The position numbers and the translations under genes are program-made. This document shows positions 1 to 64,000 of a stretch of 64,000 nt of DNA, piece by piece. The notes beneath the pieces were generated by a model, which made no database searches, was not told where the DNA came from, and saw only the letters and a list, made by a program, of their open reading frames with translations. Every line of letters begins with the position of its first letter. Position 1 is the first letter of the stretch. The stretch lies in NCBI GenBank assembly GCA_964016885.1, contig OZ024757.1:4402001-4466000 (forward strand), read 5' to 3'. The DNA is from Eledone cirrhosa. Lineage: Eukaryota.

Positions 1-137
1 CACTCGGGCCCAGCTAATAGCTTTCGCTCCCTCGTTTCCTAGAGCATGTGATTTACTTCTGACCACGCAGCCTTCGTGTTTCGAAGAACTGGTCCAGTGC
101 TGTTTAGGTTGCTAGCACTCTAGCTACGTTGCCACTC

Positions 138-1121
138 CTAAGCGCCTCCTCTACCTTGGCTACTAGTTCCATTTCTGCTAAAGTCTATCGACTCTACTCT
201 AATTGCTTTCTTGAGGGAGTAACACCATCTGTTGTTGACGATGGCTCCCGTCAATTGTTGCTTAACTAATCTACTTATCCGTTCACTGTAGGCTTTACGT
301 CTCTGTAGCGACATGTTCAGCTTCCGGTATCCGGGTCCTTGTCTATCCATTCTATCATGGTTGACTATGCAGATGACTAGTTTGTGGTCTGAATAGGCAA
401 CCATGTGCATTTGTAGACAGCTTAACATCTTCTTGTCTCTCTCTAATAAAGAACCTGTCTAAATACGATCTGATGTCCCACTGAGGTTTGTCTACGTCCA
501 CTGTGGTGCAGTCGGGAAATCTAGTCCATACTTATCGGCCAGTTGGAATTGGCCAATTACATTTTTGAGGCTGTTGCACCCACCTCTACTGGGACATGAT
601 CCTACGTAGTCCCATCGTGCGTCTAGGATACCATTCCAGTCCCCCACTAAAAGCAAGGAGCGAGACGTTCACAGAAAAGACTCTAGACGCTTAAAGAAGT
701 CTGGCCGCGATTGCCCAGTCGAGGCATAAACGGCCACCAGTCTGAAGGCTCCACCTCCAACACTGTTCACATCTAGGACTACCAGTCTACCATCCGGGTC
801 CAAGTGCTGTACTTCGACGTTCAGGTTTTTCCGAAACATGACAGCCAAGGTTTTTCCGAAACATGACAGCCACTCCCCTCCATCTCCTGGCTGACAGAGA
901 GATGCGTAGATCTCAAAGTCATTGAAGATGGGGAATAGTTGCTGCCTATTGTGGATCCTGGACTCGGTGATGGCTATCACATCCATACCGTGTGACCTAA
1001 GGTCGTTTAAAAGTTGGCCCTGTTTCCAGGGCATCCATAGGCCACGCACATTCACGCTTTCAACTCGTAAATTAGCCATGTTGGTGGAGAAGAGTTGGCG
1101 AAAAAGGACGAAAAGATGCAC
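138..1121 (-). mobile_element. Decayed L1/Tx1-like LINE, apurinic-type endonuclease (ORF2 N-terminus)
   Basis: APE motifs SVNVRGL, DVIAITE, LVAVYA, LVGDWN, YSDHK across stops and frameshifts. A 25-bp tandem duplication (823-872) disrupts the frame. Low-complexity ORF1-like sequence lies upstream (1134-1710). Confidence 0.75.
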
Positions 1122-1786
1122 TTACCTTTTCGTTTACTGGAGATCGGGTTGTTCAATCTCCATTTGGGTGCTGGTGGGGGTGTTGAGTGGGGTGGGGAAA
1201 CATTTTAATAGGACGCGGTTAATGGGCTTTTGACAGGGGTTGCCAACGTCCTGCGAAAATTGTTCTTTTAATTCTTGATAGGTTTCTATTGAAACCCTTA
1301 TGAGTTTTAGGTGTGATTGAGAGTCTGCTTTGACAAAGGTTTTCCCCTCAGTTTCTACTTTGGGGTCTTGGGAGATGACCTCCATTAGGTTTTTGTTGTT
1401 TGTATGAATATGTGTATTGTTTGTTTGCTTTTTTGTGTTGTTTTGGTTTGGTGTTCATTTTGTAATTTTATTTTATGGTGGGTATTTGTGTTTGGGGTGG
1501 TGTTTGTGTTTGTTTTTCTGGTAGGGGGAGGGGTGATTGTGGTAGCGTTTGTGTTGTTGTTTGTGTTGGTGGTTGTGTGTTCGTGTTGGTGATTGTTGTT
1601 TTTGTGGATTTGCGGTGTCTCTGTTTTTTGTTTTTTTGATTTCCGAGACTCTCCTTCACCTTCACTTGGGGATGGAGAAGTAGTAGCCTCGTCTGATGAT
1701 GAATCGTCATCAGGGGCGTGTGGGAGGGGTATGTTGTGTGGTGATGGTGTGTTTGTGTGTGTGATTGTGATAGTGTTGGATGGATA

Positions 1787-1932
1787 GGCGAATTGGCAGA
1801 GTCGTTAGAACGTCATAGAATGCTTTGTGGTATTCATTCCGGCTCTCTGCTCTCTGAGTTCAAATCCCTCCGAGGTCAACTTTGCCTTTCATCCTTTCAA
1901 GGTTAATAGAAAAAGTACCAGTCAAGTACTGG
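1787..1932 (+). mobile_element. tRNA-derived SINE (octopus-type)
   Basis: Box A TGGCAGAGTCG and box B GTTCAAATCC. The body gaggtcaactttgcctttcatcc...agtaccagt is shared with copies at 41728, 42875 and 57429. Confidence 0.75.
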
Positions 1933-2159
1933 CAACAATTCTTCCTCTCTTTGGAAGAAATTTGCTGGAGAGGGATGAGCTCCACCAGGCTTTATAACGC
2001 CGTATACCAATACGGCGCCTCTACGGAGCACTGAGCACTGAGTGTAGTTTCAACTCTGGATGTCGGTGAGCATGTCCAGCTAACCCCAGTCTCCTCTGTG
2101 TCACTTTTGAGCTGACCTTTGATTTAAAATCATGTGTTGAAACCGATATTGTTATATTT

Positions 2160-2620
2160 TTATTCTTCCGTCAAAGCTCTTTCGTCACAGACTTGTGACC
2201 TCGTTAATGACTATCGATTTTTTGTTCCTCTTCTTTTTCTGCTCTTACATTTCTAATTCATTTTATTGTTATGCCGTTATTTCGTTTTGTGATGTGTTTG
2301 CGCATGCGTTTGAGTCTGCGCTTTCGTCTCTGTGTGTGTATGTGTCTTCGTGTTTTATCATGTGAGGTGTGGAGGGGGGCGATTTCTCATTTGCTGTTTC
2401 AGTCTTTTTTTCTTCTCTCTCTTTTCCTATTCTGTCTTCCGTCGTTAAGTTGTCGGGCGTTATTATTCCTTTCGTGTTTTCTGTTCAGTCCGTGTTTATT
2501 TTCTATTATGTGGGTGGCCTCAGTAATTTGTCTCAGTGTTGCGTCAGTTCTATGTGTGGATAGTATCTTTATTTCTGAATTATCTATTGAGCCCCCGTGT
2601 TCACTGTACTGGCTGAATGA
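2160..2620 (-). mobile_element. PLE 3' fragment (GIY-YIG C-terminus plus degenerate HHR)
   Basis: Minus strand translates EHGGSIDNSEIKILSTHRTDATLRQITEATHIIENKHGLNRKHE, homologous to the C-terminus of ORF 30725-31471. Degenerate HHR at 2170-2211 (core TTAACGA). Confidence 0.7.
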
Positions 2621-2753
2621 TTTGAGTGCATATGTAGGTTCGAGACCCTCATGAGATAATGTTCATCTTCTCCATTAAGAGGTCTTATATGCCCTAATAT
2701 TTAGACAAATTTTCTATAGTAAAACAACATTCTATTAAGCCTCTAGAACACGT

Positions 2754-2818
<65 letters not shown>

Positions 2819-2829
2819 GTAAAAATTTG

Positions 2830-4828
2830 AACAGGGACAAAACAGAGAGGCAGTACAACGAATGTTTATTAATTTCACGCTCTGGAGAGTGGCGTGTTGG
2901 TGGGGGACGACGTTTCGGGCATAAGCCCTTCCTCAGGTAAGAAGTGTGTGGGAACAGAGTTCAAAGGGTGTGTATGGGAGTGGTGGAGAGACATATAGCG
3001 AAAGGAAACGGTGCGAATGAAAAAATAAAAAATAAAGATAAAAATAAAAATAAAGCATGATCAAAATACAAGGAATGAAATAAATTTAAATATAAAAGCA
3101 TGATCAAAATAAACTGAAATTAAAAGGGGGGTAAAACAGGTGGTAGAAGGGTGTGGGGTGTAGGGGTGGTGGCGGGTGGAGTGGGGAGAGGGAGACGGGG
3201 TGTCCGAGCGAGGAGGGCTGAAGGTGGTGTGTGTGTGTAGGTGTGCGTGTGTGTGTGTATGTGTGTATGTGAAAGTAATGGTTGGGGGAAGAACGGTGTT
3301 GCATGTTCAGGAAGAGGTGTGTGTGGGGGGGTCGGAGTGTCTGTGCGTGTGTGGATAGAGGGGTGGGGGGAGAGGAATCAGGAGGCTGAGGGTGTAAATA
3401 TGTGGTGGAAAGCACGTGTGTGTGGGGTTTAAGCGTGTTTTGTGGGTGTAGGTGGCGTGTGGAGAAAAAAATTTTTTTGGGGTGTGTGTGTGGGTGAGTT
3501 ATATAGGTGATTACGTAAGAGGATGGTTGAAAAGTAGGTAAATTCCAAAGATGTTTAGTGGATTCTGTGTTGGTCAATTTCTGCGTGTGGGTATTCCATG
3601 AAGCGATGGTCGGAAGAGGAGAGATGTGAGGTGCGCGCGCAACAGGAAGTGGTCAAGCAGTGGGTGTGCTGTGTGTCTCTTTGTGCTGGGAGGTGGTCAG
3701 AGGGCATAGCAGCAGTCGGTGGAATGGTAAAGGGGCGAGGATGGGTAGGTGTGAAAGTTGGAGTGAGGAGGGTGCGGGTGTAGTTTGATGAAGAGGTGTT
3801 AGTGGGTGTTAGTATACGGGAGGTGGGGAGGGGTTGAATGCAGGTGTGAGTGGGGGTTAGTGGTGGTAGGGTGTGTAGAGTTGGTGGTGTACGAGGGTGT
3901 GTGGGTACGTGTGCGTGGGGTTGGGGGGTGTTAGTGATGTTAGTTGCGTGTGGGGTGGGTGGTGTAAGTGGGTGCGTGTGTTCGTGTGCTTGGGGTTAGG
4001 GGGTGTTAGTGAGGTTAGTTGCGGGGTGGTGGGATGGAGGTGTGGGGGTGAGAGGTGTGGGGGTGAGGGTTAGTGGTGGTAGTAGGGTGTGTGTTTAGTG
4101 TGAGCGCGTGTATATATGTGCCGGTGGGTGTGTGCGTGTGATAAGGAGGGGGAGGAGGAGAAGAAGGGAGGGATGTTAGTATGTTAGTTGGGGAAGGGTG
4201 GTCAGATGAGGGGTGGAGTGGAGGTGTTAGTATTGTTAGTTGTGGGGTGGGCGGTGAAAAGGAGGGGTGGGTTAGTGGTGTTAGTGGGGGATAAGTGTGG
4301 GGGGAGGGGGCGGTCGAAGGCTAAAGGAATAAGGGTGGGGAGTTTAGGCCGGGGGGAGTGTGGGTCTGTGAGATGAAGATAGTTCGTTGTTCGACCGTAA
4401 GGCGATTGGCGGGTGTTCCGTGGCACTGGAGTAGGCCACAGACTGTGAGATGGCGTGCGGAGTGTCCAGGGCCACCAAAGTGGCGGGCGATGGGGGAACT
4501 ACCCCCGAGACGAATATCCCGGAGGTGCTCCGTGAATCGGTCCGCCAGGCGACGTCCCGTCTGTCCGACATAAGAAGTGGACGTGGGTGGTGGAGATAGA
4601 GGTGATGAAGTGGAGGGGGGGGGGGGGGGTGGAAGGAGCAGAAGAAGGAGAGAAAGGAGTCGAGCTGTTCTCGGGTGAGGGTCGTGGCTCTGATACAGTC
4701 GTCAATGTAACGACCGTACATTTCGGGCGTGGGGCCGGTGTACTGGGCAAAGATTTGGGCTTCAACATGGCCAACAAAAAGGTTGGCATAGTTCGGGCCC
4801 ATTCTTGTGCCCATGGCTACCCCCGTGA

Positions 4829-4830
<2 letters not shown>
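2830..4830 (-). mobile_element. Internally deleted Neptune-like PLE
   Basis: RT motifs GVAMGTRMGPNYANLFVG and YGRYIDD (4600-4830) join GIY-YIG YVGQTGRRLADRFTEH. A long CA-rich 3' region follows, ending in an HHR core and AATAAA. Confidence 0.8.
2906..2937 (-). ncRNA. Hammerhead ribozyme core (stem I not evident)
   Basis: CTGAGGA-aGGGCttatGCCC-GAAA-CG-TC at the PLE 3' end. Confidence 0.6.
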
Positions 4831-4894
<64 letters not shown>

Positions 4895-4901
<7 letters not shown>

Positions 4902-5850
4902 AGGAAAAGCGAAGTAGTTTCAGATGTTCAAGTCCTTTAATAATAATGCTGTGATATATGTTTCAATGACGACACTGGCCACACTGTTCTGTGTGCGAGT
5001 GTCGTGACATCATCAGACAGCTTGTTACATAATAAGGTTATGTTTCCGAGGCAATCCAAATTGAATCGAACGGATGAAGTGCGTGCTTTTGGGTTCTTCA
5101 TCCGTTCCCCTGTGAGTACCAATTCTCCCCCACCGGTCTGCGCAGGCGCATGTCCGAAGGAAGTTGGCCATTAGCTACCGCAGATTTCAACGAAATTCAC
5201 TTAGTCAGTTCACCCTCTCAGCCAAACAATGGCCCACCTAGGCCTGTACCATAGTTTACTGCTACCCATCCCGACTGTGGCAGTCAGCCGAAAGCCAGAG
5301 GGGATGGGAGAGTGTTAGTTTTTACAGGTCACAATACTACCTCTCACCAAGCGTGGACAGTACAACTGACCATCAACTCATAAGAGAAAATAAACTTAAT
5401 CTAGGTATCATGGTTTTACATCGGAAGTTAAGAATGAGAGTTGGAAATAAAAATTAAAATCCTAAATCAAATATCAGAAATTATAAATTAAACAATTAAA
5501 AAATTAACAATTAGAAATTAAAAACTTTTTCAAGTGAGAAACCGGATTGAGGTGAGTAAAAAAATATAGATTGCAGTAAGTAAATAATATGGAGAGAGAT
5601 GTTTAAGTAAGACGTTCTGAGAGGGGTTCTAATGTCACAGTTACTCTATACACATATTGAACGACATTAGAACGGAGGGTAAACTACAGTATTCAAGGCA
5701 GTAGTCAATCTGGTACACAGTCATAATTTCCATCACATGGAACAAAACCAAAGAAAAACAGTGTGGCCAGTGTCGTCATTGAAATATATATCACAGCATT
5801 ATAATTAAAGGACTTGAACATCTGAAACTACTTCGCTTTTCCTTATTCGA
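4895..5850. mobile_element. ORF-less fold-back element with HHR
   Basis: 4897-4987 is an inverted repeat of 5758-5848. Complete HHR on the minus strand; only the 3' half on the plus strand. Confidence 0.65.
4948..5021 (-). ncRNA. Type I hammerhead ribozyme, extended stem II
   Basis: GCTGT-CTGATGA-[ACGACACT/AGTGTCGT plus CACAC/GTGTG]-GAAA-CATAT-ATC-ACAGC. Confidence 0.8.
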
Positions 5851-5923
5851 TATTTACTCCGTCACTCCTATGTGGAAAAAGTACGTTGAGTGCTTGAATT
5901 GAATTGCATCAATATTTACCCTA

Positions 5924-5955
<32 letters not shown>

Positions 5956-6010
5956 CGTAAAATAAGAAAATTTTAGAAAAATTTTTTAAATTTAACTTAC
6001 TAAAATTTTC

Positions 6011-6092
6011 ACTCCAACTAATTAGTTTCTGCAATGGGATATAGACAGTTACGTAATATAACTGTCGAGAATTCATTGCGTCATCAGGGAGT
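6011..6092 (-). ncRNA. Type I hammerhead ribozyme, family A
   Basis: ACTCC-CTGATGA-cGCAATG..GACAGTT/AACTGTC..CATTGCa-GAAA-CTAATTA-GTT-GGAGT. Confidence 0.85.
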
Positions 6093-6209
6093 CATATATA
6101 TATATATATGTATGTATATATATATATATATATATATAAAGAAAAAGGGATGAAATCGAAAATGCAACTGAAGTCTTATTTTTTTTAAAATATATATATT
6201 TATTTGGTT

Positions 6210-6247
6210 CCTTTACCGGTTTCGCAGTTCTTCTGCTTTTCAAAAGG
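6210..6247 (-). ncRNA. Hammerhead ribozyme, U3-A8 core variant
   Basis: Inverted copy of 6557-6594. Confidence 0.75.
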
Positions 6248-6556
6248 TGAGTTGAGATGGAGGGTCTGTGGTTTTTCTCACATCTGGTTGGTCTCTAAAT
6301 GTTACTTGTTTTATATGGAAAAACTGGCTCGAAAACCAGGTTTTTCGAGAAGTAATTTGATTGGTTTGTCAATAATTATAATAAATTTCGCGCTATTGTA
6401 ACGCGAACTGGCGCGAAATTTATTATAATTATTGACAAACCAATCAAATTACTTCTCGAAAAACCTGGTTTTCGAGCCAGTTTTTCCATATAAAACAAGT
6501 AACATTTAGAGACCAACCAGATGTGAGAAAAACCACAGACCCTCCATCTCAACTCA

Positions 6557-6594
6557 CCTTTTGAAAAGCAGAAGAACTGCGAAACCGGTAAAGG
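6557..6594 (+). ncRNA. Hammerhead ribozyme, U3-A8 core variant
   Basis: CCTT-TTGAAAA-GCAGaagaaCTGC-GAAA-CCG-GTA-AAGG, then AATAAA. Confidence 0.75.
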
Positions 6595-6724
6595 AACCAA
6601 ATAAATATATATATTTAAAAAAAAATAAGACTTCAGTTGCATTTTCGATTTCATCCCTTTTTCTTTATACTTCCACTCGTGTAGGACACCTCGGTTATTT
6701 TTCATTTTGTAAAAAAAACCTCAC

Positions 6725-6833
<109 letters not shown>

Positions 6834-6905
6834 ACTATCAAGCGTGAAACTAAAAACCATACCATTTGTACTGCCTCTCTGTTTTTTTTCTCTGTCCATT
6901 TATTC

Positions 6906-7007
<102 letters not shown>

Positions 7008-7127
7008 GAATAAATGGACAATTCTAATTTTCAATTTTTGCTGGACCGGCAACCGCTCTGTATAATCAGTTCCCTGATTATTACTGGAATTCTATAATTC
7101 ATAATTTTCAGCAAGCAAATGGAGTGC

Positions 7128-7175
7128 TAAGCTCTGAGGAGTACCAACATTACGAAACAGACGTTTGTCAGCTTA
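7128..7175 (+). ncRNA. Type I hammerhead ribozyme
   Basis: TAAGCT-CTGAGGA-GTAccaacatTAC-GAAA-CAGACGTTT-GTC-AGCTTA. Predicted cleavage after 7169. Confidence 0.85.
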
Positions 7176-7404
7176 TCTCCCTTTGTTTTCTGAAAAAAGA
7201 AGTAAGTGACATACTCACTACTTTAAAACAATAGCATAAGGTCTTCATAATGCTTTTAATTAAGCATACAGTGTATTGCAAAATACACTATATATACATT
7301 CATATATATATCGCTATTTCAGAGCACCAATTCTAATATATATGTATATGTATATATGCATGACCTGGCAAGCTAATTAGAACACTGGATTAACCCCTTT
7401 ACTT

Positions 7405-7441
7405 CCCTCCGAAGAAGAGACAGTATCTCGAAAATTAAGGA
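7405..7441 (+). ncRNA. Minimal hammerhead ribozyme (U4C)
   Basis: CCT-CCGAAGA-aGAGAcagtaTCTC-GAAA-A-TTA-AGG. Confidence 0.55.
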
Positions 7442-7593
7442 TATTCAAATAATTTTAAGGTAAAAGACTAATTGTCAGCAATATCTTTTGCATTTGTATT
7501 TTTATTCTATATCCATACCTGCATTGTTTTGGCCTTCTAACTACAAATGTTTATACCTCATTACGCAATGCTTCAAGTAAACTACAATTTCCT

Positions 7594-7800
<207 letters not shown>

Positions 7801-8550
7801 AATGAAAAAAGTTCTCCTTCATCAGTGATCTTCCAACTGTCATAGGCATTTCATCGCTTTAAAGACCATATACCTCCGGTTGGTGCGAGCAACGGCTAAA
7901 AAAAGTCGTTGGGACACGTAAATAAAGGGGACGCGAGGGTAAACAAACAAAATGGTGAAGCAACAGAAAGTGAGGAAGAAGGAGACAAGTCCCAGATTTC
8001 TATGAATTTAAGTTCGGTGAAATCGTGAACGAGAGAATAAAGACCATCAAACCTGGTTGAAATGTAAGCAAAGAAGGAATTTCGCACAGGTCTAACGGGA
8101 GAAAGAAGGGGTCTGGTCTGCGAATTCAGTAAACATAAGTTCTGTGAAATCGTAGTCGAGAGAAAAAAAAATTCCGACCAGCTTGGCCGAGTATGTGAGA
8201 GAAAAGAATTACTCACAGGTCAAACGGGAAGAAAGAGGAGGAGGAGAGGTAGTGACAGAGAATGAGTGAGTGAAGGGTGGGGAAGAGGCTAACAGAGAGA
8301 GAGACTGCTAGAAAGGGTAAAGATACATAGAACGAAAAAGACGGTGTAGCAGCAGAGGAAAAAATATGTGTAAATATGATAATAAGGGCGCTGCGGAGTT
8401 GCAAATGGGTTACATATGAAAAAAGTTGTTCTTCATCAGTGATCTTCCAACTATCATAGGCATTTCATCGCTTTAAAGACCATATACCTCCGGTTGGTGC
8501 GAGCAACGGCTAATAAAAGTCGTTGGGACACGTAAATAAAGGGGACGCGA
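7801..8550. repeat. Terminally redundant non-coding element (about 130-bp direct repeats, about 615 bp apart)
   Basis: 7801-7935 is similar to 8416-8550. A diverged relative forms a fold-back at 52240-52660. Confidence 0.7.
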
Positions 8551-8552
8551 TA

Positions 8553-8590
<38 letters not shown>

Positions 8591-8663
8591 CATATAGTCA
8601 TATATACATATATACATATATATATACATATATACAGATATATATACATATATATATATATAT

Positions 8664-8696
<33 letters not shown>

Positions 8697-8777
8697 TATA
8701 CACATATATACATATATATATATACATATAAAATAAAATAAAATAAGTCAAATATTTAAAATTTGGCTTCGTTTATT

Positions 8778-8836
8778 ACTGCTATATATATATATTTCGG
8801 TGACAGCCATCTTTGTCTGTGACCTCTTCAGGCAGT
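8778..8836 (-). ncRNA. Hammerhead ribozyme, family B
   Basis: Inverted copy of 11274-11328. Confidence 0.8.
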
Positions 8837-11273
8837 CCGAATTAGTGTGGTAGAGACGAGTACACATGTTGTTGAGGTGTTTAACTTTGTCAATACTCTG
8901 ATATGCCCAGTTCCTGGTTGAGTTGTTATTTCAATGAGGAACTGGAATCATATGTATTTAAACAAACGAATTTCAGCGTCAAAGGACATCCTCTCCTCCC
9001 ATTGGTCAGTTGTGAGAACATTCCTCAGTCAAAAGTCTATAGAAATTCGTTGTGAGGCGAGGCAATCTGTAGTGGTTGTTCTTGTTATTGTTAAGTACAT
9101 CTGACCTCTACTCTTATGTTGGTAGTGGTGTTGGTGTTGGAGTCAGCTTAATTCCAGCTGCTGCTAATTTTAGATGGATCTGTGTGTGTTGGCATCTATC
9201 CTGCCACCATTTCTCGTGGTGGTGGTGGTGGTGGTGGGGGTGCCAATCATATGAAGAAATAAAAGGCAATAAAGTGAAGAAAATAGAAAATGAAAATAAG
9301 ATAATATAAGCAAATAATTAAACAAAAAAATGATAAAATGGTAGAAGGAATAAGATGGTAAAAGAATAAAATAAGATAATCAAATAAAATGTGTGTGTTA
9401 TAACCAATCTCAAAGTTAGAAAGATGTTGGCCAAATTAGAAAGGCTGTGTCAGAATCAATCTCTAGGCTATCATGGTGTCTGCTCAGCCTGGATGGGTCC
9501 CTATGGCTTGAGGGGAGTTCCCAACCTATGGTGTTGTTACTGTCCATATAGCTTGAGGGAGGTCCGGCCAAGAGGTGTCTACATGTTCTGGAGAAGTCCC
9601 TGTAGCAAGAAGATAGCAAAACACATAGCGCCCAAAGGGGAAGCAACAATGCGGGAACAACTAGCAACCCAACAACTCTCCAACAACTCACGACGCCCTC
9701 AACCCACCCATATAGGAGTATACGCAGAAAATCACGTGGTACAACCCACCCTACTCAGCAGCCCTAAAGAACAGCTTGGCCCGATCATTCTTTGGAGTAC
9801 TTGATAAATGCTTCCCGAGCGACCATAGATACCACAAGATCTTCAACAGACAGACTGTTAAGCTCTCGTATTCCAGCACCAGAAATCTGGCCCAACACAT
9901 AGCTAGCATCAACAGAAGTAGGCTTAAAACCCACACACAACCAGAAGATGGCAATATAAGCACCCAGCAGAACCATATGGAAGGAGCGAAGGGTGGACCC
10001 AGTGCCCACCCAAGAAACTCAAACAGACCCGGGACCCCCCCCCCCTCCCACCGGGCCCGTGGGGAAGACCACCATGTAACACATAACGGGAACCCCACAC
10101 TAGTCACGCAGAGGTCGACCACCCTCTGCAACTGCACAAACCCCGAATCATGCCTCCTTAGTAATGAATGCCTTAGGAATAACCTAATATACGGATGTTG
10201 AGTAAAAAAAAAACAACTCCGAACACCTCTACATAGGAGCCACATCAACCAGCTTTAAAGACCGTTGGTATAACCATCGCCATTCTTTCAATAAGGAGGT
10301 CAAAAGGAAAAGTACGGCTCTTTCCGAACTGATCTGGAAGCTTAAGCTGGACAGGACCCCGTACTCTCTAGCCTGGTTCATAATCAGGAAAGTACCACCC
10401 GATAAAGGGGGATCTGGCATATGCAAACTATGTCTGAGCGAGACCCTCGAGATACTAAGAGGTGGAAGCAGCCTGATAAACCTCAGAACCCACTTCTTCG
10501 GGACATGTAGACACCTCAGGGCCTGAACCTTCCTCAAGCTATATGAACAGTAACAACACACTGAGATGTGAACTCCCCTCAAGCTACAAGGACTTCTCCA
10601 GAACATGTAGACACCTCTTGGCCAGACCGCCCTCAAGCTATATGGACAATAACAACACCATAGGTTGGGAACTGCCCCCGAGTCATAGGGACCCATCCAG
10701 GCTGATCAGATACCATGATAGCCTAGAGATTGATTCTGACACAGCCTTTCTAATTTGGCCAACATCTTTCTAACTTTGAGATTGGTTAAAACACACACAC
10801 ATTTCATTTGAATCTTTATTTTTTTATTTTTCATTTATTTTCTATTTTCTTCATTTTATTGCCGTTATTTCTTCATATGCATGGCACAACGAGAAATGGT
10901 GGCAGGATAGATGCCAACACATACACACAGAATCATCTAAAATTAGCAGCAGCTGGAATTAAGCTGACTCCAATACCAACACCACTACCAACATAAGGGT
11001 AGAGGTCAGATGTACTTAACAATAACAAGAACAACCACTACAGATTGCCTCGCCTCACAACGAATTTCTATAGACTTTTGACTGAGGAATGTTCTCACAA
11101 CTGACCAATGGGAGGAGAGGATGTCCTTTGACGCTGAAATTCGTTTGTTTAAATACATATGATTTCAGTTCCTCACTGAAATAACAACCCAACCAGGAAC
11201 TGGGCATATCAGAGTATTGACAAAGTTACACACCTCAATAACATATGTACTTGTCTATACCACACTAATTCGG

Positions 11274-11328
11274 ACTGCCTGAAGAGGTCACAGCCAAAGA
11301 TGGCTGTCACCGAAATATATATAGCAGT
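11274..11328 (+). ncRNA. Type I hammerhead ribozyme, family B
   Basis: ACTGC-CTGAAGA-GGTCACAGCCAaagaTGGCTGTCACC-GAAA-TATAT-ATA-GCAGT-AATAAA. Confidence 0.85.
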
Positions 11329-11701
11329 AATAAACGAAACCAAATGTTAAATATTTGACTTATTTTATTTTATTTTACATTACTCCGGTGTAACCAAACC
11401 AACCTGCGCACTTCGTCGAGTGCTCCAATCTGCAAACTGAGGTGTTGGTATACAACCAACATATACTCAAAATTTATACATATATATATATATATATATA
11501 TACATATATACATATATACATATATATATATAAAGAATTAATATATCTAGTAACATATATATACACAGATGCATACTTATGCTAGCAAATATATAGGTTT
11601 TGTCTTAGTAACTTTGTGGTTCAAGGCATGGGGATGCAGAACAATAATATGAGAGACGTAAAATAAGAAAATTATAAAATTAACTTACTTACTAAAATTT
11701 C

Positions 11702-11783
11702 ACTCCAACTAATTAGTTTCTGAAAGGGAATAAACATACTTTCCGAAGAAGCGTACGGAGAAACCTTTCTTCATCAGGGAAGT
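11702..11783 (-). ncRNA. Hammerhead ribozyme, family A variant
   Basis: Inverted copy of 12344-12425. Confidence 0.8.
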
Positions 11784-12343
11784 CTATTCTCAGCTAAGTT
11801 TCCAGGCAATACGTGGACACAGGGAACTTATACAAAAGTAATTCAGTGGATGGAAAAAAGCAAAGCGTGGACTAAATTCCAAGCCATTGAGAAAATCACT
11901 GCCTACTTTTAGTAAGTAAGTTAATTTTATAATTTTCTTATTTTACGTCTCTCATATTATTGTTCTGCATCCCCATGCATTGAACCACAAAGTTACTAGG
12001 ACAAAACCTATATATTTGCTAGCATAAGTATGCATCTGTGTATATATATGTTACTAGATATATTAATTCTTTATAATTATCTCCAAATTATTTGTCGAGC
12101 AAACATTGGCCAAAACTGTTACTGTAGTAACAGTCCGGCTGCTGTCTTCTTAACAAACCACTCTCCACTGATTGACCTCGATGTCACGTGATTGATTCTT
12201 TTGAATTTGCCACCGACGCAGTAGGCAGTGATTTTCTCAATGGCTTGGAATTTAGTCCACGCTTTGCTTTTTTCCATCCACTGAATTATTTTTGTATAAG
12301 TTCCCTGTGTCCACGTATTGCCTGGAAACTTAGCTGAGAATAG

Positions 12344-12425
12344 ACTTCCCTGATGACGAAAGGCTTCTCCGTACGCTTCTTCGGAAAGTATGTTTATTCC
12401 CTTTCAGAAACTAATTAGTTGGAGT
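12344..12425 (+). ncRNA. Type I hammerhead ribozyme, family A variant
   Basis: ACTTCC-CTGATGA-cGAAAGG..CGTAC(gc)TTC-TTCG-GAA(a)GTATG..CCTTTCa-GAAA-CTAATTA-GTT-GGAGT. Confidence 0.85.
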
Positions 12426-12470
12426 GAAATTTTAGTAAGTAAGTTAATTTTATAATTTTCTTATTTTACG

Positions 12471-13515
<1,045 letters not shown>

Positions 13516-13519
13516 TATA

Positions 13520-14054
13520 ATAAAAAAGAAAAGTTCGCTCTTCATGGCTGAATACAATAAATGTAATCTGAGCTCTTCGAATATTAATAATAACATTCGA
13601 TTAGTTTGCAATTTTGCAAATAAGCCTCAATTGTATAGCCATGTCAGTAGAATGAACACTTCATTCTTACTCTTGTGTTGGCATGCGAACAGAACTGCAG
13701 ACACTAACGTTTCTGGGTATACACAGTGACTGATTAGCCTGATTTGCATATTAACAGACTGGCTGATCAGTCACTGTGTATTTTTGAAAATAGCATATAT
13801 TTTCACTAGCTCTGATAGTTTGGCAGGTGAACAGTGAGCTGTACTGATGAAGGGTGATACCCAGAAATATTAATGTCTGCAGTTCTTTTCGCATGCTAAC
13901 GCAAGAGCAAGAATGAAGGATTCATTCTACTGACATGGCTATAAAATTGTGGCTTGTTTGCAAAATGCAAACGAATCGAATGTTATTATTAATATTCGAA
14001 AATGTTCTTTTATATATATGAGCGAAATATAGAGCGAAATATAGAGCGAAATGT

Positions 14055-14060
<6 letters not shown>
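13520..14060. mobile_element. ORF-less fold-back HHR element, family C
   Basis: 13575-13720 is an inverted copy of 13857-14000. Central hairpin at 13720-13780. Second copy at 18367-18720. Confidence 0.75.
13836..13885 (+). ncRNA. Type I hammerhead ribozyme, family C
   Basis: GAGCTGTA-CTGATGA-aGGGTgatACCCa-GAAA-TATTAAT-GTC-TGCAGTTC. Confidence 0.85.
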
Positions 14061-14121
<61 letters not shown>

Positions 14122-14340
14122 CACTACCATGACTGAATCTTAACCATCTACTATGTCAGGGTATGTCATGCATCATCTTACTTCATCTGATGAGAACGTA
14201 CTGTTGAAGATAGCTCAGTACCTCTTAAATAGGTATAATAAAATATACTTGATCACACGAATATCTATTTTTGTTAATATTTTGAATTAATATATATATA
14301 CACACATATATATATATACATATATACACACACACACACG

Positions 14341-14378
<38 letters not shown>

Positions 14379-14391
14379 TTCATATATATAC

Positions 14392-14482
<91 letters not shown>

Positions 14483-14543
14483 TATACATATATATACATA
14501 TATACATATATATATACACATATATATATATAACAAGTATATA

Positions 14544-14575
<32 letters not shown>

Positions 14576-14612
14576 CACATATATATATATACACATATAT
14601 ACATATATACAC

Positions 14613-14643
<31 letters not shown>

Positions 14644-14644
14644 A

Positions 14645-15677
14645 CAAGTGGGGTGCCCCAAAGCACAGTCCTGGGACCACTACTGTTTTTGGTGGATCTC
14701 TCAGTTATGCCCTCTGTAGTACATACAACATCCCTCACTAGCTATGCTGATGTCACTAAGGTAGCACAGGCAATCAAAAACCCGACTGACGCTGCCCATT
14801 TACAACAAGATCTGGATGCCAAATACAAATGGGTGGAAGACAACAACATGCAGTTTATTGCTGGCAAATTCCAAGCCTTACAATACAAACCTGCAAACAC
14901 AAATACAGTACAACTCAGTTACGCTGGACCAGGAGGGACCGATACTCCCGTGTCAAAATCGGTACGAGACCTGGGTATAGACATGAGCGACGATGCATCT
15001 TTTTCCTCACACATCATGAAAGTGGCGACAATGTGCAGACGACTCGCTGGCTGGATCTCGAGGACTTTCCGGACAAGAGACCGCGACACCATGTTGACAC
15101 TATGGAGGACATTTGTCCTAAGCCGCCTGAACTATTGCTCCCAGTTGCGGTCACCCCATAGTGTCAAACTAACCACGGAGATGAGGCAATCCAGCGAAGC
15201 TGAAGGAGATAAGCAACTGGGAGAGGCTAAAAGAACTGAACCTCTACTCCTTGGAAGACGGGAGAGATACGCAGTGATCTACATGTGGAAAATCCTGGAG
15301 AGACTAGCACCAAAATCTGGCATTGGGAGCTGGACCAACCGTCTAACAGGACGTCACTGTATGGTGCCAAATTTTCCGTCTTCCACATCTAGAATAAGGA
15401 GCAGATATTGCAATAGCCTGGGGTTCAAAGGATCTGAGAGATCTGCATGGTATGGATGTGGATGTTTTCAAGAAACATCTCGACACCTTGCTATCCAGGA
15501 TCCCGGATGAGCTCACAGCAAGGCACGAGGAAAGCCTAAGGGCAGCAGCAACAAACTCCCTCTTGCACAAGTGGCCAACCAATGCCGGCTGGAGATAAAA
15601 TGTGTAGCAAAAAGGGCGGTGCCCCTGCATGGCCTCAGCTGGGTGGTTGGAACAGGTAAAAGAGTAAAAGAGTATAT
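14645..15677 (+). mobile_element. 5'-truncated CR1-group LINE (RT C-terminus)
   Basis: [30 protein letters not shown]. 3' tail (GTAAAAGA)n. Confidence 0.8.
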
Positions 15678-15782
15678 ATATACACATATACATATATATA
15701 CATATATATATAAATGATATATACATATATATACGTATATATATATGTATATATGTATATACATATATATATGTATATATAC

Positions 15783-15945
<163 letters not shown>

Positions 15946-15956
15946 CATATACATAT

Positions 15957-17062
15957 AGGATTATCCTGGATGCAGTAATGATTAATTACTACACTGGATA
16001 GAGTTGGCGTACGAGTTATGGAAGAATAGTTGAAGAAACTCAGTTCCTGATCCTTCTGTATTCTGGAGTGTAGATAAAGAATGAATAATAACAGGTAGAC
16101 ATCATAAAAAGGTAATTTATTCTGTGTTCTTACAAATGTTTCCACGGTGGTTATACAGCCTAGTTATGCTATGTGAAAATTTATAACTATTTGCAAAACT
16201 CAATTATCAAATGCTGTGACCACTGTATCCTCAGAGCAGAATGGTTAAAATGTAAAATGTAAATACCCTTAAGTGAGGTTATTGGGGGAAGATAGAGTAG
16301 AAAAGGAAGAGAGAAAGAAGGGGAGAGGGAGAGAGAGAGAAAGATATGCAGGGGTTGGAGAAATGGGAGAGAGTGGTTTGTAGAATATAGATATCTTAAT
16401 CAAAATGTTGTGGTAGGGGTTTTGTTATACTGGTCACTCTTAAAGCGACCACCTTAAGCGATTCGTTGATAGTCAAGATTGGAATTATTTATTGCCACAG
16501 AGGGCAGGTTCATAGATGTGGAGAGGCAGGGTGTTGGACCGAGGGCGAGAGAGAGAGAGGGGAATGGAGAGAGAGGGAGAAATAGAGAGGGGACAGACGA
16601 AAGCGATGGGATGGGTGTACATTGAGTTCATAGTTGTAGGCTACAAATTGCACTAAGTTTCCATTTATAGTGATAAGCAGGGTATTGTCTTGTAGTGTGG
16701 GGGAATAGAAAGTGGTTAGCTAGAAAGCAATGTTATAGTTACGGTTTCGAATGCTAAGTTATTTTATAGTGAGAGAATTTAGCCTTCAGTTTGTGGTTGC
16801 AGTATAATGATCGTTCGATTCTATCATTTAGTAATTTATTTTTGGATTCTAAGATGTAAAAGAGTTCAAGGTTACATAACCTACAGTACTTCAATCCACT
16901 CCGATATGCACTAGCGCTGGAAAGTATATCCCATTTCAAGGTGAACTGTTGGTTGCGTTCACGGAGTTGCCAGGTCTTGTTGGCGAGCGTGGTCACAAAA
17001 CGGTGATTAGGATGTTTAATTGAGAATCGATGACGATACCAGAGAGATTTAAAGGAGGTAGT
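15957..17062 (-). mobile_element. Naiad-type PLE 3' fragment
   Basis: GIY-YIG C-terminus FKSLWYRHRFS..LKWDIL..CRLCNLE..CNH (16754-17062), followed by a 3' UTR and HHR. Confidence 0.8.
16121..16240 (-). ncRNA. Hammerhead ribozyme with branched stem II insertion
   Basis: CT-CTGAGGA-TACAGTGGT..ACAGC[two hairpins]GCTGT..ACCACCGTG-GAAA-CATTT-GTA-AG..AATAAA. Stem I is short. Confidence 0.7.
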
Positions 17063-17179
17063 GGTATATATATACATATATATATACATATGTACATATA
17101 TATATACATATATATATACATATATATATAATAATAATATTATTTATACTTATATATACACTATATATAATTATAAACA

Positions 17180-18350
17180 GGAAAGGTCAGTAATTCATTT
17201 CCACCTTATTACCAGTAAGAAAAATTGCTCAATGTAAATACATCATATGTTTTACAGAGCTGGAATATAAATTACAGAATAATCAAAACTATGTTCAAAA
17301 CATTTTATTGCTAACAATCGTTTCTTCCAAAGTTTCGTTTGGAATCATCGGAGCACTAGCAAAGTTTAGACATAATTAACCTCCTATTCCACAGAATAAT
17401 TGTAAAGATACGTAGATGTTAGTGTTGTCATTAACAGTGTCATATTCAAAGATTGAAGATGATGTGGTCAGTGTCAGTGGATGCGACAAAGATTATAAAA
17501 GAATAATACAACAATTATAGAGGAATTGAACAAGAAAGTTACTCGCAAAATGAGGACATTAGCGGTACATATACAAACGTAAGGAAAGAGTGCAGAGGTT
17601 TGTATATTGGTCCTATTACAATCTTATCAAGGGTTCGAGTTTTCTAGAGTGATCTGTCTAACGGTTTAATTTCAGGAAGTGATTAGAGATCTACACTAAG
17701 GGGAGTTAATGGGAAAGGGGAGGTAATTGGCGATTAATTTGTGTATAAGAAAAACTCTAATTAGTTAAATTCTATGTGTTAATATACAATATATTATGGT
17801 ATAAGTGAATCCTTTTATATAATGCTATTTATTTTTAAATTTATATATTTAATTTTATATACAATCTTTTTTCTATATGATACCTTAAAGGTCTCATTTT
17901 ATTACTACCTACCGATATATTAATTAAATGAATAAAATATTAGTAAGGAAGTTATAGTAGTTATATTAAATGGTGGTAAATTTATGTTTATTCCTAATAG
18001 TTATTGTAGAGTATAAGATCTGAGATAAACAGGAGATAAGTAGAGGAATGAGCTAATCATAGAATGTGATGTTGTGGGGGTAATTATATGCTGATAAAAC
18101 CTAGGGGTAAAGTGTTAACGGTGGTGAGGAATCCAGATCTGACGTTGTTATATACTAGCAGCTAGGTTTAAAGTTGTGGAAAGAGTGTCGGTGGTAGTGT
18201 TGGCAAATGGTAAAAATTTCTGATTTTCTAAGAGGTTTAGCTTAGAATAGATTATAGTGCGGGTTTCTAGAAGACAGAGGTTACGTAATTTATTCGGTGG
18301 TTTATAGGTTGCGGCTTTACCTATTACTTCCCATTGAAGTGTAAGGCTGC
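17180..18350 (-). mobile_element. Naiad-type PLE 3' fragment
   Basis: 18200-18350 on the minus strand translates LQWEVIGKAATYKPPNKLRNLCLLETRTII..KSEIFTICQH. HHR lies downstream. Confidence 0.7.
17309..17355 (-). ncRNA. Hammerhead ribozyme (U4C)
   Basis: TGCT-CCGATGA-TTCCAAAcgaaacTTTGGAA-GAAA-CGATT-GTT-AGCA-ATAAAA. Confidence 0.8.
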
Positions 18351-18503
18351 ATCGTATAAACCACCGAATATATGCTATTTTAAAAAATACACAGTGACTG
18401 AACAGCCAGTCTGCTAATATGCAAATCAGGCTAACCAGTCACTGTGTATTATTTAAAATAGCATATATTTTCACTAACTCTGACAGTTTGGCAGGTGAAC
18501 AGT

Positions 18504-18553
18504 GAGCTGTACTGATGAAGGGTGATACCCAGAAACATTAGTGTCCGCAGTTC
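18504..18553 (+). ncRNA. Hammerhead ribozyme, family C
   Basis: GAGCTGTA-CTGATGA-aGGGTgatACCCa-GAAA-CATTAGT-GTC-CGCAGTTC, within element 18367-18720. Confidence 0.8.
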
Positions 18554-18747
18554 TGTTCGCATGCCAACACAAGAGCAAGAATGAAGTGTTATTTCTCCTG
18601 GCATGGCTTTAAAATTGACGCTTGCTTGCAAAATTGCAAACGAATCGAATGTTATTATTAATATTCGAAAAACACAGATTACATTTATTGCATTCAGCCA
18701 TGTAGAGCGAAATGCTCTTTTTTATATACATATATATATATATATAT

Positions 18748-19589
18748 TCTGATCGCTGACTGGTACGAGTGATGAAGAACGTGTCCCGCATGTGCGACCC
18801 AACAGAAATGGAAAGACACATCCAACACTTCCTTAACCGCATGCAGTTCTCTGGCTACAACCAAAGAGACAGAATCAGAGTATACGAAGGAGCCACAGAG
18901 AAGTATAAGACCCTCATAGAACTGGGCATGAAAGGAATTTGCCCATTATACAGGAGCAAATGATGGAATAGCTTAGATAGGACTAGACATAAGATAGGGA
19001 AAGCGACCTCATTGTACGGCAACCAGAGATACCAGAGTGTCATGTTTGTGGACGCTACCCCTGGAAGGAAATTAACTAACCAGTGTAAAAAGGCCCTGAG
19101 AAAGATCCACTTAAAGATTAAGGTGGTAGAAAAGCTAGGAACCACCATAAAATCCCTGATCAGCAAAACCTACCCTTTTAAGAAAACCCACTGTACTAAT
19201 AGGAAATGTATTATATGTAAAGTAAACCCCCGGATAAACTGTAAAACTAGAAACGTAGTCTATAGCATAAGATGTAAAGAGGGTACTTGCAGAAACATGA
19301 CAACAACATACATAGGCGAGACAGCTCGTAGCATAGGTGAAAGGATAGACCAACACTGGGGGAACTAAAAGGACGAAAAAACGGTTCCGTACTATACGAA
19401 CATGCCAGACAACAACACGACGGTAACATAGACAATATAGAAATTAGAATAATATCTAAACATAGAAATGACCCAGCAGATAGGCAAATCAGAGAGGCAA
19501 GCGAAATAGAACTGAGAAGGACAAGGCTAAATAGAAAAAATGAATGGAATAACAACACACAAACAAACAATACTGACCTAAGAGAAGTA

Positions 19590-19636
<47 letters not shown>

Positions 19637-19922
19637 ACAGACTAAATAAAGATGGCGTAGGCATACAATACAACAGGAGGAAACATAATAGCACCACTGA
19701 CGATGTTGCAGATGTGCAACGAAAGAACTTTGTTAGACTATATATATGTGTTTGTGTCTATATTATATCTGTATTTTTTACCCTTGATCGGTCAATGGTA
19801 ACATTGAGGACCGGATAAATTAAATTAACCGATATATAAGACACAGAAGTGAAAACCAACCAAACAGTGAGTGTGTTCTCTTATTAATTCTGGCAATATT
19901 ATTACACAAATATGACCCACCC
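18748..19922 (+). mobile_element. 5'-truncated PLE (non-Naiad clade), GIY-YIG region
   Basis: CIIC..NCKTRNVVYSIRC..YIGETARSIGERIDQH. Same family as 28686-31967. HHR-like motif at 19692-19734. Confidence 0.85.
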
Positions 19923-19974
19923 CATATATATATATATATATACATATATAAATATACATATATACGTGTATATA

Positions 19975-20082
<108 letters not shown>

Positions 20083-20095
20083 TATATATATATAA

Positions 20096-20127
<32 letters not shown>

Positions 20128-20230
20128 CAAAAACCTTGTTTGTAAATAATATTATTCTTTCTTCTCCATTTCCTTAACATGTTCAACATGACTTCATTTT
20201 CTCTCCACCATTTTTCACAATACAAATACC

Positions 20231-20270
20231 CCCCTTTGATAATGCATAAAATGCTGAAACCGGTAATAAA
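20231..20270 (+). ncRNA. Hammerhead-like motif, U3-A8 variant, 3' strand of stem I missing
   Basis: TTGATAA-tGCATaaaATGCt-GAAA-CCG-GTA. Confidence 0.55.
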
Positions 20271-20452
20271 CATTTATTAAATATATAAATAAATATATGC
20301 CATTGTTAATTAATAAATAAATTAACTAATACCTTAACACTTCACACAAAGTAAAATATTTTGTTTTAAACATTTTCTAACCCAGAAAAAAGAGAGAAAA
20401 ATAAAAGGAAAAAATATACTTTTCTTCTTAATAATCGTCTTTTTCTCCCTAT

Positions 20453-20499
<47 letters not shown>

Positions 20500-20879
20500 T
20501 ATATATACATATATATATACATATATATGCGTGGGGACATAGAAATAATCGGGATGGATACCCGACCGCGCGGTTAAAACACAACACTGGGAGTGAAGGA
20601 CACCTAGCCCTTGTCAGGGCATTCTTCTAGGAGAAGGCATCTCAGGAAACAGGGTTAACTCCGACATAAAACCTGCGGCTCAGTAGTTACCGATGATGTT
20701 GATCTTTTCTTCTTATCGGGTTATAGCTGCTGTCGCTCAGAGAGTGGGATTGGTTCAGTGCACAATCTTTCCTCACTTTTAAAATATTCTTCACGCACAG
20801 GCATTGCACGATTGCATTAATTAATAACTATTAATAGTGTTATTGTTATTGTTATTATTGTTATGACCATGCTGTAAAA

Positions 20880-23800
20880 TGGAGGGGTAGAGAGGGCCCG
20901 TGAGTCCAGTAAGACATCCTCTCTTGTGTTGGTGGCACGAATAAAAGCACCCAGCACTGGTGTTAGGAAGGGCATCCAACCAGTGTATTAATGTCAAAAT
21001 AATTATGAGCACAACAATAAATATATATCGCAATAACTGCGTAAACAGCAATAGCACTAACCATGTTAGGGCTACGCACGGTAATGAGGTGGCTGGTGCG
21101 GCCATGTGCGAGAACCCCCTCCCCCGACCGTCTTCAAGCAATCGCACTACAGGAAAAGGAAAAACAAAAATATGAAGACGGCGCATCTCAGAGTTGAAAC
21201 ACTTAATGTTGGCACTCTCACAGGTAGATCTGGTGAAATAGCGGAGATGCTGGAGAGAAGGCATGTGGATGTGCGCTGCGTGCAAGAGGTGAGATGGAGA
21301 GGTGCCTCTGCGAGACTAATCGCAGGCAAACATCTTAGTTATAAGCTTTTCTGGGTAGGTAATGATGATGGGTTATGGGGAGTAGGCATTTTCCTGGCTG
21401 AAAGATGGATCAATAAGACAATAGAGGTAGTTCAAGTTAATAATCGAATAATTAAACTTAGATTAGTTGTAGGTAGGAGACTACTGACAATCATCTCTGC
21501 CTATGCTCCCCAAGCAGGCCTAGGTAAAGAAGCGAAAGACTGCTTTTACGAGCAACTTTTACAAACAGCCACAATGACAGAGGACGGAGACATCGTTATG
21601 CTAGCAGGGGACTTCAATGGTCATGTTGGACAGCTCCAAGATGGTTACACTGGGGTACATGGTAGGCACGGTCACGGCTCAAGAAATGAAGAAGTGAAAC
21701 TTCTTGAATTTTGTGATGCAAGTACACTGACCATTTGCAACACGAACGTCCACCTAATAACCTACAAATCAGGCGAGCACATAAGCCAGATTGACTTCTT
21801 ACTAGTTAGGCGGCGGGACTGGCAGATGGTGTCAAATACCAAGGTATACCCTGGGGAAGAATGTACCCCCACAGCATAGGTTAGTCGTTAGTGATATCTC
21901 AGTAAACAAGAGTCGGAATGAGACATACAGGAAGGTGTGGAGAAGAAGGGTCTGGAAGCTAAAAGACCTTTCACTAAAATACAAATTTAGGAAAGCCCTT
22001 CAAGATGTGTATGACGAAAAAGAAGACGATTTAGAGTCGTATGACATAGATGATAACTGGAATTTCTTCCGTAACAACTTACTGCAGAGCTCCAACCAGA
22101 CAGAGAGTGACCTGGGGGTGGACAGCACGATAGATAAGGCCATTAGACACAAAAGACTAGCATGGAAGGCTTGGTAAAAGGGTGGGAGAAGAGAAGGATA
22201 TACAGCTGCTAAGAGAGAAGCTAGACGTCAGGTGTACTTAGCACGCAGCGAGGCTGAGAGTAGGAGGTTTGCCAATGTTCTGCGACGGAAAGATCAGAGG
22301 CGTGCGGTGTTCCACATTGCAAGGCAGTCTGTCAATGCAAATCGGGATGTTGTTGGAGAGAAATATGTCCGGAATGATGCCGGTGTACTTAGTGTCACGA
22401 ATGATCAGAAAAAGGAGGCCTGGAAATGTCATTATGAGAGACTGATAAAAGTGGTGAACGAATGGGAGAGAGAGAAATTACCCTCACTAGATCCGACAGA
22501 GAGACCAGCTATTGAGATTGACGAATATAGGGTTCAAGAGGCGATTAAGGAAATGAAAAATGGTAAGGCCGCTGGACCGTCAGGGATAGTTGCTGAAATG
22601 CTGAAGGCATCAGGGGAGGTAGGCACTAAACTTGTTGCACTCATCACCAATCAGGCTATATATGCTGGTGTCATACCCAAAGACTGGTGCAGCAGTATTC
22701 TCATAAATTGCTACAAAGGTAAAGGAGATGCTCTGGAGAGGAACAATTATAGGGGCATGAAACTGATGGATTAGGTTATGAAAGTGGCAGAAAGGATATT
22801 AGCACAACTAATTAGAGAAAGGCTCAAACTAGATGAGATGCAGTTTGGTTTTGTGCCTTGGAAAAGTACAACAGATGCCCTCTTCTTGGTGAGACAATTA
22901 CAAGAGCGGTTCTTAGAGACGAATAAGTCACTATACTTAACTTTTGTTGACCTAGAGAAGGCCTTTGATATGGTACCCCGATCTGTCATCTGGTGGTCCC
23001 TAAGGAAACTAGGTCTTGAGGAATGGTTTGTGAGGACAATGCAGACTTTGTGCAGAGGTGTTGTCAGTAAAGTCAGGGTAGGAATGGAGTTTAATGAGGA
23101 ATTCCAGATACAAGTAGGAGTACATCAGGGTTCGGTCCTCAGCCCGCTCTTGTTCATTATAGTCCTCTAAGCCATAACAAAGGATTTAAAGACCGGCTGT
23201 CTATGGGAACTTCTCTATGCTGAGGATCTGGTTCTTATAGCAGAATCAGTAGAGAAGCTAGTGAATAAATTCTGGCTATGGAAACAGAATTTGGAATCAA
23301 GAGGACTGAGAGTGAACCTAGCTAAGACAAAAGTGTTGATGAGTAGAAAAGAGGACAAAACTCTGATTCCGTCAGGGAAATGGCCATGTTCGATATGCAG
23401 AGAAGGAACTGGCATAAATTCCATAAAATGCACACAATGCAGATCCTGGGTACACAAGAGATGTAGTGGGAAAGCAGGCAAACTAACAGGTAGGGAGAAA
23501 TACGTATGCAGTAGATGTACAGGGAAATTAGACAGTAGAAGTTGCATTGCTAGACACATTTTTCAAATGCAGGTGGGTGCTATAGAAGTGGTTGATAGCT
23601 TCCGGTACCTAGGAGATCAGATTAGCATGGGAAGGGGTGTCCGAGGCCATAGTATCTAGAGTAAGGACGGATTGGAAGAAGTTTAGGGAGATGCTTCCTC
23701 TGCTGACGAAGAAGGGTTTCTCGCTGCGTACGAAAGGCCGGTTATATGATGCCTGTGTGAGGAGCGCGATGCTGCATGGTAGTGAGACTTGGACAGCGAG

Positions 23801-24203
23801 GATATGCGACGGCTGGAGACAAATGAGGCAAGTATGCTCCGTTGGATGTGCAATGTCAATGTGCGTGAACGACCCAGCATGGATGTGTTGAGGGAGAAAC
23901 TGTGTCTGAGAGGGATAGAATGTAGTGTACGAGAGAGAAGACTGCGGTGGTATGGACATGTGATGCGCATGGAGGATGACCAATGGGTGAAGAAGTGCCA
24001 GGAAATGCCAGTTGAAGGAAAATGTGGTAGAGGTCGACCACGAAAAACATGGGCGGAGGTGGTGAGAACAGACCTCAGATTGCTGAAGCTCACGGTGGAG
24101 ATGACGAAGGACCGTGACAAGTGGAGGGATGCTGTTCTGAATAAGACTCGTCCCACCCGTGCAACCAGGGGAAAGCGGACGTAAAATGGTGATGATGATG
24201 ATT
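20880..24203 (+). mobile_element. Near-complete decayed RTE-clade LINE (APE, RT, PHD-like zinc finger)
   Basis: NVGTL, VQEVRW, SAYAPQ, GDFNGHVG, QIDF, QFGF, FVDLEKAFD, GVHQGSVLSP, YAED, CSIC..CTQCRSWVHKRC..CSRC, WYGHVMRM, RGRPRKTW. (GAT)n tail. Multiple stops and frameshifts. 5' boundary uncertain (possibly about 20530). Confidence 0.92.
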
Positions 24204-24249
24204 ATATATATACATATATATATATGTAAGTTAAAACAATGAAATAAAA

Positions 24250-24905
24250 ATTCAATATATATATATATAGAGAAATGGTTACACAACAGTTAGTTCACCA
24301 TACCGAGAACAATTGTTTCACCTTAGCGGATCTTCAGCTTGTAATGGGCATTGTTATACGGAATAGAAGGAACAACCGTAAGAACGCGCATGCGCAGAAA
24401 CCGTCACTTCACACAGGCAATACTAAAAAGCGTGCGAGAGGTATAAGAGATAACTGCGAAAGTCCGAAAAGTTTCTAGTTGATAAGAAAATTAGGATGTT
24501 TTTGTGATTCAATCCGGAGCTTTGTAGTTATGTAAGAGGTGTTTCGAGACGTGAGGACAACGTGTGAAGAATTCATTTCTCGTGTTTAGGCAATCACTAT
24601 TGCATAATCTCTTTAGAATATTTATTCGTTCATCAATACATAGTCCACACAACGGATTTCCCCTTGCGTATGGCTTGGACTTAGTTATGACTTTCCATTG
24701 AATGGAGTAGTCTATACTTGAGTCCTTGAGGGAGTATATGTGGATCGCGAGTTTCGTGGATGAAGGTCTGTCCGGGTACCTAAAGATCGACTGGTGGTTC
24801 AGGAAGCGTTCCTTAAATCGGCCCCCGCCATACCCACGTAGGATGTGACCTCCTGTGGTTGATTTGGTCGGTTGGAAGTGACCACAGCTTCATAAATAAA
24901 GCTTA
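24250..24905 (-). mobile_element. Naiad-type PLE 3' fragment
   Basis: Minus strand IYEAVVT..SYVG..FKERFLNHQSIFRYP..IQWKVITKSKPY..CGLCIDE. HHR lies downstream. Confidence 0.75.
24298..24347 (-). ncRNA. Minimal hammerhead ribozyme
   Basis: ccattacaAG-CTGAAGA-tCCgctaaGGt-GAAA-CAATT-GTT-CTcggtatgg. Confidence 0.7.
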
Positions 24906-25009
24906 TTAGCCGATTAACCCACTCGATATGCAAATTAGGCTGCTCAGCCGTTAATATGCATAAAGAAAGTATATACTTTCAGACATTCAATCATCTGGCA
25001 GGAAGGTAT

Positions 25010-25052
25010 ACGTTGCTGACGATAGCTAATAAGCTTGAAACTAGTACAGCGT
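25010..25052 (+). ncRNA. Type I hammerhead ribozyme, family D
   Basis: ACGTTG-CTGACGA-tAGCTaataAGCTt-GAAA-CTA-GTA-CAGCGT. Confidence 0.85.
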
Positions 25053-25451
25053 TCCTTTGTCAGTATTGAACAAACGAGCAACGATGGTTGCTAGACACTA
25101 CGGCTTAATACGCGGGATGTTTGTTTAGAAACACACAGAGCATTATAATAAGTGTTCGGTGAATCCATACGTACATATATATATATGTGTGCATGTATGT
25201 ATATATATATATATATATATACATACTAGTGTAAGTCTGTATACATATATGTATGTACGTTAACATACTTATATTTAAGTAATAGCCGTACTAAGAGTGG
25301 GAAATGAAATTTCGTTTCATTTTTTCCGTTTATCGTTTTCGGTGCCCCCGGCCGATTAACCCACTCGATATGCAAATTAGGCTGCTCAGCCGTTAATATG
25401 CATAAGGAAAGTATATACTTTCAGACGTTCAATCATCTGGCAGGAAGGTAT

Positions 25452-25494
25452 ACGTTGCTGACGATAGCTAATAAGCTTGAAACTAGTACAGCGT
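25452..25494 (+). ncRNA. Type I hammerhead ribozyme, family D
   Basis: Identical to 25010-25052. Confidence 0.85.
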
Positions 25495-25695
25495 TCCTTT
25501 GTTAGTCTTGAACAAACGAGCAACGATGGTTGCTAGACACCACGGCTTAATACGGGATGTTTGTTTACAAACACACCGAGCATTATAATAAGTGTTCGGT
25601 GAATCCATACGTACATATATATGTGTGCAATTATGTATATATATATATATATACTACTGTACGTCTGTATACATATATGTATGTACGTATACATA

Positions 25696-25731
<36 letters not shown>

Positions 25732-25804
25732 TATGTATACGTACATACAATATGTATACAGACGTACAGTAGTATGTATATATATATACATAATTGCACA
25801 CATA

Positions 25805-25858
<54 letters not shown>

Positions 25859-25859
25859 G

Positions 25860-28550
25860 TATAATAAACAATACAATATAATTACCTCATTACCAGAGGT
25901 TTCCCGAATAAGACGAGTACGAAAAATGTCCTCATTTGTTCGTCGGACAAGGCAATTTAAAACATAGTGAAATATTTGGAAAGTCTCCTCAAGAAATGCG
26001 AAAAATATATAAATAAAAGTAATGCAAGAGATATTAAAAAAATATATAAAAGAATATATAAAAAATAAATTAAAAAAATATAAGGAAATATATTTAGGTT
26101 ATGTGTATATGTATGTATATACACTCACAAATATACATATGTGTATATCTACAATTGTAGATGTGTATGGTGAAAATGTGTGCGTAAGTACATATATGAG
26201 GGCAAGTATATTTGTGTATATGTGACCACAAATACGTATATAATATGAGTTGAAAAAGAAAATGATAATATAGTTGACACAGGTATAGTAGGTATATAGT
26301 AGATACAGGTATTAAATACACATGCGAATATGAAAGCACGCGTATAAACACACACACACCAGTGGTCACTTATATGCGGAAGATAAAGAGGGAAGGGAGT
26401 GTAATAGTAAAAAGAAGTGTCATTCTCGATATATGTATAAAAATGAAACAATATATAAGAATGAAAAAAATGTTTTAAATCAAAGAGAAAGTAATCAATT
26501 AACACTAGAGAAAAGAAAACAAACATAGGTACGCACGTGCATACACATATATCTATAAACAAATATTTATACACACAAATACGTAAAGACAAAAGCGCAT
26601 GCATGCGTACATACATACACACGAGCACGTATATATATATATATATATATATATCGCCCCATGTATATCTAATCACACGTACGTACGAGACTATATATAT
26701 ATATATATATATATACACATACACATACACACCCATACATACATATATATATATATATATACACATATACATACACATTCACATACATTCACCCGCATAC
26801 ACACACACGTGAAAATAAGAATGTAAAAAACATAGTTATAAAAAAAAACAGATATAAAAGCACACATACACACACATATATATACGTACGCACGCACACA
26901 TACGGGGGCGTTCGTATACATATACAGAACGTATACACACATAAGCACATTCAGACACATAGATACAGATTATAAATCAGCCAAATGAATAAATGAGTAC
27001 AAATATAAAATCGGCCGCGAAACAACAGAATATATCTGGAGTGGAAAACGCAAATGACATACAAAATCAGGTAGTGAAAGAAAAAGGGGAAGGAAAATAT
27101 GGAATGTGAAGGTATTAGGTAAGTGAATCGAAAAGTAGAGTGGGGTACTGGTGGATGTGAAGTAAAAATAAAAATAAAATTTAAAATAAAGTTTAAAATG
27201 AAAGTAAATCAGAAAGAGAAGTCTGTAAAGAGAATAATTTAAGGAAAGTGAAGAATAAGAGTTTATGGAGGATAAGTATCTGAAAGTGAGTTAAGTTTAT
27301 ATGAGCTGGAAAGCAAGTGTGATTTCATGTGTGGGCAACTGGTGAAAATTTCTGTTTTTGTATTTAGGCAGGTTTTTGGTGATTTAAGGTTTTGTAAAAT
27401 CCAATATTTTTCAATTATGCAGAGTGTGCATCTTCTTGTTCCTCTTGCATATTCTTTAGATTGGTTCAAAATTGACCAATCCAATTTATATTGGATACCT
27501 TGGTCTTTCAAATCCCATATTCTGCTAGCCAGTGCTGTTGTGAGTCTTTTTTCTGGATGTCGGAAAGATGCGACACGCGTTTTGAATTTGTCTTGTGTCA
27601 TACCCACATATCATTCGCTGGTGGCTGGTTGGGTGTTGTTGATGGTTGTCACTTTAGCCGCATATACAATGGCTTTGGTGTTGTATTTACCTTGTAATGG
27701 GCATTCACTTTTGACTATACAGGAGCAATTTTGATGTTCTCTGGGTGATTTCTTATTGATGATATAAGATTTAATAGGGGGACGGCAGGAGTAGCTAATT
27801 TGGACACAGTTTCTATTGAAGATCTTATAGTATCTATGTGTTCTAGGGAAATGTTTATCTAAGAGCTCTAGGAATTTTTTGCCTACATTAGTTTTAACTG
27901 CTAGAGAGTAGGGCGTGTGAACCAGATCATTTTTCTTTTTATATTATTATGTTTAAAAGAGTTAGTATTGTTGGGTATGTACTTAATCGGTTCGCTAAAT
28001 CCGCTATTTTGAAGGGCTTTATTATAGTAGGGGGATGCCTTATTGAAAATAGCTTCTGGGGAAGAGAGGGTGGAGATCCTACGGCTAATATTAGGGATAA
28101 GGTTTTTAAAAACTATAGGAGGATGGCAAGAGTCTTTATTTATATATTTAAAATTTTCATTAGGTTTATGGTATGGTTTATAAGAAGCAGTAGGCAAATC
28201 TAGGTTTATATCTAGAAAATTAACATTGGAAAGGCTAGTGTCAATAGTAATTTTAAGATTAAAACTAGCGAAGGTTTTTATTAAGTCTTTCCTTAATCTA
28301 TCTAAATTATGGCCTATGGTGGTATGGGAAAGTATTAGACCATCGTCGCGATAAAGCCCAAAAATATGGTTAGGGAATTTTTCTTTAAGTGTGTGTAGGA
28401 GGAATAGACCTAGATTTGCCTACTGCTTCTTATAAACTATACCATAAACCTAATGAAAATTTAAAATATATAAATAAAGGCTCTTGCCATCCTCCTATAG
28501 TTTTTAAAACCCTTATCCCTAATATTAGCCGTAGGATCTCCACCCGGAAA
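25860..28550 (-). mobile_element. Decayed Naiad-type PLE
   Basis: FGLYRDDG (about 28350), YKPYHKPNE, CSC..CPLQG, YVGMT..FKTR, CTLCIIE, CPH. A short inverted duplication (28405-28545) marks the 5' end. Confidence 0.85.
25885..25952 (-). ncRNA. Hammerhead ribozyme (U4C)
   Basis: CCTTGT-CCGACGA-acaAATGAGGAC..GTCTTATTcgg-GAAA-CCTCTG-GTA-ATGAGG. Confidence 0.7.
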
Positions 28551-28581
28551 CTTCAATACACATATATACATATATATATAT

Positions 28582-31967
<3,386 letters not shown>

Positions 31968-32027
31968 TTGTTTCGACACACGATTTCATATAAAAAACCT
32001 CGCAAAACTAATTCATCCCCGCTATAT

Positions 32028-32194
<167 letters not shown>

Positions 32195-32341
32195 AATTAA
32201 AATACTAGAGTGTGTTGGAGTTAAACACCCTCTTCGTATTATAGAAATGACAGTAAAGGTATAGCTCAATGTAATTAAACAGAGCCGAAGAATTAGGAAA
32301 ATATACCAAAGAAGCCTTCAATACATCAAAAGTCTTTATTA

Positions 32342-32379
32342 GCCAACAATGTTTCGTCCTATTAAGGACTCATCAGGGC
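32342..32379 (-). ncRNA. Type I hammerhead ribozyme, family E
   Basis: GCC-CTGATGA-GTCCTtaatAGGAC-GAAA-CATT-GTT-GGC-tAATAAA. Confidence 0.88.
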
Positions 32380-35300
32380 AAGTAAAGCTATAAGAAGCAC
32401 TATCGGCCAATACAAACCAAAAACTCAGAAGAATATGGAGTATACATACATTAAAGCATAGGAAAATTATCGAGTAAAAATTATCAAGTAAAAATTGCTA
32501 AGGAAGTGAATAACATTTTGAACCATATTACAAATATAGTACAATGCAAAAACTAAAGCTAAACACAGGTGGTGATATAAAGTGAGAATTATTGTACTAT
32601 ATATAATATAATATAATATAATATAATATAATATAATATAATATAATATAATTGATAATGATAATAATAATAATATTAAAAGGCCCAACATACATATATA
32701 TATATATACATATGTACACATATATACATATATATCAATACACATTTCCATCAATACAAACACAAACTAACACTTATTAAGAGTTTAAATATAAATAAAA
32801 ATAAAAATAAGACTAAAAATAAAAATAAAAATAAAAATAAAAATAAAAATAAAAATAAAAATAAAAATAAAAATAAAAATAAAGATAAAAATAAAAATAA
32901 AAATAAAAATAAAAATAAAAATAAAAATAAAAATAAAAATAAAAATAAAAATAAAAATAAAAATATAATACATATATTATTTACAGTAGAAAATGATGAA
33001 GAAATGAGTAAAAGTAAACAATATATAATATACTATATAATTATATAATTAATAATCTCCGGTTAATTTGCACAAACAATATAAATATTACAATAATACC
33101 ATAATAACAATATTATAATATATTGGCATATAACTTAACAAATCATATAGAGTTACACACAGGGTGAGAAAAAATATCATACAGAACTAAATTGTGTTGA
33201 AAAAATTGTGCTGGAAAAATATCTATACCGTTGCAAGAAAACAGATGGAGGTCAAGTTTTTATACAATTGGTGTAAATAAATATTATCTAAACATTACAA
33301 AAATTATAAAAATATAAACATATGACAGAATTTACAAAATTTAACATAAGGGTACATCTAATAATCGGTAAATATTTAAGATCAATAGTACGTTTACAAA
33401 GAGTGATATGATATAACAACTTCAATATCAAATAATGAACATAGTATAATATACATAATTACATGGTTGGTAGACAGACATTTGTGAATAAGTGAATAAG
33501 AACCAGACAGAAACTACGCACGGTAGTAAAAAATATAAATAAAATCAACCGGAAATCGAAAAACAAAAACAAAAATATTTACTTAGGTGTAACATGCAGT
33601 TAAGTAAAAAAAATTAGGAATCAAACCCGGATAAATGACTAGAAAACCCTATTAAATTAATTAATACTGAAAGTATTTAAAATACATAATATGTCAATAC
33701 AAAATTAGCTATGGTTTAAGTAATCAAAATCTCATAAGTTTAAGATATCTCAATAAAAATATCCAGAATAGAATGAAATATTCTACTATCAGTTGAATAA
33801 CGTTATCTAATAAACGGACTTTAAATAGAACTATGGTAGGCTAATGGGGACAGAAAAAAGAAATGTATGGAGGATACGAAGGAGCATAAAATCATAATCA
33901 ATATACTGTATTATACAATAGAAAGTAGCATAAAAGGGAATTGAATATAATTATAGTATAATTGAAGGGGCGAATGACAAGTGTGTGCGTGGGGGGAGGG
34001 GGAGGGGGTTAATTATCTAAATGAGAATCCAAATAAAATAAAATAAAATAATATAAAATAAAATAAAATAAAATATATCATCAGATATAAACTCATAAGG
34101 TGTTAATAATGAAAATATAATATTTAAGAAGATAGATATGGTATGGTAGCCAAAATACTATGAAAGCTAGATCGAAAAGCTGTTAAAAACCAATAATAAT
34201 AATGATAATGATGGTGGTAAACAAAATGAACCTAAACAAAAAAGATAAGGGAATATAGCAGCTAATGGATACAATTTACACTACCAGAACCTTTAGGTTT
34301 ATAATAAAAGTAAGAATTAGAAATGGCGTGGGGGCAAGAAGAGAATATCTCAGACTTTCTATTAAGTAAGATTTCCCTAGAGAAAATTATAGAGTGGGTC
34401 TCAAGGATACAGAGATTACAAAATTTAGTGTGTGTTGATAGGTTATTAGAGTGTGCTATTAGGGTGGTTAGAATTGGAACTAACATAAGAGAGTATTTCA
34501 TTAGGCTTATGGAATGGTTTAAAACTATTAGTGACCAAGTCCAAAGTCACATCTAAAAAGTTGACCGCTCTATCATTTCAATATATCGTGATCGAAAGGT
34601 TAAAGCTTTTAAACAACTTATAAAGCTTCTTCTTATTATGCTCGATGTTGTTGGTGCTAGAGTTAATCACAAACAATGCATCGTCACGATAAAGTCCGTC
34701 TTTAAGGTGCGGAAAGGTAACATACAGTTCATTTAGGAGGAACAGCCCAACAAGATCAGTTACCTGGGCCGAATCACTTGAACCCATTGTAACGTCGAAA
34801 TTGTTGGGCGTGTTTTTACGGGTCCAAAATGTATCCTCAAAATTGATAGTTCTACGGGCTGCTAGTATAATATCTACCTGTGATCGTGTAAGGCTGGACA
34901 CTCTCATGGCCATCATTAAGGCTTTATTAAGGAGGATGGGTGAAATCGATGTGTAATATTGATCTTAAATATTTACCGATTATTAGATGTACCCTTATGT
35001 TAAATTTTGTAAATTCTGTAATATGTTTATATTTTTATAATTTTTGTAATGTTTAGATAATATTTATTTACACCAATTGTATAAAAACTTGACCTCCATC
35101 TGTTTTCTTGCAACGGTATAGATATTTTTCCAGCACAATTTTTTCAACACAATTTAGTTCTGTATGATATTTTTTCTCACCCTGTGTGTAACTCTATATG
35201 ATTTGTTAAGTTATATGCCAATATATTATGATATTGTTATTATGGTGTTATTGTAATATTTATATTGTTTGTGCAAATTAACCGGAGATTATTAATTATA

Positions 35301-36003
35301 TAATTATATAGTATATTATATATTGTTTACTTTTACTCATTTCTTCATCATTTTCTACTGTAAATAATAATATGTATTTTTATTTTTATTTTTATTTTTA
35401 TTTTTATTTTTATTTTTATTTTTATTTTTATTTTTATTTTTATTTTTATTTTTATTTTTATTTTTATTTTTATTTTTATTTTTATTTTTATTTTTATTTT
35501 TATTTTTATTTTTATTTTTATTTTTATTTTTATTTTTATTTTTATTTTTATTTTTATTTTTATTTTTATTTTTAGTCTTATTTTTATTTTTATTTATATT
35601 TAAACTCTTAATAAGTGTTAGTTTGTGTTTGTATTGATGGAAATGTGTATTGATATATATGTATATATGTGTACATATGTATATATATATATATGTATGT
35701 TGGGCCTTTTAATATTATTATTATTATCATTATCAATTATATTATATTATATTATATTATATTATATTATATTATATTATATATAGTACAATAATTCTCG
35801 CTTTATATCACCACCTGTGTTTAGCTTTAGTTTTTGCATTGTACTATATTTGTAATATGGTTCAAAATGTTATTCACTTCCTTAGCAATTTTTACTTGAT
35901 AATTTTTACTCGATAATTTTCCTATGCTTTAATGTATGTATACTCCATATTCTTCTGAGTTTTTGGCTTGTATTGGCCGATAGTGCTTCTTATAGCTTTA
36001 ATT

Positions 36004-36041
36004 GCCCTGATGAGTCCTTAATAGGACGAAATATTGTTGGC
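36004..36041 (+). ncRNA. Type I hammerhead ribozyme, family E
   Basis: Inverted partner of 32342-32379. Confidence 0.85.
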
Positions 36042-36114
36042 TAATAAAGACTTTTGATGTATTGAAGGCTTCTTTGGTTTATTTTCATAATATATATATA
36101 TATCCATATACATA

Positions 36115-37985
36115 CAGATTTTGAGTTTATGTTGGTTGTATATCAACACCTCAGTATGCAGGCTGGAGCACTCGACGAAGTGCGCAGGTTGGTTTGGTTA
36201 CTCCGGAGTAGTGTAAAATAAAGTCAAATAAAAGTCAAATGATTAAAATTTAGCTTCGTTTATTACTGCTATATATATTTCAATGACAGCCATATTTGTC
36301 TGTGACCTCTTCAGGCAGTTTGAATTAGTATGGTATAGACAAGTTGAGGTGTATATATTGTCAATACTCTGATATGCCCAGTTCCTTGTTGGGTTGTTAT
36401 TTCACTGAGGAACTGGAGTCATATGAATTCAAACAAACGAATTTCAGTGTCAAAGGTCCTCTTCTCTTCTCATTGGTCAGTTATTAGAACATTCCTCATT
36501 CTAAGTGTTGTTATTGTTGGAGTTAGTTTACAAAATTGATAAAATGGTAGAAGGGACAAGGTGTTAAAGGAACAAAATAACAAAAAAAGTGTCAAACTTC
36601 CCATTGGTCAGTTCTGAGAGCATTCCTCAGTCAGAAGTCTATAGAATTCTTTCTGGGGCGAGGCTCCCTGTAGCCGGGACCTTTCTCAAGATATATGGAC
36701 AGTAGCAACAAAAGAAGATGTGAACTCCCCTCAAGCTATAGGAACTTCTACAGAACATGAAAACACCTCTCAGCCAGACCTCCCTCAAGCTATATGGGCA
36801 GTAACAACACCCTAGGTTGTGAACTCCCCTCAAGCCATAGGGAACAACCCAGGCTGAGCATACACCGTGATAGCCTAGAGATAGAATCGGACACAGCCAT
36901 TATAATTTGGCCAACACAAACACTTTTTAATTTACTAGATTTCTGATTTTCAAGTTCCAATTTTAAATCTTGATTTCTCTTTATTAATTTGTTATTTGTT
37001 TTCTGCCCTCTTCACTGTATCACCTTATATTTATTTTTAAGTTGAGATTGATTATAACACAAACACATTTAGTTTGATTATCTTATCTTAACATCTTTCC
37101 TCATACCAATCTATCCAACATATTTCTGACCTTGAGATTGGTTATAGCACACACACACTTTATCCTACATTATTTTTCACTTCTCCATATTCATTTTCAT
37201 TACCTTTTCACCAATTTTTCATTTATTCTTTATTCTCTATTTATTTATTTATTTATTTTCAAATTATACAAATTATATTAATTATTTTATTATATTATTT
37301 ATTTATTTTCTGTTTTCTTCATTTATTGCCTTATATTTCTTCATATACATGGAAGAACCCCCCCCCCCCCACTATGAGAGATGGTGGCAGAAGGGATGAA
37401 GAAAAAACACCACACACTGGATACTTCTAAATTGTTAGCAGCAGCAAGATATAAGCTGACCACAACACCAACAACACTACCAAAATAATGGTAGAGGTCA
37501 AATGTACTGAACAATAGCAAGCAAAAAGACTACAGGGAGCCTCACCACAGATAGAATTCTATAGACTTCTGACTGAGGAATGCTCTCAGAACTGACCAAT
37601 GGGAAGTTTGACACTTTTTTTGTTATTTTATTCCTTTAACACCTTGTCCCTTCTACCATTTTATCAATTTTTAAAACTAACTCCAACAATAACAACACTT
37701 AGAATGAGGAATGTTCTAATAACTGACCAATGAGAGGAGAAGAGGACCTTTGACACTGAAATTCGTTTGTTTGAATTCATATGACTCCAGTTCCTCAGTG
37801 AAATAACAACCCAACAAGGCATATCAGAGTATTGACAATATTATACAGCTCAACTTGTCTATACCATACTAATTCAAATTGCCTGAAGAGGTCACAGCCA
37901 AAGATGGCTGTCACTGAAATATATATAGCAGTAATAAACGAAGCTAAATTTTAATCATTTGACTTTTATTTGACTTTATTTTACA
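36115..37985. mobile_element. Non-coding fold-back relative of the family B Naiad 3' region
   Basis: Homologous to 10500-11480. Arms at about 36215-36650 and 37552-37985. HHRs at 36265-36319 (-) and 37878-37932 (+). Confidence 0.8.
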
Positions 37986-37988
37986 TAT

Positions 37989-38040
<52 letters not shown>

Positions 38041-38379
38041 ATATATATATATATATATATATACATACATATAAATATATATATATATATATATATGTAT
38101 GTAGAAGTTCTATTTAAATTGTTGGGATACAACAAGCAAATATTTTTATAACTGATATAAATCACTCAACAAATTATTGGAGTAAAATACGATATATTAA
38201 CAAATGCAAACTATATTTATAATATAATTATAATATATTATATATATATACATGTATATATATATATACATGTATGTATATATATATACACATGTATATA
38301 TATGTACATGTATGTATATATATATACACATGTATATATATGTACATGTATATATATATATACATGTACATATACATAT

Positions 38380-38708
38380 GGAGGCACATGGCTTTGTGAT
38401 TTTAGCATTGGCCTTGCAATCGAAAGGTCCTGAGTTCAATTCTCAGACCGGGTCATGTGTTTTTTCCTTGAGCAAGACACTTTATTTCACATTGCTCCAG
38501 TTTACTCAGCTGTAGAAATGAGGTGATAGGACCGGGGTCCCTATCATTCCACTGCAAAGTGGTCGAGGAGGTGCGACGGCAAAAAAAGCACCCAGCACTC
38601 ACTGTAAATGAGGATGGTGTTAGGAAGGGCATCCAGCTGTAGAAATCAAACAGAATCAGTTCCCGTCCCACCCTTGCAAGCAGGGAAAAGCGGACGTAAA
38701 ATGATGAT
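38380..38708 (+). mobile_element. tRNA-head SINE with RTE-derived bipartite tail
   Basis: Box B GAGTTCAATTC and central ccttgagcaagacactt..ttgctcca. aaaagcacccagcact..ggtgttaggaagggcatcca matches RTE 20943-20978. The tail gcggacgtaaaatgatgat matches the RTE 3' end (24175-24200). Confidence 0.8.
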
Positions 38709-38903
38709 ATATATATATACGTATATATACATATATACATATATATACATATATATCTACATATATATATACATATATATATATATGCATATATATATAT
38801 ACATATATATATACATATATATATATACATTTATATATACATATATATATATACATATATATATATATACATATATAATTATATTTATATATATATATAT
38901 ATA

Positions 38904-39492
38904 AACGGAAAAAATGAAACGAAATTTCATTTCCCACTCTTAGTACGGCTGTTACTTAAAAATAAGTATGTACACATACATACATTATGTATACAGACGT
39001 ACAGTAGTAAGTATATATATATATACATACATGCACATATATATATATATGTACGTATGGATTCACCGAACATTTATTATAATGCTCGGTGTGTTTGTAA
39101 ACAAACATCCCGTATTAAGCCGTAGTGTCCAGCAACCATCGTTGCTCGTTGCACTGACAAAGGAATGCTGTACCAGTTTCAAGTTTATTAGCTATCGTCA
39201 GCAACGTATACCTTCCTGCCAGGTTGTTGCCTTATGCATATTAACGGCTGAGTAGCCCAATTTGCATATCGAGTGGGTTAATCGGCCGGGTGCACCGAAA
39301 ATGATGAACGGAAAAAATGAAACGAAATTTCTTTCCCACTCTTAGTACGGCTGTTACTTAAATATAAGTATGTACACGTACATACATATATGTATACAGA
39401 CGTACAGTAGTATGTATATATATATACATACATGCACATATATATATATATGTACGTATGGATTCACCGAACATTTATTATAACGCTCGGTG
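38904..39492 (-). mobile_element. Family D retrozyme-like element, about 1.5 units (about 403-nt unit)
   Basis: Reverse complement of the 24909-25700 family. Redundancy at 38904 and 39307. HHR at 39165-39207. Confidence 0.8.
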
Positions 39493-39494
39493 AT

Positions 39495-39537
<43 letters not shown>

Positions 39538-39601
39538 TAAATACGTAAATATTCTATGTATATATATAGAATATATATATAGAAAATTTAAATACGTAAA
39601 T

Positions 39602-39655
<54 letters not shown>

Positions 39656-39869
39656 ATTTACGTATCGAGAGAGAGAAGGAGGGATAGGCGATACATGTAG
39701 TTATTTGCCAATAGCGTATGCAGAGGTTGCTCAATACTAGTGCCGGCAGTATTAAATATTAGGTGTTAATATTTAGTGGGCGAGAGAATTAGCAGAGCGG
39801 AAGCATGTGGAGAAGTAAATAAAGGAGAACAAACCGTTAAAACATGTTTATTTAAGATAGCACCTACGT

Positions 39870-42552
39870 ATGTTTCGCCCGAATGGGCTTCTCAAGGGCA
39901 TAAACAACAAAAAAGCGTTCCTTACATGACCCGGAATGGGTATCAGCCCATCCATCAATGCACAGAAATGGAAGATCCAATTCATTGAGGATTGGGTTGG
40001 TAACCATCCATTTCACATCCCCTTCTTCATTCTTACTGAGACCCACCTTGACAACTTCCATTTGGTGGCCGAAGTAAGAGTGGGGAATTTCACAACCATC
40101 CGTGCTAATCGTGTTGGCAGAAGGAAGGGTGGAACTGCCATTTTCCTGCATGATTCCTTTATGGCAGATGGCAACACAACATTCTCTAATGGATACTGTG
40201 AATCAGTCACTGTGCACAATAAAGCCAATGATCTGACATTAGTTGGCATCTATAGGTCACCAAAAACATCCATAATCTGCTTCAAAGAATGCCTCAACAG
40301 TATTAAATGCTTTATTAAACAGTGCCATTCTAGCAACATACTTTTGATGGGAGACTTTAATCTACCCTGTGTCGGTTGGTCTACATGTAGTTTGAAACCA
40401 GGCTCCACAGCCTCAACCACTGACAAAGAAGCAGTCGAGTCTCTTGACTTCAAGAATGAGTTTTTATTGTCCCAACTTGTCCTTGCACCAATAAGGCATC
40501 AGAAGAACATTCTGAATCTAGTGTTTAGTAACCACACTAACACTATCCATAATATTACAGTGGAAAAAACCCTTCTCTCAGACCATGACATGGTTCTTTG
40601 TAACCTGAGATGCCACCAGCCGAAAGCTAATCCCAGGGTCCTCTTTCCAGCCCACCCATTTGATAACATGGATCTCTACAATGCCACCTGGCATGCTATT
40701 ATGAACGAACTATCACATGTTGACTGATCTTTTACACAAGCACACATTTCTACCAACATCAAAACATCTTGGCATATCTTTGTAGACACTGTCACAAATA
40801 TATGTACAAAACACACCCCACCAAAATCTGTGAACAAAACTAAGTGCAGTATCCCCAAAAACAGAAAAAACAATTATCAGAAAAAAGAACAAACTTAAAA
40901 ATTAGCACACTAAAATACTGCCAACAGCAAGACACACATTTGATGGCTACCGCCCTGCTTGAATCAGAAAAGTATAACCTCCAACAATGCATGATGACCA
41001 TCATCAAAAACCAGAGAACAGCTGAAGAGAGGTGGGCCATTGAGAAAATCAAACTCAACCCACAAGTGTTCTTTGCATTTGCTAAAAAACACAAGGCCAC
41101 TGTCTCCACTGTTGGCCCCCTAGTTGATGAAAATGGCACACTCCAGGACAATTCCAAAACCATGGGCGAGATACTGCAGAAACAATACTGCTCTGTTTTC
41201 AGCAACCCTGATATGGCTGATCTGGGCCGTATCAGTGAGGTTAATCCCCAACACACTATATCAGACATAACGTTTGGCGCCCCTGATGTCTTAGCGGCAA
41301 TAAACGAAATTAAACACAATTCAACAGTAGGCCCCGACAGGTTGCCTGCTTGTATTCTGAAGGTGTGTCGACACCAACTTGCATCTCCTGTTGCTAATCT
41401 GTGGAGGAACTCAGTGGATACTGGCTATATTCCTGAAAACTTTCTGTCCCATTCCGTTGTCCCAGTCTTCAAAAAGGGAATTAAGACCTTACAGTGAACT
41501 ACTGTCCGATCTCACTCACCTCTCATATTATCAAGTTATTTGAAAGGGTGGTGAGATCACGAATAACCCACTTTCTTGAAAGCAACGGCCTGCTGAACTC
41601 CAACCAGCATGGGTTCCGTAATGGAAGGGACTGTCTAACGCAGCTCCTGCATCACTTTGACGATGTTTTGAGAGCCTTGGGAGAGGGCCCCAACACTGAT
41701 GTCATCTACCATTATTTCAGCAAGGCCGTGGATTGGCAGTATCGGTAGAGGGTCGGACGCCATGCTTTGACGCATAGAGTTACGGCCCTTGCCATTCTGA
41801 GTTCAAATCCAGCCGAGGTTAATTTTGCCTTTCATCCTTACGGGGTCGATAAAATAAAGTACCAGTAATGTACTGAGTAATTTCTGGCCTTGTGGCAATA
41901 GTAGAAACAATTATTTCAGCAAGGCCTTTGACTGTTATCATTCTCTTCTCCACTTTTGCCCGACCCCACCTTGAATACTGTTGTCCACTGTAGTCTCACC
42001 ACACGAAACAAAGTATCATGAAAGTTGAAGCCCCCCCCCCCCCCAAAGGTCAATTACAAAAAAGATAGTTGGCATGACAAGCCTTGACTATGGGGTCGTT
42101 TAGAAAAGCTTAAACTTTATTCTCTTCAACGTCGCCGTGAGCGCTACATTATCTGCATGATGTGGAAAATATTCCATCAGCTTTGCCCGAATGATGCTGG
42201 CATCACCTTTAATGTACACCCAAGGCTTGGGTCCCGTGCTATCCGCCCACGACAAAAATCTCACTCGCATCTCATAACAACAATACAGCACAATTATTTC
42301 ACCTGAATAGGCTCTGCTCTCTTTAACATTACACCAAAACACATCAAGTTCGAGAAGTCTTTGGAGAAATTCCTTCAAGAAATCACGGATAAGCCTCCTA
42401 CACGCAGATATGCCTCCGTAAACCATAACTCTCTGCTCGAGTGGGCCATGGTGCCCAAACACTGATTTGTAAGACTTCGCCAGGTGGTGCTATTAAGTTA
42501 GACATTGCCTGGGCCAATACTGGCCGAATCCTATCAAAGTTATCAAGGTTAA
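39870..42552 (+). mobile_element. Decayed CR1-group LINE (APE plus partial RT, internal deletion)
   Basis: LTETHL, GIYRSP, MGDFNLP, LSDH, PISLTS, NQHGFR. The RT core is deleted at about 41932 relative to the copy at 54328. SINE inserted at 41728. Confidence 0.88.
41728..41912 (+). mobile_element. tRNA-derived SINE with target-site duplication
   Basis: Boxes A and B present. Flanked by atttcagcaaggcc (41714-41727 and 41913-41926), which is single-copy in the sister LINE at about 54471. Confidence 0.88.
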
Positions 42553-42570
42553 GCATATATATAAATATAT

Positions 42571-42652
<82 letters not shown>

Positions 42653-42655
42653 AAT

Positions 42656-42688
<33 letters not shown>

Positions 42689-42785
42689 AATATATATATA
42701 CATATATATATACATATAAATGTACATATATATACATATACATATCCATATCCATATCCATATACATATTCATATACCTACATAT

Positions 42786-42874
<89 letters not shown>

Positions 42875-42875
<1 letters not shown>

Positions 42876-43005
42876 ATGATTGTTTCTACTTTAGGCACAA
42901 GACCATCAATTACCCAGTACATTACTGGTACTTTATTTTATCGACCCCGTAAGGATGAAAGGCAAAGTTAACATCGGCGGGATTTGAACTCAGACTGTAA
43001 AGGGA
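42875..43005 (-). mobile_element. 5'-truncated SINE
   Basis: Reverse complement of the SINE body and box B. Confidence 0.8.
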
Positions 43006-43126
43006 CGATATATATAGTAATAATAATAAATTTGAAGACTAAAATTCAAAGAGGGCTCGATAAGGATAAATATATATCAAATATATAAGAACCGTAGAGC
43101 AAATATTTATTAAAATAACAGATTAA

Positions 43127-43177
43127 AGTTTAAGCAAAGAATCGCTGCTTTCACCCTTAACGGGATCTTCTGAAACT
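43127..43177 (-). ncRNA. Hammerhead ribozyme, U4A variant, family F
   Basis: AGTTT-CAGAAGA-tCCCgttaaGGGt-GAAA-GCAG..TTG-CTT-AAACT. Confidence 0.75.
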
Positions 43178-46159
43178 AACAAAGTCAATCTGTGAACGCA
43201 GAAGTGAATATTTCAAAAAACGTTGCAACCGGAGGAAGACAGAAAGACGATACTTTGGTTCGTGGAAACGTTCCCTATACAAATAAGTAATGGTATAAAC
43301 ATAACATATACTTAGCTACCACATCAAGACGTAAAATATCCGCGTATAGTTCGTACTATCCCTTAGGGTATAATGTGGGGCTGTAATACAGGAAAGGTTT
43401 GTGCAATTTATGTTTACAAGCCGAAATTGCCTCAGATTTTTTGTTTAAGATGTGGTCAGCGGCGCAGAAGTCACATTGTCTTTTATTTCCATTATACGAT
43501 CTAGCCCTAGCTAGGATCTCCCAGTGTAACTTATATTGGGTGTGGTTGTCTTTTAGACTCCAGATATAAGCTGAAAGTGACGTCATATTCCTTCTTAAAG
43601 GGTAACGAAAAGAATGGGTGCGCATGTAAAGACGCTGCTTGAATCTATTGGCGGTTAACCCTATGTAAGGTGTTTCAACCTTACATTTGTAGACAATGTT
43701 ACTAAAGAGGCATTTCCCGGATAGGGGGCAGTCAACCCGATTCCTACAATTACAGTTAGTACTAACTACAGAGTTGCACGTGTTCCTACGGCTAGGTAGT
43801 TTAGCTAAATTTGAAGCTGTGATGTTATGTGCAAGGTTATGAGTCGTAGAGTAAGAAATTTTAATAGTATTTCTATTAAAAATGTTACTAAATTTATGTG
43901 TAGGGGGAAAATGCTTCGTAATAAGGGAGAGAAAGATCTTAGCTAATGGTGTGGCCACCTCCATATTATATGGTGGGTTATACCATATAATGCGTCGTGA
44001 TCTATTTCTTCTAGGTCTATTCTCGTAGTCTGTGTAAGCTACCTTATCGAAAAATCCACTCAGAGCAAGAGCTTCATTGTAATATGTGGAATGGTCGTTG
44101 AAAATATGCTCGTTAGTAGATAGACGGGAAAGCCTCAAAGAAACGTTTCTTACCAGGTTCTTGGTTATGCTGGACCTGAAGAATAGAATTCGTTCTATTA
44201 AGGATTCTAATGCCGTGCACGTCCATTCCGACACAACTGGCAATCTATATCAAGTGGAGCGCAGTACTTACCATCAACTGCTACATAATGCTGTAACTAA
44301 GGATTACCGTAAAACTAATCGGAGCGTCATTAATGAAATCAATGATGCTGGGTTTAAAATCACCTGGACCGGATTGAATCTCTGGACCCTATTTCTCCCC
44401 ACTTTACTCTGAAGGATCACAAATCCAATTTTCTGAACAACCCCTCTATTCGGCTTATTAACCCTACGAAGTTCGATTTAGGTAGACTTAGTAAAAGGAT
44501 TCTTGATAGAATTATACCTTAAATTAGAAGTTTGGCCCCTCTTGCACTGTGGAACAATTCTTTCGCGGTGATTGATTGGTTCAACGGCATATGCAACAAG
44601 GAACATTGCCGTTTTATCCAATTCGACATCAATAATTACTACTCCTCCACCACTTTACCACTTCTCCTTAGAGCTATCAATTTCGCTAAAACACTCACAG
44701 TGGTTAAGGATTTCGAAGTTGATGTCATCCTCAATGCCCGTAAGTCGGTGATTAATTTCGACGACTCTATTTGGATCAAAAAATCTAATAGTACCCCATT
44801 CGACGTGAGTATGGGCGTCAGCGATTCTGTGGAGGTTACTGATCTTATCGGCCTTTTCCTTCTTTTCTCTATCAAGGAAGAATTCCCCAACGTGGGCGGT
44901 GGTTTGTACCGTGATGATGGTCTTTTGACCATGACTAAGTGCGGCCCACGTGCTGGCGACAGGTTCAGAAAAGAACTCACAGCCTTCTTTAAAGTTGAGG
45001 CCAACCTCACGGTCGTTAATTACCTCGACGTTACCCTCAATTTATCAAATGGCTTGCATTACCCGTATAGAAAGCCGAACGATACGCTTAATTACATAAG
45101 TAAGTATTCTAACCATCCTGCCAGCATAACCAAGAACCTAGTACGAAACGTTTCTTTGAGGCTTTCCCGTCTATCTACTAACAAGCATATTTTCAACGAC
45201 CATTCCCCATATTACAATGAAGCTCTTGCTCGGAGTGGATTTGTCGATAAGGTAGCTTATACAGACTACGAGAATAGACCTAGAAGAAATAGATCCCGAC
45301 GCATTATATGGTATAACCCACCATATAATATGGAGGTGGCCACACCATTAGCTAAGATCTTTCTTTCCCTTATTACGAAGCATTTTCCCCCTACACATAA
45401 ATATAGTAAAATTTTTAATAGAAATACTATTAAAATTTCTTACTCTACGACTCCTAACCTTGCACATATCATCACAGCTTCAAATTTAGCTAAACTACCT
45501 AGCCGTAGGAACATGTGCAACCCTGTAGTTAGTACTAACTGTAATTGTAGGAATCGGGTTGACTGCCCCCTATCCGGGAAATGCCTCTCTAGTAACATTG
45601 TCTCCAAATGTAAGGTTGAAACACCCACGTCCCGTAGGGCCTACATAGGGTCAACCGCCAATAGATTCAAGCAGCGTCTTTACATGCACACCCATTATTT
45701 TCGTTACCCTTTAAGAAGGAATATGACGTCACTTTTAGCTTATATCTGGAGTCTAAAAGACAACCACACCCAATATAAATTACACTGGGAGATCCTAGCT
45801 AGGGCTAGATCGTATAATGGAAATAAAAGACCATGTGACTTCTGCGCCGCTGAGGCCCTGGAAATACTCTACGTCAAAGACCACATCTTAAACAAAAAAT
45901 CTGAGGCAATTTCGGCTTGTAAACATAAATTGCACAAAACTTTCCTGTATTACAGCCCCACATTATACCCTAACGGATAGTACGAACTATACGCGGATAT
46001 TTTACGTCTTGGTGTGGTAGCTAAGTATATGTTATGTTTATACCATTACTTATTTGTATAGGGAACGTTTCCACGAACCAAAGTATCGTCTTCCCGTCTT
46101 CCTCCGGTTGCAACGTTCTTTTGAAATATTCACTTCTGCATTCACAGATTGACTTTGTT

Positions 46160-46210
46160 AGTTTCAGAAGATCTCGTTAAGGGTGAAAGCAGCGATTCTT
46201 TGCTTAAACT
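46160..46210 (+). ncRNA. Hammerhead ribozyme, U4A variant, family F
   Basis: Same fold as 43127-43177, followed by AATAAA. Confidence 0.75.
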
Positions 46211-46778
46211 TTAATCTGTTATTTTAATAAATATATATATATATATATATATACATATATACATATATATATATTGGAATAATGTCTATATTCACATATA
46301 TATATATATTTTTCTTTTTATATATACATATATATATATATTTTATATATTTTTATATATTTATTTTTATTTTTATTTACATTTATTCATGTTTTATTAT
46401 ATATATATACACATATATATATATATGTACAATTTATTTTCAAAATATTTGTATACAACAACTACAACGGTACAACGCTTATTCATTTATTTTTCCCTCT
46501 ATTTTTATTTCTATCCAACGTTATTTTTACTTATGCTTGTCTCTCCTCTGTCTCTCATCATTTTCTATATATTTTCTTCTCTGTAATAATTTCTCCTTTT
46601 TCTTCTTTTTTCTCTTTCTCCTTTTCTTTTTCCTTCTTTTTTCTTTTTCCTTTCCTTTTTTCTTTACTGTATCTATCTCCCTTTCTTCCTTCTTTTCTCT
46701 CTATATCTTTATTATTAATATTATTATTGATGATGTAATTTGAATTTGTAAATTTGCCGGTTACATATATTTTCTATA

Positions 46779-46867
46779 ACAGTTTCAGAAGATCTGATTG
46801 AGTGGCACTGCTTCTAGTGTTCAGTAATTTTTAGACATCTTTATCAGTGAAACAATTGTTAGACTGT
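46779..46867 (+). ncRNA. Hammerhead ribozyme, U4A variant, 44-nt loop II
   Basis: ACAGTTT-CAGAAGA-tCTGAT[44 nt]ATCAGt-GAAA-CAATT-GTT-AGACTGT-aAATAAA. Confidence 0.78.
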
Positions 46868-46936
46868 AAATAAATCCCCTTTTTTGTACTGTTGACCATG
46901 TTATTCTCCACTTTTTCAATTATATATATATACATA

Positions 46937-47781
46937 TACTTAGGTATATCCTAATGTTTGTTGAGTGAGATGGAGTTGGTCGGAGTATCGCTTAAGGCTT
47001 TCTCTGTTTATGTATTGAATATATACTTTTGGGTGGCCTGATATGATTTCCAGATACAAGGTATGACTCTCTTTATTATTATTATTTTTTATATGAAATA
47101 CTGATTGATCTTCCTTGTATCCCATGTCTGATTTAGCCTTAGAGAATGGCTATGTGTGTATATGGGTGATCCATACATGTATTTATTATGTTTTAATATA
47201 TCTGTGTGTGCATTGGTTGTGTATACATATGGTTACTCTTTCAATATCCAATTGAGTTCTTATACACGTGGTTAATACCTAACAGGTTTAAATGACCAGC
47301 GTGTATATTGTTTTATTTTAAGATGACCTCCCTTTACCCTTTTGGGGACAGCGTGTATTTTATCTTTGGTAGGACTGCTGGATTTTCTAATCTACCAGTC
47401 TCTTCTTAGCGCTGAGGGAGACCATCACCATTCTATTAATGTCGATATAATTCTTATATCGATATTATTTGGGCATCCACTGATGAGTTTATAAGAGGCC
47501 GCTTGTGTATAAAACTATGGATTATATACAAGTTTCTACATAACCTGGAAATTATTTATCCCAAATTGTAGAAATCTTATAACGAAACGGCCGTCTGGAA
47601 GGAAAGAGATATTCATTTAATAATGTCTCATATAAAATAATACAACCAGCTATCCACGCAATACTGATTAGTTAGCACCTCAAACACTAAATTGGGATAA
47701 TACTTAGGTATATCCTAATGTTTGTTGAGTGAGATGGAGTTGGTCGGAGTATCGCTTAAGGCTTTCTCTGTTTATGTATTG
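46937..47781 (+). mobile_element. ORF-less terminally redundant HHR element (about 764-nt unit)
   Basis: Direct repeats of about 81 bp at 46937-47017 and 47701-47781 enclose an HHR. Confidence 0.8.
47476..47599 (+). ncRNA. Hammerhead ribozyme with 78-nt two-hairpin insertion in stem II
   Basis: TCCA-CTGATGA-GTTTATAAGA[CTTGTGTATAA/TTATATACAAG; TTTCTACA/TGTAGAAA]TCTTATAAC-GAAA-CGGCC-GTC-TGGA. Confidence 0.85.
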
Positions 47782-47829
<48 letters not shown>

Positions 47830-47830
<1 letters not shown>

Positions 47831-50800
47831 AAATGAAAATCCGAAGGCAAGGTAAAATTCCAATCATTTAATCACGACACATGTTTCAATATGAGATAGA
47901 TCGATTGTGAAGCCATGATCGATTATCACTGATCTCAACGGGTGAAAACGAATTGTCTTCAAATTCTTGATATGAGGGAGAAACAATAACGATGTTCTCT
48001 CACAGAATCCATTCCCTCATATGGAGACACACCACTCAGTCAGAGACACGGCGACTGCTTTAGTTGAGGTCATAAAAGTTTTCAGATTTTCATCGCTGTA
48101 AAAGACGCTGTAGGGATACAGTCAGTCACAGTTAAAAGTGAGTGGGTACACACACACTCCACACCCACATACATCGGCTTGAGGTCAAAGAAAAATATAT
48201 ACATATATATACACACATCAACACAGTATTAAACCCGTAGATTTGGCGTGGGTGGGTACACACATACTTTCACACACACCGAAGCGATGTCCGAGAAAAA
48301 AACAAATATAATAAAACAAATATAAGAATGTACCAACACAGCACTCACCGAAAGTTAGTTCACAAAGCAACAGAAGCTATGTCGGTCAAATCTCAATTTG
48401 ACGATGTAAATTGGAAATATTGGGTTAACCAACGCCCCACACATACACACACGTGCGTGCGCGCAGGTAAGTTCAGTTCAGTGTTCTGCTATACGTGTAA
48501 AGATCGAAATGTAACATCCATATCTTCAAGTGTATGTTATGGTATATACACATCCGAATCGTCCAAAAAAGGGAGTATGTCCGGGAATATACACATCCAT
48601 GTGAAGAGCAAGCAATCAGCTCATGTCGAACTCCTTGTGTACCGCTATCCCATTGAGAATCAGTGTTACCAAATCCGTGCGTGCAAGCAACTGCAATGTA
48701 GGCCGGCAAAGGGCTCTGTGTAGGTTTGGGTATTGGGTAAATGCGTCCGCAAGTGCGATTTCCCGTCATATGGGCCAATGAGCTTTGAGATAGTTGTTTG
48801 AGTGGTCGATGTGTGTTATCCAACACAGAAGGTGAAGTAAGAAAACACAGGACAGTAAAATCCAAAGGTTGTGTGTAGGCCCATTTATGGTGTGTCAGTA
48901 TTATTGTTCAATCCGTAACAGTGAGTCCTCCATGGTTAGATGATCACGCATCAAAACCTGGTGTAGTGTTCAGTCGGTAGGAACGTGACTGTCGTAATTG
49001 TGGGAGCTCAATGTCTAAAGGAAACGAGTACTGTGTGTAGAGCTATGTATAGAGAGCGTAATCGGTCCTAACTAAGTGTGTAATCAATCTAACTATTTAC
49101 TAGCTAGGTATTCTAAAAGAGAGCACTCAGCTATGAGAACTCCGTGGAAACAGGCCGAGTATCGTTTGCAGGTACGCAAACAATCTTAGCCGTCTAACTA
49201 CCTAAGTGTGTGACTGTCCGTTTATTGAGAGAACTCAATGGCTAAAGTAGAGAGGGAGGAGTTATTGGTAGGTTACCTTCCAAAAATCCTGCGGAAGGTT
49301 TTCGAGGTTCTATGTTGACAGTTGCTGAACAAATCTGCTCTCCTATTAATTAATAGGGGGCCGCTTCTAATAATATTAAAAGTTTCAGCTATACATAAAT
49401 TGCAGATGCCAGTGCTGCCGTTATAAGGTTGGGCTGAGCAAACTATGGACCAGGATAAGGAGTGCTCTATATTCTGATGTTTAAGCTTCCAGACTAATTC
49501 CGAAAGTGCCGAGCTATTTTTTTATCTAATCTATTAAAGATATGGCGGTGATTATACCATCTATCCTTAAATTCCGTGGCAGTTGCCCCAACATACCTAA
49601 AGGTTCTATCAGGAGTGGAGACCTTACAGTCGTAGACTATGTTTTTGGTAAGGCATTTCCCAGCCAAGGGGCAGGTGGCGGTGCTTCTGCAGTTACATTT
49701 TTTGCTATCGATCTGGGTAGTTCCAGATGGACCACGGTACCTTTGTGGTCGGGTCTCAGTTCCAGTCTGCTCTATGGGTAAATTCTCTGGTGTTGGGGAG
49801 ACCCGACTCGCCTCACGTGTTTGAGTCAGTTCCTCAATAGAGCTGCCATTGTTCCTGCTATGCCTAATTCCCTCATTGGCTGTCCTAAGTCTACTATAAT
49901 TCACCTTAGCTATATTTTGAGCTATGTTACTAGTTGTGGAGTAGGACAGCTTGATGGTATTTCTATTGAATATTTTATAATATCTGTGCGATTTAGGGAA
50001 TCATTTGTCTAAGGCCCTAAAGAAAAGCTTAGCTATATCAGTGGTCAGGCCAGTGGAGTAAGGGGGATTATACCACAGGACTTTTCTGGTCCGATGCCTC
50101 TTGTTCCTACTAACTATATTAGAATTACCTGTCTCCCTAGTAGTTACTGGTCTATTGTAACTGGAAATTACCTGTGGGTCGATGGTGTCCTGGGGTGTCA
50201 CGATTGTGTTCGGAAACTCCCAAGTCTCCAGGGCGGTGTACCCCCCGTGCGGCCATTGAGGTTACCCCCGATAGCCGGGGTTGTATCCACTATGCGTCTG
50301 CTACACCTGTCCCTATTCCCCTTACTCGACCCTCGTTCCATATCGCGTTCAACGGTAGTTATATCGGTTCCACAATTAAGGTTACCATTAGAGTTTCCGC
50401 TGGCGTTACGTTGCTCAGACCCAGTGTTAGTACCTGGGTGGCTGTTTCTATTAGTGCCAACAGCACTGGGACTAGGCGGTAGTATAACATGAAGACTATA
50501 TGAATCCTCCCTCGTATCCCGCCTGCTGTTAACTAGAGTGTCACTATTTAGGCCTAAGCTATCGCGGGCAATATTACTTCTACTATTTAATGGACGTCTG
50601 AATGAGATTCCCTCGCTATGCCCTGCGCCTTCCAGGGCGCTATTATAGTAATTCGAGATCTTATTTAAGGTATCTTCATTGGAAGATAGTCCTGAAATTC
50701 TACTAGAGACGCTTTTGATAATACCGTTAGTGACTATTCTAGGGTGGTTCGATTTTGCGTTGACATAGTTTAGATTCTCGTTGGGTTTGTGGTAGGGTTG

Positions 50801-52165
50801 GAAGAGTCCTGAATTGAGGTTAAGTGTAACATCTAGAAAATTAGCTATCTTTAAATTCTCTTCAAGTACTATACTTAGCTCTATGCTCTTGAAGAATTTG
50901 CTAAGTTCTTTCCTCACCTTCTCTACCATACTATTATTATGGAACGACACAGTAAACAAGACGTCGTCACGGTAAGCGCCGCCTCCCAGGTGGGGCATTT
51001 CCGCTCCGAGACAGTCAAGGAGGTAAAGGCCCACCAGATCCGTCGCCTCAGCCGAGTCCGTGGATCCCATGGTGATGTCGAAATTGTCTGGCCAATCCTT
51101 CCTAGTCCACGGGTCACCGTTGAATTCAATTAAGGTTTTCCTAGCTAGGAGAATTATGCTAATTTCTTCGGATGTAAGGTCGGTGTGTAAGCTAGCAAAG
51201 TTAAGGGCCCTACCTAGAAGAGTTGGAGAGATTGAAGAGTAGTAATTAGAGATATCGAACTGTATAAACTTAGTGCTATTCTTTTTCTGCGATTTTTCAA
51301 ACCAGTTAATTACCTCACTAGTTCCTGACCACAATTTGAACTTCGATCTCCTAACTAGAGAGGGGATTATTTTATCAAGGATGTTTTTACTTACGATTCC
51401 TATGTCCGACTTCGAAGGGGCTATCAGCCTGACAGGTCTTAATGATTCAAAGTTCAATTTGTGGTCCTTCAGCAAAATCCTCGGGGTTCTAGGATGGAAG
51501 GGTTCGGTTTTATCCTCAATACCCAGTTTAATCATGACACTATTGGCCTCCGTGTTAATTAAATCCAGGTTGGCCCATGTAGTTTTTCTGTAGCTTTTCC
51601 TAAGTTCTCTGGTTATCAAATCATCATAAGTTACTCTATCCATATCGTACAGGTTGTTAGTCTTGTCTGCATGCACTAAAATGCCGGTCGAGTTCTTTAA
51701 TTTTACTAGATCACCATTCAGTCGTCTCAGGTAACTTTTTCTCCTGAGTGGGTTTTTCCTAAACTTAAGGTTGGACACTATGTTAGACATTTCAGTCACG
51801 AATTCCTCCAAGTATTTATTGTGTGGTGGATTTCTTCTGGATTTGAATATTTCCTCGATGCCGCGCGTTCTCTCCCTGGGGTGGTTTGTTGGTGTTCCTC
51901 TGTCGAAGTGGAAGGCCTTCCAACGCATTCTACGGGCAAAGGAATCCGATTTACCTATGGCCAACCTTGTGAATTCTTTTATGTTGGGAAAAGGGATGTC
52001 CTTAAGTGAAGAGTTCACCGAGAATTTCTCCATCATATTCCTTGCTTAACAGCATTAAGTGCATCTAGCTGTTCCCTCGAATGGAATTGGAGATATACAA
52101 AAGCGTGGAGAATTTAATATTGCTAACATAAAGTTATTGGACCATTTTACACAACCAATAATGCA
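47830..52165 (-). mobile_element. Near full-length Naiad-type PLE
   Basis: Coding region 52036 to about 49273: RRMRWKA, HADKTNNLY, LLKDHK, QFDISNYY, FDITMGSTD, AYRDD, WYNPPY, CNCRSTATCPLAGKCL, YVG, CNLC, CQH. Two frameshifts and one TGA. 3' UTR of about 1.4 kb ends in a degenerate HHR-like motif (47872-47945, core CCGTTGA). Confidence 0.92.
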
Positions 52166-52179
52166 CCTTACTATATAAC

Positions 52180-52239
<60 letters not shown>

Positions 52240-52242
<3 letters not shown>

Positions 52243-52651
52243 TAAAATTAGAGCGAGAAGACGTCCTTCATCAGTGATCTTCCAACCGTCATTGGTATTT
52301 CTTCGCATTAAAGATCATATACCTCTGGCTGGTGCGAGCAATAACTAAAAAAAGTTATTGGGTCACGTAGAATAGGGTGAAGCGAGTGAGACATGTAAAC
52401 AAACAGTGATGGTAATGCGACGGAAAGAGGGGAAGAGGGGAAACAAGTCCATGATATCTATGAACTTAAGTTCGGCGAATCATGGGCGAGGAGAGACACA
52501 GACGCGTCCGAACCATGTGAGATGTTGCATTACCATCTCCGTTTTAATGCGAAGAAATACCAATGACGGCTGGAAGATCACTGATGAAGGACGTCTTTTC
52601 GCTCTAATTTTATTCATATGTATCCCATTTGCAACAAAGCAGCACGCCATT

Positions 52652-52660
<9 letters not shown>
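52240..52660. repeat. Fold-back relative of the 7801-8550 element
   Basis: 52237-52311 is an inverted repeat of 52543-52619. Confidence 0.75.
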
Positions 52661-52694
<34 letters not shown>

Positions 52695-52699
<5 letters not shown>

Positions 52700-53735
52700 A
52701 TACTTTGGGAGCGTCATGTTGCCAATAAGAAACACACGCACCAGTTGCTTTCACTCCAATTTATTATAAATTTAAAAAGAAAATTTTTAAATGTTTTTTT
52801 TATTTATAAATTTCCGGTTGGTTGGTTGGTTCCACAACCGGACTGTTGTTCATATATTGTCAAAGTTCTTTCGTCACATATTCTGTGACCTCTTCAGTGA
52901 CTGGGGATTCTTTTCTTTGTTTTGTGCCTCTCCTTTGTTCTGTCCTACGCCATCTTGTTTGTGTGTGTGTTGTGTGCTTAGGTTGCGCACGTGTTACATC
53001 CGGGTGTATGTGTGTGTTTTTATTTGTTTATTTACATGTTACTGGTTGGTTGTTTGTTCTATGTGTGTGTGTTTTCATTTTGTCCTTAATTGTAAGTTGT
53101 GATGTTGCTATTCCATTCATGTTTTTTATTTAATTTTGGTTGGAGTTCATTTATGTTTATTGACTCTGTGATTTGTCTAAACATTGCGTCTTTTCTGTGT
53201 GTAGATTTATTTTTATTTCTATGTTCTCTAATTTGACCTTATGATCTATTTTAGCATGTTGGTGGAGTATTGATAATTCTTTTCTATCTTGAAGCTCTCG
53301 CCAGTGTTCATTTAACCGTTCTCCTATACTACGAGCTGTCTCACCTATGTAGACTATATTCTTATCCTTACATTGTCCTTCAGTACATCTTATGCTATAT
53401 ACTATGTTTCTAGTTTTACAGTTAATATGGGGGCTTAGTTTACAGATTATGCATTTCCTATCTATACAGGGAGGTCTTTGAAAAGGGTATGTATTACTAA
53501 TAAGTGTTTTTATGGAGGTACCTGGTCTTTCTACTATCTTAATATTAAGTTTAAGTTTGTCTAGGGCCCTTCTAAATTTGTAAGCCAATTCACCTCTAGG
53601 GTTTGTATTGATGAACATTACACTCCGGTATTTATTGCTATCATACCATGAGTTTATTCTATTAACCTTATTCCCAGTTCTTTCTATTCTATTCCAAAAT
53701 GTGCTCCTATAGAAAGTGCAGATCCCATCTGTCAT
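52695..53735 (-). mobile_element. PLE 3' fragment (non-Naiad clade, diverged subfamily)
   Basis: CIICKL..NCKTRNIVYSIRC..YIGETARSIGERLNEH. Confidence 0.85.
52859..52901 (-). ncRNA. Type I hammerhead ribozyme
   Basis: GTCA-CTGAAGA-gGTCACAgaataTGTGAC-GAAA-GAA-CTT-TGAC. Confidence 0.8.
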
Positions 53736-54325
53736 TCTGCCAGTTGTCTGATGCGATCATCCTTTTCATCAAACCAGTCCTGGTGGACTCTCTTCCTCGG
53801 CCCGATGGTTGCCTTGGCTGTCTCTGTCACCAGCGACCTGAACCGGTCCCACTGTTAAGTTGAGGGTCCGGTCAGTGGTCCATGGGCAGTCAGCCGGCCG
53901 TCCAGGTCTTCCGTGAACGCATCACGATGTTCTGGCTGCTTGAGTCGTCGACGTCGAAAGCTGGCCTACAGACTTTCGGAGTCTTGCGATGCGTCGGGGT
54001 GGTGTGCAGTGACAGGATGGTCCTGACAAGGCGATGGTCGGTCCAACACTCTGCACCACGCATGGCCCTGGTGATTCTGATGTTACGGATGTCCTCCCTG
54101 CAGCATATGGCAAAGTCAATCAGATGCCACTGTTTGGATCCGGGGTGCATCCATGTCGTCTTGAACTTGTCTGCCTGGCGGAACAGTGTGCTGGTGATGG
54201 TGAGGACGTTTTTCGGCGTAGAAACTCAACAGTATGAGGCCGTTAGAGTTCAGCTTCCCTGTGCCGTGAGGTCCCAGCTCGCCTCTCCAGTTGCTGCTGT
54301 CATACCCGACTCTTGCTGTCAGACC
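53736..54325 (-). mobile_element. RTE (BovB-like) LINE APE fragment
   Basis: NSNGLILL, TWMHPGSKQWHLIDF, RAMRGAECWTDHRLV. Confidence 0.82.
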
Positions 54326-54327
54326 CC

Positions 54328-55621
54328 CTTTCTTGAAAGCAACGGATTGCTGAACTCCAACCAACATGGGTTCCGTAATGGAAGGGACTGCCTAATGCAG
54401 CTCCTGCATCACTTTGACGATGTTTTGAGAGCCTTGGGAGAGGGCTCTAACACTGATGTCATCTACCTTGATTTCAGCAAGGCCTTTGACAGGGTTGATC
54501 CTAAGATTCTACTGAAAAAACTATCCAATATTGATGTCTCTGGAAAGTTACTGCAGTGGATCAAATGTTTCCTGACATGTTGTAGTCGAAGAAGTGAAAT
54601 CAATCCCTGCCAAAGTCAGCAGTGGCGTCCCACAAGGCACTGTGTTGGGCCCACTTCTTTTCATCATCTACATTAATGACATTACTGACATCATCAAGCA
54701 CAGCAACGTAAGAATCTTCGCAGATGCTTTCAAGCTCCAAAGGGTCATCAATGAGGTGGGTGACCGGACTTGCCTTCAGTCAGACCTACTGGCTGTTATC
54801 CAATGGGCAGAAGATAAATTTGAATTAATCCATTTTGGAAAAAAGGATGCCCTGAAACTACCATACTCTCTTCCTTCGGGTGAAACTCTAGTGGCATCCA
54901 ATAACATCAGAGACCTGGGAGTAATTGTGGACAACAACATAATCTGGGCCACTCATATAAACAGCAAAGTTGATAAGGCCCGCAGAATGTGTTCCTGGAT
55001 TCTCAGAACTTTCCAGTCGAGATATATACACACTGTTGTCCTTCTCTTCTCCACTTTTGCCCGACCCCACCTTGAATACTGTTGTCCACTGTAGTCTCAC
55101 CACACGAAACAAAGTATCATGAAAGTTGAAGCACCCCAAAGGTCAATTACAAAAAAGATAGTTGGCATGACAGGCCTTGACTATGGGGTCGTTTAGAAAA
55201 GCTTAAACTTTATTCTCTTCAACGTCGCCGTGAGCGCTACATTATCTGCATGATGTGGAAAATATTCCATCAGCTTTGCCCGAATGATGCTGGCATCACC
55301 TTTGATGTACACCCAAGGCTTGGGTCCCCTGCTATCCGCCCACGATAAAATCTCACTCGCATCTCACAACAACAATACAGCACAATTATTTCACCTGAAT
55401 AGGCTCTGCTCTCTTTAACATTACACCAAAACACATCAAGTTCAAGAAGTCTTTGGATAAATTCCTTCAAGAAATCCCGGATAAGCCTCCTACACCCAGA
55501 TATGCCTCCGTAAACCATAACTCTCTGCTCGAGTGGACCATGGTGCCCAAACACTGATTCGTAAGACTTCGCCAGGTGGTGCTATTAAGTTAGACATTGC
55601 CTGGGCCAATACTGGCCGAAA
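54328..55621 (+). mobile_element. 5'-truncated CR1-group LINE RT (same family as 39870-42552)
   Basis: [39 protein letters not shown]. Confidence 0.9.
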
Positions 55622-55637
55622 CTTATATATATAAATA

Positions 55638-55720
<83 letters not shown>

Positions 55721-55832
55721 ATATACATAATACATATACATATGTATATATATACATATATATATATATACATATACATATATATATACATATATATACA
55801 TGTATATATATATATATACATATACATATATG

Positions 55833-56312
<480 letters not shown>

Positions 56313-56393
56313 ATCATACTCTGGTCTATGAAAGCATCGAGTCCTCATACGGCCTACCGCATACGGACGCTTTAAGCTTCCAACACCAATTAC

Positions 56394-56456
<63 letters not shown>

Positions 56457-56555
56457 CATAAATGAAGTAATTCCGTCGGAAAAGTCCAGGAAAGAAGAGT
56501 GCTATATGTAGGTAACAGAGCTTAATAGTTATGTAATAAACAACATAAGGCAATT

Positions 56556-56618
56556 ATTTCATTTACCAGTGGTTTCTCAAAAGCAAAAAAATTTTGCTTT
56601 CAATCATCAGAATATAAA

Positions 56619-56619
<1 letters not shown>
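56556..56619 (-). ncRNA. Type I hammerhead ribozyme
   Basis: atttaTATT-CTGATGA-TTGAAAGCAAAAtttTTTTGCTTTTGA-GAAA-CCACTG-GTA-AATGaaat. Confidence 0.8.
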
Positions 56620-56668
<49 letters not shown>

Positions 56669-56793
56669 TTAGTTAAGCAAAACAAGACCAACAATTTCAC
56701 AAGGAAGACATTATTAAAAGATTGTCAACATATTTTAGTTTGATGTAAGGAATGTAGAGAATAATAATAATAATATTAATAATAATAATATCG

Positions 56794-56912
56794 GTTTACA
56801 ATTGTTTCGCTACTCCATATAATATTTCTGGATCAAATGACTATATATCATTATTGATCTGGTTCAGTTGAAAATAATTAACATAATTAAAGATAGAGCG
56901 GCTCATCGGAAC
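56794..56912 (-). ncRNA. Hammerhead ribozyme (U4C) with branched stem II insertion
   Basis: GTT-CCGATGA-GCcGCTCTAT[TAATTA/TAATTA; GATCAA/TTGATC]ATGGAGTaGC-GAAA-CAATT-GTA-AAC. Confidence 0.75.
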
Positions 56913-57428
56913 TTCAAAGGAATATAAATTAAAATAAGGAAAGAATGTTACATAATGTAATGTTCCATATATTGGTATTTCACTATGGTGTCCTGGGTGT
57001 ATCAATTTCCTGCCATAATCAACCAGTATTCTTCTGTCAATGCGGCATTGTGTGAGATCTGCCTATGGGTAGCAAGATGGCCGCCACTGGACATATTTAC
57101 CTTACTAATTAGAGGGTGGTTTCAGGGAAAGTAACTCCTCGAGAGATTAGAAATTGTGGGTAGTTTATAGTTAATTGCTAATTTTTTTATTTTTTTATTG
57201 AGAGACGATGTAGGGGAGGTGTCTTATAATTATATAAGTTAGTTATAGCTATTTAACTTATTAGCTACAAGTAAAATTGGGGCTAGATGACCATGTTGGG
57301 TCAAATATCTTTAATTATGTTAATTATTTTCAACTGAACCAGATCAATAATGATATATAGTCATTTGATCTAGAAATATTATATGGAGTAGCGAAATAAT
57401 TGTAAACAGACATTATTATTATTATTAA

Positions 57429-57620
57429 GCGGTGGTGGATTGGCAGTATCAGTAGAGGGTCGGGCGCCATGCTTTCCAGCATAGTTACATCCCTTTACGA
57501 TCTGAGTTCAAATCCCGCCGAGGTTGACTTTGCCTTTCATCCTTACGGGGTCGATAAAATAAAGTACCAGTAATGCACTGGGTAATTGCTGGCCTTGTGC
57601 CTAAAGTAGAAACAATTATT
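57429..57620 (+). mobile_element. tRNA-derived SINE
   Basis: Box A TGGCAGTATCAG and box B GTTCAAATCC. Inserted in an (ATT)n tract. Confidence 0.85.
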
Positions 57621-57929
57621 ATTATTAATATTATTATTAATATTATTATTATTATTCTCTACATTCCTTACATCAAACTAAAATATGTTGACAATCTTTT
57701 AATAATGTCTACCTTGTGAAATTTGTGGTCTTGTTTTGCTTAACTAATGAATATTTCCAGGTCTGCGCGCCTAACTTCTGCATGAACCCATCCACCTAGC
57801 TGCTTTCCACTGCATATTGCACATTGAGCACATGCCTTTACGCTTTGGCTTCTAACTAATTCACCAATCTCTCCTCTCCTATCTCCCCACCTATCTCCAT
57901 CTCTCTCTTTAAGATTGGTTACTCTTAAA

Positions 57930-58051
<122 letters not shown>

Positions 58052-58072
58052 ATACATATATACATATATATC

Positions 58073-58104
<32 letters not shown>

Positions 58105-58111
<7 letters not shown>

Positions 58112-58798
58112 CAGATTAAAGTTTAAGCAAAGAATCGCTGCTTTCACCCTTAACGGGATCTTCTGAAACTAACAAGTGAAACAATCTGTGAACGCGGAAG
58201 TGAATATTTCAAAAAATGTTGCAACCGGAGGAAGACAGGAAGATGATACTTTGGTTCGTGGAAACGTTCCCTGGCAAAGAACGGGAAAAAACGAAGATAA
58301 TACGTCATTATTTGGAGCGGTGAAAAACCATTACACGCAAAGACAAAACCACGTTAACGGTATAAAAGAAGTCGTAGACTAATATTCTATTAGGTGGTTC
58401 ATAGAGACGTTCTCTGGCAATGAACGAAACAAACGAAGATAATACGTCATATGTGAATCGGGGAGAACAATAGCACGCAAAGACAAAACCACGTAAATGG
58501 TATAACTGAAGTCGTAGACTAAAATTCTAACTAGGAAACCGAATGATTCTCGGCTTCAGAGTTAAGAATAAAGTAAATAAAATACAGAGGTAATCGAAAT
58601 TAAATAAATACATACACGTATCCATATACGTACTTACACAAGCATACGCGAAAACACTCGCCATATAGGTATACAAATACACGCACGTACACAAAAAAAC
58701 CCCGCACGCACATACAGAACCCACGCAACGCCTGTACCCGCACGCATACGAATATATACACCAAATACACATAAAATTATATATAAAAATATATATTA

Positions 58799-58829
<31 letters not shown>

Positions 58830-59477
58830 CGTGTGTGCGTGTATACATATAATTAAGTAAACGTATATAAATAAATAAATACGTATATAACAAGCGCACA
58901 CACATACTTACATGTAAATACACATATGTTCGGAGACGTACGTCAACCAAAACACGAAATACACATATACACACACCCTACATACGTACGAACCCGCATA
59001 CTCACACAGACGCAAAACTCACGTATACACATAACCAAAAGCATATGTACCAGAATATATAATATATACGCCAAAACACATACAATCAAATATATGTACG
59101 AGGAAGTATACGTACCTTCACAAAATATACAGGTAATATATACTTACCTATGCAAAGAAGTAATGGTATAAACATAACATATACTTAGCTCCCACATCAA
59201 GACGTAAAATATCCGCATACAGTTCATACTATCCGTTAAATATTTGCTCTACGGTTCTTATATATTTGATATATATTTATCCTTATCGAGCCCTCTTTGG
59301 ATTTTAGTCTTCAAATTTATTTTTATTACTATAAACTTACGTAGGAATACAAGTGAAATCATAAACTCGTCATCTACGTAAACCTCTTGTTGAGTCATAC
59401 AACGCCGTGCGCCAAAACTATCCATAAGAAGTATTCACAACCTCTAATTGGATTACCTATAACGATATCTTGTTATC

Positions 59478-59535
<58 letters not shown>

Positions 59536-59890
59536 AACAACAAACAGCGGAGGACGCGTTTCGCACCTTTCCGACAGACAACCTTTCCCCCACCCCGGAA
59601 AAACCCCCAGTTGATGGATGTGAATCCAAAATATATAGGGACAATTAAATCTCTCCCAAGGTAACTCTCTCTCGTGTTCTTATTTTTATTTTATCCTTTA
59701 TACTCTTTCCTTCATTCTTCTACACGTCTTATACAGACCACGCATCTCAACGTACACCCATTTACATCTCTCTCTCCACCACCGGATCTTGTTACCCGGA
59801 GATTTACCTATTTGCATTGTCGAGGCTTCCAAACGACTTAAAGATATTTACCTATTATTCCACAATGCTTCAAGAAAACTTCAATACTCT

Positions 59891-59943
<53 letters not shown>

Positions 59944-60098
59944 CAACAATAATAAATTTGAAGACTAAAATCCAAAGAGGGCTCGATAAGGATAAATATA
60001 TATCAAATATATAAGAACCGTAGAGCAAATATTTATTAAAATAACAGATTAAAGTTTAAGCAAACAATCGCTGCTTTCACCCTTAACGGGATCTTCTG

Positions 60099-60100
<2 letters not shown>
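58105..60100 (-). mobile_element. Non-coding 3'-end copies of the family F Naiad
   Basis: 58105-58272 and 59158-59237 match 43110-43360, with about 880 extra bp between them that include a roughly 140-bp-period duplication. HHR at 58120-58170, truncated HHR at 60053-60099. Confidence 0.75.
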
Positions 60101-60130
<30 letters not shown>

Positions 60131-60131
<1 letters not shown>

Positions 60132-60908
60132 TAATTTAATATATCTACTAACATAAGCGCACAGATGTACGCTAATGCCAGCAAATACACAGGTTATGTC
60201 ATAGTACCTAGGTGGTACAATGCAGGAGAATGCAGAACAATAATATAAAAGACGTAAAATAAGAAAATTTAAAAAAAAAATTTTTTTTTTAAATTAACTT
60301 ACTTACTTAAATTTTCACTCCAACTAATTAGTTTCTGCAATAAAATTTTCTTATTTTACGTCTTTTATATTATTGTTCTGCATTCTCCTGCATTGAACCA
60401 CCTAGGTACTATGACATAACCTGTGTATTTGCTGGCATTAGCGTACATCTGTGCGCTTATGTTAGTAGATATATTAAATTATCTATATTTATCTCCAAAT
60501 CACTGATTTGTCGAGCAAACCTGCCAAAACCACTTCTAAATTTTTTTGGGGGTGTAGTAGGCGCCTGTCATCTTACCATCCCATTCCTACTGACTAGCCT
60601 CTGTGTCACGTGATTGATTCTTCAGAATCAGCCATATGATCAGTGGCAGTGAGAATTTTCGGTAGCTGGAATCCAGTCCTCGATAGCTGTTCCATTTACA
60701 GAATTATTATTATTTTTATATGAGTCCCCAGTGTCCGCGCATCGCCTGGAGACTCGGCTGAGAATGACCTCCCTGATGACGCAATGAAATTCTCAACAGT
60801 TCATTACGTAACTGTCTTTATCCCATTGCAGAAACTAATTAGTTGGAGTGAAAATTTAAGTAAGTTAATTTTTAAAAAAAATTTTTTTTTTAAATTTCTT
60901 ATTTTACG

Positions 60909-60915
<7 letters not shown>
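60131..60915. mobile_element. ORF-less HHR element, family A (about 550-nt redundant unit plus inverted partial copy)
   Basis: Same architecture as 11524-12476 and homologous to it. Confidence 0.8.
60769..60848 (+). ncRNA. Type I hammerhead ribozyme, family A
   Basis: CTCC-CTGATGA-cGCAATG..ACAGTT/AACTGT..CATTGCa-GAAA-CTAATTA-GTT-GGAG. Confidence 0.85.
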
Positions 60916-60984
<69 letters not shown>

Positions 60985-61039
60985 AGTTAAAGAATGAAGA
61001 GTAACATGGTTGCCTGTACACTAAGGGGATTTATTTAAA

Positions 61040-61131
61040 GTACTGACAATTGTTTCGTTGATCAGGTGTGTCTAGAGTTCGCTAATCGATCTCCAATACA
61101 TTATTTACCACTGGTCAACACATCAGAGTAC
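61040..61131 (-). ncRNA. Hammerhead ribozyme (A9U) with long loop II
   Basis: GTACT-CTGATGT-GTTGACCAG[about 45 nt]CTGATCAAC-GAAA-CAATT-GTC-AGTAC-tttaAATAAA. Confidence 0.75.
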
Positions 61132-61554
61132 GTAGATATAAAAATAATTCACTCGAGGTAAGTCATATATAGAAAAATAGCGTATAATCAAAACAATAAC
61201 ATCAATAATAAAACATATATGGTAAATAGGTAGTGAAGATACAGATGTAAAAAATAAAAAGTAAAATATAAGATAGGGTACATTAAAAAAGAAAGAAAAG
61301 GAGAAAATGGAAAATATAAAGAAATAAATAAGGATAAGTGAGAACATGTAAGTGCATAGTATGTTTGTAGTAGTTTTGAGTAAGTGTTCTTATAAGGATT
61401 CCTTAGTGGGTTTAGTGCTAACATGAAAAACCAGATTCGAGATGTACATAGATACGTGTAGAGGGTCCGATGTAGTGACAGATAAAAGAAAAAACAATAA
61501 ATTAGAGATTAATTGGTGGATATGTATCCACCAATTTATGTATCCTCTAATTTA

Positions 61555-62460
61555 TTGTTTGTCCGCTAATGAGCAGATATTCGACAAACATGGGCCTCAT
61601 TACAACCAGGCCCTCAAGCGGAGTAGCTTCCGGGAGGAAATATCCTTTTATCCAGCTTCTCTTAGCGGAACCAGCAGGCGACACCGCCGCTCACGCAACG
61701 TAACGTGGTTCAATCCTCCCCACAATGCCGAGGTGGCAACACCTATCGGGAAAATCTTCTTTAGGCTCCTCGAAAAACAGTTACCACTACAACACCGCTA
61801 CCACAACATAATCAACAAAAACACCACCAAACTCTCCTACAGCACCACACCTAACTTCACACAAAACATCGTCTCCTCAAACAACAAAAAACTCAACCCC
61901 TATGGAAGAAACAACCTAGACATCAGAGGAGAGCCGACCAGGAGGTGTAACTGCCCTGATAGATCTACGTGGCCCCTCAACAACAGATGCCGAGAATGTA
62001 ACGTGATCTACCAGTGCAACGTGGGGACGGACACCTCCAACAAAGCTTATATACGATTAACCGCTTGTGACTTTAAGACCTGGCTCTACCAACACCGACA
62101 TACTTTCCGAAACCCGGTCCGGCGACATGCCACTACACTTTCGGGCCACATCTGGGACCTCAAAGATAATAATATAACCTACAATCTCACTTGGAGCTTA
62201 CTGTCCAGAGCTAACTCTTACACGGGAGGACGCCGTCCGTGTAACTTATGCTCGGAGGAAACATTACAAACGCTGTTTTCGAAGGACCAACTCCTAAACA
62301 AGAAAGACGAACTGGTAACCGCATGCAAACACAGATTGTGTAGGACTTACCTCGCCCTCAAACCCCATAACGACCCGGGTGGGTAGACAAGGGCTGACAC
62401 CCCCTACTTGCCAAATAAGTTAGGGGAAATCCCAGCTTACATAGGTAGATGTACCTCTTT
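61555..62460 (+). mobile_element. Naiad-type PLE fragment (thumb, linker, GIY-YIG)
   Basis: WFNPPHN, LSYSTTPN, CNCPDRSTWPL, VIYQC, LTWSLL, CNLCSEE, CKH. Confidence 0.88.
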
Positions 62461-62605
62461 TCTTTTCTTCTATGTTTTCTCCTTCCCTCTGGTGGGGGTG
62501 ATGTATGTGGCATGATATACAAAATATGGGCTTACAAATGGTTACATGCAATAAAATAAATTCACTGAGATGAGGGATGGTGAGACGGGGCAAAGGTGGT
62601 TATTA

Positions 62606-63460
62606 TTATGTTGGGGCATGGTTAGTGTGTGGCCCTCCGCCGAATATTTGTTCAGAAAATGTGTTCAGCCTGGTGTGTCTGCAATTGATAATTATGTTCG
62701 ACCTATAGTTTATGGCAGATTTTAATTTAATTATTTCTGCCGCCTCGGCCAGGCATAACCTGCAGTGGTTTCTGTCACTGGGGAGTTGCGCCACGCGTCT
62801 TTTGACTGACCATGTGATCTGGGATTCGATGTTCCTGTCCTTGAGGTCCCAGATCAAATCAGCCAGTCTAGTTTGGGATCGTTTCAGCCTATGTTTAAAG
62901 GAGCTTCTATGGTTATGCCAGCGCTCCTTAAACGTAGTGGAGGTCGCACCTATATATGAGTACTATTTATTGCCAGCTGTGACATCGCACCGGTAAACAA
63001 TATTTTTAACGAGGCACTCCCCGTTTAATGGGCATTCAGCCCGTTTTTTGCAGTTGCAATTGGGTGTTACCGGTGTGGTGGCACGTTGCCGGTTGGTGGC
63101 ATGCTGTGTGGAGCTGTCATGTGAGTTGTGGTGTTGTGTTGTGTATGTGGTTTCGTTCTGGGTTGCGGTAGTGGTTTGTTGTGGGGAAACCATGTGTTTG
63201 CGTATTTTTGTCCTATTAGTGTATGCTATTGTGTGGCCTAGATTTGGTGCTGTGGAGAAAGAGAATTTTACAGTGTGTCTATTGAAGAGCTTGTGGTATT
63301 TATGTGTGTGATGTGTGTGTGGAAAAGATTGTTCAAGGGCCCTGAAGAAGGTTCCCAGTATATTGGTGGCAACGTGTATAGATGTCACAGCTGGCAATAA
63401 ATAGTACTCATATATAGGTGCGACCTCCACTACGTTTAAGGAGCGCTGGCATAACCATAG
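62606..63460 (-). mobile_element. Naiad-type PLE fragment with short inverted duplication
   Basis: FFRALEQSFP, CNCKKRAECPLNGECL, YIGATSTTFKERWHNH, CRLCLAE. 63381-63460 is an inverted copy of 62908-62987. Confidence 0.85.
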
Positions 63461-64000
63461 ACCATGTGGCAGGTCTACTCCGGGCTCTACGGTGTTTAGT
63501 GAGGTTTTTGTGGTTATGTGGTAGTGTGGGTGCGTTTTGTTCAGGCGTATTTGTCATAGGGGTTTCTAGTAATCTATTGGGGTTATGTCTTTTGTCTCCA
63601 TTATTAAACACACACACCCAGCAACAACGACAAGAAAATAGCAGAACCACACCCCACCCCTAGCAAAAGAAATGCACAGCAATAAATACACACAACAAGA
63701 AACTATTGACTTACATAATTGAACACACATACATTTCACTGCACGACTACATAATACCAGCACCAATCAAAACACCAATGAACATAAGACTGGTAAGAAT
63801 ATCACAGAAACAATACACAAACATTAAAATGAAATTCCCCAACGCAGTTGGTGATTTCAGAAACCTAGGAGGGACACTCAACCGGAGAGTATATTCGGAT
63901 ATACTCACAGAAGAGCCGACGATTCAACGGTCCCTTCACCAGAAAATCAAGGTAAGTGATCCTTTCTCACTTGCCCCGTTCCTCACCCAACATGGCCGTA

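Follow-up and report, generated by a model that had tools for sequence, protein, structure and literature searches.

Results

The window analysed here, a stretch of 64,000 nucleotides from the genome of Eledone cirrhosa, carries at positions 6135-6731 a fold-back whose two arms of 259 nt each, on the minus strand at 6135-6393 and on the plus strand at 6411-6669, match at 258 of 259 positions (the mismatch is 6187/6617). The initial annotation had described a near-perfect palindrome here, which holds, with arms of 256 bp, which fall slightly short of those measured. The left arm is the 5'-truncated 3' end (pLTR) of a Penelope-like family, called F1 below, and stops at a short 3' end, 79 nt after the cleavage site (+79); the right arm is a second 5'-truncated copy of the F1 pLTR end, and it alone continues into a 62-nt 'tail' (6670-6731, plus strand) that reaches a long 3' end (+141). 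The 17-nt spacer between the arms (6394-6410, plus strand) is element sequence of the right arm only and marks the inversion junction, with a 1-nt overlap, and (TA)n tracts on the left (6094-6137) and right (6729-6830) represent the insertion target, within which any target-site duplication would be masked. The locus arose by one insertion, in which two 5'-truncated ends of a young Penelope-like element stand head to head; the two copies, coming from a single event, do not serve as the evidence for function that had been drawn from them. That the palindrome is instead an artefact of assembly or amplification is very improbable: the near-identity of the arms would suit it, and no contig in three public contig runs spans the whole right arm with its tail, but the unequal arm ends obey a family-wide rule, the spacer consists of element sequence, many other F1 fold-backs occur with differing junctions, and opposite-strand joints of F1 are found in contigs of one public run, which may derive from the source sample.

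Each arm contains a minimal type I hammerhead motif with a U3-A8 core. On the plus strand (6557-6594) it reads CCTT TTGAAAA GCAG aagaa CTGC GAAAC CG GTA AAGG, with stem I at 6557-6560/6591-6594, the core TTGAAAA at 6561-6567, stem II at 6568-6580, GAAA from 6581 and the predicted cut after A17 at 6590. On the minus strand (6247-6210) N3 lies at 6243, A17 at 6214 and the end of the stem I 3' strand at 6210, so that the core reported earlier is indeed present in both copies and the pattern CCTT-TTGAAAA-GCAGaagaaCTGC-GAAAC-CG-GTA-AAGG is common to both strands. Set against the type I core (N3-U4-G5-A6-N7-N8-A9, G12-A13-A14-A15.1, an NUH triplet and a Watson-Crick 3-8 pair), F1 agrees throughout, with U3 paired to A8 and a GUA triplet. 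Stem I has 4 bp in the youngest F1 copies and 3 bp in older ones, stem II has 4 bp, and stem III is a 2-bp palindrome (ACCGGU). Because stem III consists of just 2 bp around a CG loop, a partner copy is needed, and the fold is not the otherwise perfect one that had been proposed; no Rfam match falls at 6.2-6.6 kb or 20.2 kb among the 150 listed at E<=1 (18 lower-scoring ones came besides). The sole hammerhead among the Rfam matches listed in the window is at 32322-32392, and the microRNA matches in the window were rejected as (TA)n and hairpin noise.

In the best predicted fold of F1, U3 pairs with A17 (probability 0.61, against 0.03 or less in the other families tested) and so extends stem I, an analogue of the inhibitory C3-G17 trap proposed elsewhere (PMC3884650). 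The double-hammerhead dimer core, with stems II and III evaluated alone, comes to -19.1 against -22.5 for the best dimer fold. The whole repeat is predicted to fold at -444.7 kcal/mol with 264 pairs, and the ribozyme at 6135-6731 is predicted to be buried in this hairpin. At positions 3, 8 and 17 no other letter reaches 5% in the deepest of the three public contig runs, whose type is unrecorded.

A search of the species' own 3.0-Gb genome DNA with the arm returned 895 candidates, and all of the 40 scored round to 100% identity; exact matches of the F1 motif pattern, in which positions 3, 7 and 8 were unconstrained, number 11,820 genome-wide (control, 0). At locus L031 the arm runs upstream into RT and GIY-YIG frames, the GIY-YIG domain scoring above the Pfam cut-off (PF01541, E 2e-7) and the RT below it (PF00078, E 0.0014). 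The frames at L031 thus have the order of an EN+ Penelope-like element, RT and then a C-terminal GIY-YIG, with a weak RT match, and the pLTRs are tandem and inverted with an optional tail, as in elements of that kind. Unbroken stretches of 577 codons occur in 11 of 30 young F1 copies, and of 30 loci picked for their RT N-terminus, 8 have a sense motif ~1.39 kb upstream of the RT frame and ~170 nt ahead of the ATG. The arms are the pLTR of an endonuclease-bearing Penelope-like element. A non-LTR retrozyme, made of non-coding head-to-tail units, was rejected because the arms belong to a protein-coding element, and coding overlap was rejected as the cause of motif conservation because the ATG of F1 lies downstream at the distance just given.

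On RT motifs F1 is presumably a Neptune rather than a Nematis element, the RT trees having taken in this genome's elements alone. Its linker before GIY-YIG, CGRSNCGTC, has the form CX4CX2C and falls within CX2-5CxxC, a feature that Neptune and Nematis have and Penelope/Poseidon are without in the account of Craig et al. (2021, PMC8557442), which excludes Penelope/Poseidon for F1. In full-length F1 copies (L234, L237, L241 and others) an N-terminal frame of ~420 codons stops and RT goes on in the -1 frame, and the same change of frame is seen at loci L229, L225 and L263. The overlap T TTT TTA, in the register of the first frame, occurs in 24 of the 30 young F1 loci, each of those 24 with six T, and also in older F1, F2 and F5; it is a candidate programmed -1 frameshift, with a 3' splice site (TTTTTTAG) as the alternative. 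The legend of Fig. 1 in PMC8557442 describes an ORF1 set apart by a frameshift in some types, and our literature search on such a -1 frameshift in these elements found nothing beyond that legend.

Core variants were counted in 1,064,000 bases, comprising the window and 100 10-kb stretches taken at round coordinates, of which two lie beside it. A strict descriptor found 48 motifs, namely 36 with C3-G8, 11 with U3-A8 (the window supplying 3) and a single C3-A8, against 0.45 matches per 1.06 Mb in shuffled sequence (20 shuffles); since it demands GAAA, A13C is invisible to it. The lone C3-A8 motif is an inversion-junction chimera. With a looser descriptor, 664 kb gave 30 C3-G8, 8 U3-A8 and 4 others (shuffled, 4.2). 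The comparison of U3-A8 with single variants that the initial annotation had called for therefore comes out in favour of the double variant, with 1 mismatch beside 36 C3-G8 and 11 U3-A8 per 1.06 Mb. Within the young F1 subfamily, 16 copies are without U3 (9 C, 4 G, 3 A), all with A8, and 8 are without A8 (3 C, 3 T, 2 G), relative to a denominator estimated at several thousand, since the single-variant patterns require a flank present in part of the 11,820 copies. These singles are what post-insertion mutation gives, one founding event being counted many times, so the 1.06-Mb sample is the fairer guide. C3-G8 together with GAAACCGGTA turned up 10 times in the genome (control, 1), two of the matches being junction chimeras. 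A C3-G8 sister family of F1 was rejected because the relatives of the L136 query have U3-A8; C3-G8 occurs in the query copy alone, one relative has U3-G8, and a second C-G row in that search is a misregistered match.

The motif TTGATAA at 20236, cited earlier as an independent case, belongs to a 3' end fragment (20128-20458, plus strand) of a related older family, F2, and has U.U at 10.1-11.1 and a 1-bp stem I. F2 copies are 88-94% identical among themselves and TTGATAA is fixed in them, so its presence stands; its independence does not, because F2 is kin of F1, their RTs being 55-60% identical. Stem I has 1 bp in the family majority as in this copy, too little for a hammerhead stem, 174 exact F2 copies are without the 2.2-1.2 pair of that stem, and related variants have a stem I of 2-4 bp. 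A third relative, F5, was searched with a C-G copy and gave 36 scored rows: 31 U-A, 2 C-G, 2 C-A and 1 out of register. Among these, a U-A row is spurious and one comes from F2. Stem I is GCAA/UUGU in F5 and CCUU/AAGG in F1 and still pairs, a switch that reads as real structural compensation. A minor F5 branch with C3 (L192, L198, L210, L212, L134) has C3-G8 where N7-G8 is CpG. C3-A8 copies within this branch may have arisen from it by CpG decay, and may mark a possible route between the two cores, in either direction.

F8 (L260:475-505), a fourth and young relative, has 6,212 exact copies genome-wide, many in fold-back pairs, and a stem I of 3 bp. It keeps U3-A8 and has C13 instead of the conserved A13 in 98 of the first 100 copies listed, and thereby departs from the type I core at A13. 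The A13C change is expected to abolish cutting. Our literature search for A13C returned no paper, and published variant lists may already hold it.

The RT tree comprised 16 rows of short RT pieces from this genome's elements alone, 4 of them without an assigned motif, and was a quick tree under LG+G4. F1, F2, F5 and F8 group together on it (SH-aLRT 85), so that U3-A8 at 6561 and 20236 is most simply inherited; from a first RT tree, which was unsettled (bootstrap correlation 0.988) and joined long branches, only the F4/F1 split (100/100) was used. The RTs of F1, F2 and F5 differ by 40-45%, and their 3' regions gave (TA)n-type matches alone among the alignments listed. Judged from these copies, U3-A8 is the fixed state of the whole F1/F2/F5/F8 clade. 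A hammerhead that the initial annotation did not name, F4 (TTGAGAA, 39860-39899, minus strand), also has U3-A8 (U3 in 24/25 rows and A8 in 24/25), and its RT falls in a different Penelope-like clade, beside C3-G8 families. A single clade of all U3-A8 rows is rejected (p-AU 4e-6) and two changes are needed on the RT tree; the swap therefore arose at least twice, and F4 is, on this tree, the true independent case of U3-A8. C3-G8 would have changed to U3-A8 once in the ancestor of F1, F2, F5 and F8 and once more in F4, the swap being retained because the 3-8 pair is preserved.

The window is packed with other fold-backs (60118-60495, 13464-14121, 55845-56464, 8726-11380, 28556-32190, 32292-36091 and 43103-46234), several from Penelope-like families with C3-G8 hammerheads (for example at 11279, 25016, 32376, 52897 and 56610). 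Two long Penelope-like frames in the window, W4 (43359-46240) and W2 (49294-52045), have no standard hammerhead within 1.8 kb downstream. Elsewhere, L056:1771 (minus strand) has a further U3-A8 motif, whose stem III is complete and whose triplet is GUU, and to which no RT is linked. Retrozyme-like 310-bp units in tandem, bearing the canonical CTGATGA hammerhead, adjoin F1 and F2 insertions (L029:1-1495, L025, L048).

Head-to-head pairs less than 4 kb apart make up 48 of the first 100 F1 matches listed, besides one tail-to-tail neighbour and one in tandem. We mapped 32 fold-back loci, 20 of them close pairs from these first 100 (19 head-to-head and one tandem neighbour, which contains a fold-back) and 12 from the genome DNA search. 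In 26 of the 32 loci a +79 end on one arm is paired with a +141 end on the other, and the locus at 6135-6731, with +79 on the left and +141 on the right, fits the rule. One further locus combines a +79 arm with an arm cut off by the locus edge, four combine a +141 arm with one whose alignment stops short of +79, and in the last, two +141 ends are separated by 3.3 kb that includes another element; adjoining pairs with two ends of the same kind number 0 among the 32. Both 3' ends sit at TATA in the F1 element.

This pairing of arms fits priming on both target strands. In vitro, an anole element has two RT start sites and both target strands are extended (PMC11167929), and from this together with the one-long-one-short count we infer priming on both strands at the two sites. 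The GIY-YIG domain would cut the (TA)n target, each target strand would prime cDNA at one of the two TATA-containing RNA sites, and the two cDNAs would join at microhomology into a head-to-head truncated insertion. Inverted pLTRs with a one-sided tail are known (Arkhipova et al. 2013, PMC3846280; Craig et al. 2021, PMC8557442). Contrary to both-strand priming, however, Arkhipova et al. (2013) favour self-priming on antisense templates as the origin of such palindromes, and no difference in start site between the strands was seen for the anole element (PMC11167929), which counts against strand-specific priming here.

Discussion

We think it probable that the fold-back at 6135-6731 is a single head-to-head insertion, likely made by both-strand priming at a cut (TA)n target, and that its U3-A8 motif would act as a weak, partner- or protein-dependent self-cutter in the full-length RNA and be silent at the locus. 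The identity of the element, its copy number, the fixation of U3-A8, the +79/+141 ends and the kinship of F1 and F2 form the observed basis of this account. Where element RNA is in tandem, stem III would be built by ACCGGU pairing between two motifs of the same sense. At the locus, a read-through RNA would close into a hairpin of 259 bp and so conceal the motif; because the two copies lie on opposite strands, dimerisation in cis is not expected there.

U3-A8 is, as the initial annotation held, a compensatory core pair rather than random decay, since single variants are rare and the swap was gained separately in an unrelated clade. Its further step from compensation to present function is doubtful, given that F8 adds A13C in thousands of copies. 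As a whole, its view of two independent families with a fully active U3-A8 hammerhead and functional copies at the locus is unlikely. The natural occurrence of U3-A8 and its activity in vitro elsewhere (PMC3088659) and the rarity of singles speak for it, and an independent origin exists, but in F4; against it, the swap of F1 and F2 is common by descent, the palindrome records one event, stem I is missing from the 20236 motif, the locus is predicted to fold into a hairpin, and cleavage by the minimal hammerheads of these elements is poor even in dimers (PMC4209133).

A closer competitor, to which we give a substantial but smaller chance than to the account preferred above, is that hammerhead catalysis has been lost, or all but lost, in this clade, U3-A8 having once been compensatory and the motif now being a relic or a protein-binding mark unneeded for copying. 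The fixation of A13C in F8, the 1-bp stem I of F2, the 3-bp stem I of F8 and older F1, and the predicted U3-A17 trap in F1 all favour it, as do observations on the anole element, whose hammerhead mutants insert normally in vitro and for which the RNA-seq data reported in that paper did not reveal ends at the cut site (PMC11167929), and the possibility, raised by Craig et al. (2021, PMC8557442), that hammerheads are parasites of these elements. However, F1, F2 and F5 have retained UUGANAA, stem II and GAAACCGGUA across their RT divergence, stem I of F5 is compensated, and stem I is longer in the youngest F1 than in older F1. For the F1 motif taken by itself, a weak, partner- or protein-dependent ribozyme and an effectively dead one seem about equally probable to us; weighing the conserved core and the reported activity against F8, F2, the U3-A17 pair, the poor dimers and the anole mutants, we take it as a weak ribozyme.

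More tentatively, this clade may be a natural experiment in which Penelope-like elements spread without hammerhead cleavage and each fold-back records one integration that primed two strands at two fixed RNA sites. If so, the U3-A17 trap, the loss of stem I and A13C are each compatible with thousands of copies. Within one clade, nature has provided a graded series of families, with U3-A8 in F1, stem I lost in F2, U3-A8 beside a small C3-G8 branch in F5, and A13C on top of U3-A8 in F8. The series bears on what role, if any, the hammerhead has in Penelope-like transposition, and the one-long-one-short rule is a simple genomic constraint on the integration of these elements. The fold-back shape is already known for them; what is of value here is the end rule and the graded series of families.

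U3-A8 in Penelope-like hammerheads has been published before, with ~1,300 hits for Cercyon of Schistosoma mansoni (Cervera and De la Pena 2014, PMC4209133), and the locus at 6135-6731 adds a member. As in those elements, the motif lies in the pLTR and has a short stem I, a palindromic stem III that needs a dimer, and U3-A8, and opposite-strand pairs occur, 100-700 bp apart there. Stem II differs, with 4 bp and no extra base after A9 here and 7-8 bp with one such base there; so does the scale, since U3-A8 is here fixed clade-wide in more than 18,000 exact copies (F1 and F8 together), with A13C added or stem I lost in sister families. The U3-A8 swap was also known as natural and active in vitro from earlier work (Perreault et al. 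2011, PMC3088659, section 8), which reports the U10.1-U11.1 mismatch that we find in F2 and F5; section 8 of that paper makes no mention of A13C, and the examples assayed there are other motifs.

With the insertions described in PMC3846280 and PMC8557442, those of F1 share head-to-head inverted 5'-truncated copies, a one-ended tail and (TA)n targets, and with Neptune and Nematis (PMC8557442) the CX2-5CxxC linker. The tail is longer here (62 nt, compared with 30-40), and the one-long-one-short rule is counted here (26/32). PAc, the anole Poseidon element (Frangieh et al. 2024, PMC11167929), resembles F1 in having two RT start sites that define a tail, AT-rich targets, cutting and extension of both strands, and a hammerhead near the start of the coding region. 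PAc, however, has C3-G8 and an ORF start within stem II, in contrast to U3-A8 and an ATG ~170 nt downstream in F1; its RT starts are non-homologous to the target, whereas both ends here lie at TATA matching the target; and no start-site difference was seen between its two strands (PMC11167929), whereas the two arms of the fold-backs described here differ.
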